A stretch of DNA of 64,000 nt from Minisyncoccia bacterium (GTDB lineage: Bacteria > Patescibacteriota > Minisyncoccia > UBA6257 > 2-01-FULL-56-20), in NCBI GenBank assembly GCA_049997875.1, contig JBEKRC010000003.1, positions 18,725-82,724 of the forward strand, written 5' to 3'. Each line of letters starts with the position of its first letter. Position 1 is the first letter of the stretch. Made by a program: the position numbers and the translations under genes. Shown in pieces: positions 1 through 64,000 of this stretch. The notes beneath the pieces were generated by a model. The model saw only the letters and a program-made list of their open reading frames with translations, had not been told where the DNA came from and made no database searches.

Positions 1-125
1 TATGCAAACCTCATTTTCTCCATCTCCAACCTCATTCCTATCCAATTGAGAGTTCTAAACGCATCCAACAGGGGCAGCAAATCAAAGCCGTCGCGTGCAC
101 CAGACTTTTGATTTAAAATGGAAAG

Positions 126-812
126 GTGCTCGACCAATATCATTATGCATACTTGATCGGCGATCTGATACTCGCCTTTCCCGTCTGGGCCGTTATTTTT
201 TATTTCCGTAAGGACCTCCGCAAAGAGATGATACTGGCCGGAATATTGCTTGGAATAATTTCTGTCCTTACAGAGCCATGGTATTCACGCGACTATTGGC
301 ATCCAGAAGGGCTCGATTACCTAAGAAGGGCCCTCGGTGATTTCTTTTTCGGGTTTTTCCCAGGATCCGTCGCGTGCGTCATTTATGAAGCGGTTTTGGG
401 CAAAAAACTCGCGAAAAGACATAATCGTCAACACCACTGGAAAAAATTCTTCTGGCTGTTGCTGCTCGGCGGCGGCGCTCTATTTTTGATTCTTGTCTAT
501 CACGGCATCAATTCAATATATGCCAGTTCGATTTCGCTGGTTGTGATTGCTCTCGCCATGACTACTTTCCGCAAAGATCTTTTTTGGGACGCCGTTTTGA
601 GCAGCTTACTTTTCGGTTTGCTCTGCGCCACAGGATATGAAATATTCTTTTCTATATACCCAGGCATACTTCAGGCGTGGTGGCTCTCAGCGCATGCGAG
701 CGGACTTATAGCGGGTATACCCATTGGAGATTTGACATTTGAATTTTCGCTAGGGATGGCGATGGGTCCCATATATGAATTTCTCATCGGGGCAAAACTC
801 AAAAACAAGTAG
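126..812 (+). CDS. polytopic integral membrane protein (function unknown; GTG start)
   Basis: 228-aa ORF with several hydrophobic helices. Codon 126-128 is GTG. No confident family assignment from sequence alone. Confidence 0.5.
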   Translation: MLDQYHYAYLIGDLILAFPVWAVIFYFRKDLRKEMILAGILLGIISVLTEPWYSRDYWHPEGLDYLRRALGDFFFGFFPGSVACVIYEAVLGKKLAKRHNRQHHWKKFFWLLLLGGGALFLILVYHGINSIYASSISLVVIALAMTTFRKDLFWDAVLSSLLFGLLCATGYEIFFSIYPGILQAWWLSAHASGLIAGIPIGDLTFEFSLGMAMGPIYEFLIGAKLKNK

Positions 813-939
813 ATTCTCTTGAACTTCGCCTAGTGTAATAGGTTCCCACAGCGTCCCACATGACCAGCACCGGATGTTTCGTTCTATGAAAAGATAAGGC
901 GTCTCACTACCGACCTGGTGCCCTGTCTCCTCTACATTG

Positions 940-1512
940 TCAATGCACAACCAACGCCGCCACATCCATTACCGATTCACGAGAAAAAGCGACGAACCGA
1001 TGCCGCAGTGCCGCGCGAACGCTGAATTCCTTTTGGGCCGCCCACGCATAGACGCCAAAGAACGCCGCGCCGAACCCAAGGTCACCGAGGAGCGTATTGC
1101 GAAAGAAGGGAATCGCCGCCGCATAGCACGCGAGAAGACCCGCGAGCGTGTGCGGATACCACGGCGAGAGCGCCCACACGGCAAAATTCGTTGAGAGATA
1201 AAAGAGAACGGAACCGCCCGCAGTGCCGAGCGCAAATTTCCGCCACGTAAAGTTCGTGCCGATCCAGCCGCCGAGGAACGTTGCGAGCGCAAACGACCCG
1301 TAAACCGCAGCCATGAGCCGCCAGTCGTAAAACCCGATCACGGCGTCGGAAACGAACATCGCGCCGAGCACGATGCCGATGCCCTGCCTTCGCGGCAAAC
1401 GCGCGCCGAGAAAAAGCGCAAGCGCGCCGATCGGCGCGAAATTCGCCGGATGCGGCAGGAGCCGGAACGATGCGGCGGCAAGAGCAAGAAGAATTGCGAG
1501 AAAAAATTTCAT
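940..1512 (-). CDS. small multi-TM membrane protein, possible ECF-transporter substrate-specific (S) component
   Basis: ORF trimmed to the internal ATG (MKFFLAILLALAAAS...). About 6 predicted TM helices. It is last in a same-strand operon with the DUF4430 and prenyltransferase-repeat genes, a context typical of ECF S components. Confidence 0.45.
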   Translation of the reverse strand: MKFFLAILLALAAASFRLLPHPANFAPIGALALFLGARLPRRQGIGIVLGAMFVSDAVIGFYDWRLMAAVYGSFALATFLGGWIGTNFTWRKFALGTAGGSVLFYLSTNFAVWALSPWYPHTLAGLLACYAAAIPFFRNTLLGDLGFGAAFFGVYAWAAQKEFSVRAALRHRFVAFSRESVMDVAALVVH

Positions 1513-1525
1513 GATGGTTTCGTTA

Positions 1526-1993
1526 TTATTGTTGCGACGCGGTGAATTTCCATTCAATGCGGTCGCCCGCATGCACCGCGGTGTGATCGGCGCCCTCCGT
1601 GGCATACACGCCGTTCACCCAGTACTGCCAGTACGCGCCGCCTGCACCATTAATTTTATCACCAATTTCCGTGATGAGAATCCCCGTGCCTGGATAGGCC
1701 TTGTAATTAAAGGCAAGTCCGGCATTCGCGGCGGCCGTCTGGACCACCAAAAAAACGGTGGAGGTGGCGGCCACAGGAACGGCGCCATTCACAATATTTT
1801 TCGTACCGTCAAAGACAACAAGCGTTGCGGAAGCGACCGGCAAGAGAGCTGGCGCGGACGCGGACGATGACGGAACTTCGGCGGGGACCGCCATGGGCGC
1901 CACTCCCGGTGCCGATGAAAAGGAATGCCATCCTGCCCAACCGGCGAGTGCTGCCGCAACCACAATGCACGCAATAATAAAAAATCTTTTCAT
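1526..1993 (-). CDS. DUF4430-family secreted protein (transcobalamin-like fold family)
   Basis: Signal-peptide-like N-terminus MKRFFIIACIVVAAALAGW. C-terminal GAYWQYWVNG...DRIEWKF motif region is typical of DUF4430. Its ATG overlaps the upstream gene's stop (ATGA at 1990-1993). Confidence 0.6.
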   Translation of the reverse strand: MKRFFIIACIVVAAALAGWAGWHSFSSAPGVAPMAVPAEVPSSSASAPALLPVASATLVVFDGTKNIVNGAVPVAATSTVFLVVQTAAANAGLAFNYKAYPGTGILITEIGDKINGAGGAYWQYWVNGVYATEGADHTAVHAGDRIEWKFTASQQ

Positions 1994-3528
1994 TGGCTCT
2001 TGCAAAGATTATTCAGAACTGCACGGGTTGTGGCGCCCACATAGCCGTTGCCGGACGAAAGCCCGTTCGGCGCAAGGATCTGATCGGCAAAAATATTCTG
2101 AAAAGCGATAATCGCATTTTTGGTTCCATTGCCAAAATAGGCGGTCTCGTTGCCTGGCGAGCCGGGACCGTCCTTTGCCACCTCCGTAAGCGAGGTATAG
2201 TTGAGAACTCTTTGGAGAGTCTCCACATCGGGATCGTTCATTCCTTGATGTAGGTTTTTATTGAACGCAGCCGTGCAATCGTTCCCCTTGAACTCCAGTG
2301 TGACCAATTCTTTTTCCAAATCAATGATCTCGGTAATCACGCTTGTCGTTGACGCACCGAGAACCACTCCTCGTATTGGCGTGAGGGTACTCGTAGCTGT
2401 GTTCTCTGCTGCCGATGGTGATGGAGGCAAACTGCTTCCTCCATTGCTCCCTCCACCACCACCGCTACCACCCCCTCCCCCGTTCCCTCCTCCCACTAGC
2501 ACGACGACCCCCGTTGAGGTCGCCGTGGTGCTCGTAGCCGCCATACCGGAGACCGGCGTAATCACGGCGGTCGGCAAAAACTTCCCAAGGAGAGCGATCA
2601 CGGCGTATGCGGTCGTCACCGGACTGAACGAATCCTCGCCGCTCCCCGACTGATATTCAAAAAATCCGGAAGTGGCGTTCTGCAACGAAAGCAAACTCGC
2701 CACGGGATCGGTGCCGCTCGCCGCGGTCCAGGCGGACGACGTCGGACGTTGCCCAAGCGCATTGATCGCTGAAATGATCCACGAATCGGATGAGGCATCC
2801 GTAGACGTCCCGTAGGGGCTCGCGGGATCATACGAAAACCCGCCATCGGGGTTTTGGGCGCTCTTCAAATATTTGACGGCATTCTGAATGGCAGGGTCGG
2901 AAACGTTTGACCCGGTCGCAAGGAGTGCCATGACGGCGGCTGCAGTTGTATTCGTATCGCTCGTTCCGCCGATGGCATACGCGAAGCCGCCGTCCACGGC
3001 GTTTTGGTTATTCAACAAGAAACCTCGCGCGCCCGAGACCGTCGGATCGTTTGACGACACTCCCGCCGCACGCAACGCGAGCAATCCGAAAATGTCGTCG
3101 TTGAGCGTAGCGGTGCCCCCGATCTCGCCGGTCGTCGTACTCACAAAACTTTCAAGGCCTGCAACGAGGTCTTCGCCACCGATAAATGTGCGCGGATCGC
3201 TGCCGATCGCCGCGATCGCCATGATCGGCGCCTCAAGAGCGATCGCCGTAGAGGTGCTCGTACCCGCGAGCGCAAGCGACACGGAAGAAGTGCTCGGCGT
3301 GTTACCCGCTAGAGAAAGCGCCATGATGCTCCACGGACTAAGCAGCTTGGATTGCAAATAAGAAACAGCGGCGGCGATCGCCGAGGCAACGTCCGGCGTC
3401 GTGGAAGCGGTAGTGGAAACGGTGGAGGTGGCAATGGTGGAGCTCGCGTCTGCAAACGAATGCGAAGGCCGTGCCATAAACATTGCAACGGCAACCGAGA
3501 GAACGACGAATAAAAAAGTTTTTTTCAT
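1990..3528 (-). CDS. secreted prenyltransferase/squalene-oxidase-repeat protein with Gly-rich linker and C-terminal peptidoglycan-binding (PG_binding_1-like) domain
   Basis: Signal peptide MKKTFLFVVLSVAVAMF. Repeated ...DGGFAY/ DGGFSYD... terpenoid-cyclase-like repeats. Poly-G/S linker GGGNGGGGGSGGGGGSNGG. C-terminal ...LQRVLN...GNGTKNAIIAFQ... PG-binding-like motif. Confidence 0.6.
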   Translation of the reverse strand: MKKTFLFVVLSVAVAMFMARPSHSFADASSTIATSTVSTTASTTPDVASAIAAAVSYLQSKLLSPWSIMALSLAGNTPSTSSVSLALAGTSTSTAIALEAPIMAIAAIGSDPRTFIGGEDLVAGLESFVSTTTGEIGGTATLNDDIFGLLALRAAGVSSNDPTVSGARGFLLNNQNAVDGGFAYAIGGTSDTNTTAAAVMALLATGSNVSDPAIQNAVKYLKSAQNPDGGFSYDPASPYGTSTDASSDSWIISAINALGQRPTSSAWTAASGTDPVASLLSLQNATSGFFEYQSGSGEDSFSPVTTAYAVIALLGKFLPTAVITPVSGMAATSTTATSTGVVVLVGGGNGGGGGSGGGGGSNGGSSLPPSPSAAENTATSTLTPIRGVVLGASTTSVITEIIDLEKELVTLEFKGNDCTAAFNKNLHQGMNDPDVETLQRVLNYTSLTEVAKDGPGSPGNETAYFGNGTKNAIIAFQNIFADQILAPNGLSSGNGYVGATTRAVLNNLCKSQ

Positions 3529-3841
3529 GAAACGAAAAATCCCGCAACGAGCGGGACGACAGGCGACAATGCAGCACCTCCATCGTCCCTTAGCTCGAGG
3601 AACCTGGTTTATTTTTATTTATCGGAAATGGTAACCGGACTTTCCGCGGCTCCGCGGATCACCGTAGCGGCACTGTGCGGGATTCCCACCCGCTTCCCCA
3701 TTCCCGATAAGGACCTAATGACCTCTAAATTTTCAACGATGCTTTTCCAGTGTAAGAACCAACCCCAACACGCGTCAAGGGCTCTTCTGTGGATAACTCT
3801 CGCCCGCCAAACCCACGGCATAATCATGCATAATGACGCGT

Positions 3842-5041
3842 TTAAGCACGATGACGAACACGCTCGGCGGAGACAACGAGGAAGAGCGCACAACCGATAA
3901 GCGATACCGCGGCGGCATACCCGAGCGCGGCGCTTGAATCAACGCTTGTCCACAAGAGCCCGCCGATAAGACCCGCGCCGAGCGACGAAAAGCCGACCGC
4001 CATGTTCAAAAATCCCTGCGCCGTTGCGATGAGCTCGTGCTCCGCGCCGAACGCTTTCGCGGCGAGCATCCGCTGCATCCCGTCGGTCGCCGCGGAGTAA
4101 ACTCCGAGCGCGGCGAACGAAGCCGTAAGCATCACGATGTGCGCGGAAGACAGCAGTCCGATGTACGCAAGGACCGCGACGAGAAATCCTCCCGCGATCA
4201 CCGCACGCTCCCCGATCCGATCGGCCAGTCGGCCGAGCGGTATTGAAAAGAACACAAACGCAAGACTGTACACAAAATACATGAGCGGCACGTCGGCCAC
4301 GTTGCCTACCTCCTTCGCTTTCAAAAGCACAAGGGCGATGGGGAGCGTGCCAAGACCGAAGACGAAAATGGAAATGACGATGGACACAAAACGCCGATGC
4401 GTGCGGAAAAGATTCCAGTTTAAACGCGGACGCGGTTTTTGGACGGTGCCTTCAATTTTCTTGTCTTTCACGAACACGAAAGACGCGATGGCCAGGAATC
4501 CGAGCACGAAAGCGATAAAGAAAAGTTTTCTATAGCTCCCGCCCAAAAACGGCAAAAGAAAAAATGCCGAGAGCGGGCCGATCGTCGCGCCCAAGGTGTC
4601 CATCGCGCGGTGAAAACCGTAGGAACGGCCAAGCTCCGATTCGGGCGCCGACTCGGCGATCAAAGCATCGCGCGGCGCATCGCGGAAGCCCTTGCCCACG
4701 CGATCCGCGACGCGCAGGCCGAACACCTGCCAAACGTTCTGCGCGAACATCAGAAACCACCGCGTGGCATCCGAAATGACATATCCCACGACCGCCGGCA
4801 GCTTGCGCTTGTGGACCTTGTCCGAAAACCACCCGGAGACCACCTTAAGCACGCTTGAGATCGCGTCCGCCGCGCCGTCTATAAAACCCACGAAGACCGC
4901 GGGGGCACCCAAGACCGAGGTAAGGAAAACGGGCATCACCGACTGTACCATTTCGCCCGAAAGGTCGTTGAACATGCTAACGAGTCCGAGGAAGAAAATG
5001 TTCTTCCGCACGCCCATGATCTTTTTCTCTTCGTCCATCAC
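3842..5041 (-). CDS. MFS transporter
   Basis: 399 aa with 12 predicted TM segments. MFS-type motif GLRVADRVGKG between TM2 and TM3. Confidence 0.7.
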   Translation of the reverse strand: MMDEEKKIMGVRKNIFFLGLVSMFNDLSGEMVQSVMPVFLTSVLGAPAVFVGFIDGAADAISSVLKVVSGWFSDKVHKRKLPAVVGYVISDATRWFLMFAQNVWQVFGLRVADRVGKGFRDAPRDALIAESAPESELGRSYGFHRAMDTLGATIGPLSAFFLLPFLGGSYRKLFFIAFVLGFLAIASFVFVKDKKIEGTVQKPRPRLNWNLFRTHRRFVSIVISIFVFGLGTLPIALVLLKAKEVGNVADVPLMYFVYSLAFVFFSIPLGRLADRIGERAVIAGGFLVAVLAYIGLLSSAHIVMLTASFAALGVYSAATDGMQRMLAAKAFGAEHELIATAQGFLNMAVGFSSLGAGLIGGLLWTSVDSSAALGYAAAVSLIGCALFLVVSAERVRHRA

Positions 5042-5079
5042 TCCATTATAACGCGCGTTTTGAGATATACTAAGAGAAT

Positions 5080-6246
5080 ATGCCCCCGGAAAAAAGATCT
5101 GTCATTTCCCGCGCGCGGAGCTGGTATGCGCGCTTTGAGCGGCCGATCTCATCGCTGTCGCTTGTCGGCGGTTTCGTATTTGACGCAATCACCCTGCGGC
5201 GCGTGGACGTGTGGCTGGATAATTTCTGGGTCATCGCACACCTTACGATCGTCACGATCTGCGCCGTCTGGATCAATCTCTTGGACAATACCGCAAGCGA
5301 AACCGGCGTGCGACCGGAAGCGGACCCTCACCGGCTCCACTTTTGGCTCGTGAACGTCATGCAATTCTTTTTCGGCGGCATTCTGTCCGTCTATCTTGTC
5401 TTTTATTTCCGAAGCGGCACGTTTGCGACGAGCTGGCCGTTCCTTTTGATCCTCGCCCTCGCGTTTATTGCAAATGAATCCCTGAAACGCCATTTCGCGC
5501 GACTCTCGTTCCAGATAGCGCTCCTATTCCTCGCGTTTTATTCCTTCGCCATCTACCTCATGCCGATCCTGCTCCATGAGATCAGCATGCGAGTATTCCT
5601 ATTGAGCGGCATAGTGAGCGTGGGCGCAATCGGCGTGCTCCTTTTTGTCCTTGCCCATTTCTCGCGCGAGCGGTTCCGGGGGCGGAGCGGTTGGGCAGTG
5701 CTCTTTTCCATCGTGGGCATACTCATCATCGTGAACGGCCTCTATTTTTTGAACCTGATCCCGCCGCTTCCCTTGTCACTTAAAGACGCCGACGTGTATC
5801 ACGCGCTCGTTGCAAACGGCCCCGGCAATTACACGGTGACCGACGAACACCAACCTACGACCGGCCTCGCGTCCGTGGATTTCCTCACGCGCTTTTTCGC
5901 CTTGAGCCAAACCGTCCACATCGTACGGGGCGATTCACTCACGGCCTACACCGCCGTCTTTTCTCCTACGGCACTGAACACGAACGTCGTCCATGAATGG
6001 CAGTACTACGACGCGGCGGCGGGCACGTGGGTCACGCGCGGCCGCATTTTGCTTTCCGTTGTCGGCGGTCGCGACGGCGGCTACCGCACCTTTTCCGAAG
6101 AACCCGCGATCACCAAGGGCCCTTGGCGCGTAAACGTGGAATCCCCGACCGGCCAGGTTATCGGACGCCTGAACTTTGACGTTGTCGTGCAAAACGCGGA
6201 ACCCGCGCTCGTCGCAGAAACGATCGGCGGAACAACAATGAATTGA
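5080..6246 (+). CDS. membrane protein with N-terminal polytopic region and C-terminal soluble domain (unknown function)
   Basis: 388-aa ORF. About 7 hydrophobic helices in the first 260 aa, then a hydrophilic C-terminal domain. No recognisable catalytic motif. Confidence 0.5.
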   Translation: MPPEKRSVISRARSWYARFERPISSLSLVGGFVFDAITLRRVDVWLDNFWVIAHLTIVTICAVWINLLDNTASETGVRPEADPHRLHFWLVNVMQFFFGGILSVYLVFYFRSGTFATSWPFLLILALAFIANESLKRHFARLSFQIALLFLAFYSFAIYLMPILLHEISMRVFLLSGIVSVGAIGVLLFVLAHFSRERFRGRSGWAVLFSIVGILIIVNGLYFLNLIPPLPLSLKDADVYHALVANGPGNYTVTDEHQPTTGLASVDFLTRFFALSQTVHIVRGDSLTAYTAVFSPTALNTNVVHEWQYYDAAAGTWVTRGRILLSVVGGRDGGYRTFSEEPAITKGPWRVNVESPTGQVIGRLNFDVVVQNAEPALVAETIGGTTMN

Positions 6247-6252
6247 TGCCGT

Positions 6253-6849
6253 CTATTTACCATATTTTTTCATAATCCGGCGATAGATCCGGACGAGAAC
6301 GAACATGACGATGGCGACGGCGACAACCGCCGCGAACAAACTCATGATGTTGGAAAAGTCGCTCCAATAGCTTCCGACCGCATAGCCGAGGGTGAGCGCG
6401 CCGAACGGCTCAATGAAATTTCCCAAAAAATCGTAGGTAAGAAAAATAAGAAAGGGCACCCCGACGAGGCCAGCGAGAAAATTCGCGATTGGGCTCAATG
6501 ACCCCGCGAAGCGAGTCACGAACACCGTGACGGCCGCATCCGTGCGCAACTCTTCCTTCACATACTCAAAGAAGCGGACTTTGTACAATCGCAGCACCCG
6601 AATGACCGTATCGCCGTAATGCCGCGTGAGTGCGTAACCCGTGAGGTCGCCCAACGTGTTCGCGACGACCGCAACCGCGAGCGAAAACCAAAAACTGAAA
6701 TAGCCCTGGCTGGCGAACGCGCCCACGGCGAGCAACATGCTGTTCGCGGGCCAAGGGACGATGACCGCGGCGGAGTAGACAATAAAAAAAAGCGCCGTGT
6801 ACTTATAGAGCAGGACATACGACAAAAGCGAGCCGAGGAGCGATTCCAT
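6253..6849 (-). CDS. DedA/SNARE-associated (VTT domain) membrane protein
   Basis: 198 aa. Motif region ...GYFSFWFSLAVAVVANTLGDLTGYALTRHYG... typical of the DedA/TVP38 family. Confidence 0.65.
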   Translation of the reverse strand: MESLLGSLLSYVLLYKYTALFFIVYSAAVIVPWPANSMLLAVGAFASQGYFSFWFSLAVAVVANTLGDLTGYALTRHYGDTVIRVLRLYKVRFFEYVKEELRTDAAVTVFVTRFAGSLSPIANFLAGLVGVPFLIFLTYDFLGNFIEPFGALTLGYAVGSYWSDFSNIMSLFAAVVAVAIVMFVLVRIYRRIMKKYGK

Positions 6850-6856
6850 CGTTCGT

Positions 6857-7321
6857 TTATTGCGTGATCAGATATGCGCGCACCGCGGTTTCCACCTGGC
6901 CCAAAAACACGTTGGGATCCAAATGCCCGCTCCGTGCGTAACCGCCGAGAGAAAGTTGCGGATAATGAGGGTCCGCGATGGACAATTGGGTCTTCAAATA
7001 ATCGGCGGGGAGATTGAAAATCCTGTTGAGATAATCAAACGTCATCCAGGGGCGGATGAGAGCTGCCTCATTCGCCGTCAAAGGGCCGTGACGCTGGATA
7101 AGAGACGTTATGAAAAATTCGCGTGCGTTTATGACTTGGGCCCGCCGCAGCGCACGGTACTGCATCACCGCGAAGACAATCAAAACCAAAAAAATGACGC
7201 CCAAAATAATGAGGGCGTATCGTACTGCGCGGGCGAGCCGACGATTCCGATGATTGGGTTCCATTGGCATGAATGATTTAACAATTAACACTATATGGAA
7301 TCGTCTGTTGTTTTGCAACAT
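6857..7321 (-). CDS. small membrane-anchored protein (unknown function)
   Basis: 154-aa ORF with a single TM helix near the N-terminus (start may be the internal MPMEP at 7270). Divergent from the thioredoxin-like gene. Confidence 0.4.
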   Translation of the reverse strand: MLQNNRRFHIVLIVKSFMPMEPNHRNRRLARAVRYALIILGVIFLVLIVFAVMQYRALRRAQVINAREFFITSLIQRHGPLTANEAALIRPWMTFDYLNRIFNLPADYLKTQLSIADPHYPQLSLGGYARSGHLDPNVFLGQVETAVRAYLITQ

Positions 7322-7361
7322 TGTCCGCGCGAGCCCGCCCGTGCTATACTCTCCGTACCGA

Positions 7362-7775
7362 ATGACGGAAGAACAAGAACGGCAAACGAAGCGGGTGAGG
7401 CGGGCGACGTGGATTTTTATTGCGATCGCCGCCGCGCTCTCCGTTTTCCTCTATCTGAAAAACCTGCCGCCGCCGAACGGCACGTATGACGCCTTCGCGA
7501 AATGCATCGCGAGCACGACAACGAAATTCTACGGCGCGTTTTGGTGCTCCCACTGCGAGGATCAAAAGCGCGAATTCGGCAATGCCGCCCAATATCTCCC
7601 TTATATAGAATGTTCAACGCCAGATGGGTCGGGAGAAACGAAAGCGTGCCAAGACGCGGGCATCACGGAATATCCGACGTGGTATTTCCCCGACGGCTCA
7701 AGCTCCACGGGCGTTCAATCGCCGCAGATGCTTTCCCAAAAAACCGGTTGTCCCCTATCCATGTCCACGCCGTAG
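7362..7775 (+). CDS. membrane-anchored thioredoxin-fold thiol-disulfide oxidoreductase (DsbA/BdbD-like, CxxC = WCSHC)
   Basis: Start trimmed to the ATG (MTEEQ). N-terminal TM anchor, then FYGAFWCSHCEDQKREF thioredoxin-like active site. Lies immediately upstream of the DsbB-like gene. Confidence 0.6.
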   Translation: MTEEQERQTKRVRRATWIFIAIAAALSVFLYLKNLPPPNGTYDAFAKCIASTTTKFYGAFWCSHCEDQKREFGNAAQYLPYIECSTPDGSGETKACQDAGITEYPTWYFPDGSSSTGVQSPQMLSQKTGCPLSMSTP

Positions 7776-7799
7776 GGCATATGTAATATAATTCCATCT

Positions 7800-8357
7800 A
7801 TGGCCCCATTCGCCGGGCACATCACGGATATTCTTTCGCTCCTCACGCTCCTCGCCGACATCTTTGCCGTGGCACTTTTTCTTCTGCTTATAACCCCGCT
7901 CAAGCGGCATAGCTGGGGCAGAACGCTTGCCGACTTCTTCGGCGAGCGGGCGATCTTTCTTTCGTTTCTTGTCGCTTTCGCGGCCACCTTCGGCAGCTTG
8001 TTCTATTCGCAAGTAGTGGGATTCCCGCCGTGCGATCTCTGTTGGTGGCAGCGCATCTTCCTCTATCCGCAAACGATCCTCCTTTTCACCGCCTTCATCA
8101 AAAAGGATGAGAATATGCGCCTGCACTCCATCGTCCTTTCAAGCGTTGGCGCCCTGATCGCGCTCTATCAGACATTCATACAATTCGGGGGGAGCTCGCT
8201 TGTTCCCTGCTCCGCTACCGGTCCGAGCTGCACCGTCTTATATTTCCTGGAGTACGGCTACATCACCATCCCCACAATGTCCCTCACCGCGTTCGTGCTA
8301 CTCCTCCTTTTCATGGCGGCACCGAATCCCAAACGGAAAGAGGTGAACGAACTGTAG
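7800..8357 (+). CDS. disulfide bond formation protein B (DsbB/BdbC-like)
   Basis: 185 aa with 4 TM helices. Motif PCDLCWWQRIFLYP (CxxC in the first periplasmic loop) and a second Cys pair (C...C in ...SSLVPCSATGPSC...). Pairs with the upstream thioredoxin-like gene. Confidence 0.65.
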   Translation: MAPFAGHITDILSLLTLLADIFAVALFLLLITPLKRHSWGRTLADFFGERAIFLSFLVAFAATFGSLFYSQVVGFPPCDLCWWQRIFLYPQTILLFTAFIKKDENMRLHSIVLSSVGALIALYQTFIQFGGSSLVPCSATGPSCTVLYFLEYGYITIPTMSLTAFVLLLLFMAAPNPKRKEVNEL

Positions 8358-8365
8358 CGCTTGTC

Positions 8366-9466
8366 TTATCGCAGCGTTATACAGACAATCTCCGATTTCG
8401 TCCCAAGCCGCAAGGGCGGCCCCCATGTGCCCGCGCCGCTTGAGGTGTACACCCACATGCGATCCAGACGCTTCAGGCCATAATCAAAGCCGTGGTATAT
8501 ACGCCGAGTCAGAACGTTAAGCGGGAAGATCTGGCCGTGGTGGGCGTGACCGGACAATATGAGTGATATTCCCGCGTCGCGCGCGACCGTAAGATGGCTC
8601 GGTTCGTGCTTGATAAGAATTGTGGGCTTGTCTTTGGGAATACTCATGTCGTGCAATACACGCGCGAAATCGTTTTTGTGATGTACGGCCCTGTTGTCCA
8701 CGCCCGCAATCGCAAGTCCCTCGAGATTCGCAACTTCGTTATTTAAAATCCCAATACCGAGGGCCCGTATCGCCGCGAGCGCTTCCGCCATATTCGGCAA
8801 AAAATATTCGTGATTGCCCGTCACGAAATAAACGCCCTTTGGCGGGCGGAGCGACCGCAGCGGTTCAATGAGCGCTGCAGCATCGCAGCGCGTGCCGTCA
8901 TAGAGATCGCCGCCGATCGCAACGGCTTCCGGATGCAATGCGCGTATCTTCTCCGCAACCCTCCGCGCGAATGCCTGCCGCCGCACATTCCCCAAGTGAA
9001 GATCGCTCACGAACACAATGGCCTTTCCACGCCATGATGCAGGGAGGTGCGGGAGTGCAACGTCCACAAACATTGTTGCCACTCTGCCGCTTTTCCACGT
9101 CCCGTAGCAGTGCAAAAGAAAAAGTGCCCCGAAGGCGACGCCACCAAGGAACGGCGGCGGCACGTAATAGTTCGTGCGATACAGCACATTCGCGGACAGG
9201 ACAAACAAAATGGCGCCCACAAAGAGGAAATGGACAAGGCCAAACCAATATGCGGCGGCGGTATAAAACCAATCAATCACGCGACCACGGTACCGGTGAG
9301 CCAAAACGGATGCCGAAAGAAACGTAAACGCCAAGACCGTAAAAACTATTTTGAGCGCCGTCCCGCCGATGCCGAACGCCGCAGCCAGGGTCGCGTATAC
9401 CGCACAATGGACGAATATCAAAAGAACTTGCAGGGTGACTAACACAAGGACGGCGGCAAGTGCCAT
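8366..9466 (-). CDS. membrane-anchored metallophosphoesterase (calcineurin-like, YkuE-type)
   Basis: N-terminal 4-5 TM helices. Catalytic motifs VFVSDLHLG, GGDLYDG and GNHEY are present. Confidence 0.7.
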   Translation of the reverse strand: MALAAVLVLVTLQVLLIFVHCAVYATLAAAFGIGGTALKIVFTVLAFTFLSASVLAHRYRGRVIDWFYTAAAYWFGLVHFLFVGAILFVLSANVLYRTNYYVPPPFLGGVAFGALFLLHCYGTWKSGRVATMFVDVALPHLPASWRGKAIVFVSDLHLGNVRRQAFARRVAEKIRALHPEAVAIGGDLYDGTRCDAAALIEPLRSLRPPKGVYFVTGNHEYFLPNMAEALAAIRALGIGILNNEVANLEGLAIAGVDNRAVHHKNDFARVLHDMSIPKDKPTILIKHEPSHLTVARDAGISLILSGHAHHGQIFPLNVLTRRIYHGFDYGLKRLDRMWVYTSSGAGTWGPPLRLGTKSEIVCITLR

Positions 9467-9468
9467 GG

Positions 9469-9873
9469 CTACAAATTTTCCCTTGTGATTTTTTGGAGAA
9501 TTGCGACGAACATCGCGCGCTCCTTCGGCGTGAGCACCGCAAACATTTTTTTTAGCCGCACCATTTTGTTGCGGATGCCTTGTGCAAGGAATGCCTTTCC
9601 GCGAGCGGTAAGCGTGACGCGCACCGCGCGCCGGTCTTTTTTGTCAAACGATCGCGCGAGCAACTTGTCTTTTACGAGTCCGTCAATGAGAAGCGTTGCT
9701 GCCGGCGGCGTCACGCGAAGGTACCGCGCGACGTCATGCATGAAGGGACGGCCCTCTTTCTGCACATACCGAAGCGTGTGGAAATGCAACATGGAGTATG
9801 CGTGGCGCTCGTCCCGCATGCGGCGGCCGATGCAGAAGAGCAGGGAAAGGATTGTAACGTTCTTGGAAGACAT
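9469..9873 (-). CDS. MarR-family transcriptional regulator
   Basis: 134 aa. Winged-HTH region ...VARYLRVTPPAATLLIDGLVKDKLLARSFDKKDRRAVRVTLTARG... Transcribed divergently from the PPDK_N-domain gene. Confidence 0.7.
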   Translation of the reverse strand: MSSKNVTILSLLFCIGRRMRDERHAYSMLHFHTLRYVQKEGRPFMHDVARYLRVTPPAATLLIDGLVKDKLLARSFDKKDRRAVRVTLTARGKAFLAQGIRNKMVRLKKMFAVLTPKERAMFVAILQKITRENL

Positions 9874-10053
9874 TGATAATTAGGTTACTTAACTATTATG
9901 CGGCGCGGGGGCGAGAAATGCAAGGGATGGACAAAATCATTAAACTCTGCTTCAATGCGCTCAGCGCAACCTCATTAGGGGGTTGTTTCGTCCCGCTCTT
10001 TTACATCATTACGCGGCACGCAAAAAAACCAAGCAGGACAGGAGGAATAGTAT

Positions 10054-11823
10054 ATGAAGCAGGGACTTTTCGAGGTCTTTGGAAACGGAGAACTCGGCCT
10101 GAAGGCCGACGATCTGAACCGATACCGCGAAACGATCGCGGATGCCGGAATGACCATCCCCGAAGGGATAGTGATCGCAACCGGTATCTTTGATCAACTC
10201 GCGGAGCACTTTAACCTTGCCGAAGGAATCCCGCCCGAAGACATCGAAAAGCATAGCTGCCCAAGATACCTCCGGTCCATCAATAAAGAAATTCTTGATC
10301 GGATGGAGGCGGGCAGACCTTACGCGATTCGTTCTTCGGCACTTTCCGAAAGCGGCGGAACCGGCATCTATAAATCCACGTTCTTTTGGCCAAAGGGCGA
10401 CAGAGCCAGAGACGCAAAGGAACTGTGGGCTTCCGAATGCGCAGTGTACGCGAGCGAGTTCAGCAAGAACGCGAGGCTCTGGAGGGAACGGAATCATGCT
10501 CCGAAAGGGATGGCGATCCTGATACAACCTGTGCCGGGATTTTGCTTCCCTGAAGGATTCCTCCCGCCGCTGTCGGGCATTGCGTACACGTCTTACCACG
10601 GACTGCCGATGACCCAAACGGTGGTGGGACTCGGCACCCGCGCGGTCAAAGGCGAGGGGGTCGTTCACCACGAACCAACAGATCACCTCATTTACGAATT
10701 ACAGAGGCAGGACAGCGCTGATGTTATCACCCCGGAAGGAATTGTGGAAATCAGCGCCGATTACGACGAAATCTGGAATGAAATCGCACCTTGCTCCGAA
10801 GCCCACTGCAAGCTATTCGCTTCTGTTGTAGAACTCGGGAAGCAGCAGGGTCTCTACCTCGAATGGGCAATTTATCAAGGACAAATCTTCGTCGTGCAAT
10901 GTGCTCCGTTCGAAGATCGGCTGCCGGGGAACCTTTCCCTAGACGGTCACGACTATTTACTACTGCTGAAGGGAAACGACGTTTTCGGCTCTGGCTATGC
11001 GAGCTGCAAGGGTGTGGTATTCGTTCGCAACTGGGAACCCAAGACTCAGCGCATGCTGGAACATCTCAATGAAACGACAAAAGATTTCCTGCTGATCGTT
11101 CCACAGGAGGCGTCATCAACGAAATTCGATTTCGGAGTATACGACCCGGAAAGCAGCCTGGAGTTCCAACGGCTCGGTTTTTCCCATTTCAGCAACTCTC
11201 TCGCAGTCATAGAGAGACAAGGGGAATATAGCGAGTCGGACATCATGAACATGAAACTGCTCGGCATACGTTTTGCGGACCATTCGCAAGGACGCGGAGC
11301 TTCACACTTTTCTCAGCTCTGCAACCGAATGAATATTCTGTTTATCGGAGCGAAATTCGACCTAACGCCCCTCTTCAATCTCCCTGGTGCAATGGATTAC
11401 GGAGAAGGCGTCGGTATCACGCTCTGGGATACCGCTGCGGAAGTAGTGGTTGACGAAACGAAGAAAGAAGGCTTCGTCTACGTCTCGAAACGAACCGAGC
11501 GGAAGGACTATTCCCTGAATCAAGTCAGAGAGTACGTCCTTTCCTTGCGGGCTATCGCTAACCAAATCAGTGATTCCGGCAATTACAAGCTGGCCAATTG
11601 TTTCTACGCTGTTCACTACGCCATCGGGCACGGTGATGATCCTCTCAGATTTGATCCGTTCGCTCTCGACAAAGAGGTGGTCGAAAAGGCCGGTGGTCCA
11701 GAAAAGTTCATTGAGGGATTGAACTTGGTTCTTGCAAGCGGCCCTCAATGTGTCGCCAATGGTGAATGGAACGGCGGCCTGAAAGACTATCTTGAGCGAC
11801 TCCTCGCTCATCTCACAAAATAA
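10054..11823 (+). CDS. protein with PEP-utilising-enzyme N-terminal ATP-binding (PPDK_N / PEP-synthase N-terminal) domain; predicted small-molecule kinase/dikinase-like enzyme, but no phosphohistidine swivel domain
   Basis: 589 aa. Strong SD AGGAGG 8 nt upstream of the ATG. N-terminal region ...AIRSSALSESGGTGIYKST... resembles the VRSSATAED...SFAGQ nucleotide-binding signature of the PPDK_N domain. No GGRTSHAAI-type His domain was found. Confidence 0.5.
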   Translation: MKQGLFEVFGNGELGLKADDLNRYRETIADAGMTIPEGIVIATGIFDQLAEHFNLAEGIPPEDIEKHSCPRYLRSINKEILDRMEAGRPYAIRSSALSESGGTGIYKSTFFWPKGDRARDAKELWASECAVYASEFSKNARLWRERNHAPKGMAILIQPVPGFCFPEGFLPPLSGIAYTSYHGLPMTQTVVGLGTRAVKGEGVVHHEPTDHLIYELQRQDSADVITPEGIVEISADYDEIWNEIAPCSEAHCKLFASVVELGKQQGLYLEWAIYQGQIFVVQCAPFEDRLPGNLSLDGHDYLLLLKGNDVFGSGYASCKGVVFVRNWEPKTQRMLEHLNETTKDFLLIVPQEASSTKFDFGVYDPESSLEFQRLGFSHFSNSLAVIERQGEYSESDIMNMKLLGIRFADHSQGRGASHFSQLCNRMNILFIGAKFDLTPLFNLPGAMDYGEGVGITLWDTAAEVVVDETKKEGFVYVSKRTERKDYSLNQVREYVLSLRAIANQISDSGNYKLANCFYAVHYAIGHGDDPLRFDPFALDKEVVEKAGGPEKFIEGLNLVLASGPQCVANGEWNGGLKDYLERLLAHLTK

Positions 11824-11869
11824 GCGGTCTGGGCGGGCTTCCTCACAAGGGAACGCCCGCCTTTTCCAT

Positions 11870-12319
11870 TTACTGGCCCGACGGGGCGACGCCACTCCCG
11901 CCGCCATTGCTGCTCCCGGGGCCGGGCGCATTGCCTCCGCGCACCTGGATGGTCTGCGCCGTCACGCTTCCGTCGGAATTCTGTGTCCCTCCGATGATCA
12001 CGCTCGTCCCTGGCGTAAGGTCGCTGACCGACGCCGCTGACGGCTTGATAACCGACGTGGAACTGGAATAGAACACAACCTCCGAATTGCCGTTCGCAAG
12101 CTGTACCGTCAGGCTTTGCGCGTCCTTGGAAATGATACTGCCAGTCACAAATCCGCCGCCGCTCCCCGTGCGACCGGTCCCGCTACGCGTTGAGCTCGCA
12201 AAGGCGCCGCGCCCCGCAAACGAAGGGGAAGCTGTCGCCTTTCCATAATACATGCCGCCAACGAATGCCACGATCGCGACGACAAACCAGACGATATGCA
12301 CGATATATTTTTTCACCAT
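11870..12319 (-). CDS. small N-terminally membrane-anchored protein (DUF5666-like), paralog of 16353-16835
   Basis: 149 aa. One TM helix, then a beta-rich domain ...SLTVQLANGNSEVVFYS...GTSVIIGGTQNSDGSVTAQTIQVR that aligns with the ORF at 16353-16835. Gly/Ser-rich C-terminus. Confidence 0.45.
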   Translation of the reverse strand: MVKKYIVHIVWFVVAIVAFVGGMYYGKATASPSFAGRGAFASSTRSGTGRTGSGGGFVTGSIISKDAQSLTVQLANGNSEVVFYSSSTSVIKPSAASVSDLTPGTSVIIGGTQNSDGSVTAQTIQVRGGNAPGPGSSNGGGSGVAPSGQ

Positions 12320-12351
12320 TTTTTAATAATTGCATTTATAAACGACCTTTT

Positions 12352-12505
12352 GCGCTTCTGACGAAGCTATCTCTTACGAGGGCATCTCGGAGCCGCAACG
12401 GCTTGAGGCAACCTTTAGGTTGCCTGTTGCGGCGAGAGCGAGGCGCATTTCCCCGCTGGAGGAAATGACGCCGTCCCTCGTAAGAGATAGCTTTGTCAGA
12501 AGCGC
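12352..12505 (+). repeat. structured inverted-repeat element, copy 1 (31-bp outer stem enclosing a conserved core of about 90 nt)
   Basis: Arms 12352-12382 and 12475-12505 are reverse complements with one G:T position. The core is shared with 18900-19039 (inverted) and 54206-54351. Confidence 0.7.
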
Positions 12506-12510
12506 ATTTA

Positions 12511-13752
12511 TCATTCGTATCGCAACGCTTCAATGGGACTCAACCCTGCCGCGCGACGCGCGGGATAATAGCCAAAAATGATGCCGATGGCCGCGGAAAC
12601 GCCGAACGCAAGGATGATGGAACTCAGTGACACGCTGGTCGCAATGGACGTGAAATACGTGACCAAGAACGCGATCAGCCATCCAAGAATGATCCCAACT
12701 ATCCCGCCGACAAAGGTCAACATGACGGATTCGGCGAGAAACTGCAGCGTGATATCCTTCTTCTTTGCGCCAATCGCTTTGCGCAGGCCGATCTCGCGCG
12801 TGCGCTCGGTGACCGTTGTGAGCATCATGTTCATGATGCCGATGCCGCCGACGAGGAGCGAGATGCCCGCAATCGCGGCGAGAAGCGTCGTGAAGGTGCC
12901 CGTCACCGAAGACGCCGCCGCCACGATATCTGCCTGGTTCAGGACGTTGAAATCAGCGAGGGTCGGATCGGAAATATTATGCCGCTGCAACAATAAACTT
13001 GTAATGTCGTTCTGCACCTGCGTCATAGCCGATTGATCGGTCGCCTCCACGTCGATCTCGGTCACATACGAAGTGCTCCCCAAGAGAAAATGCTGTGCGG
13101 CCGTGAGCGGCACATAGATCATATTGTCCTGGTTATTGAACCCGCTGCCGCCTTTTGATACCGTGACGCCCACCACTTTGAAATCAATGTTTTTGATGCG
13201 AATGGTCTGTCCGATCGCCATGTCGGGCGTCGCCGTTGCGTTCGCGCTCCCGAAAAGATCCTGTAGTACCGTGGGGCCGATCACCGCCACGCGGTTTGAG
13301 ACGGCGACGTCCGCATCGGTGACGAACACGCCCTGAGCCACCTGGACGTTCCGCACCTGCGTATACGCGGCGACGGCGCCGAGCACGCTCGTATTGGTGT
13401 TCGTGCCTTTGTAAAGCACCTGGTACCGCCCGCTTACCTCGGGCGAAACCGCCGCGACGCCTGAAAGCCGTCCGATAGCGGTCGCATCGTCGGGCGTAAG
13501 CGTTTCCGCGCTTCCGCGCCCCGCGCTTACCGTGGACCCGATGGACCGCTGCGCGCCGGGCATGACGAGCAACAAGTTGGAACCGATGGATTGGATGCTT
13601 GATTGGATGGAACTCTGCGCTCCCTGTCCGATTGCCTGCAAGGCGATCACGGACGCAATGCCGATTACGATGCCGAGCATCGTAAGCCCCGACCGCACTT
13701 TGTTTACGGTCACGGCGCCATATGTTTCTTCAAAAAGATCTTGCGTGGTCAT
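12511..13752 (-). CDS. ABC transporter permease, MacB/FtsX family
   Basis: 413 aa. N-terminal TM helix, large periplasmic domain, C-terminal FtsX-type 3 TM helices. Confidence 0.8.
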   Translation of the reverse strand: MTTQDLFEETYGAVTVNKVRSGLTMLGIVIGIASVIALQAIGQGAQSSIQSSIQSIGSNLLLVMPGAQRSIGSTVSAGRGSAETLTPDDATAIGRLSGVAAVSPEVSGRYQVLYKGTNTNTSVLGAVAAYTQVRNVQVAQGVFVTDADVAVSNRVAVIGPTVLQDLFGSANATATPDMAIGQTIRIKNIDFKVVGVTVSKGGSGFNNQDNMIYVPLTAAQHFLLGSTSYVTEIDVEATDQSAMTQVQNDITSLLLQRHNISDPTLADFNVLNQADIVAAASSVTGTFTTLLAAIAGISLLVGGIGIMNMMLTTVTERTREIGLRKAIGAKKKDITLQFLAESVMLTFVGGIVGIILGWLIAFLVTYFTSIATSVSLSSIILAFGVSAAIGIIFGYYPARRAAGLSPIEALRYE

Positions 13753-13760
13753 GGTAAAAG

Positions 13761-14492
13761 TTATTGCAATTCTTTTTCGTGGCGCGCAATAAGTTTATGA
13801 TGATTTTTTTCGTCGCTTAAAATATTTCCGTCGCGGATATGGATGATACGGTCCGAATGTCTGGCAATATCTTCTTCATGCGTGATCAAAACGATGGTCT
13901 TGCCATGCTGCATGTTGAGCGTCTGGAACGTGTGCAATACCATCTCGCCGGTTTTTGAATCCAGGTTGCCGGTCGGCTCATCGGCAAGGATGAGCGTTGG
14001 ATTGTTCACGAGCGACCGCGCAACCGCCACGCGCTGCATCATGCCGCCAGAGAGCTGATTGGAATGATATTGCCAGAACTCCTCGGGAAACGCCGAATCG
14101 CGAAGCGCTTTCGCGGCAATCACATCCCGTTTTTCTTTGGCAACCCCTTCGTAGATGAGCGGCAGGGAAACATTGCGTAGTACGGTCGTCCTCGGCAAAA
14201 GATTAAACGCCTGAAATATGAACCCTATTTTTTCGCGGCGGATGTCGGCGAGCTCATCATCCGAAAGTTCCGCAATATTCTTACCGTCCAAAAAATACTC
14301 GCCGCCCGAGGGCGTATCCAACGCGCCCAAAATGTGCATAAGGGTTGACTTGCCCGATCCCGACGGCCCCATGACGGCGACGAACTCCCCCTCCCCGATG
14401 GAAAACGTAATGCCTTTCAGAACTTCAGTGTCTATGCCGCCGGTGTGATAGGTCTTCCTGATATCTTTGCATTCAATGATGGTATCCTTCAT
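13761..14492 (-). CDS. ABC transporter ATP-binding protein (MacB/LolD type)
   Basis: Walker A GPSGSGKST, signature LSGGMMQRVAVARSL, Walker B ILADEPTGNLD. 4-nt overlap with the adaptor gene. Confidence 0.85.
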   Translation of the reverse strand: MKDTIIECKDIRKTYHTGGIDTEVLKGITFSIGEGEFVAVMGPSGSGKSTLMHILGALDTPSGGEYFLDGKNIAELSDDELADIRREKIGFIFQAFNLLPRTTVLRNVSLPLIYEGVAKEKRDVIAAKALRDSAFPEEFWQYHSNQLSGGMMQRVAVARSLVNNPTLILADEPTGNLDSKTGEMVLHTFQTLNMQHGKTIVLITHEEDIARHSDRIIHIRDGNILSDEKNHHKLIARHEKELQ

Positions 14493-16333
14493 CTTCCGGT
14501 AGTGCCGCCGGCCGCACCGCCGCCGGTCGTAATGCGGGCACCGCCGCCGCCAAGAAGCCCGCCGCCAAGGCTGCGCAATACACTCGTACCGCCGGTGGAT
14601 GCCGCCGCACTCGCCGCCGTCGTCTGCAGCGTTTGCACAATGATCTGGTCGCCCTCGTTCACCCCGGAAGTGATCTCCGTGAGCGTGTCATCGGAAAGCC
14701 CGGTCGTGACTGGCACGCGCTTTACGGCGGGCAATTCCACGCCGCCCGAGATACTCGCCGCAAGCGTGGAGCTTGAAACCGGCGTCGCGGGCTCCGATAC
14801 GTAGCTCGTCGTCCCCTGCGCCGTGACCGCCGCGTTCGGCACCGCGATGACGTTCTCGCGTACCTGCGTCACAATGTCCGCCGTCACGCTCATCCCAGGT
14901 CTCACCTGGGTTGTTCCCGACGCCTCTGTAAATGCAACTTGTACATTGTAGTTCACGACGCCCTGACTTACCGTCCCCACCGCGTCTATTTCCGACACCG
15001 TGCCCGCAAGCGAAAGGTCGGGAAGGGCATCAAAGGTAAGCGTCGCTTTGTTGCCGAGCGCCACCTTCGCCGCATCTACTTCGTTCAGAGTCACCTCGGC
15101 AAGATCCCCTTGCGTCACCATGCTCACAGCGGGCGACGGCACTGTTGTCCCCACGACGGCAGGAGTGGCGGAGATCACCCCGCCGATCGGCGCGCGGATG
15201 GAACAATACGCGAGGTTCTGCTCCGCGGTCGCAAGCGCATTTTGCGCGCTCTGGATGCTGATCTGTTGGGAAAGAAGGTTAAGCTGTGTCGGGCCCGCGA
15301 CCAATTCCGCGAGCGTCTCGCTCGCCTGCTCAAGCGAAAGCTGGTTGTTCTCAAGGGTATCCTTGTCGTTCGCAATGCCCACGATAACGTTCTCTACGCT
15401 TGAGACGTTGTTGTTGACCGTGCTGATGTCGTTGCCGAAGGTCGTCTGGAACGTGGTCGTGATCGTGGGGAGCGGGGCAAGCCGGTTGTCCTTCGGATAA
15501 TTGTTCACTATGTAGTTTAGGAAATCATTAATCGTCTTCACGCTTGCGCTCACGAGCTGCGTCGTGTGATAAGTCTCCGAAAACAGCGCGTCAAGCGTGG
15601 TGCGGTCCGAACTCCGTGTGGCGGTATGATAGTCGGCCAGGTTTTGCTGGTACGCGGCGAGGGCGGCGCTGTAGCTCGGCGCGACCGCGTCGCCGTACGA
15701 CTGCGCGCTCACCTGAAGATAGGTCGGCATAATGCTTACGTACGCATCGGCATTTTGCTGGTTCTTGTTGATATTGTTCCCAGTCGCGAAGTTGCCTACA
15801 TCCGTAATGACGCTCTGGAGGTTCACGAACACGGACGAGAGCGTGTCAAAGCCGTTCTCATAATCCGAAACAAGCGTCGTAGAAGCATCAAGGGCGCTTT
15901 GCTGCCCTTTTATCACCGCGCTCTGGTCCTGGAGCAAGGTGGTCGTGGATATCTGCTGCAGCTCTGCAAGGGAAAGCTCGGCCGACTGGAGCGACAATTG
16001 CGCCTGATTCACCGCCTTTTGCTCGTTGGTCGTATCCAGCTGCACGAGGAGCTGCCCGGCCGTCACGTGGTCACCCACGCCCACGTACACCTTCGTCACA
16101 TTTTCGGAAACCTGCGGCTTAATGTCTATGGACGTCACCGCCTGAACCTGCCCGCTTCCCGTGACCGAAGAAACGACCGTCCCCTGCGCCGCATTCTCTA
16201 TGACATACTTGGTCACCGTCACCGTGCCCCGCGAGGAAGAATACCAGTAATAGGCGCCGCCAACCACAAGAATCACCACGATGGCGGAGATCACCTTATG
16301 CGCGTATATGCGTTCTCGTAATTTCTTGAACAT
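14489..16333 (-). CDS. periplasmic adaptor (HlyD/membrane-fusion-protein-like) subunit of the ABC efflux system, with Gly-rich C-terminal tail
   Basis: 614 aa. N-terminal TM anchor, long coiled-coil-like Q/A/L-rich central region, beta-barrel-like C-terminal region, then a GGGLLGGGGARITTGGGAAGG tail. Confidence 0.6.
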   Translation of the reverse strand: MFKKLRERIYAHKVISAIVVILVVGGAYYWYSSSRGTVTVTKYVIENAAQGTVVSSVTGSGQVQAVTSIDIKPQVSENVTKVYVGVGDHVTAGQLLVQLDTTNEQKAVNQAQLSLQSAELSLAELQQISTTTLLQDQSAVIKGQQSALDASTTLVSDYENGFDTLSSVFVNLQSVITDVGNFATGNNINKNQQNADAYVSIMPTYLQVSAQSYGDAVAPSYSAALAAYQQNLADYHTATRSSDRTTLDALFSETYHTTQLVSASVKTINDFLNYIVNNYPKDNRLAPLPTITTTFQTTFGNDISTVNNNVSSVENVIVGIANDKDTLENNQLSLEQASETLAELVAGPTQLNLLSQQISIQSAQNALATAEQNLAYCSIRAPIGGVISATPAVVGTTVPSPAVSMVTQGDLAEVTLNEVDAAKVALGNKATLTFDALPDLSLAGTVSEIDAVGTVSQGVVNYNVQVAFTEASGTTQVRPGMSVTADIVTQVRENVIAVPNAAVTAQGTTSYVSEPATPVSSSTLAASISGGVELPAVKRVPVTTGLSDDTLTEITSGVNEGDQIIVQTLQTTAASAAASTGGTSVLRSLGGGLLGGGGARITTGGGAAGGTTGR

Positions 16334-16352
16334 GGAACGTGATTTAGTTTAG

Positions 16353-16835
16353 CTATAGCTGCGGTTGTGGCTGTCCATCGGGCGACGGGGACGACGGCGG
16401 TACGGGGAGAGAAGACGACGACGCGAAGATGCGGACGAATTGCGCTTCAATTTGTCCGTTTTCGTTCGGCGCGCCGATCACGACTACGCCGTTGCCCACG
16501 CGCACGTCGGACAACGCAACGGTTTGATCGGATTCCCGAATCACCGTAGCGGGCATGATCACGACCGAGGATTCGTCGCCGTCGGCATCCCGCACCGAGA
16601 GCGTAGAGCTTGCCACGTCAATCACCTCTCCCGCCACCCCGTGCCCATTCACCATACGTCCTGGCGGAAATTCACCAAAAAAATTGCGGTAGTAATTTTC
16701 GCCGAACCGGCCAACATAGAAAGCCCCGTGATATCCTACGAGCACTCCCGCACCGAACACAAGGAGTACCACGATGGCCGCCCCCAATATCCAAAGGATT
16801 GTCCGCGTTTTTGAAGATTGCAAAAGATCTTTCAT
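16353..16835 (-). CDS. small membrane-anchored protein (DUF5666-like), paralog of 11870-12319
   Basis: 160 aa. TM helix, then ...STLSVRDADGDESSVVIMPATVIRE...VRVGNGVVVIGAPNENGQIEAQFVRI that aligns with the 149-aa protein. Pro/Ser-rich tail. Confidence 0.45.
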   Translation of the reverse strand: MKDLLQSSKTRTILWILGAAIVVLLVFGAGVLVGYHGAFYVGRFGENYYRNFFGEFPPGRMVNGHGVAGEVIDVASSTLSVRDADGDESSVVIMPATVIRESDQTVALSDVRVGNGVVVIGAPNENGQIEAQFVRIFASSSSLPVPPSSPSPDGQPQPQL

Positions 16836-16854
16836 ATTGTTTCAGATTTTTCCG

Positions 16855-17283
16855 CTACGACAGCATTGAAAACATATGCCGCCCGCGCATAGACACCATC
16901 TCGCCTATGAAGTGCGCTGCCGACCATACGGCGACAAAAATCCCGGAGAGGAGGACCGCAGCGGAAAACACCGGAAACGACTCCACGGCGGAAAGCACGA
17001 AGTCGGAAAAGCTTGCGAGCACCGCGGAGGAATCGGAGAACAAAAGCGAAGCAAACATCACGAACCCCGACCGCGATGCCTCTTGCACCACGTCCACCGC
17101 CCCATATACGATGAGCGCGACGGAAGCCGCAAGCAGCACGCCGGATGCAATGGTTTTTATCATCAGGCGCAGGCGCTCTTCTTTCTCAATCCGAAGCAAA
17201 ATCCGCCGCGCCAAGTCGGCGGACGGCACAAGCGTCTCTCCTTCAATGCTCGAAAAAATCTTCTTCATCTGCTCATCACCCAT
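16855..17283 (-). CDS. putative membrane anti-sigma factor (3 TM) cognate to the upstream ECF sigma
   Basis: 142 aa and hydrophobic, lying immediately downstream of the ECF sigma gene on the same strand. The assignment rests on context only. Confidence 0.35.
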   Translation of the reverse strand: MGDEQMKKIFSSIEGETLVPSADLARRILLRIEKEERLRLMIKTIASGVLLAASVALIVYGAVDVVQEASRSGFVMFASLLFSDSSAVLASFSDFVLSAVESFPVFSAAVLLSGIFVAVWSAAHFIGEMVSMRGRHMFSMLS

Positions 17284-17327
17284 AGTTATTGCTACGAAAC
17301 AACGGCTCTTTTTGGTGCGTGTTTCCT

Positions 17328-17912
17328 TTAGGCGAAACTTGACCCGGTAGCGTCTCCCAAGATCACCCGCCGGAGGAGTATGATCCCCCGCCGGTGTTTA
17401 CTTTTTACCGTATCAATGGGTTCCCCCAACGTTTCCGCGATCTCACGAAACTTAAGATGATCGCGGTAGCGCATGGCAAGCACCATCCGATACCCGGGCG
17501 GGAGAGCTCCCAGGGCGCGTTCAATGTCCGCCGCCACCATCTTGCGTTGAAGTATGGTGTCGGGAAGCTCCTGCGCGCCAACGTACGGAGCTAAAAGCAC
17601 GTCAAGCTGGTCGTCATCCTCGTTGATCTGCGAGAACAAAAGCGGTTTCTTCTTTTTGATAAGGTCGAGCGCGGCGTTCTTTGCGATCGTAAAAATCCAT
17701 GTCTTGAAATTCTTTGTCGTATCAAACCGTTTGAGGTTTCTCCACGCGCGCACGAACGTTTCCTGCGTCACATCCTCAGCATCCTCGCCGTGGCGGAGGT
17801 AACGGTAGGCAAATCTATATACCCCGTCCATATGGCGCGCCAAGAGCGCGGGGAATGCATCCTTATCCCCCGCGAGAACCGCACGCACAAGCTCCGCATC
17901 TGTTTGCTCCAT
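17328..17912 (-). CDS. ECF-type RNA polymerase sigma factor (sigma-70 family, group 4)
   Basis: 194 aa. Region 2 ...DAEDVTQETFVRAWRNLKRF... and region 4 ...YRMVLAMRYRDHLKFREIAETLGEPIDTVKSKHRRG... Confidence 0.8.
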   Translation of the reverse strand: MEQTDAELVRAVLAGDKDAFPALLARHMDGVYRFAYRYLRHGEDAEDVTQETFVRAWRNLKRFDTTKNFKTWIFTIAKNAALDLIKKKKPLLFSQINEDDDQLDVLLAPYVGAQELPDTILQRKMVAADIERALGALPPGYRMVLAMRYRDHLKFREIAETLGEPIDTVKSKHRRGIILLRRVILGDATGSSFA

Positions 17913-17936
17913 AGTAATAGTATTGGTATCCTGTCC

Positions 17937-18497
17937 CTAATTCTCGCGCGCATAAAGCCCGACGAGCTCCGTCTCCGCAAGAAGATGCCTGCTCGTTGCT
18001 GCTTCAAGTTCCGCCTTGCCGGAAGTACTTGCAAGGTGAAGCACGGCATCCAGCGCGTAAAGATGAAACTCGTAATGGTGCGTCCCCGATGGCGGGCAGG
18101 GACCGACATACCCCGCGCGCCCCGCGTCGTTTCTTCCCCCCACGCTTCCTGGAGGCACCCCATTCTCCGCAATGGCCGTCGTCGCAGGATTGATGTTCCA
18201 AACAACCCAATGGGTAAATCCACCCGCGCGCGGCGCATCCGGGTCGTGCATGATAAGCGCCAGACTTTTCGCGTCCGTGGGCACTCCTTCGATTCGCAAC
18301 TCCGGACTCGTGCCGCTCCCGTCGCATGTGAACTTCGCGGGAATCATCCCGCCGTTTTCAAATGATGGACTGGCAATAATCATCGTAGTTATTTTCGGTT
18401 CTCTTGACCCTTGCCGCGACAATGCCCAAAGCGCTACCGCGCCGAGTGCCGCAAACAAGATCACCGCAATTATAATGTTTTTTCTCACGCGCATCAA
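17937..18497 (-). CDS. PEBP/YbhB/YbcL-family (Raf-kinase-inhibitor-like) protein with signal peptide
   Basis: Motifs ...LALIMHDPDAP... and ...YVGPCPPSGTHHYEFHLYALD... characteristic of bacterial PEBP proteins. Confidence 0.7.
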   Translation of the reverse strand: MMRVRKNIIIAVILFAALGAVALWALSRQGSREPKITTMIIASPSFENGGMIPAKFTCDGSGTSPELRIEGVPTDAKSLALIMHDPDAPRAGGFTHWVVWNINPATTAIAENGVPPGSVGGRNDAGRAGYVGPCPPSGTHHYEFHLYALDAVLHLASTSGKAELEAATSRHLLAETELVGLYAREN

Positions 18498-36922: not shown

Positions 36923-39589
36923 TTATTTGCCATGGCACTTCTTATACTTTTTCCCGCTGCCGCAAGGGCAGGGATCATTGCGGCCAATCTTCCCGGAACG
37001 TGATACACCGTGAGGTGATTGGAACGCCGCGCGGTTCGGATTGGCGACGCCGGGAGCACCGCCCGCCGCCTGTGCGGACATATTCAATAACTTGAACGTG
37101 TTCGCAAACACCATCCCGTTGAAGTTGTGCCAGAAATCCTTGAAAAGGCGGCTTGCTTCGTGGCGGTATTCCACGAGCGGGTCGCGCTGGCCGTAGGCGC
37201 GGAGGCCGACGGATTCCTGCAGTGCTTCCAGGTCCTCAAGGTTCGTCATCCAAAGCATGTCCAAAATGCCGAGGAGCTGGTTTTTAGCGAGCGAATTCTC
37301 CGCCACCCTGGCCGCCTGTTCTTCCAAAAACTTCCTCGCATCATCTGCGGTCTTCAGATTTTCAAACGCGATGTCTCCCGCGGCACCGTTCGGAAGGAGT
37401 TGCACCTCTTTAAAAACCTTCGCAATCCCCTCGCGTTGCTCCTTCAATCCCGCCGCGCCAGATCCTTCTTCAAACACCGGCGCGAACGCCGCATCAAAAT
37501 GCGCCATCACGGCCTCCGTGATCGTCTTCGCAACGTCCGTTTTCGTCATCAATCCCAAAATTTCCGCGCGGCGCTTATAGACCGCCGAACGCTGCTTGTT
37601 CAGAACGTCATCATATTCAAGCAAGTGCTTGCGGAGATCAAAATTCGCGCCCTCCACCTTCGCCTGCGCCTCGGCAACCGCCTTTGTCACAAATTTGAAC
37701 TCAATCGGCTGATCGTCCGGAACGTCAAGCCGTTCCATCATATTCTTCAACCGGTCGCCGCCGAAAATTCGGAGAAGATCGTCCTCTGCGGAGAGAAAAA
37801 ATTGCGTGGAGCCCGGATCGCCCTGCCGCCCGGAACGACCGCGCAGTTGATTATCAATGCGCCGCGCCTCGTGCCGTTCGGTACCCACGATGTGCAAACC
37901 GCCAAGTTCGCGCACTTTTGCCGCATCTTCCGGCTTCGGCGGATTGCCGCCCAAAACGATGTCCACGCCGCGTCCGGCGACATTCGTCGCAACCGTAACG
38001 GCGTGAGGACGCCCAGCCTGCGCGATGATCGCGCCCTCGCGTTCGTTGTTTTTCGCATTTAAAACCTCGTGCGAAACGCCCGCCTTTGAAAGCGCGGCGG
38101 AAAAAATCTCGTTCTTCGCGATGGAGGTCGTTCCGATAAGAACCGGCTGGCCCTTCTTCTGCCGTTCGCCTACATCCTTCGCCACCGCATCCATCTTCAC
38201 CATGAAATTTTTGTAAATAAGGTCGTTCGCATCGCGGCGCACGAGCGGCCGGTTCGGCGGGACGCTCATCACCTCAAGGTTGTAAACTTTATAGAACTCC
38301 TCCGCCGAGGTCTGCGCGGTTCCCGTCATGCCGGAGATTTTTTCGTACATGCGGAAATAATTTTGGATGGAGATTTTTGCGTAGGTGCGCGACTCTTCCT
38401 TTACGTTCACGCCTTCTTTCGCTTCAATCGCCTGATGGAGTCCCGCCTGATAGCGCCGACCGATAAGCATCCTTCCCGTGAATTCATCCACGATGATCAC
38501 TTCCCCGTTTTTGACCACATAGTCGCGGTCGCGTTGGAAAAGCGCCTTCGCCTTTACGCTTTCCTCCAAATAATGCACGAGGCGGATATTCTCCGGCGCG
38601 TAAATGTTCTTGATACCGAGCATCTTTTCCACTTTTTCCACGCCTGCATCCGCGATCGCGACCGATTTCCGTTTTTCGTCCACTTCGTAATCATTTTCTT
38701 TTTCCAAAAGCGCCGCCACCCGCGCAAATGCTTTGTACGCGTCGCTGGACTCCGAATCTGGCGCCGCGATGATGAGCGGCGTCCGCGCTTCGTCTATCAA
38801 AATGCTGTCCACCTCGTCTATGATCGCAAAGTAATGCTCACGTTGGACGCGATCCTCCAAGCGATAGACCAAGTTGTCGCGCAGATAATCAAAACCGAAC
38901 TCGTGATTCGTGCCATAGGTAACGTCCGCATTGTACGCTTCGCGGCGTGGCACCGGGCGCAAGAATTCCTGCTGTACCAAGAAACTGCCGGTTGTGTCCC
39001 GTTCTTTATCCAATAATTTAGATGTTTCGGGGTTTTGAGAAGCAACGCCCTTGCCCTCCTCGGGAGCCTTATAAAGCGGGTCGTACATGAACGCGGCGTT
39101 TGGCACAAGGCACGCCACGGAGAGGCCGAGCGCGCGATAAATCTGTCCCATCCAAACCGCGTCGCGGCGAGCCAGATATTCGTTCACAGTGACAATGTGC
39201 ACACCGAGTCCCCTAAGCGCATTGAGATACGCGGGCGCCACGGCCGCAAGCGTCTTCCCTTCGCCCGTTATCATCTCCGCGACCGCGCCCTTGTGGAGCA
39301 CAAGCCCGCCCAAAAGCTGCACGTCAAACGGGCGCTGGCCGAGCGTCCGCTTTGCCGCCTCGCGCACGAGGGCAAACGCACGCGGGAGGATTTCGTCAAG
39401 TACTGCCTTGTCCATTTCGCGTTCAGTCGTCTCCCCCGCCATCCGGACTTTTAATTTTATGCTCTCCGCCATGAGCCCTTCGTCGCTCAATTTCGTAATC
39501 TCCTCCTCAAGCGCATTTATTGCGTGCACCGTTTCGGCGAGTTCTGCGAGCGACCGCTTCGCGAAAAATTTTTTGATGGAACCGAGCAT
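36923..39589 (-). CDS. secA: preprotein translocase ATPase SecA
   Basis: 888 aa. DEAD-like motifs (MxTGEGKT, DEVDSILIDEARTPLII) and C-terminal Zn-binding CPCGSGKKYKKCHG. Confidence 0.92.
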   Translation of the reverse strand: MLGSIKKFFAKRSLAELAETVHAINALEEEITKLSDEGLMAESIKLKVRMAGETTEREMDKAVLDEILPRAFALVREAAKRTLGQRPFDVQLLGGLVLHKGAVAEMITGEGKTLAAVAPAYLNALRGLGVHIVTVNEYLARRDAVWMGQIYRALGLSVACLVPNAAFMYDPLYKAPEEGKGVASQNPETSKLLDKERDTTGSFLVQQEFLRPVPRREAYNADVTYGTNHEFGFDYLRDNLVYRLEDRVQREHYFAIIDEVDSILIDEARTPLIIAAPDSESSDAYKAFARVAALLEKENDYEVDEKRKSVAIADAGVEKVEKMLGIKNIYAPENIRLVHYLEESVKAKALFQRDRDYVVKNGEVIIVDEFTGRMLIGRRYQAGLHQAIEAKEGVNVKEESRTYAKISIQNYFRMYEKISGMTGTAQTSAEEFYKVYNLEVMSVPPNRPLVRRDANDLIYKNFMVKMDAVAKDVGERQKKGQPVLIGTTSIAKNEIFSAALSKAGVSHEVLNAKNNEREGAIIAQAGRPHAVTVATNVAGRGVDIVLGGNPPKPEDAAKVRELGGLHIVGTERHEARRIDNQLRGRSGRQGDPGSTQFFLSAEDDLLRIFGGDRLKNMMERLDVPDDQPIEFKFVTKAVAEAQAKVEGANFDLRKHLLEYDDVLNKQRSAVYKRRAEILGLMTKTDVAKTITEAVMAHFDAAFAPVFEEGSGAAGLKEQREGIAKVFKEVQLLPNGAAGDIAFENLKTADDARKFLEEQAARVAENSLAKNQLLGILDMLWMTNLEDLEALQESVGLRAYGQRDPLVEYRHEASRLFKDFWHNFNGMVFANTFKLLNMSAQAAGGAPGVANPNRAAFQSPHGVSRSGKIGRNDPCPCGSGKKYKKCHGK

Positions 39590-39725
39590 GTGTAAGGATT
39601 ATAGGTACTCCACCAAAAAATTGCCAGAACCCATAACGGGGAAAGGTTGGACAAAATAATCATATTATGATAGAATTATTTCTAGCTGGGAGCCCTACCC
39701 TAGGGGTTCCTGGCGGAGGTGAACA

Positions 39726-40268
39726 TTGACACCACGAACCAACCGCGTTGGACCGAGGATACTGCTCGTGATGGTAGTATTCGCATCGGCCGCACACGCT
39801 CAAGTCCAGCAATTCCGACAAAGAACGCCAGAGGAAACGAAAAGGGATTCCAGGAAACTGGATAACCTTTATAGAATTTCCCGGCTGTATCTCAGCGTCG
39901 GAACCGGACTGGACGGATTCAGTACCGCCAGGGGACTGAACCACCCCACGATAGCGCACAGGACGGATCAATCCGTCTTGGGGTACTTTTATGGTACGGA
40001 GGTTGGCTGGGCAGGCTCCGTCGTCGGGAAGAGGAATACGAGCGCCGTAGTAGCGGCGAACGTTCTTCTGAACTTCGGCGTAGAACGACTCAGTCGAACT
40101 CTCTATCGTAAAGGGGGGCGTTGGCGGCTTCTCGCCATTGGGCTCTGCCTGTGGAAGGCAACAGACAGTACCGTGGCAGGAGTCGGCAATTTTCGATTCA
40201 ACGCGGGGATCGATGCAAGATTACGTACTGCAACGGGCTATCAGGGAAAGATTATCTGGTCCCACTAG
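39726..40268 (+). CDS. secreted beta-strand-rich protein (TTG start; possible beta-barrel-like fold)
   Basis: SD GGAGGTG at 39715-39721, then TTG at 39726. Signal peptide RILLVMVVFASAAHAQ. Alternating hydrophobic beta-strand pattern. Followed by a structured 230-nt 3' region and a terminator. Confidence 0.5.
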   Translation: MTPRTNRVGPRILLVMVVFASAAHAQVQQFRQRTPEETKRDSRKLDNLYRISRLYLSVGTGLDGFSTARGLNHPTIAHRTDQSVLGYFYGTEVGWAGSVVGKRNTSAVVAANVLLNFGVERLSRTLYRKGGRWRLLAIGLCLWKATDSTVAGVGNFRFNAGIDARLRTATGYQGKIIWSH

Positions 40269-40502
40269 TGGGGCCTAGAGATCTGAACCGATAACCCTGC
40301 GCTTTGGCTGGCGACTGAGGGGTGGCTCCCTTCAGCCGCCGGCCCATTTCACCGAAGCCACAACACAATTCAGCCTGGCAAGTCAATCCCTTGACAACTG
40401 GGAGCGTCCTGCTAAACTGAATCTAGGTCTTGTTCTTTCAGTGGTGGTCGTCCTGCAGCTGCTGCTGCAGAAGACGACCCTAGGGTACTACTGAAAAGAC
40501 CG

Positions 40503-40562
40503 CAAAAATGAAGGAGGGTCGGCCACCTAGCCAGGTGCAACCACCCTCCTTCTAACTTTTTT
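40503..40562. terminator. bidirectional intrinsic terminator (A-run, 10-bp GC-rich stem, T-run)
   Basis: caaaaatGAAGGAGGGT...ACCCTCCTTCtaactttttt. Terminates hpf (minus strand) and the plus-strand 39726 gene region. Confidence 0.6.
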
Positions 40563-40576
40563 GGGGATTACTTTTT

Positions 40577-40912
40577 CTAGGAACTTCCCCGTTTTACTCT
40601 TGCAAACTTCGTTTTATATTTTTCAATCTCCAGCCGCAGCGTGTCCTTCGTCCGGTCAATCGCTTTGCGAACGTCATCCGCATACTCCTCGGCGCGGAGG
40701 ATCTTGCGCGGCAGGCGCAGGTCCGCGACCACAAGGAACACTTCGTCGCCTTTCTGGTGGTGACGCGTGGTGCGGGAAATCTCAAGCCAAATTTCGGCTT
40801 CACCAGTTTCATCAAACTTCTTTATGAACTTCGCGAGTGGCACAAGTTTTTCATCAACATAGGTACGGAGCGGCGCCGTAAGATCAAGGTTGGTTTTTAT
40901 GTTGATTTTCAT
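40577..40912 (-). CDS. hpf: ribosome hibernation promoting factor (RaiA/YfiA/HPF family)
   Basis: 111 aa. ...DEKLVPLAKFIKKFDETGEAEIWLEISRTTRHHQKGDEVFLVVADLRL... Typical position upstream of secA. Confidence 0.8.
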   Translation of the reverse strand: MKINIKTNLDLTAPLRTYVDEKLVPLAKFIKKFDETGEAEIWLEISRTTRHHQKGDEVFLVVADLRLPRKILRAEEYADDVRKAIDRTKDTLRLEIEKYKTKFARVKRGSS

Positions 40913-40917
40913 AAGAG

Positions 40918-41889
40918 TTATACGATTTGCACTTCTTCTTCCAACTCCACGCCGAATTTTTCCTTCACGGCGAACTTTGCGAGCGCGATGAGCTCCTTCA
41001 CGTCGGATGATTGCGCGCCGAGGACGTTCACAATAAAGTTCGGATGCTTGGCGGAGATCATCGCGCCGCCAGAACTTACCCCGCGCAGCCCTGCTTCTGC
41101 GATGAGCTTCACGGCATAGATCACGGGGAAAGGGTCGGTCTTTATGGAAAAATGGGAGCCGCGGAAATGGAGTTTTCCTTCCCGCAACGCTTTCTTGTAT
41201 TCCGCACTGCCCTTTTTATGAACTGCCGCGAGCGGCACATTCTTAAAAATGCTGCCGATATTGGGATAGTCCAACGGGTGGTTTTTCGCGCGATGGTCTA
41301 TCTTTTCTTGGATCGCAGCGGCGATTTCTTTTTTATCTCCTTTCTTTAGTCGAAGTGTCGCCGAAAGGACGATCTCCCGGCCATCCTTCTTTTTGAAAAT
41401 GCTCGCGCGATAGCCGAACGCGCATTTCGCGAGAGGCCGCTCAATTATCTTCATCGTCTTCGTGTCAAAGCTCCGCACCGATTTCACCACATCCTTTACC
41501 TCGCCGCCGAAGCAGCCGGCATTGCCGCGGATCGCCCCGCCCAAAGTTCCCGGCAGGCCGCCTGCCCATTCAAGGCCGGAAAGCGATTTCCTTGCGGAAA
41601 ATTTCAAAAGTTCTTCCATGGACACCCCTGCGCCCACGGTGAGCTCCGTCCCCGCCGATTTGAGCGTGAGGAGGTTCGGCCGGAGCACGAGCCCGTCAAA
41701 CCCGCGATTGTCAATCAAAAGGTTCGTCCCTCCGCCCAAAATAAAAATGGGCAGCCTTCTCGCTTTTGCCTCTTTCACCGCCCATAGCACCTCTTTCTCG
41801 TTTTTGGGCGCAAAAAAGAAACGCGCCGGACCGCCGATCTTGTAATTGCTGTAACGTGCGAGCGTCACGTTTTCCTGAAATTTTGGCAT
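40918..41889 (-). CDS. murB: UDP-N-acetylenolpyruvoylglucosamine reductase
   Basis: Start trimmed to MPKFQENV. FAD-binding ...YKIGGPARFFF...LGGGTNLL... and C-terminal MurB domain. Confidence 0.8.
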   Translation of the reverse strand: MPKFQENVTLARYSNYKIGGPARFFFAPKNEKEVLWAVKEAKARRLPIFILGGGTNLLIDNRGFDGLVLRPNLLTLKSAGTELTVGAGVSMEELLKFSARKSLSGLEWAGGLPGTLGGAIRGNAGCFGGEVKDVVKSVRSFDTKTMKIIERPLAKCAFGYRASIFKKKDGREIVLSATLRLKKGDKKEIAAAIQEKIDHRAKNHPLDYPNIGSIFKNVPLAAVHKKGSAEYKKALREGKLHFRGSHFSIKTDPFPVIYAVKLIAEAGLRGVSSGGAMISAKHPNFIVNVLGAQSSDVKELIALAKFAVKEKFGVELEEEVQIV

Positions 41890-42330
41890 ATTCTTGTTTT
41901 TGAGCCGCACGTTGAAAGCCCACTCCACTGCTTGAGTGAACGGAGAACAGAAAGAAATTAGAACGGCCGCTCCACCCAATTCTCAAAGAGTTTTACGAAC
42001 CACGCGCCGCGAGGGGTGCGCTTCCTGCTTTAAAGAACTGGGTGGAGCGGCTGTGGTGACCTCCAATTCTTTTTGTGGTTGAATGAGTGCTCTCCAGCCG
42101 GCTCCGCTATCAGTATAGAATATGCACATTAAAAAACAATAAAACCGGCCTTTAAAACCAAAAGTCCCCTTGCGGGGGCTCCTGGCCAAAAAGAATTGTG
42201 TGGGATTTTCCTCAGTCGACGTCGTCGTTAAGGAAAACTCGCACCCATTCACTGGCATTATAGCAGATACCCGGAGAAAACGCAAGCCCCAGCCGTACGT
42301 TCGGTTGCCGAACTGCGGCTGGACAATGCC

Positions 42331-42954
42331 CTATGTCCTTGTTGTGGGTTTTTTGAATACCACGTATTTGTACCCCAGAAAGTCCCAGAGGAAGCCGGAC
42401 GCTACCCCTACCATGGCCCCGATATTAGCCCAAAGATTCGCGGAAATCGCCGCCGGACGCGCGACACCGCTGAACACATAGGACGCCACGCCTACATTAA
42501 TGAGGAAACCGCCGATTGCGACAAGATAAAACTTGATGGTTTGTGATGGATTCGCCGGTTCACGGGAATCAAACGTCCAAAACTTGTTCCAGAAAAAGCT
42601 GTTCGTCGTTGCCGCAAGGAAGGAAACCGCTTTAAAAACCCGATAGGGCCACGCCGCAGGCGTTCCAAAAGCCAAAATCTCAAGATTCAAGACACCTATA
42701 TCAACGAAGGTGTTCAGAACTCCCACCGCCGCAAACTTCCCGAATTGATAAAGCACCGGCAAAATTTTCCCCACAAGATAGAGGATAAAGAGCGCGAGCG
42801 GCGCAAGGATCGCAAAGCCGAGAAACACAACCATGCGCAACGTGAGCGTGAGATTCAGATTAAATGAACCTGCGACATTCGCAAGAATCGGCTGCGAAAG
42901 AAGCCCGACCGCTGCCCCGATGATGACGATAGCCAACCAATCACCTCGTTTCAT
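42331..42954 (-). CDS. GtrA-family membrane protein (polysaccharide synthesis-associated)
   Basis: C-terminal half ...QFGKFAAVGVLNTFVDIGVLNL...FLAATTNSFFWNKFWTF is typical of GtrA. Confidence 0.6.
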   Translation of the reverse strand: MKRGDWLAIVIIGAAVGLLSQPILANVAGSFNLNLTLTLRMVVFLGFAILAPLALFILYLVGKILPVLYQFGKFAAVGVLNTFVDIGVLNLEILAFGTPAAWPYRVFKAVSFLAATTNSFFWNKFWTFDSREPANPSQTIKFYLVAIGGFLINVGVASYVFSGVARPAAISANLWANIGAMVGVASGFLWDFLGYKYVVFKKPTTRT

Positions 42955-42962
42955 GGAAAAGA

Positions 42963-43724
42963 TTAATTAAGTTGGTAGGTAATACTCACGTCGTCCGTGA
43001 TGTCCTGCGTGCCCGGTTGGATGGTGGGTGCGGTGATCTCTTGCATACCGCCCGCCGCCAACGGCGCGCTTGCGACCATTGACACCGGACGGACGGGAAT
43101 ATAGTTGCTCTCCGCGACGCTCACCGCTTTCCCTAACGAAACTCCGGCTTCCGCGGCCATCTCCTTTGCCTTTGCGAGCGCTTTTGAAAATGCGTCCGCA
43201 CGTGCAGCCGCAAGCACTTTCTCCTCATCCGCAAAGGTAAACGTAATCCCACCCACCTGATTTACGCCGAGTGGCGTAAGCCCGCCGATTACCGGAGCTA
43301 CCTTGCTCAAATCGCGCACCTTCACCTCCACCGTCTGCGTGAGGGTATAGCCCGTTATGTAATTACGCTGGGTGTTTCTGTCCCATTGATAATTTGGCGA
43401 AAGGTCGTAGTTCGTCGTCGTGATGTCGGTATCCGCAATGCCCTGCGATTTTACGAACGTGAGCACCGCGTTCATTTTCTGATTGTTGTTATCCGCGAGA
43501 GTGTTTGGATTTTGTCCTTGCGTGACGACCGAAAACGAAATCTCCGCAAGATCGGGACTCGCTGTCGTCTTTCCCTCCGCCGAAACCGTGAGGGTCCGTG
43601 CCGGATAATACCCGTCCCCTATCTTCTGCAACATCGGCATCACAAAGAACACGACGTTTATGACCGCGACCGCAACGAACACATCAAGTAAAATCCAAAA
43701 CCACTTTTTGCCATTTTCCATCAT
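42963..43724 (-). CDS. SIMPL/DUF541-family (BP26-like) secreted protein
   Basis: 253 aa. TM/signal anchor, then conserved DUF541 regions ...AEISFSVVTQG...TGYTLTQTVEVKVRDL... Confidence 0.65.
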   Translation of the reverse strand: MMENGKKWFWILLDVFVAVAVINVVFFVMPMLQKIGDGYYPARTLTVSAEGKTTASPDLAEISFSVVTQGQNPNTLADNNNQKMNAVLTFVKSQGIADTDITTTNYDLSPNYQWDRNTQRNYITGYTLTQTVEVKVRDLSKVAPVIGGLTPLGVNQVGGITFTFADEEKVLAAARADAFSKALAKAKEMAAEAGVSLGKAVSVAESNYIPVRPVSMVASAPLAAGGMQEITAPTIQPGTQDITDDVSITYQLN

Positions 43725-43728
43725 GTAG

Positions 43729-44478
43729 TTATATGTTGATTATTATTTTTTTGAATTCTCCGGCCTTTATGCTTGCGCCCCCGACGAGAACGCCGCTTAC
43801 CTGGTTACATTGTACATAATCGGCAATGTTTTTGCTGTCCACAGAACCGCCGTAGAGCGCCCGCGGAGCAAATTTTTTGATGGCGTCCGCCATGAGTGCC
43901 GCATCCTCCGGACGGGCGTTGCAACCCGTGCCGATGGCCCAGATCGGTTCATAGGCAACGATCACATACGGCAGCCGCGCACGAGGAACGCCGGCGAGAT
44001 CCTTTTTCAACTGACCTTCCACAAACTTTCTCGCAGCAGCAGTCCCCTTTTTCCGAATCGGGAGCGATTCGCCGACGCAAAGTATTACGCGTAAGCCATC
44101 ACGCAATGCACGCCGCACCTTTTTGTTGATCATCGCATCCGTTTCTTTAAGCCACTTCCGCCGCTCCGAATGGCCGACGATCACGTATCGCACCCCAAGC
44201 GATTTGAGCATCCGCGGCCCCACCTCGCTCGTGTACGGACCTTTCTCTTCCCAAAACACGTCCTGCGCGCCGAGGACGACATGCCGTTTTTTCTCACGCC
44301 TGCGTACATCGGCAATGCACTCCAAATAGATAAAGGGCGGACATACGACAACTTCAACTCCGTTCACGGGCTTTATCTTCGCCACGGCGCGGAAAAGCGC
44401 GAGTGCCTGCTTCTCGCTTTTCGGGTTTTCCTTCCAGTTTGCGACGACGAGCTTCCGCATATGCAACCATTTTAACAT
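43729..44478 (-). CDS. tpiA: triosephosphate isomerase
   Basis: ...VVANWKEN..., ...VILCVGESL..., ...IVAYEPIWAIGTG... Confidence 0.85.
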   Translation of the reverse strand: MLKWLHMRKLVVANWKENPKSEKQALALFRAVAKIKPVNGVEVVVCPPFIYLECIADVRRREKKRHVVLGAQDVFWEEKGPYTSEVGPRMLKSLGVRYVIVGHSERRKWLKETDAMINKKVRRALRDGLRVILCVGESLPIRKKGTAAARKFVEGQLKKDLAGVPRARLPYVIVAYEPIWAIGTGCNARPEDAALMADAIKKFAPRALYGGSVDSKNIADYVQCNQVSGVLVGGASIKAGEFKKIIINI

Positions 44479-44554
44479 GTTTCAAGGAGCGACGGCCGTG
44501 CCATCGTTATGATAAAGAATGGGCGATTAAAACTATCTTAAATGCAAACAGGCA

Positions 44555-45661
44555 CTATTGGCGCTGGTTTAGATACCCACTTGCAGCCGTGGTCGTCCCG
44601 AATTCTAAGGTTGCCCAAATGGCATCGAGATTCTTGTTTAATGCGGCCGAAGACGAATCTGAAACATTAGATGCTTTGGCGATTCCCACCACAAAGGGAA
44701 CACCATTCTGCTCGAAGCTAATATAGGCTTCAGTTTGCTCTCCTGCAATAGAAAATATTTCCTCGGCAGGATATCCAAAAAGCACGGTGGAAGTTACGAT
44801 AACAATGTTTTTTCCATCATTGAGAGTCGAATTCGCTGCCTGCTGGAACACTGGTTTCTCGCCGTTCGCCCACTCCTGAGGCGTCATTGTACCGGGTGCC
44901 ACTGTGATAAAATATGGTCCTGTATTCCAGAACGGAAATGAATCTGGCGTTGAAGGTATGGGTGCGATAGATACATCTCCGCCCGCTCCTGGAGAAAACA
45001 CCATTCGAAAACCAGAAGGAAGAACTATTGAAAATTGTCCGAGAGAGGAAAGCAGCTCTCCGAGTGAAACTCTTTGACCTTGACCCTCAACAGCCGTTTG
45101 CGATGGAGTTGCGGCCATTGGAATAGACTTGATAGCCACCAGCCCCACGCAGTCAATGATGGCCAAAAGCAGGAAAAAAGTAAACGTAACGGCAAAGAAA
45201 CGTTTTCTGTTCTTCAGATAAATAACCAGAAATACAAGGGCGACAATGCCATCGATGACCGCTTCAATAATGACCTGAAGGCGGGCATTAGGAGAGAAAA
45301 GATAGCCATGCGCAAAAATGCCGTAATATCCAAACGCCTTCAGGAATATGTACGCAGCCAGAACAATGTAGCGCCATAATCCCCGCCGCCCCGACCTCAT
45401 ATTCATAGCATCTTCAACTTTCTGTTGAAATGCCGGATTGGTCATCGCAGCTGCTTCGTAATGAGCCTGCGTCCTTCCTGCCATTGCGATGCCGATGATG
45501 ATTCCGATGACAGGGAATAAAACTATTATCCCGAGGCGGGCAACGAAGCTGCTATTTTCGGAAGTCCATCCAAAGAGATAGAGAATGAAAAATGAAAGAA
45601 GGAAACCAAGGATAACTCCGGCGAGACCGAGCATAGCTTTCCGAGCAATGGGACTAAACAT
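44555..45661 (-). CDS. membrane protein (5-6 N-terminal TM helices plus extracytoplasmic C-terminal domain), function unknown
   Basis: 368-aa ORF with good coding character and no identifiable motif. Confidence 0.5.
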   Translation of the reverse strand: MFSPIARKAMLGLAGVILGFLLSFFILYLFGWTSENSSFVARLGIIVLFPVIGIIIGIAMAGRTQAHYEAAAMTNPAFQQKVEDAMNMRSGRRGLWRYIVLAAYIFLKAFGYYGIFAHGYLFSPNARLQVIIEAVIDGIVALVFLVIYLKNRKRFFAVTFTFFLLLAIIDCVGLVAIKSIPMAATPSQTAVEGQGQRVSLGELLSSLGQFSIVLPSGFRMVFSPGAGGDVSIAPIPSTPDSFPFWNTGPYFITVAPGTMTPQEWANGEKPVFQQAANSTLNDGKNIVIVTSTVLFGYPAEEIFSIAGEQTEAYISFEQNGVPFVVGIAKASNVSDSSSAALNKNLDAIWATLEFGTTTAASGYLNQRQ

Positions 45662-46018
45662 GTTTTTATTTTAACATAACCTAAAATGTGGCGTTTCAAA
45701 CGCGTTCTGCTTACCTCCAAATGAACCGCCATCGGGATTTTCACGTCGCTCGCCGCTAAGACCGGCTCGCTCCCCGGAAACCTCTCGGTTTCCGGCACCT
45801 TCCTCCACGGGGAAACTACCGTTTCCCCGACCCCCTTCCCGGTTCAAATCCCTCCATAACAAATACAAGCAATGTGATGTGCTCTTTTGAGAGGATCTCG
45901 GAGGCGATTCGCGCTTGGTATCCGCCGAAGGCGGATGCGAATCGCCGAGAGCCAGCGGGCGTGCGCCGCAGGAGCGCGCGAACCGCGTCTCTCAAAAAAG
46001 CACATCACATTGCTCGTA

Positions 46019-46092
46019 CCGCCATCGGGATTTGAACCCGAGTTTTCGCCGTGAGAGGGCGACGTCCTAAGCCAAGCTAGACGATGGCGGCA
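46019..46092 (-). tRNA. tRNA-Glu (anticodon CUC)
   Basis: Hand-folded cloverleaf: acceptor GCCGCCA/TGGCGGT, D arm GTCTAGCTTGGCTTAGGAC, anticodon loop CTCTCAC, T arm GGG-TTCAAAT-CCC. CCA is not encoded. Confidence 0.8.
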
Positions 46093-46146
46093 TTTACCTG
46101 AAATCTTAACGGGATCCGCACTGAAAATCAATTCTCTGTAAACGGT

Positions 46147-47742
46147 CTAAAGGCGGTCCGGCGGAATGTTCTCGTAATTGATGATGTACTGGGCGAGCTC
46201 CTTGAACGCCGGCACGACGCTTTGCGCAGCGAGTGACGTTGAGGGCAACGTGTTCAAACGTATGAGCGCGATGAAACGCGGGTTGGAGGTAGGTCCGAAC
46301 CCCACGTATGAGTCAATCAAATTATTGGTGTAGCCGCCGTGCACGAGGTCGGGGATAAATGCGCTCCCCGTCTTCCCCGCTAAAGAATAGCCGTTGATGT
46401 TTGCGACCTGCGCCAGATCCACCGCATTCACCATCATCTGGGTCACTTGCGCCGCGGTGCTCGTACTTATCACCCTTCCCTGCGACTCCGGCGAAAGCGC
46501 CGCGTTCAGGTAGGGCCGCATCATGAGACCGCCGTTCGCGATCGCCGCAATAGCACTTACGAGCTCCATTGGCGTTACCGCCACGCCCTGACCGTATGCT
46601 GCCGTGTCAAACGCGACCTGCCGCGACTTCGGATTAAGCTCGCTCAAATTCCCCGCCACCTCTCCCGGCAGATCAATCCCCGTCTTTTGATCCAGGCGGA
46701 ATTTTTTCATGTAGCTTGTAAAAATGTCGTTGCCCATTTGATTTTCAGCGAAGATCGCACCAGTGTTGATGGAATGCTCAATCACCTCGGTTATGGTGGT
46801 GCCCGGACCGTACGGCCCGTGCGTCGTAAGATCATAGTTTGTGATGTGGGCGCTATTCACATTCACGTATCCCTTGTCGTCATACGTGGTGCTTGGCGTG
46901 ATCTTCCCCGCATCAATCCCCGCTGCCATCGTGAGCACCTTGAAGATAGACCCTGGCTCATATACCGCCTGGATGTCCGGATTCAAGAAATTCGCAATGG
47001 GCGAAGCGCTGTAGTTGTTCGGATCAAAATTCGGATCACCCGCCATCGCGAGAATTTTTCCCGTCCGGGGCTCTTCCACAATGACGCTGCCGCCGGTGGC
47101 ACCGTTCTGCGTCACAAGGTCATCCAACACTTTCTCGGCCTCAATCTGAATGTTCGGGTCCGTGGTCAAATTGATGTCGGTAGCATCCGCAAGCGTGCTC
47201 TCGTAAAATCCTTCAATGCCGTAATGGCCGCTCTCGCCGTTGTCCGTCGCGTTCGGACCCACGTACCCCAAGACCTGCGATGCCACGGTCCCCAGAGGAT
47301 AATAGCGGTCAGGTTCAAAGTCGGCGTACACTCCCTTGAGGTTCAGGTCGGTAATCTTCTGTGCCGCTGAGGGATCCGCCTTGCGCATCAAAAGCTCGTA
47401 TTGGTCGTTCGGTTTTGAAAAAAGTTTTTGGAGCGCGGCTATGGGCATGCCAAGAATCGGCGCCACTGTGTTCGCGGCCTCCGCTGCGTCCGCGATCGCC
47501 GCGGGAACCGCGTAGATCACCGGGAATTCCTGCTCAATGGCCGCCGGCAAAAGCGTGCCAGTATTGTCCGTAAAATAAATGGATCCGCGGCTGCCGCTTG
47601 TGCCCTTTGCCGCCGTTATCTCTGCCTGCGCTTTCGCGAAATAATAATCTCCTTTTGTGATCTGCAGCTCGTAGAGATGGAATCCCAGCACAAAATATGC
47701 CGCTACGAGCACTACGATGATTATTGCGAAGCGATAGGCCAT
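46147..47742 (-). CDS. penicillin-binding protein 2 / FtsI-type transpeptidase
   Basis: SxxK (SIFKV), SxN and KTG (KTGSA) motifs. N-terminal TM anchor. Confidence 0.85.
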   Translation of the reverse strand: MAYRFAIIIVVLVAAYFVLGFHLYELQITKGDYYFAKAQAEITAAKGTSGSRGSIYFTDNTGTLLPAAIEQEFPVIYAVPAAIADAAEAANTVAPILGMPIAALQKLFSKPNDQYELLMRKADPSAAQKITDLNLKGVYADFEPDRYYPLGTVASQVLGYVGPNATDNGESGHYGIEGFYESTLADATDINLTTDPNIQIEAEKVLDDLVTQNGATGGSVIVEEPRTGKILAMAGDPNFDPNNYSASPIANFLNPDIQAVYEPGSIFKVLTMAAGIDAGKITPSTTYDDKGYVNVNSAHITNYDLTTHGPYGPGTTITEVIEHSINTGAIFAENQMGNDIFTSYMKKFRLDQKTGIDLPGEVAGNLSELNPKSRQVAFDTAAYGQGVAVTPMELVSAIAAIANGGLMMRPYLNAALSPESQGRVISTSTAAQVTQMMVNAVDLAQVANINGYSLAGKTGSAFIPDLVHGGYTNNLIDSYVGFGPTSNPRFIALIRLNTLPSTSLAAQSVVPAFKELAQYIINYENIPPDRL

Positions 47743-48035
47743 TGCTGATTGGCTCTCACGTATTGCGGTTTTTGTTCTTGCACAAGTCCCTCCTTTGCCG
47801 CGAGCGCTGCCGCATCGCCGCTGCCCAGTAACCCCATAATCGTATTATTCAAATTGGTATTTGCCGCACCCGTCGCGTCAAGCTGCGCTTTCGCCGCCGC
47901 GATGCCGTGACCAAGGTTCACCGTGGCGTTATAGAGCACCACCATCCCAAACACTTCCGCAGCAAGCACAACACCGAACACCACGAGTATGGCATTCACA
48001 ATGTATCTCTTTTTGTTGGGCTGGATAAACGTCAT
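47721..48035 (-). CDS. ftsL: cell division protein FtsL-like
   Basis: 104-aa bitopic protein between rsmH and the PBP gene (the conserved mraZ-rsmH-ftsL-ftsI order). Confidence 0.5.
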   Translation of the reverse strand: MTFIQPNKKRYIVNAILVVFGVVLAAEVFGMVVLYNATVNLGHGIAAAKAQLDATGAANTNLNNTIMGLLGSGDAAALAAKEGLVQEQKPQYVRANQQWPIASQ

Positions 48036-48037
48036 GG

Positions 48038-48922
48038 TTATTGCATGCGGGCTGCCCGCAACTTCGCTGAACGGCTCCTCGGATTTTGTATCACTTCCTC
48101 CCGTGAGGCCGTGAGTGGTTTTTTTGTCAAAATTTCTATCTTTTGTTCCTTTGCCAAAACTTGGAACGACTGTTTCACGATGCGATCCTCAAGCGAATGG
48201 AAAGTAGCGATCACAACGCGCCCGCCCGGTTTCAAAATCTCCGTCAAATGGTGCAGCACGCTTTGCAGATTGCCGAGCTCATCGTTCGCCACGATCCGCA
48301 ACGCCTGGAACGTTCTTGTCGCAGGATCAATCCGCCCGCGCTCGTAGTTTTTCGGCACCGCACCCCGCACGACCTCCGCAAGCTCCCCGCTGGTTGCAAT
48401 CGGCTTTTTCCGTCCACGTTCCTTGATCGCCTTTGCAATCCTCCGCGAAAACCGTTCGCCGCCGAGTTCAAAAATAATGTTTGCGAGTTCTTCTTCGCAG
48501 AGCCCCCGGAGGATTTCCGAAACCGGCGGCCGCGTATCGTCGTAGGTCATGATGAGCGGCTCGTCCCAAGCGTCTTCGCTGAAACTGAATCCTTTTCCCG
48601 AACGCACGAGTTGCTCCGAAGAGAATCCAAGGTCCAGGAACAAGCCATCCGCCTTGCCCAATTTTTCTCTTGCAAGGATTGCGGACAGATCTGCATAATT
48701 TCCCTGCACATATCGTTCGCGTCCGCCGTAGATACGATGGGCTTCGCGCGCCTCAATCATTCCCCTGTCCCAATCCACGCCGAGAAACAACCCACCGGGC
48801 ATTATTTTTTTCACAATCGCTTCGGCATGCCCTCCGCCATCCACTGTGCCGTCAATAATGAAATCGCCGGGCTTAGGATCAAGATAATGAAGGATTTCTT
48901 TTAAAAGAACGGGGGTGTGCAT
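48038..48922 (-). CDS. rsmH: 16S rRNA (cytosine1402-N4)-methyltransferase
   Basis: ...MHTPVLLKE...DGTVDGGGHA... and a SAM-binding fold. Confidence 0.8.
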   Translation of the reverse strand: MHTPVLLKEILHYLDPKPGDFIIDGTVDGGGHAEAIVKKIMPGGLFLGVDWDRGMIEAREAHRIYGGRERYVQGNYADLSAILAREKLGKADGLFLDLGFSSEQLVRSGKGFSFSEDAWDEPLIMTYDDTRPPVSEILRGLCEEELANIIFELGGERFSRRIAKAIKERGRKKPIATSGELAEVVRGAVPKNYERGRIDPATRTFQALRIVANDELGNLQSVLHHLTEILKPGGRVVIATFHSLEDRIVKQSFQVLAKEQKIEILTKKPLTASREEVIQNPRSRSAKLRAARMQ

Positions 48923-48951
48923 GCTAGTAACAAGTTACCGATAACTGGTTA

Positions 48952-49383
48952 CTAGATGCCCAGCTCGCCCAATTTTTCCGCGATTTCTTCCGAAGCACTT
49001 TCCGTTTTTGTCTTGTAGGACTGCCATGCGGCCTCATCCCAAATTTCAATGCGATTGTAAAGCCCCGCAATGACCACTTCTTTCTTGAGGGCGGCGTACC
49101 TGCGAAGATAGTCGGGGATCAGAATCCTCCCCTGGTTGTCTATCTCCACGTCCGAGGCGCCCGCGAGCATGAGCCGCACGAATGCACGCGAGTTCGCTTG
49201 AGCAAGCGGCAACGCAATGAGCTTTTTTGCGAGCACTTCCCACTCGGCGTTCGCGAACACGAAAAGACAATTGTCAATTCCGCGCGTGATGATGGCTCCG
49301 GCCGATAATTTGTCGCGGAATTTTGCCGGAATCGCCACCCGACCTTTGATGTCCAAATTGTGTTGGTATTCTCCGAGAAGCAT
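48952..49383 (-). CDS. mraZ: transcriptional regulator MraZ
   Basis: Start trimmed to MLLGEYQH. Two MraZ repeats with DxxxR motifs (LDIKGRVAIP; IDNQGRILIP). Confidence 0.8.
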   Translation of the reverse strand: MLLGEYQHNLDIKGRVAIPAKFRDKLSAGAIITRGIDNCLFVFANAEWEVLAKKLIALPLAQANSRAFVRLMLAGASDVEIDNQGRILIPDYLRRYAALKKEVVIAGLYNRIEIWDEAAWQSYKTKTESASEEIAEKLGELGI

Positions 49384-49641
49384 GGTTTTAGAGAAGTATG
49401 GTTTTATGGGTCGCCGTCCCGAGTTCTGCACAGAAAGTGGCACTTATCCCCAGAATTATCCACAACTCACCACTTTTGTTTAATTCTAAACCACCCTGGT
49501 AATGTGTCAAAAATGATTTTCCCGCGAAAGAAGCGACTCGGGAACGTTGTCCTGTCTACATTATTAAAATAAACATCCACCAGATATTCACAACTTGTGC
49601 AGTTCCAACACAAAGGCCGCCTTCCCCGCCGGAGAAACAGG

Positions 49642-50223
49642 TTATTTCATTATCCGCGCAAGAAGTCGGCGGTAATAGTTCGCGTCCTTCTTGCCTTTCT
49701 TGACGCGCACCGTCTTTATGCCAATCTTGCGGGCAACGGATATGGCGACTGGTGAGTCGTCAAGCAACAAAACATTGCCGCCATACTTCCCAAAGAACCA
49801 TTGCAAATCTTTTTCCTTTCGGCGATTTTTCATAACCACCGTCGTTTCAAAAAATTTTCCAAAGCCTGTCTGGTTGAATTTTTTCAACTGGAAATCCTTG
49901 TGCCCCCAGCTTAACAGTATGAGCCGATATTTTTTTGAGAGCGTTTTCAAAAACGGCACAACGCCCGGAAAATTATACGCCTCCTTTTTTTCAAACAATT
50001 GCCAATATTCGCGAAGGGCGCGCCGGCGCGAGAGACTGTCGGGGATTACGGCGTGCATATGCGGCACAGGATGATAAAAACCGCGGCGGATCACTTTCCG
50101 ATAAGCTTTTTTTGAGACAGAGGCGCTCACCCCAAAACGCCTTAGAATACTTTCATGCTCCCGCTTGACCCTTTCGGTATCTATAAGCGTATGGTCCAGA
50201 TCAATGAGGATAACTTTTTTCAT
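49642..50223 (-). CDS. HAD-superfamily hydrolase
   Basis: Motif I VILIDLDHTLID and motif IV ...LLDD... Confidence 0.65.
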   Translation of the reverse strand: MKKVILIDLDHTLIDTERVKREHESILRRFGVSASVSKKAYRKVIRRGFYHPVPHMHAVIPDSLSRRRALREYWQLFEKKEAYNFPGVVPFLKTLSKKYRLILLSWGHKDFQLKKFNQTGFGKFFETTVVMKNRRKEKDLQWFFGKYGGNVLLLDDSPVAISVARKIGIKTVRVKKGKKDANYYRRLLARIMK

Positions 50224-50226
50224 CGG

Positions 50227-50300
50227 TGGGCGTTGCAGGGATCGGACCTGCGACCTTTCCGATGTGAACGGAACGCTCTACCACTGAGCTAAACGCCCCT
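50227..50300 (-). tRNA. tRNA-Val (anticodon CAC)
   Basis: Hand-folded: GGGCGTT TAGCTCAGTGGTAGAGC...anticodon loop TTCACAT...GCAGG-TCCGATC-CCTGC-AACGCCC. Confidence 0.75.
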
Positions 50301-50304
50301 TCGC

Positions 50305-50362
50305 GGGTGAACTTCCATTTCGCCTCCTGCGAAGACGAAGTCGACAAAATGGAAGTTCACCC
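50305..50362. terminator. 16-bp hairpin downstream of rplL (possible terminator or processing signal before tRNA-Val)
   Basis: GGGTGAACTTCCATTT ... AAATGGAAGTTCACCC with a 26-nt internal loop. No T-run follows on the minus strand. Confidence 0.35.
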
Positions 50363-50386
50363 ACTTCAATCCTTCTGCTTATTATA

Positions 50387-50752
50387 CTACTGAATCTCCG
50401 CCTGAGCGCCTGCGGCTTCAAGCTTCTTCTTGATCTCCTCCGCTTCCTCTTTTTTCACATTTTCCCTGACCGTCTTCGGTGCGCCCTCCACGAGATCCTT
50501 CGCCTCCTTAAGTCCCAAGGTGGTCACTTCGCGGACTGCCTTGATAGCGTTCAACTTGTTCGCGCCGCCCGCTTTAAGGATCACGTTGAAGCTGGTTTTC
50601 TCCTCAACGGCGGCCGCACCGGCTCCCGCGCCCGCCGCAACCGGCGCCGCTGCCGAGATACCGAATTTCTCCTCAAGCTTCTTCACGAGCTCCGCGAGCT
50701 CCGCCACGGTGAGCGACTCTATTTTTGAAATCAACTCGTCAAAATTTGCCAT
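50387..50752 (-). CDS. rplL: 50S ribosomal protein L7/L12
   Basis: N-terminal dimerisation region, Ala/Gly hinge ([18 protein letters not shown]), conserved C-terminal domain. Confidence 0.9.
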
Positions 50753-50770
50753 AACATTAATTCGCTTGCG

Positions 50771-51292
50771 TTAGCCCGACCTTTTTGCCTTCTGATCCAG
50801 AAGATACATGAATGATCTGATCGGAGACGCGAGCATGCCCAAAAGCTGCGCGAGGAGCACTTCGCGCGGAGGCAGCTTGCCAATGAAAACCACCTGCGCC
50901 GCATCTATGGGAAGATTGCCTGTGACGTCATAGCCGCCGAGCATGTGCTTGACCCATATTTGTTTATCCCCTCCTTCCGGAACCTCAAGCCCTGAAAAAA
51001 ACCTAAACGCCGGCCCCGCAACCATATCAATTCCTTTTTCGGAAAAAATGGTTCCTACGGAGATTTTAAATTGCTTCAAATTAACATCAATCCCCCGCTC
51101 TTTCAAAAGCAAAGCAAGGAGCCGTTTCTTGATCACGAGAAAATTCGCGCCAATTTTCTTGAGTTCGGCACGGAATTTGCGCACGTCTTCCGCACTAATC
51201 TTTGTGAAGTCAGCGAAAATAAGCGCTCTGCTCTTCAGAAGCAGCGCTTTAGCTTTTTTTAATTCTTCGGTTTTTTGCGCTTTTGTTTTCAT
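50771..51292 (-). CDS. rplJ: 50S ribosomal protein L10
   Basis: 173 aa. Conserved L10 core. Immediately upstream of rplL. Confidence 0.85.
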   Translation of the reverse strand: MKTKAQKTEELKKAKALLLKSRALIFADFTKISAEDVRKFRAELKKIGANFLVIKKRLLALLLKERGIDVNLKQFKISVGTIFSEKGIDMVAGPAFRFFSGLEVPEGGDKQIWVKHMLGGYDVTGNLPIDAAQVVFIGKLPPREVLLAQLLGMLASPIRSFMYLLDQKAKRSG

Positions 51293-51442
51293 GACGTTCT
51301 AAAAACAAAAAAGGGCTTTCCAAAGCCGTATGCAGATTGCGTGAAAATGCCTCAAGGCGCCTTCCACGCATTCCTCGGCAGGCCTTATTCCCTTTTCTGC
51401 ACTAACGTGCGTGGGATGCCTGCGGTCTTTGGAAGCGCCTTC

Positions 51443-51470
51443 AGTATAATGCGCCCGCAAAATTTGTCAA
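51443..51470 (-). promoter_or_regulatory. sigma70-like promoter for the rplJ-rplL operon (TTGACA, 16-nt spacer, TATACT on minus strand)
   Basis: Minus-strand reading: TTGACAAATTTTGCGGGCGCATTATACT, about 150 nt upstream of the rplJ start. The intervening 51293-51442 is a candidate L10-leader-type 5' UTR. Confidence 0.45.
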
Positions 51471-51475
51471 CTTGC

Positions 51476-53206
51476 TCACTGACTCGCGCCTTGAAGAGTT
51501 TTCAATTGTGCCTGGAGCGCTTGCAGTTGCGCCTCAAACTGCTGCAGCGTGGCTGCGGCTGCGCTTGTGCTTGCGGCATTCGCGGATTGTCCTCCGCCAT
51601 ACAATGTATTCAGTGCACGTCTTGTTTTCGCACCCACCACGCCCCATCCGGTCGCCACAGGACTTCCCGAGCACACGATGTTCTCGTCGCACTGGAATTG
51701 CTGGACCGCTTTCTGTGTCAGCGTCCCGAAGAAGCCGGTCGCGTAGCCGGAATCAAGATACCCTTTCTGGATCAAAAACGTCTGCAAATTTTTAACGTCG
51801 CCGCTCCGAAGGCCAAGGAGCAGCGTCGTTGCAAACGTTGCCGATACCGACGTTGCAGGTGCCGACGTCGCGGGTGCCGACGTCGCGGGTACCGACGTCA
51901 CAGGCACTGACGTCACAGCAGGGGAAGCGACGGGGGCGGCGGATGCGGCTTGGGCCGCCACCGCGGGCGCGGTCACGCTTGTGGTTGCTGCAGCCAGCTC
52001 CGGCTTCACGGCCAATGTCCAAATGCCATACAGCGACGCTTGCGCGGAGACATTGCCTGCCGCGTCGTAAGCGTCGACGGCATAGTCGTAGCTTGTGTGA
52101 GAAGCAAGGCCCGTATCCGCATACGAGGTAGAAGCTGTAATTGCGATCTGCGCCTCATTCCGATACACGTAATAGCCCGCCACTCCCACATTGTCGTACG
52201 AAGAAGACCAGGCAAGATCTATTTCCGACACGGAAACTGGTTTCGCGGAGAAGTTAAGAGGTGCGCTGGGCGGCGACGTATCCGGCGGAAGCGTGGTCCC
52301 CTGCACCGGATAACTCTCGCTGGAAACATTCCCTGCGGCATCGTAGGCGGCCACATTGTAGAGATAGCTCGTGGCGGCGGCGAGGTTCGCGTCGTTATAT
52401 GTCGTTGTCGAAGAAGAAACGGTTGCAACCCGCGTCCCGTTCCGATACACGTAATAGCCCGCAACTCCCACGTTGTCGGAAGAAGCCTGCCACGTGATAT
52501 CAATCTCACTTGACGACTTAACGGTCACGGAAAGCGAGGAGGGCACGGAAGGCGGGGTAATATCCGAAATCGTCGTTACGTTCACCTGGCTGGAATAGGA
52601 AATGTTCCCTGCTGCATCATACGCCGCAACCTTATAGGTGTAGGTGAATCCCGGCGAGAGGCCGGCGTCGGTATACGTAGTTGCGGTAAACGGGTTTGCG
52701 ATACCGGGAATTTGGTTACCGTTGCGGTAGATATAATATCCTATGACGGCGACATTATCGGTGGAAGGATTCCATGAAAGCACTACCGACGAGGTGGCCG
52801 GCACAGCCGAGATCCACGTGGGTGAGGAGGGAGGAGTGGTGTTTTTTACGACCGAAATTGGAGGAGATGGTGTAGAGAGGAAAGAGACATTTCCTGCGGC
52901 ATCATATGCGGCAACGGTATACGAATATACTGCCCCGGGGATAACCGCGTCCGTGTAACTTGTGTTTTGGATATTTGCGACCAAGGCTCCGTTGCGATAG
53001 AGGTAATATCCGGCGACGCCGACATTATCGGTAGAGGCGCTCCAGGAAACGCTTATCAGGTCATATTGCGATAAAGAGGCCGAAAGTCCGGCAGGAACGG
53101 AAGGCGGGCTTGTGTCCGTAGACTGGGCACGAGCAACGCCGGTTGCGATAAGCAGGCCAAGGAGAAAAGGGATTATTACATGCTTCCCTCTTTCCATTTT
53201 CATCAT
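51476..53206 (-). CDS. secreted multi-fibronectin-type-III-repeat protein with Thr/Ser/Ala/Pro tandem-repeat linker and C-terminal peptidoglycan-binding-like domain
   Basis: Signal peptide. At least 5 repeats of ...PSxPxxLSA...ISVSWSASTDNVGVAGYYLYRNG...YTDxxL...YSYTVAAYDAAGNVS. C-terminal ...LQTFLIQKGYLDSGYATGFFGTLTQKAVQQFQ. Confidence 0.75.
   Translation of the reverse strand: MMKMERGKHVIIPFLLGLLIATGVARAQSTDTSPPSVPAGLSASLSQYDLISVSWSASTDNVGVAGYYLYRNGALVANIQNTSYTDAVIPGAVYSYTVAAYDAAGNVSFLSTPSPPISVVKNTTPPSSPTWISAVPATSSVVLSWNPSTDNVAVIGYYIYRNGNQIPGIANPFTATTYTDAGLSPGFTYTYKVAAYDAAGNISYSSQVNVTTISDITPPSVPSSLSVTVKSSSEIDITWQASSDNVGVAGYYVYRNGTRVATVSSSTTTYNDANLAAATSYLYNVAAYDAAGNVSSESYPVQGTTLPPDTSPPSAPLNFSAKPVSVSEIDLAWSSSYDNVGVAGYYVYRNEAQIAITASTSYADTGLASHTSYDYAVDAYDAAGNVSAQASLYGIWTLAVKPELAAATTSVTAPAVAAQAASAAPVASPAVTSVPVTSVPATSAPATSAPATSVSATFATTLLLGLRSGDVKNLQTFLIQKGYLDSGYATGFFGTLTQKAVQQFQCDENIVCSGSPVATGWGVVGAKTRRALNTLYGGGQSANAASTSAAAATLQQFEAQLQALQAQLKTLQGASQ
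51829..51920. repeat. 15-nt tandem repeat (about 6 units) inside the Fn3 gene, encoding a (T-S-A/V-P-A/V)n linker
   Basis: gttgcaggtgccgac / gtcgcgggtgccgac / gtcgcgggtaccgac / gtcacaggcactgac ... Confidence 0.7.
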
Positions 53207-53231
53207 TGCTTTTTATCATAACATAACCCTG

Positions 53232-53302
53232 CGGGGGCACTAGGAATCGAACCCAGGTTAGCGGTTTTGGAGACCGCCGTCCTACCACTGAACGATGCCC
53301 CC
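53232..53302 (-). tRNA. tRNA-Trp (anticodon CCA)
   Basis: Hand-folded: GGGGGCA TCGTTCAGTGGTAGGACG GCGGT-CTCCAAA-ACCGC ... GGG-TTCGATT-CCT...TGCCCCC. Confidence 0.75.
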
Positions 53303-53317
53303 TTACCGGTAATGATA

Positions 53318-53497
53318 CTATTTTCCGGTAATCCTCGCCTCCTTGTGCACCGTTTGTTTGCGGCACCACTTGCAAAATTTCTTGAACTCCAGCTTCCGCT
53401 CCACGGTCTTCTTGTTCTTGGTCGTATAATAATTCCGCCGCTTGCAAACGGAACAGCGGAGGGTGATCAATTTGTCGGCGCGTTTTACTTTCGCCAT
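53318..53497 (-). CDS. rpmG: 50S ribosomal protein L33
   Basis: Start trimmed to [30 protein letters not shown]... Zn-ribbon CxxC...CxxC. Confidence 0.8.
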
Positions 53498-53565
53498 GGG
53501 AACTATTCTAACGGATAGCGGGAAAATTGGCAAATCGCGCCCGCGTGCCACCCTGAACCACTTTG

Positions 53566-53639
53566 AGCCGATGGTCGGATTTGAACCGACGACCTACTCC
53601 TTACCATGGAGTTGCTCTACCGGCTGAGCTACATCGGCA
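53566..53639 (-). tRNA. tRNA-Thr (anticodon GGU)
   Basis: Hand-folded: GCCGATG TAGCTCAGCCGGTAGAGC A ACTCC-ATGGTAA-GGAGT AGGTC GTCGG-TTCAAAT-CCGAC CATCGGC T. Confidence 0.75.
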
Positions 53640-53661
53640 CCGCTCCTAATATAACCTAAAA

Positions 53662-54072
53662 TCAAATTTTCGCAAAGTATTTTTGCAGTGCCCGAAAATG
53701 CCCGCTTCCATCGTCCAGTTTACTGATCTCTACCTTACCAACCCATTCGTATCGCAAATGCTCATCAGATAATTTTAATTCGCCACCTCTGATAGAACAC
53801 CTATACCCAACGAGAAACACTAACTTCCCTGCGTGCCGATGATTATCGGGCAGGGCAAAACTCCACACCACAAAAGGATCGTAGATAATGATAGAAAGCC
53901 CCGTTTCCTCAAGCACTTCCCGCACCAACGACGCGCGAAGGTCTTTTTCTCCCTCTTGAATCTTACCACCAGGAAAATCAATTTTGTCTCGCTCGTTAAA
54001 AATGACTAGGAGTTTGCCGTCTTTTTCAATAAAAGCTTTCTGCCCCACAAAAAACAATTGATCTTCTTTCAT
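53662..54072 (-). CDS. NUDIX hydrolase
   Basis: NUDIX box GGKIQEGEKDLRASLVREVLEETGL. Confidence 0.75.
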   Translation of the reverse strand: MKEDQLFFVGQKAFIEKDGKLLVIFNERDKIDFPGGKIQEGEKDLRASLVREVLEETGLSIIIYDPFVVWSFALPDNHRHAGKLVFLVGYRCSIRGGELKLSDEHLRYEWVGKVEISKLDDGSGHFRALQKYFAKI

Positions 54073-54073
54073 G

Positions 54074-54144
54074 AGCCGGAGAGAGGAATCGAACCCCCGT
54101 CCTCGCTTTACAAAAGCGTTGCTCTTCCATTGAGCTACTCCGGC
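54074..54144 (-). tRNA. tRNA-Thr (anticodon UGU), tentative isotype
   Basis: Hand-folded: GCCGGAG TAGCTCAATGGAAGAGC A ACGCT-TTTGTAA-AGCGA ... TTCGATT ... CTCCGGC T. The T stem has two G:U pairs. Confidence 0.6.
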
Positions 54145-54205
54145 GATTTTTTACAACCTACCTATATTATAAGACCTAAATGATTCTGTAAATAAGGTAG
54201 CGGGT

Positions 54206-54351
54206 CGTTTCGCTAGATTCACCTTTATGGAGCATCCCGGAGCCACGGCGGCCTGAAGCAACCTTTCGGTTGCTTGCCGTGGCGAGGGCGAGCGGCGTTT
54301 CCCCGCCGGAGGAAACGACCGCGTCTCCATAAAGGTAAATCTGGCGAAACG
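54206..54351 (+). repeat. structured inverted-repeat element, copy 3
   Basis: 27-bp outer arms CGTTTCGCTAGATTCACCTTTATGGAG / CTCCATAAAGGTAAATCTGGCGAAACG (one G:U, one mismatch) enclosing the conserved core. Located between tRNA-Thr and dnaE. Confidence 0.7.
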
Positions 54352-54453
54352 ATTGCTATCTTTTTAATCAATTTTTTAGTATCATATAAGGGAAATTAAA
54401 TATTTATCTAATGTTCTGCATCCTCGCTTGCGAGGGCAACATAAAGAACAATT

Positions 54454-57400
54454 ATGTCCAAATTCGTCCACCTTCATACGCATTCCCACTATTCCCTCCT
54501 TGACGGCCTATCCAAAATCGACGAACTCGTAAAGCGGATTAAGGGGCTCGGCATGGATGCCGTTGCGCTCACCGACCATGGCGTACTCTACGGCGCCGTG
54601 GAATTTTATAAATCGGCGAAAAAGAGCGGGATAAAACCGATCCTCGGCGTGGAAACCTATGTGGCGCCCCGCGACCGATTCGCAAAAGAGGCCACCGAAA
54701 AGTACTATCACCTTGTCCTTCTCGCCGAAAACCAAACAGGGTGGAAAAATTTGATCAAGCTCGTTTCCAAAGCTCATTTGGAAGGTTTTTACTATCGCCC
54801 GCGCGTGGACAAAGATCTCCTGCGCGCGCACCACGAAGGAATCATTGCGCTCTCGGCCTGTCTCGGCGGCGAGATCGGGCAGGCGCTTTTTGCCGGGCGA
54901 CCCGACGAAGCAATGCGGATCGCGCGGGACTATGAGACGATCTTCGGCAAGGGAAATTATTTTTTGGAAATCCAAAAACACCCGCACGTTCCCGAGTCGG
55001 AAAAGATAGAAGCGGGGCTCATTGCGCTTTCAAGGGAAACGGGCATCCCGCTCGTCGCCACCCAGGACAGCCACTATCTTCGTTCGGAAGACAACGAATA
55101 CCACGACGTGCTCCTTGCCGTGCAAACCGGCAATAAATTGGCGGATGATGACCGCATGACCATGAAAATGGACGACTTCTCCTTGCTCTCGCCGGAAGCG
55201 ATGGCGGAAAAATTCGCTGGGGTGCCGGGCGGCGCCGAAGCGCTTGAACGCACCGCAGAAATCGCTGCGCGATGCAACGTGGAGCTTGAATTGGGGAAAG
55301 TGCTCCTTCCCAGCTTCCCAAAGCCGGAAGGGAAAACGGCAAACGGCTACCTTCGCGAATTGATTGAGGAACGCTTGCCCAAAAAATTCCCGCCTGAGGC
55401 GCGCACGAAGGAAATGCGCGACCGCCTGGAATATGAATTGGGCGTCATTGAAAAAACCGGTTTCGCAAATTATTTTTTGATCGTCCAAGACCTCATCACG
55501 TGGGCCAAAGCGCACGGCATCGCCGTGGGGCCGGGCAGGGGTTCGGCAGCGGGCAGCTTGATCTCATACGTATTAGACATCACCGACCTCAACCCCCTCA
55601 CCTACGGGCTGCTCTTTGAGCGGTTCCTGAATCCCGAACGTATCCAGATGCCGGACATTGACATTGACTTTGCGGACGCGCGGCGAGACGAAGTGCTTGC
55701 ATACGCGCGTGAGAAGTACGGCGAGGACCGCGTAGCGCGCATCATCACCTTCGGAACGATGGCGGCGCGCGCGGCGATCCGCGACGCCGGCCGCGCCATG
55801 GGCTATTCCTATACCTTCTGCGACCAGATCGCAAAACTGATTCCGTTCAATCCTACCCAGGGCATGAAGGAGGGATGGCTTGACGAATGCCTGAAGCGCG
55901 TGCAGGAACTGAAAGCGCTCTATGATGCCAATCCCGAAGCGAAAAAACTGATTGACACCGCCCGCCACTTGGAGGGCGTCGCGCGGCACGCGTCAGTCCA
56001 CGCCTGCGGCACCGTGATCGCAAAAGAGCCGCTTATGGAGCGAGTGCCCTTGCAATTCGCTCCGCAGGAAAAAAACATCATTATTACCCAGTTTGAGATG
56101 CATGCGATTGAGGATCTCGGCCTTTTGAAAATTGACCTTCTGGGACTCAAAAACCTCACCATCATTGAAGATACGATTCGCCTCGTAAAAGAACTGCGCG
56201 GCGAAACAGTAACCATTTCTCAAATACCGCTTGACGACAAGAAAACCTTTGCACTGCTCCAGAAGGCCGATACGACAGGCGTATTCCAATTTGAATCGAG
56301 TGGGATGCGACGTTACATGAAAGAAATCGACCCTACGGTATTGGAAGATCTCATCGCGCTTGTGGCACTCTTCCGCCCGGGGCCCATGGAACTTATCCCT
56401 TCCTTCATCAAGCGGAAGCATGGAGAAGAAAAAATCGCCTATCTGCATCCCAAGCTTGAGCCGATCCTCAAGAACACCTACGGCATCGGCGTCTATCAAG
56501 AGCAAATGATGCAGATCGCCCGCGACCTTGCGGGCTACACGCTCCCCGAAGCCGACACGTTGCGCAAGGCGATCGGCAAAAAAATAAAGTCGCTCCTGGA
56601 CGAACAGGGCGCAAAACTCGTCAAAGGGATGATAAAGAACGGTATCCCCGAGAAGACCGCGAAAGCGATCTGGGAACTCTTCCCGCCATTCGCGCGCTAT
56701 GGCTTCAATCGGAGCCATGCAGCGTGCTACGCGCTCATCGGCTACCAAACGGCATATTTAAAGGCGCACTACCCGGAAGAATTTACTGCGGCGCTTTTGA
56801 ATGCCGAGGTAAGCGATATTGAGCGCATTTCGTTCTTCATTCAGGAAGCGAAGCAGTCGGGCATTGAAATTCTCGCGCCTGCCATCAATAAGAGCTTTGT
56901 CAGCTTCACGCCGGAAGGGGAAAAGATCCGATTCGGGCTTGAAGCGGTAAAGAACGTCGGCTCCGAAATAACGAGGGCAATCATTGAGGAACGCACGCGC
57001 CGCGGGCCGTTTAAGAATTTTGAAGACGTCCTTATGCGCATCCAACATAAAGATCTGAATAAAAAATCCCTGGAAAGCTTGGTGAAGGCTGGCGCCTTTG
57101 ACTCGCTTGGCATTGAGCGCAACCAGGCGCTCACGAACATGGACGACATCCTGCGATTTGCGAATGCTGCGAGAAAGACGGGCAATCAACCAAATGGTGG
57201 TTCGCTCTTCGGCGATACCATGCCGGCGGCGTCGCTCAAATTGAAACCGGCGGCACCCGCCACGAACGCCGAGAAGCTCGCTTGGGAAAAGGAGCTTATT
57301 GGATTCTACCTTTCGGAACACCCGCTCGCCGCGCACACGGAAAAACTGAAGGCCGTGGGCGCGAAACCAATCGCAGAACTTATAGCCGTCAAGAACGAAC

Positions 57401-57651
57401 GGCTCATCGTACGCACCGCGGGCGTCATCACAAAAATACGCAAGATTATCACAAAGAACGGCCAGCCGATGATCTTCGCGACGATTGAAGACGCCTCGCG
57501 AAAGCCGCTGGAGGTCGTGGTGTTCGCGAGCGTTCTCGAAAAGACCGCGCCCGCGTGGGTGGCGAACGCCGCGGTTATCGTCCAAGGGAGAATCTCTCCA
57601 CGCGACGGCGAGGCGAAACTGATCTGTGATAACGCGAAGCGGCTTAGCTAG
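54454..57651 (+). CDS. dnaE: DNA polymerase III subunit alpha (compact 1065-aa form)
   Basis: PHP domain (MSKFVHLHTHSHYSLLDG), polymerase core (…GRGSAAGSLISYVLDITDLNP…PDIDIDF…), OB-fold C-terminus. Confidence 0.92.
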   Translation: MSKFVHLHTHSHYSLLDGLSKIDELVKRIKGLGMDAVALTDHGVLYGAVEFYKSAKKSGIKPILGVETYVAPRDRFAKEATEKYYHLVLLAENQTGWKNLIKLVSKAHLEGFYYRPRVDKDLLRAHHEGIIALSACLGGEIGQALFAGRPDEAMRIARDYETIFGKGNYFLEIQKHPHVPESEKIEAGLIALSRETGIPLVATQDSHYLRSEDNEYHDVLLAVQTGNKLADDDRMTMKMDDFSLLSPEAMAEKFAGVPGGAEALERTAEIAARCNVELELGKVLLPSFPKPEGKTANGYLRELIEERLPKKFPPEARTKEMRDRLEYELGVIEKTGFANYFLIVQDLITWAKAHGIAVGPGRGSAAGSLISYVLDITDLNPLTYGLLFERFLNPERIQMPDIDIDFADARRDEVLAYAREKYGEDRVARIITFGTMAARAAIRDAGRAMGYSYTFCDQIAKLIPFNPTQGMKEGWLDECLKRVQELKALYDANPEAKKLIDTARHLEGVARHASVHACGTVIAKEPLMERVPLQFAPQEKNIIITQFEMHAIEDLGLLKIDLLGLKNLTIIEDTIRLVKELRGETVTISQIPLDDKKTFALLQKADTTGVFQFESSGMRRYMKEIDPTVLEDLIALVALFRPGPMELIPSFIKRKHGEEKIAYLHPKLEPILKNTYGIGVYQEQMMQIARDLAGYTLPEADTLRKAIGKKIKSLLDEQGAKLVKGMIKNGIPEKTAKAIWELFPPFARYGFNRSHAACYALIGYQTAYLKAHYPEEFTAALLNAEVSDIERISFFIQEAKQSGIEILAPAINKSFVSFTPEGEKIRFGLEAVKNVGSEITRAIIEERTRRGPFKNFEDVLMRIQHKDLNKKSLESLVKAGAFDSLGIERNQALTNMDDILRFANAARKTGNQPNGGSLFGDTMPAASLKLKPAAPATNAEKLAWEKELIGFYLSEHPLAAHTEKLKAVGAKPIAELIAVKNERLIVRTAGVITKIRKIITKNGQPMIFATIEDASRKPLEVVVFASVLEKTAPAWVANAAVIVQGRISPRDGEAKLICDNAKRLS

Positions 57652-58054
57652 CTCTCGTACTACAACGGTTGCGATATTTCGTGGGCCCATAGGGCGCGAG
57701 GATCGCAAGCTCCACATGCCAATTGAAATCCGAGAGGTGTTGTTTCAAATCTTCTTTCAGCGTCTCTTGATCGTATCCCAAGGCAATTGTGTCGGGGCGG
57801 TGGCCCTTCACCACCCCGTAGGTACTAATCTCCGCATCACCGGGGACAACGAGGTCAGCCACCATCTCGGCTTCGAGTGCGTCAATTCTCGCCTCTAGAT
57901 TGCGGCGCGGCGGATGGTGTTTCAGCCGCTCCACAACCTCGTCCGGCGCAACGGCAACGATCAAATGGTCGCCGTATGCCCGCGCCTGCCTCAAAAACGC
58001 GCGATGGCCTTCGTGAATCCCGTCAAACGTCCCAAACACCAAAACCTTCCTCAT
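57644..58054 (-). CDS. cytidylyltransferase-like (HxGH) nucleotidyltransferase, specificity not assignable
   Basis: 136 aa. VFGTFDGIHEGH motif (H-x-G-H nucleotidyltransferase superfamily). 8-nt antisense overlap with the dnaE stop. Confidence 0.6.
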   Translation of the reverse strand: MRKVLVFGTFDGIHEGHRAFLRQARAYGDHLIVAVAPDEVVERLKHHPPRRNLEARIDALEAEMVADLVVPGDAEISTYGVVKGHRPDTIALGYDQETLKEDLKQHLSDFNWHVELAILAPYGPTKYRNRCSTRAS

Positions 58055-58063
58055 GTATGAACG

Positions 58064-59545
58064 CTATTTCTTTGGCCGCATGAGCGGGAAGAACACGCAT
58101 TCGCGCATCGGCCGATCCATAAGCACCGCGAACAACCGCTCGGAGATGCCGAATCCGCCCGCGGGCGGCATGCCGTACGAAAGCGCTTCTAAAAAATCCT
58201 CGTCCAAAAATTGTGCCTCCCGGTCCCCCGCCGCGCGGAGCTCCATCTGCTCTTCAAACCGCGCGCGCTGGTCAACTGGATCGTTCAATTCCGAAAATCC
58301 CTTGCCGAGCTCTGTGCCCGCAGCCATAATCTGGAACCGTTCCACCACTTTTGAATTCCCGGGCTTGCGCTTCGCAAGCGGCTCAAGTTCCACCGGCGGA
58401 TCCACGAGGAAGCACGGCTCAACCAAATGAGGACGCACGGTTTTTTTATAGATCAGATCAATCAGGCGTCCTTTGCCGAGGTTCTTTTCCGGCTCCAGTT
58501 TCAATTCCTTCGCTTTTTTAAATAACGCGGCGCGCGACGTGGCAGCCGGATCAACGCCGTTCGCCGCTTTGAACGCTTCAACATAATCCACTTTCTTCCA
58601 TTTTTTTGACCAGTCAATCTTTTTGCCATCACGCTCCGTCACAAGCCCACCGCATGTTTTTTTGATAACCTCTTTATAAACTTTTTCAGTGAGCGCCATC
58701 GTATCGTTATAGTCGCGGTACGCCCAATAGAACTCCAGTTGGGCATAATCCTGCAGGTGCTCACGGTCAATGCCCTCGTTCCGGAAAATGTGGCCGATCT
58801 CAAAAACCTTCTCAAAACCGCCCACGAGAAGACGCTTCAGGGGCAGCTCAAGCGAAATGCGAAGATAAAAATCCGTATCCAGCGCGTTGTGATGCGTTTT
58901 GAACGGTTCCGCTTCCGCGCCGCCCGGCAACCGTTCCAAAACCGGCGTTTCCACCTCCAAAAATCCTTCCGCCCGTAGCGCATTCCGGAACGCTTCCCAA
59001 AACACCGTCTTTTTCCTAAACAGCTCCCGTAACTCAGGCGTCGCGATAAGATCAAGATAGCGCTTTCGGAGCCGAAGCTCCTCGTCTTCCACGCCCGCCC
59101 ATTTGTCGGGCAGTGGCAGCAAGCTCTTCGCCGCCATCGCGAGTTCCCGCGCTTCCAAACTTTTTTCGCCGCGCTTCGTCTCAAAAAGAACGCCTGTCGC
59201 AGAAATAAAATCACCGATGTCCAGCACCGACCGCCAGAACTCCAAGCCGCGCACATCCTTGAGCGCATCTTCCTTCAAAACAACCTGGATCTTCCCGCTT
59301 TCATCCTCAATATCCGCGAACACGATCTTCCCCTGGTCCCGCAAACTCCGCAACCGTCCCGCAAGCGACACGCCCTTTTTTGATTTCTCCAACTTCGCAA
59401 AATCGCGCAGTGCCTCCGCAATCGGAAACGTCCTCGCCACCCGCGCGGGATAAGGATCCATCCCCGCCTTTCGTAAGAGCTCCAGCTTCTTCCGCCGCTC
59501 CCTGATAATGTCTTCCAGCATCCTTTTGATGATACCATCCCCCAC
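58064..59545 (-). CDS. lysS: lysine--tRNA ligase (class II)
   Basis: N-terminal OB anticodon-binding domain. Class II motifs 1-3 (…FLEVETPVL…, …FRNEGIDREHL…, …GGFGISERLFAVL…). Confidence 0.88.
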   Translation of the reverse strand: MGDGIIKRMLEDIIRERRKKLELLRKAGMDPYPARVARTFPIAEALRDFAKLEKSKKGVSLAGRLRSLRDQGKIVFADIEDESGKIQVVLKEDALKDVRGLEFWRSVLDIGDFISATGVLFETKRGEKSLEARELAMAAKSLLPLPDKWAGVEDEELRLRKRYLDLIATPELRELFRKKTVFWEAFRNALRAEGFLEVETPVLERLPGGAEAEPFKTHHNALDTDFYLRISLELPLKRLLVGGFEKVFEIGHIFRNEGIDREHLQDYAQLEFYWAYRDYNDTMALTEKVYKEVIKKTCGGLVTERDGKKIDWSKKWKKVDYVEAFKAANGVDPAATSRAALFKKAKELKLEPEKNLGKGRLIDLIYKKTVRPHLVEPCFLVDPPVELEPLAKRKPGNSKVVERFQIMAAGTELGKGFSELNDPVDQRARFEEQMELRAAGDREAQFLDEDFLEALSYGMPPAGGFGISERLFAVLMDRPMRECVFFPLMRPKK

Positions 59546-60503
59546 TACTTTTTAAAACTTTTTAACCATTCACGTGGAATGATAGGTAATTCAATGGCAA
59601 AGAAAAACATTTTCTCAGCGTCTACGCTAAAAAACCCTCCAATAAAAGAAGGGTTCCTTAGCATGCCTGCTGTCAACAATATAACATCGACAGGGACAAC
59701 CGCCCCGCAGGCATAGTTTCATATTAGGACGCCATATCCTAAAGTCAAATACCTTTTAAGAATTTTTTAATGAAAGTCAAGCGCACGGGCCTGGACGATC
59801 TTCGAACAGCGCTAACTATGCATAAATAAAAAAGCCGTCCTCCTAGGATAGCTCGAATACTGTGGGGAGAGGGAGGAACAAGGTCTCGCCATATTCCGCC
59901 CTCTCCTTCCACGTCGCCTTCAAGGGTCAAAAAACCCTAGGGCGTCGTAATCTGGTGGACCCCTCAGCCGGGCTCGTTGGCCATTGGGTCCGCATCACCG
60001 TTGTTGGACGCAGTCACGCCGCTGGTCGCCCGTTTCGATATAGTGTGGGCCAGCGTGGTATGAGTCATATTGGCATTCATATGGGGTAAGTCCTCCAAGA
60101 TAAGTGTAGTGTACCGCAGCGCGCGGACATACTACTGAGATTATCCGGACGCTAGATCTAATATAGCATATCCGGGAGCTTGTTGCGATTGCCCCGCCGC
60201 CAACTGACTTAGATTACCCCCCCACCGCTTATAGATTCCTGTGTTCGAAATCAACGGGATCCTCTGTCCTGGAAGCCTTGATTTTGCTCAATCGTGCGCG
60301 GGCCTGGATTCGAACCATAATCAAAAAGTATATAGCTGCCTGCCCGCCTTTTGCGAACCGTGCGGAGGCTGAGTTAAAAATCCGCGAGCGAACAGGAAAT
60401 CCGCCGGGTGCCCCCGCCGAAGGCGAGAGGGCGGCGGATTTCCGTCCATGAGCGGGCCGGATTTTTGCGAGGCCGGAGAGGGTTCACAAAGGCAGGCAGG
60501 CAG

Positions 60504-60962
60504 CTATTCTATCTTCACGATTTCATACGTCGCCGCCCCTGCCGGCGTCGCAACCTCCACCGTCTCCCCCGCTTTCTTCCTCAAAAACGCCTTGCCGAGC
60601 GGCGATTCGTCGGAGATGCGGCCTTCCTCCGGCTTCGCCTCATACGATCCGACAATCGTGTACGCCACCGTTTTTTCCCCCCGCCGAGCCGTTACCGTGG
60701 AACCCACAACCACGGTGTCGCTCCCTTCCGTTTTTTTAATTGTCACCGCCTGCTTCAAAAGGTCCTCAAGCTCGGCAATCCGCGTTTCCACGTTCGCCTG
60801 CTCCTCGCGCGCTTCGGCATACTCCGAATTCTCGGAAAGGTCGCCGTATTCCTTCGCCTGTTTCAAACGTTCGGCCACCTCCACCCGCTTTTTGTTCTTG
60901 AGCGTTTCCAATTCTTCCTTGAACTCCTCAAGCCGCTCTTTCGTAAGATATTGTTTTGCCAT
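60504..60962 (-). CDS. greA: transcription elongation factor GreA
   Basis: 152 aa. N-terminal coiled coil with conserved acidic tip and C-terminal FKBP-like domain (…YTIVGSYEAKPEEGRIS…PLGKAFLRKKAGE…). Confidence 0.85.
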   Translation of the reverse strand: MAKQYLTKERLEEFKEELETLKNKKRVEVAERLKQAKEYGDLSENSEYAEAREEQANVETRIAELEDLLKQAVTIKKTEGSDTVVVGSTVTARRGEKTVAYTIVGSYEAKPEEGRISDESPLGKAFLRKKAGETVEVATPAGAATYEIVKIE

Positions 60963-60985
60963 CGTTAATAGCTACTAAGGATACC

Positions 60986-61711
60986 CTACTTGTATTTTCC
61001 TGTCCACAACCACCAGCGAACTCTTGCCATGTCCCGCAAAAACTGCAGGCCGCCCGAGAATTTGACGTGTGATTTTGCGTCGTTCACCCAATGAACGGGC
61101 ACTTGCGCGATCTTGCATCCCATCGCCTTTGCAAGCGCAAGCGCTTCAAAATCAAATCCCCAGCCGGGGAGCCGCGATTTTTCAAACACTTTCATCGCGG
61201 CGTCCGCCGTGAAAGCTTTGAAACCACACTGGGTATCCCAGATGCCCGGGAGGAGCAGGAGCTGAACGAGGAGGTTCAACGCCTTCCCGATAAGCTGCCG
61301 CCACCACGGTTCCGGAGGGTCAAGTTTGGCACCTGCGACCACCCGCGAGCCGATCACCACTTCATATCCTTCCTTGAAAAGCGGGATCATCTGATCAAAC
61401 TGATCAATGGAAGTGGAGTTGTCGGCGTCGGTAAAAAGCCGGACAGTGCCGTTTGTGAGAAGCATCCCCTGCCGCACGACGCCTCCCTTGCCCTTATTCT
61501 CTGTGTTGTCTATAAGTTTCAAATTCCTCACAAGCTTTTTCATCTTCTCCACAACCTCCGCCGTGTTGTCCTTTGAGCCGTCATTCACCACCACAATTTC
61601 GTAAGAGTACGGCGCGTGCTCCAACCGCTTGTCCATGTCAAGCAACGTTTTCGGGAGCCGCTCCGCCTCGTCGTATGCCGGTACGATAATGGAAAGATAG
61701 GGTTGCGCCAT
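60986..61711 (-). CDS. family-2 glycosyltransferase (dolichyl/polyprenyl-phosphate sugar transferase-like)
   Basis: …LSIIVPAYDEAERL… and a DxD-like motif …FTDADNS…. Confidence 0.7.
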   Translation of the reverse strand: MAQPYLSIIVPAYDEAERLPKTLLDMDKRLEHAPYSYEIVVVNDGSKDNTAEVVEKMKKLVRNLKLIDNTENKGKGGVVRQGMLLTNGTVRLFTDADNSTSIDQFDQMIPLFKEGYEVVIGSRVVAGAKLDPPEPWWRQLIGKALNLLVQLLLLPGIWDTQCGFKAFTADAAMKVFEKSRLPGWGFDFEALALAKAMGCKIAQVPVHWVNDAKSHVKFSGGLQFLRDMARVRWWLWTGKYK

Positions 61712-61732
61712 TGTGGAAAATTATAGCACGAA

Positions 61733-62488
61733 TTACGCAGTGAGGATTCGTGGGCCGTTTTTTGTGACTGCCACGGTGTGTTCAAAATGGGCCGCGAGCG
61801 ACCCATCGGCCGTAGCCCAGCTCTCGTCGCGCAATTGCCTGAGAGGTGGACGACCCAGCACGAGCATCGGCTCAATCGCAAGCACGGTACCTTCCTGCAA
61901 CTCCTCGCCCTCTCCTTTGCGGCCCACATTGGGCACGGTCGGATCTTCGTGGAGAGAGCGGCCGATACCGTGTCCCGTAAGCCCGTCCGCAACGGTGCAT
62001 CGGTTCTTTTTCGCAGTCTTTTCTACTATGGAGCCGATGTCGCCCAACGTCTCACCGATCCTTGCTTCCGAAGTCGCGGCGAGAAGTGCTTCCTTTGTGG
62101 CCGCAACGAGCCGATCGGCGTCCCTGCCAATCCTGCCTACCGCCACCGTAAGCGCCGCATCAAGATAAAATCCTTTGTACAAAAGGCCAAGATCCAGCTT
62201 CACGAGATCGCCATCTTTCATAACGTAATCGGATGGCTGGCCGTGCACGACAACGTCATTTAATGAAGTGCAGAGCGAATACGGATAGGCGCGGCGCGCG
62301 CCGGCGGGGCGGTAGTGCAAAAACGCCGGCTTCGCTCCGGAGGCATGGATAAGCTGATACGCAAGCCGGTCAAGGTGCTTTGTGGTTATACCCGCGCGCG
62401 TTGCTTCCGCGAGGCGCCGCAGCACCTCCGCGAGCCGCCGACCGCCCTCCGCCATCACCTCAATCTCTTCGGGTGTTTTAAGAATCAT
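61733..62488 (-). CDS. map: methionine aminopeptidase, type I
   Basis: Start trimmed to MILKTPEEIEVM, giving 251 aa. Pita-bread-fold metal ligands in conserved context. The longer ORF would overlap the upstream gene more extensively. Confidence 0.75.
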   Translation of the reverse strand: MILKTPEEIEVMAEGGRRLAEVLRRLAEATRAGITTKHLDRLAYQLIHASGAKPAFLHYRPAGARRAYPYSLCTSLNDVVVHGQPSDYVMKDGDLVKLDLGLLYKGFYLDAALTVAVGRIGRDADRLVAATKEALLAATSEARIGETLGDIGSIVEKTAKKNRCTVADGLTGHGIGRSLHEDPTVPNVGRKGEGEELQEGTVLAIEPMLVLGRPPLRQLRDESWATADGSLAAHFEHTVAVTKNGPRILTA

Positions 62489-63083
62489 AGCGGCGTAGCG
62501 CTGCGGCAATTCTCGCCCATACTTCGGCCCGCGTTCCCATACCGGAAATTTTTTTGAAAGTATATTTCTTTTTGAAAAACGCCTTGACGCGGGAAACCTG
62601 CGCTTCATAATACCGCCACCGATTTCTGATCGCCCGCTCTTCGTCATCGCTTCGCTTCACCAGTTTTCCTCTCACATACTCCCGCCGCTTCCTCGCCCGT
62701 TTTACGGTTTCAGACCTGGGAACGCTTAGATATAAAACCAACGGATCGCTCCGCCCATTCTGCTTGAGCAATCGGGCAACCAGTTTCGCTTCCCCGATCA
62801 TTTTAGGAGTGCCATCAAAAAGGATGCCCTGTTTGCGGGGAACGGCAGGGATCGTGCGCAGATAAATATCCCGTACCAGCCACGTTGGCGTCAGCTTCCC
62901 CGCAGCGTTGGTCCGCACAAAATCATATCGTGCCCGCACGGCGGGCTTCCTCAATTCCCGTCCCATATCAAAATCATAGAAATGGTATTTCGCGACGAGC
63001 CGCGCGGCCTGCGTAACCTTCCCAGATGCCGGATCGCCGAGTAAAATAAGGTTAAGCGGTTTTTTACTCGTATTCTTGTTCAT
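62478..63083 (-). CDS. adenylate-kinase-like nucleoside monophosphate kinase (divergent paralog)
   Basis: P-loop LILLGDPASGKVTQAARL. The NMP-binding/LID region has diverged. Confidence 0.55.
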   Translation of the reverse strand: MNKNTSKKPLNLILLGDPASGKVTQAARLVAKYHFYDFDMGRELRKPAVRARYDFVRTNAAGKLTPTWLVRDIYLRTIPAVPRKQGILFDGTPKMIGEAKLVARLLKQNGRSDPLVLYLSVPRSETVKRARKRREYVRGKLVKRSDDEERAIRNRWRYYEAQVSRVKAFFKKKYTFKKISGMGTRAEVWARIAAALRRYDS

Positions 63084-63667
63084 GCGTGGCGTTCCCCTGC
63101 GATCCCGAGGGCGGCGTCAATGCTTTTCTCAATCTCTTCAATAGAGGGACATCCGTCAATCGCGATGAAGGTCGTTTCCTTTTTCAAATAATCAGTCACT
63201 GGTCCAATTGCTTCCTCATAGGCGCGGAGGCGCTCGCTGATGGCCTCGGGCGTGTCGTCCGCCCTCCCCTCCTTTTGGGCGCGGAGCAAGAGCCGCTTGA
63301 AGGTCTCTTCTCTTGGCAGTTCAAGGAAAATAGTCACCGGCCTTTTCCTTTTCTGGCCTTTGAGAAAACCAACCAAAAACTCCGCCTGCCCCATCCGCCT
63401 TGGGATACCGTCAAAAACGACCCCTTGGTCGGCAGAAATGGTCGCGAGCTTCGCCTTCGCAACTTCAATAATGAGCTCGTCGGTAAGCAACACCCCTTGG
63501 TCCATGACGGAAAGCTTCTTTGCAAGAGGAGTATCCCCCGCCTTTATCTCCCGAAGGATCTCCCCCATCTCCCAAAACAAAAATCCCATCTTCGCGGCCA
63601 GTAATTTTCCCTGCGTCCCCTTCCCCGATCCCTGCGGACCGAGGACAAGTACCGTATCAAAATCCAT
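63080..63667 (-). CDS. adk: adenylate kinase
   Basis: P-loop VLGPQGSGKGTQ. NMP-binding …FDGIPRR… Short LID. Confidence 0.8.
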   Translation of the reverse strand: MDFDTVLVLGPQGSGKGTQGKLLAAKMGFLFWEMGEILREIKAGDTPLAKKLSVMDQGVLLTDELIIEVAKAKLATISADQGVVFDGIPRRMGQAEFLVGFLKGQKRKRPVTIFLELPREETFKRLLLRAQKEGRADDTPEAISERLRAYEEAIGPVTDYLKKETTFIAIDGCPSIEEIEKSIDAALGIAGERHA

Positions 63668-63682
63668 GCTACTATCATAAAG

Positions 63683-64000
63683 ATGAATGTGGCTCCCGTC
63701 AAAACCAGTATTTTCAAGGAAGGAAACGACCTCCTAGCCTTTATAAAAAAATACGTGAAAGCGCTCCCCGAGCGGTCGCTTCTTGTCGTCACGTCAAAAA
63801 TCGTCGCGCTGGCCGAGCGCCGAACGGCAATTGCGAAAACAGAAAGGGAAAAGGGGCGGCTGATCAAAAAAGAAAGCGAATGGGCCATGCGCACCAAATA
63901 TGTCTGGCTTACCATCCGCGACAGGATGGTGATGGCGTCGGCGGGCATTGACATGTCCAACGGGAACGGAAAGCTTGTCCTTCTGCCAAAAGACAGCTTT
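63683..64000 (+). CDS. partial CofE/FbiB-like gamma-glutamyl-ligase-family protein (runs off the window end)
   Basis: ATG at 63683. Translation MNVAPVKTSIFKEGNDLLAFIKKYV…LLVVTSKIVALAE…SAGIDMSNGNG… resembles the CofE family. No stop codon before position 64000. Confidence 0.45.
   Translation, partial: MNVAPVKTSIFKEGNDLLAFIKKYVKALPERSLLVVTSKIVALAERRTAIAKTEREKGRLIKKESEWAMRTKYVWLTIRDRMVMASAGIDMSNGNGKLVLLPKDSF

Follow-up and report, generated by a model that had tools for sequence, protein, structure and literature searches.

The window, by which we mean the whole 64,000-nt stretch of DNA that was analysed, carries four copies of a hairpin element. The copies belong to a hitherto undescribed family of hairpins of approximately 120 to 170 nt in tiny-genome Patescibacteria. 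We read the element as a non-autonomous, structure-constrained mobile DNA hairpin specific to Paceibacteria/Minisyncoccia (Patescibacteria, CPR), with a probability of about 0.6. Patescibacteria have genomes of approximately 1 Mb and are thought to carry little repetitive DNA. The DnaE protein of the window is annotated as Minisyncoccia/Paceibacterota, and the genomes nearest to the window are closed contigs of 0.89 to 0.91 Mb.

Three of the four copies had been reported in the first-pass annotation. These were confirmed as described (arms of 25 to 32 nt, centres of 92 nt and cores that align); the number was too low, since a fourth copy at 45864-46018 (plus strand) had been missed. The copies and the parts of copy 1 are as follows, with positions counted from the first letter of the window.

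12351-12506, plus strand: copy 1, long type, whole hairpin (inverted-repeat search; covariance-model matches of 128.8 and 103 bits), between the stop of a MacB-like permease gene (12511-13752, minus strand) and the start of a DUF5666 gene (11870-12319, minus strand).
12351-12382, plus strand: copy 1, 5' arm of the outer stem P1; the proximal 12 to 14 nt or so fit the family pattern YTYTTNNRRGRG.
12386-12438, plus strand: copy 1, P2 arm (MFE fold and pair counts).
12386-12388 and 12436-12438: copy 1, P2a, CTC/GAG, with the internal loop GGA/GA and with P2b, GCCGCAAC/GTTGCGGC.
12400-12405: copy 1, bulge GGCTTG.
12406-12425: copy 1, P3 hairpin.
12442-12472, plus strand: copy 1, P4 (GGCG/CGCC) and P5 hairpin, with the conserved loop CCGCTGGAG at 12453-12461.
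12475-12506, plus strand: copy 1, 3' arm of P1, ending 4 nt short of the stop codon of the MacB-like gene.
18899-19040, minus strand: copy 2, long type (inverted-repeat search and covariance model), between a STAS gene (19183-19536, minus strand) and a gene of 120 aa (18494-18856, minus strand), with a T-rich tract after the element.
45864-46018, plus strand: copy 4, divergent long type (inverted-repeat search; covariance model, 107 bits), adjoining the 3' end of tRNA-Glu (46016-46091, minus strand).
54205-54352, plus strand: copy 3, long type (inverted-repeat search and covariance model), between the divergent tRNA-Thr and dnaE promoters.

In the inverted-repeat search, the arms were 32 nt and 97% complementary in copy 1 (12351-12382/12475-12506), 25 nt and 96% complementary in copy 2 (18899-18923/19016-19040), and 28 nt and 93% complementary in copy 3 (54205-54232/54325-54352). 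The centre between the arms is 92 nt in each of these three copies, and the centres align well. Copy 4 has 30-nt arms and a 95-nt centre. All of its inner helices differ in sequence yet remain complementary, a compensatory replacement, and it keeps the unpaired motifs CTCGGAG, GCTTG, CGAGAG, CCGCAGGAG and CGTC. The pairing-preserving changes listed beforehand for copies 1 to 3, GCAAC/GTTGC versus CACGGC/GCCGTG in one helix and CATTTCC/GGAAATG, CATTTTC/GAAAATG and CGTTTCC/GGAAACG in helix 2, are correct in the sequence. The fold of each of copies 1 to 3 is a three-way junction closed by a single long stem, with z-scores of -9.9 to -12.5 relative to dinucleotide shuffles.

The core word GCAACCTTNNGGTTGC was found in the window only at the loci of copies 1 to 3 (0.6 matches expected), and a pattern built from the unpaired motifs matched exactly the four copies (0 expected by chance). 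The covariance model scored the four at 107 to 129 bits and gave no other match in the window. Their cores differ by approximately 15%; orthologues of copy 3 differ at about 4 of 92 core positions (hand count). The arms of the four have no common word of at least 12 nt, and only the proximal 12 nt or so are loosely patterned. Flanks are likewise unrelated, which argues against a simple recent duplication with identical flanks, and orientation relative to genes varies as had been noted.

Across the family, an outer stem of 14 to 34 bp (25 to 32 bp in the window copies) closes a three-way junction of approximately 60 to 110 nt. The conserved unpaired motifs are CUCGGAG, the GGCUUG bulge, CGAGAG, the CCGCNGGAG loop and CGU, and the junction strands read (N3)CUCGGA / GAGAG-NNA / GU. 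One arm of the junction comprises P2a, the GGA/GA internal loop and P2b; the other comprises P4-P5. A mini type has this junction with P2 reading GCCGC-GAAG-GCGGC and a small loop at the end of P5. The long type adds the GGCUUG(G) bulge, a variable P3 hairpin and the CCGCNGGAG loop on the P4-P5 arm.

The covariance-model search proposed in the first-pass annotation was carried out on 1.22 Mb of related Paceibacteria (CPR) DNA, made up of 80 metagenome DnaE neighbourhoods (1.04 Mb) and other loci. The second-round model found 31 copies. A pattern scan of a genome collection returned mostly chance matches in high-G+C actinobacteria together with four true copies, two in OY970175.1, one in a Candidatus Paceibacterota MAG and one in a Candidatus Liptonbacteria MAG, each with a long stem (18 to 29 bp) of its own sequence. 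One intergenic region in contig L251 holds two copies head to head, at 5577-5745 (minus strand) and 5763-5921 (plus strand), 17 nt apart.

The element matches no known family. A whole-window scan with Rfam 15 (4227 models) found only five tRNAs and an AdoCbl riboswitch, and nothing at the element copies. Sensitive Rfam scans of copy 1, copy 4, a mini copy and a type B hairpin (described below) gave only noise (best E-value 0.0015, 21.7 bits against a gathering threshold of 64), so no family was reached at either gathering or E-value thresholds. Phage and plasmid collections contained no match to the element. In IMG/VR, a broad junction pattern gave 83 matches, none with complementary helices in a simple helix check, and a mini-core pattern gave one match that lay inside a coding ORF, scored 10.9 bits with the model and was treated as chance. 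No CPR repeat or RNA of such a kind was found described in the literature.

Constraint on the hairpin structure, as first proposed, is borne out by overwhelming covariation in an alignment of 31 sequences. Standard pairs occupy 93.6% of cells, a value somewhat inflated because the alignment was fitted to the model, compared with 39 to 52% when the 3' partners were slid by 1 to 3 columns. Double-sided changes occur in 33 of the 35 model pairs, the covariation score is 0.666 (0.11 to 0.12 in the slid control), and none of 500 shuffles reached the observed values of pairing or covariation. An independent MAFFT/RNAalifold alignment of eight copies gave double changes in 27 of 37 pairs. Even the three-pair helix P2a covaries (CUC/GAG, CCC/GGG, AUC/GAU and CGC/GCG). 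The GGA/GA loop between P2a and P2b, the junction GU and the loop motifs do not vary, and conservation of the purine-rich nucleotides at the junction extends from Paceibacterota to Liptonbacteria. The fold kept in this way is that of a single strand.

Close relatives differ in whether a given site holds a whole hairpin. The copy 1 site is empty in L302, L303 and L304, the three closest relatives (MacB 94, 93 and 92% identical). In these genomes the spacer between the MacB-like and DUF5666 genes is 33 to 42 nt and consists of the stop codon, 2 to 9 nt and then AAAGGTCG. The entire 156-nt hairpin is inserted in this spacer in the window, and its arms are not present in the empty sites. Copy 2 is absent from the same three genomes, which have an ordinary terminator hairpin and T tract at that position. 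Upstream of dnaE, the site is empty in L205 and filled by elements with unrelated arms in the window and L204 (which carries the orthologue of copy 3), L208, L216 and L220, and, in reverse orientation, in L215. The reversed copy has arms with no relation to those of L220, which rules out an in-place inversion.

A given hairpin can also be found, with its arms, at loci that are not homologous. The sister genome L306 (887,956 bp) carries a copy immediately beyond the 3' end of tRNA-Glu, the site of copy 4 in the window. The arms (AGGAATAACAA[A]T[G/A]CTCTTGAAAGGG) and core of this L306 element are those of window copy 2, and it shares with copy 2 the 5' flank GARAACAACA (10 of 12 nt of flank). 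Copy 2 itself sits at the STAS site, which is unrelated to the tRNA-Glu site and is empty in L306. Two paralogues in L208 likewise have arms whose similarity lies beyond that of 3000 shuffles. From the empty and filled sites and the recurrence of copy 2 in L306, the whole hairpin, including its arms, is therefore the moving unit. The arms had been described as entirely different in each copy; they are indeed unrelated among the four window copies, and they are not made anew at each insertion, as those of copy 2 recur in L306. The impression that each window copy is unique arises only because different subfamilies are represented.

The insertion polymorphism and the occurrence of one hairpin at two different loci agree with the earlier suggestion of a hairpin-forming mobile or REP-like element. 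Its companion prediction, many copies genome-wide, holds in a lineage-dependent way: four copies were found in the 64 kb of the window and no covariance-model match in the orthologous 63.7 kb of L302, L303 and L304. That one lineage has a copy every 16 kb, and its sister genomes have none in the orthologous regions analysed, implies recent activity. Sixteen contigs from the window's own population were 99.99 to 100% identical and hence uninformative on strain-level polymorphism. Genes for a transposase, recombinase or reverse transcriptase were found neither in the window nor beside any copy, where the neighbours are housekeeping genes only. In L215, at approximately 19700-19850 and downstream of the secY-site element, there is a second, partial half-element with an arm nearly identical to that of the L220 orthologue and with a repeat of the flank GGTGATT, which points to a duplication or to a new insertion next to an earlier copy.

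Changes in the stems are mirrored. Copy 2 and its L306 relative differ by one indel and several substitutions, each present in both arms. At the secY site, the distal arm in L220, L215 and L233 takes in the last 7 to 12 nt of secY, with an inverted copy in the far arm. This far-arm copy tracks the synonymous codons of each genome (GGCATAGAATAA/TTATTCTATGCC, GAATTGAATAA/TTATTCAATTC and CGAATAA/TTATTCG), and SecY has the C-terminus ...EYEGIE* in all genomes, whether or not the element is present. In copy 4, the TACG trailer of tRNA-Glu has been taken into the element in a similar way. Copies also decay: the orthologue of copy 3 in L204 has lost the complementarity of its left arm with 25 of 27 positions of the right arm conserved, one in L246 has a core deletion and uncompensated changes, and a type B copy in L204 lacks its right arm.

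Two other origins of the arms were considered. Inverted duplication of the local flank at insertion was rejected as the usual origin, since neither arm is present in the empty sites, and it accounts for no more than the outermost 7 to 12 nt at the secY and tRNA-Glu sites. Spacers or guides directed at phages or other loci were also rejected, there being no other match of at least 12 nt in the window or in 1.3 Mb of relatives. Three arm 20-mers gave 0, 1 and 0 matches in IMG/VR, the single 21-nt match being about what chance would give and lying in an ORF identified by eye as an HNH endonuclease. In L136, two convergent ORFs (heuristic calls) each run 19 nt into the arms of the element at 7327-7481. 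As the two ORFs read into the two arms, the arm sequences, as we read them, would give both the same terminal peptide, PQERS*. The palindrome is thus able to provide the end of a gene or to copy it.

Under the mobile-element reading, the junction with its invariant unpaired bases would be the recognition module for a hypothetical trans-acting enzyme encoded elsewhere in the genome. Recognition would probably take place on folded single-stranded DNA, by analogy with HUH/Y1 enzymes on IS200/IS605 ends and REPs. The hairpin may also template its own repair or replication (quasi-palindrome correction), such that a change in one arm would be copied to the other. Hairpin templating would explain why the stems are almost purely Watson-Crick and able to grow into flanking DNA. 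To judge from the mirroring and the decay, this correction and extension would act on DNA and would fail now and then. A more specific proposal is made tentatively: a mobilisation system not described before, working on single strands (DNA or RNA), could exist in CPR bacteria and have the element as its substrate. It would recognise a branched three-way junction rather than terminal repeats, hairpin-templated copying would perfect and lengthen the stems, even to the point of absorbing host gene ends, and the element might also act at the RNA level where genes end at their 3' side.

Insertion sites are concentrated directly behind stop codons or the 3' ends of tRNAs, or in spacers distal to promoters. 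Those used repeatedly follow closely on the stop codons of secY, greA, rplL and the MacB-like gene, or lie just after tRNA-Glu or upstream of dnaE. About ten copies start -19 to +26 nt from a stop codon or tRNA 3' end, and all of those abutting a stop codon are antisense to that gene, with orientation taken from heuristic ORF calls. With the sense strand opposite the genes, any co-transcribed RNA would be mostly the reverse complement of the strand first labelled 'sense'. In 24 of 29 copies, this purine-rich strand coincides with the local C-rich strand; the count takes in orthologous copies and so is not made of independent cases. The bias may be linked to replication or transcription. Insertion junctions were compared by eye and had no shared target word. 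Comparison of filled and empty sites allowed a duplication of 2 to 3 nt in an A run at the copy 1 site and gave none at the dnaE or secY sites. The repeated use of a few sites (the 3' ends of secY, greA and rplL, and the region upstream of dnaE) could reflect host function there rather than targeting.

Strand assignment was attempted through G:U versus A:C counts, and no asymmetry was found in arms, core or MFE folds. The outer stems of 29 copies contain 655 Watson-Crick, 25 G:U and 18 A:C pairs, the model pairs contain 37 G:U versus 26 A:C, and the MFE folds contain 60 G:U on the sense strand versus 48 on the antisense (p = 0.29). The first-pass annotation had held that the non-Watson-Crick positions are G:U-compatible on the sense strand. 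This applies to 3 of 4 such positions in copies 1 to 3, the other being an A:C in copy 3; both copy 4 mismatches are G:U on the opposite strand only, and the symmetry over all copies means that the rule does not generalise.

The sense strand folds 3.9 kcal/mol better as RNA on average (p = 6e-4), an advantage that we suspect to come largely from special hairpin-loop energy terms. Purines dominate among its invariant unpaired nucleotides, which may include a tandem G·A loop, and together these features have an RNA-like look. The best upstream -35/-10 matches are equal in both directions (7.6 vs 7.8 of 12), giving no dedicated promoter. T tracts are not enriched after the stems (mean T in the next 10 nt, 3.2 sense and 4.0 antisense), and a clear tract follows copy 2 only, so the family as a whole does not look like a set of Rho-independent terminators. 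The tRNA-Thr promoter, TTTACA-N15-TATAAT, is on the minus strand. Copy 3 and its orthologues lie between it and the dnaE promoter, upstream of both, and hence outside both transcription units. An RNA read from the 'sense' strand is disfavoured by the G:U/A:C symmetry, the lack of promoter or terminator signals in the flanks, the position of copy 3 between divergent promoters and the antisense placement next to abutting genes.

A cis-acting role in transcripts is the main rival explanation. It is compatible with a mobile element, and we rate it as rather unlikely. The hairpin would be part of the mRNA of the upstream gene, mostly as the reverse complement of 'sense', where the stem would serve as a 3'-end protector, RNase III processing site or factor-dependent terminator and the junction as a protein-binding site. 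Mobility would then be a secondary trait, or the repeat an exapted one, as argued for REPs. Such a role would suit the roughly ten copies that start so near a stop codon or tRNA 3' end and the reoccupation of the same sites in many genomes. Copy 2 lies exactly at the position of the intrinsic terminator of its relatives and keeps the downstream T tract, but most copies have no U tract in the direction of the gene. Stems of 14 to 34 bp are long enough for RNase III substrates. G:U is not favoured on the transcribed strand (about 8 vs 7, per-copy counts scored by hand). A cis-acting RNA is also hard to reconcile with the location of copy 3 and its orthologues upstream of both flanking promoters, with close relatives that have no element at the copy 1 site, and with the tolerance of decayed copies.

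A free-standing ncRNA or ribozyme is less likely than a cis-acting role, and we consider it distinctly improbable. Independently expressed, trans-acting small RNAs would be released from a long processing stem, and the junction would be a protein scaffold or a new ribozyme, for example. The strong covariation, the conservation of the purine-rich junction nucleotides from Paceibacterota to Liptonbacteria, the slightly better folding of the sense strand and an architecture like that of a type I hammerhead (open long stem and two hairpins) would all be expected of such RNAs. The hammerhead core (CUGANGA, GAAA) is absent, however, and no ribozyme model matches. Neither strand is enriched for promoter- or terminator-like sequences, G:U pairs are rare (approximately 4%) and no commoner than A:C, and the sense strand follows the C-rich strand in 24 of 29 copies and runs opposite the abutting gene in all of the ten or so stop-codon copies. 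Copy number also changes from 4 to 0 between near-identical gene neighbourhoods. Chance palindromes or unconstrained recent segmental duplications can be dismissed: apart from the near-perfect stems, which could reflect youth, nothing favours them, and against them stand z-scores of -10 to -12.5, unrelated flanks, 31 copies over several orders and 33 of 35 compensated pairs.

Two further long hairpins in the window occupy sites that the element uses in other genomes.

60332-60507, plus strand: type B, a related larger hairpin at the 3' end of greA, with 20-bp arms and a 136-nt centre (inverted-repeat search).
50305-50362: type C, a long hairpin with a 26-nt centre, just after the rplL stop and next to tRNA-Val.

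Type B has the frame GCGGAG...CGAGCG...AG-hairpin-CGT and CCCCCGCCGAAGGCGAGAGGG in common with the main family and is not detected by the covariance model. It occupies the greA site in the window, where L205 has a standard copy, and also occurs in L204 at 15784-15877 and 21098-21157, at greA and secY 3' sites that hold the standard element in other genomes. The centre of type C (CGACTTCGTCTTCGCAGGAGG, gene strand) is conserved in L306 (approximately 3395-3465) with completely different arms. At the same rplL site, L208 has a mini-type element and L204 a mere 5-bp hairpin. The relationship of type C to the element family is uncertain.

Several other structured regions were observed. Just upstream of the dnaE start, 54411-54441 (plus strand) contains ATGTTCTGCATCCTCGCTTGCGAGGGCAACA with the small hairpin CCTCGC-TT-GCGAGG. 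Of 19 related genomes that were compared, 15 have this motif almost unchanged; it has no Rfam match at the gathering threshold and is a candidate conserved 5'-leader element of dnaE. An AdoCbl (B12) riboswitch (RF01482, 68.8 bits), unrelated to the element, is located at 3575-3724 (minus strand) upstream of the gene at 1990-3528 (minus strand). An unusually long spacer of 402 nt between a GtrA-like gene and murB (41929-42330) contains several strong hairpins, among them a 21-nt inverted repeat with a 50-nt centre at 41963-42054 that the covariance model does not match; these may be another hairpin element or a leader. Between tRNA-Thr and dnaE in L218, L222, L246 and L269, approximately 150 to 250 nt upstream of dnaE, a conserved hairpin CGCCAGGTTG...CAACCTGGCG surrounds a CCGGA-AGGAAGGCA-like sequence and looks like the SRP (4.5S) RNA gene of these genomes. 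No SRP RNA was found in the window.

The family is worth modelling and masking: assemblies can break and gene callers go astray at its long perfect stems, and its covariation can be taken for the signature of a functional RNA. With arm changes mirrored and secY synonymous codons tracked, it also offers a natural system for the maintenance and extension of palindromes in vivo.

Among known systems, retron msr-msd requires an adjacent reverse-transcriptase gene and a branching G beside the a2 repeat, whereas no reverse-transcriptase gene lies next to any copy of the element. The type I hammerhead is similar in shape only: it too joins two capped hairpins and one open stem at a three-way junction, and it is often associated with repeats. 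Its core, CUGANGA...GAAA...UH, is absent from the junction of the element, and the Rfam hammerhead, twister, pistol and hatchet models gave no match. The integron attC site, like the element, is a site defined by folded single-strand structure rather than by sequence, such that its stems covary. The layout is opposite, however: attC conserves the outermost R''/R' boxes (RYYYAAC / GTTRRRY) and varies in the centre, whereas the element has variable ends and a conserved centre. attC also accompanies gene cassettes next to an integrase, which the element does not; no integrase lies beside any copy in the annotated neighbourhoods.

The bacterial MITEs (Correia/NEMIS, ERIC, RUP, BOX and Nezha), together with REP/REPIN elements, appear to be the nearest analogues. 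Like the element, MITEs are small, non-autonomous, fold-back intergenic repeats with presence/absence polymorphism. The same applies to the repetitive hairpin elements (RHE) of sponge mitochondria (PMC2800124). MITEs differ in having family-wide terminal inverted repeats, which were not seen here, and a fixed-length direct target duplication, of which no clear case was seen; the arm termini of the element differ between subfamilies, and its branched internal structure covaries.

REP/REPIN elements resemble it in being short, non-coding, hairpin-forming and extragenic, mostly just after genes, in occurring in both orientations with a bias, in copy number that varies between lineages, in the lack of a conspicuous target duplication and in possible secondary roles in mRNA stability. 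REP, BIME and REPIN sequences are mobilised by RAYT, an IS200/IS605-like Y1 HUH transposase. No RAYT gene was found in the window (64 kb of a genome of approximately 0.9 Mb) or in the annotated neighbourhoods. REP/REPINs conserve the stem (GTAG motif) and vary the loop, whereas the element conserves the three-way-junction centre and most of its stem differs between subfamilies.

The nearest mechanistic analogy would be with HUH/Y1 enzymes acting on folded single-stranded DNA (IS200/IS605 and REP/RAYT). In IS200/IS605, folded hairpins with specific unpaired single-stranded bases are recognised, insertion is seamless and without target duplication, and orientation is tied to the strand. Recognition of a hairpin and its unpaired bases, seamless insertion and a strand-bound orientation, as with IS200/IS605 ends and their ORF-less derivatives, the PATEs, may apply to the element as well. 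Several defining features were looked for and differ: those systems have two separate subterminal hairpins and no long terminal stem, whereas the element forms a single closed three-way junction; their insertions lie 3' of a fixed tetra- or pentanucleotide, whereas no shared junction word was seen by eye; and neither tnpA nor tnpB was found near any copy. With a conserved branched centre and variable, self-correcting stems, the layout of the element is the inverse of that of classical REPs and MITEs, which points to a novel mechanism of recognition and mobilisation. A system that recognises such a junction, if it exists as proposed, would be a new mechanistic class of prokaryotic mobile element.

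Follow-up and report, generated by a model that had tools for sequence, protein, structure and literature searches.

What is the palindrome-rich DNA that follows the tRNA-Glu gene of this Minisyncoccia bacterium, and why does the 3′ end of the tRNA gene occur there a second time? An abundant conserved non-coding element at the tRNA and tmRNA genes of CPR bacteria (Patescibacteria) needs explaining, given that these bacteria have tiny genomes and account for much of bacterial diversity. The initial annotation of the window (the whole stretch of 64,000 nucleotides analysed here) had proposed a classical integrase-type attL/attR pair enclosing either a small non-autonomous insert or the remnant of a larger island, with a tRNA-associated structured RNA as an alternative; as a whole, this interpretation is partly supported. 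The answer that we prefer, and to which we give about an even chance, is that of a small insertion element without a protein of its own, directed to tRNA 3′ ends, in which the conserved core acts as a folded strand.

Organization of the insert in the window

All the features described in the initial annotation were found again, some at slightly corrected coordinates. On the minus strand the locus reads tRNA-Glu(CUC), a long hairpin (P0), the segment b′, a three-hairpin core and a 16-nt segment b, as follows.

46018-46091, minus strand: tRNA-Glu(CUC), intact, the anchor of the element (ARAGORN 46016-46091; Rfam tRNA 46017-46091, 57.1 bits)
46018-46033, minus strand: proximal copy of b, tRNA positions 57-72 (AAAUCCCGAUGGCGGU), beginning within the 3′ part of the T-loop and ending where the acceptor stem ends; exact repeat of 45725-45740
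45864-46018, minus strand: P0, a long hairpin of 155 nt right after tRNA-Glu, with arms 46018-45989 and 45893-45864
45841-45852, minus strand: b′, the anti-T-arm GGGAUUUGAACC, exact complement of tRNA-Glu positions 52-63 (inverted-repeat match)
45773-45854, minus strand: conserved family core (86.8 bits, E = 1e-21 with the covariance model R1, whose seed alignment included this copy)
45829-45808, minus strand: hpA, CGGGGAAAC-GGUA-GUUUCCCCG, a perfect 9-bp hairpin
45795-45774, minus strand: hpC, CCGGAAACC-GAGA-GGUUUCCGG, a perfect 9-bp hairpin
45741-45772, minus strand: 3′ part of the core, GAGCGAG, the small hairpin hpD (GCCGG-UCUUAG-CGGC) and GAGCGACGUGA, from the family alignments and the unit fold
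45725-45740, minus strand: distal copy of b (AAAUCCCGAUGGCGGU), exact repeat of 46018-46033, also placed by the unit fold
45690-45724, minus strand: native tRNA flank (UCAUUUGGAGGUAAGCAGAACGCGUUUGAAAC), which lies directly 3′ of tRNA-Glu in the relative L010 and marks the end of the insertion

The ARAGORN check suggested at the outset found the tRNA-Glu(CUC) gene intact; it has no encoded CCA, the discriminator A (46018) being followed by CG. The insert comprises 293 bp of non-coding DNA with no ORF having a family match inside, in agreement with a small non-autonomous insert. Its limits are either 45741-46033 or 45725-46017, because the 16-nt repeat leaves the junction ambiguous. The repeat itself (ACCGCCATCGGGATTT) is exact, as had been reported, but its coordinates had been placed 1-3 nt off; the two copies actually occupy 45725-45740 and 46018-46033.

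Similarly, the inverted repeat next to the tRNA was present but longer than the 24 bp originally described: the arms (45864-45893 and 45989-46018) measure 30 nt, and 28 of the 30 positions are Watson-Crick pairs. The two imperfect positions form G-U on the minus (tRNA) strand and would be C-A mismatches on the plus strand. Within the 64 kb the 24-nt arm occurred in two places only, and none of 100 shuffles had a match. The 95-nt interior of P0 (45894-45988) carries two conserved sub-hairpins, GCGCGCUCCUGCGGCGC and CUCUCGGCG...CGCCUCCGAG, and the tail after P0 is UUUGUUAU. With its 30-bp arms and 95-nt interior, P0 exceeds the limits of the terminator scanner and was not called by it. Of the two strands of 45662-46091, the minus strand has the more stable fold (-211 kcal/mol, z = -9.8, compared to -191 kcal/mol for the plus strand).

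The core contains the junction GAAC-CGGGAAGGGGGU, hpA, the junction UGGAGGAAGGUG and hpC; the two tandem hairpins noticed earlier are these perfect 9-bp stems (45774-45795 and 45808-45829). At the 3′ part of the core, the family consensus reads ...GAGCGACGUGA and then a T-loop-like GAUU/AAAU. In the predicted unit fold the core is closed by the helix P1, where AAAUCCC of the distal b pairs with GGGAUUU of b′. The segment b′ had been described as a T-arm-like sequence that cannot be folded into a tRNA, and this was borne out. A plus-strand pseudo-tRNA was rejected, since its T-stem is unpaired and the segment complements the real tRNA: in reverse complement, the plus-strand GGTTCAAATCCC (45841-45852) matches the T-arm of tRNA-Glu (46027-46038) exactly, and it is therefore an anti-T-arm when read on the tRNA strand.

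A family of similar units at tRNA and tmRNA genes of Patescibacteria

A metagenome scan with the exact core motif, which also matches the window copy, yielded at least 118 loci, at least 108 of them genuine, with a host range in Patescibacteria (CPR; Minisyncoccia/Parcubacteria). Among the matches listed, at least 86 of the 108 genuine loci follow a tRNA or tmRNA gene of their own strand at a distance of no more than 300 nt, nine are cut by a contig end, and none has such a gene on the opposite strand. The units in these matches adjoin tRNAs of at least 18 amino-acid identities as well as tmRNA, always on the strand of the tRNA. The modules follow the order tRNA/tmRNA, hairpin, anti-T-arm ending in GAAC, GGRRRGGGGUC, hpA, GUG..GGA, hpC with ACCG..GGU, ...GUGA and finally the repeated tRNA 3′ end, all on the tRNA strand; none of them is missing from the window copy. 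The R1 scores of family members range from 45 to 91 bits. Units span about 95-290 bp, with a core of about 80-130 nt that contains two or three hairpins and purine-rich junctions. The 293 bp of the window thus represent a complete member of a compact family and not what was left of a larger island.

In most members the P0 position is taken by an A-run, a GC hairpin of 9-28 bp and a T-run (U-run), which resembles an intrinsic terminator. Among the loci listed, the downstream gene shares the strand of the unit 37 times and runs the opposite way 23 times, and the unit was therefore rejected as a 5′ leader of a particular downstream gene. Several copies may be present per genome, and some contigs outside the window carry two or three units within 14 kb. 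Tandem arrays were found at L021 and L065 on one contig and at L076, L110, L129 and L018. There are also units flanking cargo, including L110 with a degenerate b* ahead of P0; the cargo, where present, is located outside the P0-b′-core block.

In Rfam 15 the window region had no match at the gathering threshold and no relevant one at E ≤ 10, and six canonical family members had none at E ≤ 1. Known RNA families (tRNA-like, tmRNA, T-box, YrlA, 6S) were rejected, the weak sno_ZL1, Plastid-ycf2 and ylbH matches being due to chance, and the LOOT RNA matches in L034 and L088 are unrelated neighbours. Among the IMG/VR viral sequences the strict motif had no match and the loose motif hit only GC-rich coding sequence and one tRNA; with no viral copy there, a phage-borne element was rejected. 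A full-text literature search found nothing describing the element. Judged by these comparisons, this large and widespread family is a new structured unit linked to tRNA 3′ ends and uncatalogued in Rfam 15.

Covariation suggests a strand that folds

Because the 3′ end of the units was too ragged in the MAFFT whole-unit alignment for a full-length model, statistics on P1 and hpC were computed by scripts. Across the family, hpA and hpC together comprise 882 Watson-Crick pairs, 25 G-U and 4 A-C. For hpA, 98.8% of the cells are paired and 82 are changed on both sides, a level reached by none of 500 shuffles. In P0, G-U outnumbers A-C by 19 to 3 on the tRNA strand under equal penalties. The long P0 design of the window recurs, with its interior motifs, in L007, L009, L061 and L069, where 29 of 42 pairs show compensatory changes. 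The alignments thus show hairpins that are maintained by compensatory changes, with G-U tolerated only on the tRNA strand.

These data bear directly on the main rival of the insertion-element reading, namely a cellular structured ncRNA linked to tRNA genes. A b′-core-b RNA would arise by read-through of P0 and be excised by tRNA-processing enzymes, and its closing helix would copy the cognate T-stem and sometimes the acceptor stem, so that the product would mimic a tRNA minihelix or serve as an anti-tRNA. It might have a role in tRNA processing, quality control, regulation or protection. The structured-RNA alternative raised in the initial annotation also fits the covarying stems and the G-U preference on the tRNA strand. 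Moreover, the junctions are strongly conserved, the unit in the window folds as predicted, its orientation relative to the tRNA is identical at every locus among the matches listed, and GNRA-type loops are common (GGGA 24 times); at the foot of P1, a tandem G-A motif could be built from GAAC and GUGA. A core so deeply conserved, with so many compensatory changes, would also be less usual in a parasite that has spread recently than in a cellular RNA with a function. The position of the unit speaks against such an RNA: a terminator-like hairpin with a U-run separates it from the tRNA, and no sigma-70 promoter of its own was found in 45500-46250. Only a subset of the tRNAs of a genome is occupied, which also counts against it: one of five in the window, where the R1 scan found a single unit in 64 kb, two of four in L076 and two of four in L110. 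We consider this rival rather unlikely.

The segments b′ and b match the adjacent tRNA

In each unit b′ complements the T-loop and the 3′ strand of the T-stem of the tRNA next to it, and in some units it continues into the acceptor strand. The longest run that it shares with the cognate tRNA averages 11.5 nt, compared to 6.0 nt for non-cognate tRNAs. The distal b is a direct repeat of the tRNA's own 3′ end. Repeats of 10-22 nt were located 95-270 nt past the tRNA, and 8-22 nt is the full range of lengths; the identity of b with the tRNA runs from about position 60/61 to the discriminator or the encoded CCA (73-76). In cases of disagreement between the proximal tRNA and the distal copy, b′ sides with the tRNA 119 times and with the copy 11 times. 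Cores that are 85-92% identical occur at differing tRNAs (Leu-tag/Phe-gaa; Glu-ttc/Leu-taa; Leu-gag/Arg-tcg/Gln-ctg), and at such near-identical cores b′ and b are wholly re-specified each time. Across the loci compared, the T-arm-like piece is thus no decayed tRNA but a functional segment, conserved in its complementarity to the tRNA beside it.

Two other roles for these segments were rejected. A retroviral-type primer-binding site does not suit b′, which does not systematically reach the complement of CCA, and a T-box-like pairing of the hpC loop with the anticodon was dismissed because the loops track the core subfamilies and not the identity of the tRNA.

For the cellular RNA, the match has two sides. 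In L018, L051, L114, L130 and L059 b′ reaches the acceptor strand, such that the helix corresponds to an acceptor plus T minihelix, and b ends with the encoded CCA in several loci. On the other hand, most loci have no acceptor stem, because b′ covers the T-arm only, and many distal b copies are truncated or mutated, e.g., in L074, L089, L092 and L098. The b′/b match may also have its source in slow co-evolution with the adjacent tRNA or in gene conversion from it.

The pairing of b′ with b also invites an improbable explanation at the DNA level, a folded single-stranded recombination site similar to the integron attC or the CTX-phi attP(+). In this case, top-strand b:b′ pairing would rebuild the duplex of the tRNA-gene 3′ end, with P0 and the core as the two ends of a dumbbell. 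A recombinase would then swap one pair of strands between this structure and the tRNA gene; once the product had been resolved by replication, units with or without cargo would pile up as a tRNA-anchored array. The perfect complementarity of b′ to the proximal tRNA, including its T-loop variant, is consistent with this, as are the arrays and the cargo-flanking units such as L110. At L123, b′ and the T-loop are the arms of a 9-bp inverted repeat that are only 10 nt apart, and the order b-P0-b′-core-b would be expected from a single crossover within b by a circle [P0-b′-core-b]. Strand-specific G-T tolerance is expected for single-stranded DNA too. However, no integron-type or Xer-type recombinase was linked to the units, and the attC core sites (GTTRRRY / RYYYAAC) are unmatched, the T-loop GTTC having C where R is required. 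Besides, cargo is found outside the P0-b′-core block and not inside it, and the conserved unpaired junctions and GNRA-like loops fit RNA at least as well.

Evidence for insertion

Comparison of the window with related genomes revealed one empty site. In L010 the end of tRNA-Glu directly abuts the sequence that follows the distal copy in the window (tRNA-Glu...GGCGGUAC|UUUUGGAGGUAAACGGGACGUGUUUGAAAC), and the flank common to both is 33 nt long. The about 293 bp between the two tRNA 3′-end copies are shown by this alignment as an insertion relative to L010. This empty site, the single one, could equally reflect a deletion between the two 16-nt repeats. L001-L006 are all filled, L007 and L013 have the architecture of the window copy, each with b and b′ of its own tRNA, and neither an excised form nor a filled/empty polymorphism within a population was seen.

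At the same tRNA, the unit is present in some close relatives and absent in others, which argues against a cellular RNA; for such an RNA, ordinary duplication together with deletion between the repeats would explain the gains and losses. Near-identical cores at unrelated tRNAs, together with the tandem arrays, likewise weigh against that rival and point to spread by insertion.

The same surroundings could recall classical integrase islands. In the close relative L008, whose PBP is 93% identical, the same tRNA-Glu site is occupied by an island with a large serine recombinase, a split reverse transcriptase and bAvd; related recombinases adjoin the 3′ ends of tRNA-Glu, tRNA-Val and tRNA-Lys, and the region from tRNA-Glu to tpiA is different in every relative. 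tRNA-Glu is thus an integration hot spot, and the 293 bp might be a decayed scar, i.e., the attL- and attR-proximal arms that remained after an internal deletion. This reading is largely refuted and very improbable: random deletions would not give ordered, covarying modules at at least 86 independent tRNA/tmRNA loci, and each unit is a complete, compact entity whose junctions are sharp and fall at set coordinates of the tRNA. The recombinase islands themselves have no core within 10 kb and no b′, and no such recombinase gene was found near the units, so a link to the CPR-wide large serine recombinase of tRNA 3′ ends was rejected. More generally, neither the window nor about 700 kb of family loci showed an integrase, transposase or recombinase gene inside a unit or next to one, which leaves a classical attL/attR pair unsupported; neither TnpA nor TnpB was found.

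How the element might move

Returning to the insertion element, we envisage the following course of events. The element would land at the 3′ end of a tRNA or tmRNA gene, leaving the tRNA intact. P0 would end or insulate the tRNA transcript and so keep b′ off most tRNA transcripts, whose T-arm it would otherwise unfold. The active module would be a folded strand, either RNA from P0 read-through or single-stranded DNA, with the core closed by the b′:b helix and the tRNA-specific sequence displayed. A putative trans-acting enzyme could use this module to find the cognate tRNA gene and recombine with it, b serving as the shared crossover or homology segment.

A bolder version, which we hold to be rather unlikely, is a protein-less mobile element guided by base pairing. 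Its folded RNA or single strand would recognise a tRNA or tmRNA gene by the T-arm and the 3′ strand, through b′ and b, and direct its own insertion directly 3′ of the gene with a host or trans-acting enzyme, the guides being rewritten from the new target at each move; such an element would be programmable, CPR-specific and of an undescribed kind. Against mobility in general, no named mechanism automatically explains how b′ and b are rewritten for a new tRNA, no enzyme is tied to the element, and the 64-kb window holds a single copy.

If the unit is mobile, it would target tRNA genes without an element-encoded protein and be retargetable to any tRNA, which would bear on the way in which tRNA genes become hot spots of integration, and perhaps on tools for programmable insertion. 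As a cellular RNA, it would represent a new class of RNA in which each tRNA has a specific partner. Either reading would explain why pseudo-tRNA fragments and palindromes recur behind tRNA genes of CPR bacteria, features that would otherwise be misread by annotation pipelines and island finders.

Comparison with known systems

Genomic islands and integrative elements that target tRNA/tmRNA 3′ ends include integrase-less derivatives (CIMEs). Like the unit, they insert at a tRNA or tmRNA gene and leave the tRNA intact, are bracketed by a direct repeat of the tRNA 3′ part starting from or near the T-loop, and show tandem accretion at one tRNA, the same site being a hot spot in relatives. In contrast to them, the unit has only about 95-290 bp without an integrase or any gene, possesses a covarying conserved folded core and an inverted tRNA-specific anti-T-arm, and serves at least 18 tRNA identities and tmRNA with one homologous family.

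PATEs and MITEs derived from IS200/IS605 have single-strand hairpin ends, and their target is read by pairing with an internal guide of 4-5 nt. They share with the unit a small, non-coding nature, strand-specific hairpins, insertion 3′ of a defined sequence left undisrupted, and an internal segment (b′ in the unit) complementary to the flanking target. The guide of the unit is 11-24 nt, however, its 3′ end repeats the target, and no TnpA/TnpB accompanies it. The unit also falls outside the definition of a MITE, because it has neither terminal inverted repeats (the P0 repeat is internal and one-sided, and the element ends are not inverted copies) nor a fixed-length target duplication (its repeats of 8-22 nt are bounded by tRNA coordinates).

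Integron attC and CTX-phi attP(+) resemble the unit in that two spaced inverted copies of a site can anneal into a duplex site, structure is conserved over varying sequence, and arrays are anchored at one chromosomal site. Unlike attC, the unit has no consensus boxes (b′ ends with ...TCGAAC and the T-loop begins with GTTC), and its core contains highly conserved unpaired sequence, which distinguishes it from both.

The 3′ end of tRNA-like RNAs (the tmRNA domain, YrlA, viral 3′ structures, mascRNA) is a tRNA 3′ strand, sometimes with CCA, that is paired into a helix resembling the T-stem plus acceptor stem, as in the unit. The unit, by contrast, has no T-loop/D-loop elbow, its core replaces the T-loop, the acceptor part is unpaired in most copies, and the Rfam tmRNA, tRNA, mascRNA and viral tRNA-like models do not match it.

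The bridge RNA or seekRNA of IS110/IS1111 is a structured ncRNA at the element end that works with a DEDD recombinase through donor and target loops. The unit differs from it in having no DEDD gene, another fold, no separate donor and target loops and no Rfam match. As with bridge RNA, both target strands could be paired, since b′ complements the top strand at positions 53-65 and b the bottom strand at 61-73. For Rfam the units form a new family, and the seed alignment is ready.

Insertion at the 3′ end of the tRNA-Glu gene

The window originates from a Minisyncoccia (Patescibacteria/CPR) genome from peat metagenomes, and its minus strand bears the genes in the order mraZ, rsmH, ftsL, PBP, tRNA-Glu(CUC), the studied region, a 368-aa ORF and tpiA. 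The features concerned are the following.

Features of the window
46147–47742, minus: PBP gene
46018–46091, minus: tRNA-Glu(CUC)
45989–46018 and 45864–45893: the two 30-nt arms of the P0 inverted repeat
45894–45988, minus: interior of P0
45841–45852, plus: GGTTCAAATCCC
44555–45661, minus: 368-aa ORF, membrane-like, without a Pfam match
3575–3724, minus: AdoCbl (cobalamin) riboswitch, 68.8 bits, elsewhere in the window

On the tRNA strand, the insert comprises P0, b′, a core with the hairpins hpA and hpC, and b, a copy of the tRNA 3′ end. The nested palindrome that the initial annotation had placed next to tRNA-Glu is present as the long P0 hairpin, whose two imperfect positions are both G-U on the tRNA strand, and the tandem hairpins reported downstream are there as well, both being 9 bp long with no mismatch. 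The 16-nt duplication of the tRNA end is exact, its coordinates being corrected to 45725–45740 and 46018–46033. The piece described as T-arm-like does exist, GGTTCAAATCCC being the exact reverse complement of the tRNA-Glu T-arm, so that on the tRNA strand it reads as an anti-T-arm, here named b′. Neither the P0 arm sequence nor the 16-nt repeat is explained by chance. The studied region has a far better fold than shuffled sequence, the tRNA strand surpassing its complement, and in the predicted fold of the unit a b′:b helix closes the core.

Syntenic loci in relatives were retrieved via the PBP gene. The site is empty in L010 (PBP 76% identical), where CUUUUGGAGGUAAACGGGACGUGUUUGAAAC directly follows the tRNA-Glu 3′ end, while alignment with L010 places CUUUUGGAGGUAAACGGGACGUGUUUGAAAC of the window after the distal 16-nt copy. 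Because the L010 tRNA end abuts the flank of the distal copy, the window has 293 extra bp bounded by the repeat, which bears out the earlier proposal of an insertion at the tRNA 3′ end. Two other relatives, L007 (PBP 93%) and L013 (73%), keep the part order of the window with sequences of their own: a perfect hairpin comes after the tRNA, then an anti-T-arm fitting their own T-arm and the same conserved hairpins, and the unit ends in a 15–18-nt copy of the genome's own tRNA 3′ end. L009 retains the long hairpin alone, and L011 and L012 have the anti-T-arm followed by a core of another type.

The segment from tRNA-Glu to tpiA differs in every relative compared; in L007 it holds a 224-aa ORF on the opposite strand (L007:6139–6813), unrelated to the 368-aa ORF of the window. 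A Mur ligase gene lies between PBP and tRNA-Glu in L009–L013 and is missing from the window, L007 and L008. Despite the 93% PBP identity, the tRNA-Glu(CUC) sequence of L007 (5645–5734) is strongly different from that of the window (46018–46110; GGCCUCAUCG... vs. GCCGCCAUCG...), the leader divergence beginning about 15 nt upstream of the tRNA, and L012 carries the L007 type of tRNA. In L007, the entire tRNA and unit seem to have been exchanged as one block.

A family of units behind tRNA and tmRNA genes

The motif GAACNNGGNNNGGGGTCGGGN{8,28}CCCGTG, common to the window, L007 and L013, was scanned on JGI metagenome contigs and gave at least 118 loci; among the matches listed, 10 were GC-rich chance hits and 108 were genuine. 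A tRNA or tmRNA gene lies on the same strand within 300 nt upstream in 86 of the 108 genuine loci listed (median gap 58 nt), another 9 are truncated where the contig stops, and the other 13 show either a mere tRNA remnant or no such gene at all; in none of the 108 was the tRNA on the opposite strand. The targets among the matches listed cover 18 amino-acid identities, with tmRNA at 6 loci, and wherever a host is named, it is a Patescibacteria or Parcubacteria bacterium.

The covariance model of the core, R1, scored 86.8 bits on the window copy, which was part of its seed alignment, and 45–91 bits on the family. It found no second core in the window and no core in L008–L012, and it revealed additional copies on L076, where each of two consecutive tRNA-Leu genes is followed by a unit, and on L110, with 3 units in 14 kb. 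No Rfam 15 family matched the window or family sequences, a motif search of IMG/VR viral contigs yielded no copies, and a full-text literature search no description of the element. LOOT RNA (RF03000), which occurs on two element-bearing contigs (L034:751–876, 89.8 bits; L088:1012–1131, 72.9 bits), appears unrelated to it.

Other core types occupy the same slot between the anti-T-arm and the tRNA-end copy (L015, L018/L115, L024/L129, L011:6036–6200, L012:6061–6200), among them a shorter core, ...ACGGGGUCGCG...GUGAC, and one with GAAC-RRGGCGCUA...; there is probably a larger superfamily, of which the present family forms one branch.

Conserved modules and selection on the tRNA strand

P0 at most loci looks like a bidirectional intrinsic terminator, with a GC-rich hairpin of 9–28 bp between an A-run and a U-run. 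The P0 of the window, L007, L009, L061 and L069 is a 25–30-bp stem, with compensatory changes in 29 of 42 pairs, enclosing a conserved interior made of a CGCGCUSCUGCGCG hairpin and a CUCUCGGC...GCCUCCGAG hairpin. This interior is a conserved structured module in its own right, found behind tRNA-Glu(ctc), tRNA-Arg(ccg) and tRNA-Glu(ttc), and in L009 without a core.

Complementarity of b′ to the neighbouring tRNA begins at G53 and spans the T-loop and the 3′ strand of the T-stem; at some loci it also takes in the acceptor strand, reaching up to 24 nt. The longest run that b′ shares averages 11.5 nt with the cognate tRNA vs. 6.0 nt with other tRNAs. The core reads GAAC-NGGRRRGGGGUC, hpA, GUGGNGGAA, an optional hairpin, hpC (closed by ACC...GGU, with a small loop), GAGCGA, an optional hairpin and GAGCGACGUGA. 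In b, identity to the tRNA runs from about position 60/61 to the discriminator or encoded CCA; upstream of it, the element itself supplies a sequence resembling a T-loop (GUGAGAUU in 28 of 72 loci, GUUC... in 8 of 72). Where the tRNA and the distal copy disagree, b′ agrees with the tRNA 119 times and with the distal copy 11 times.

Selection maintains structure on the tRNA strand. In hpA, 98.8% of cells are paired and 82 are changed on both sides; none of 500 shuffles reached the observed covariation score, and slid controls drop to 31–78% paired. In hpA and hpC together, Watson–Crick pairs number 882, G-U 25 and A-C 4; in P0, at equal penalties, 19 G-U stand against 3 A-C. Hairpin loops are frequently GNRA-like. 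Covariation, G-U bias and loops are consistent with an RNA made from the tRNA strand and also with folded top-strand DNA. A recombination site made of folded single-stranded DNA, of the attC or CTX-phi attP kind, would account for the order b-P0-b′-core-b and for b′ matching the tRNA perfectly; with no recombinase and the consensus boxes absent, we consider it quite unlikely.

From the first interpretation we keep the insertion, the duplicated tRNA end and the structured, possibly RNA, element, and give up the remnant of a larger integrase island: a complete, ordered, covarying design recurs, which contradicts the scar of a classical island and makes it highly improbable.

Signs of spread by insertion

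Cores 85–92% identical are found at unrelated tRNAs (Leu-tag/Phe-gaa; Glu-ttc/Leu-taa; Leu-gag/Arg-tcg/Gln-ctg), and their b′ and b are wholly different, each fitting the local tRNA. The unit junctions are sharp and fixed in tRNA coordinates, b′ ending at the complement of position 53–51 and b starting at 60/61. Tandem arrays of units are bounded by b copies, at times with variant cores (L018, L015, L129). On L110, the same tRNA-Ser has a second unit, set apart by 2.1 kb of small genes; since a degenerate tRNA-end copy precedes this unit, the block reads b*-P0-b′-core-b. At L088, L040, L125 and L029, the core lies behind cargo, of defence type or other, with kilobases between it and any tRNA. 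Judged by N-terminal sequences only, unit-adjacent genes at L088, L040, L125 and L055 look like defence/restriction cargo, including large PLD/helicase-like ORFs and RNase H-like, cyclase-like, DNA methyltransferase and DUF262-like genes.

Within a genome, tRNA occupancy is partial, and at a given tRNA it varies between close relatives. A host non-coding RNA linked to tRNA genes would explain the deep conservation and covariation but is harder to square with a terminator preceding the unit, with patchy occupancy, with arrays and with distal copies that are truncated, so that we see it as possible, if rather unlikely. Most likely, the unit is a compact insertion element that encodes no protein and is specific to tRNA/tmRNA 3′ ends, with a conserved core acting as a folded strand and variable b′ and b conferring tRNA specificity. 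For such an element, P0 may stop or insulate tRNA transcription, b′ then being seldom joined to the tRNA; if joined to the transcript, b′ would out-compete the 5-bp T-stem. The b segment, in common with the target, may be the site of joining, b′ may aid target finding, and the chemistry would be performed by an enzyme encoded elsewhere. That this is a categorically new, base-pairing-guided element retargeting itself to each new tRNA gene has, in our view, a modest but real probability.

By the tests of membership, the unit is not an integrase element, a MITE, an attC site or a member of any Rfam family; this lowers the claim that it is one of these, not that it works like one. As analogies for its way of working, tRNA-targeted integrative elements come closest, together with non-autonomous elements that bear a guide and end in hairpins.

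A serine recombinase at tRNA 3′ ends

In L008 (PBP 93%), the studied tRNA-Glu site itself is occupied by a large serine recombinase (L008:5828–8749 = L170:8414–11335; Resolvase, Recombinase and Zn ribbon), accompanied by a split reverse transcriptase and bAvd, which are parts of a DGR. The recombinase family is conserved and very abundant in CPR bacteria, with more than 8000 homologs (65–84% identical), and the genes in L008/L170, L171 and L172–L175 stand tail-to-tail with the 3′ ends of tRNA-Glu, tRNA-Val and tRNA-Lys. Neither a core nor a b′ was found within 10 kb in the recombinase islands, and the small units have no large serine recombinase gene nearby; as a partner enzyme of the element, the recombinase is a lead, not a finding. 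The L171 and L172 islands share a motif, GAGACCGYGATTCC, in the first ~60 nt after the tRNA. The motif resembles GACGUGAGAUUCC, a T-loop look-alike with which the small-element core ends on its 3′ side, and this likeness may hint at a recognition sequence common to the islands and the small units.
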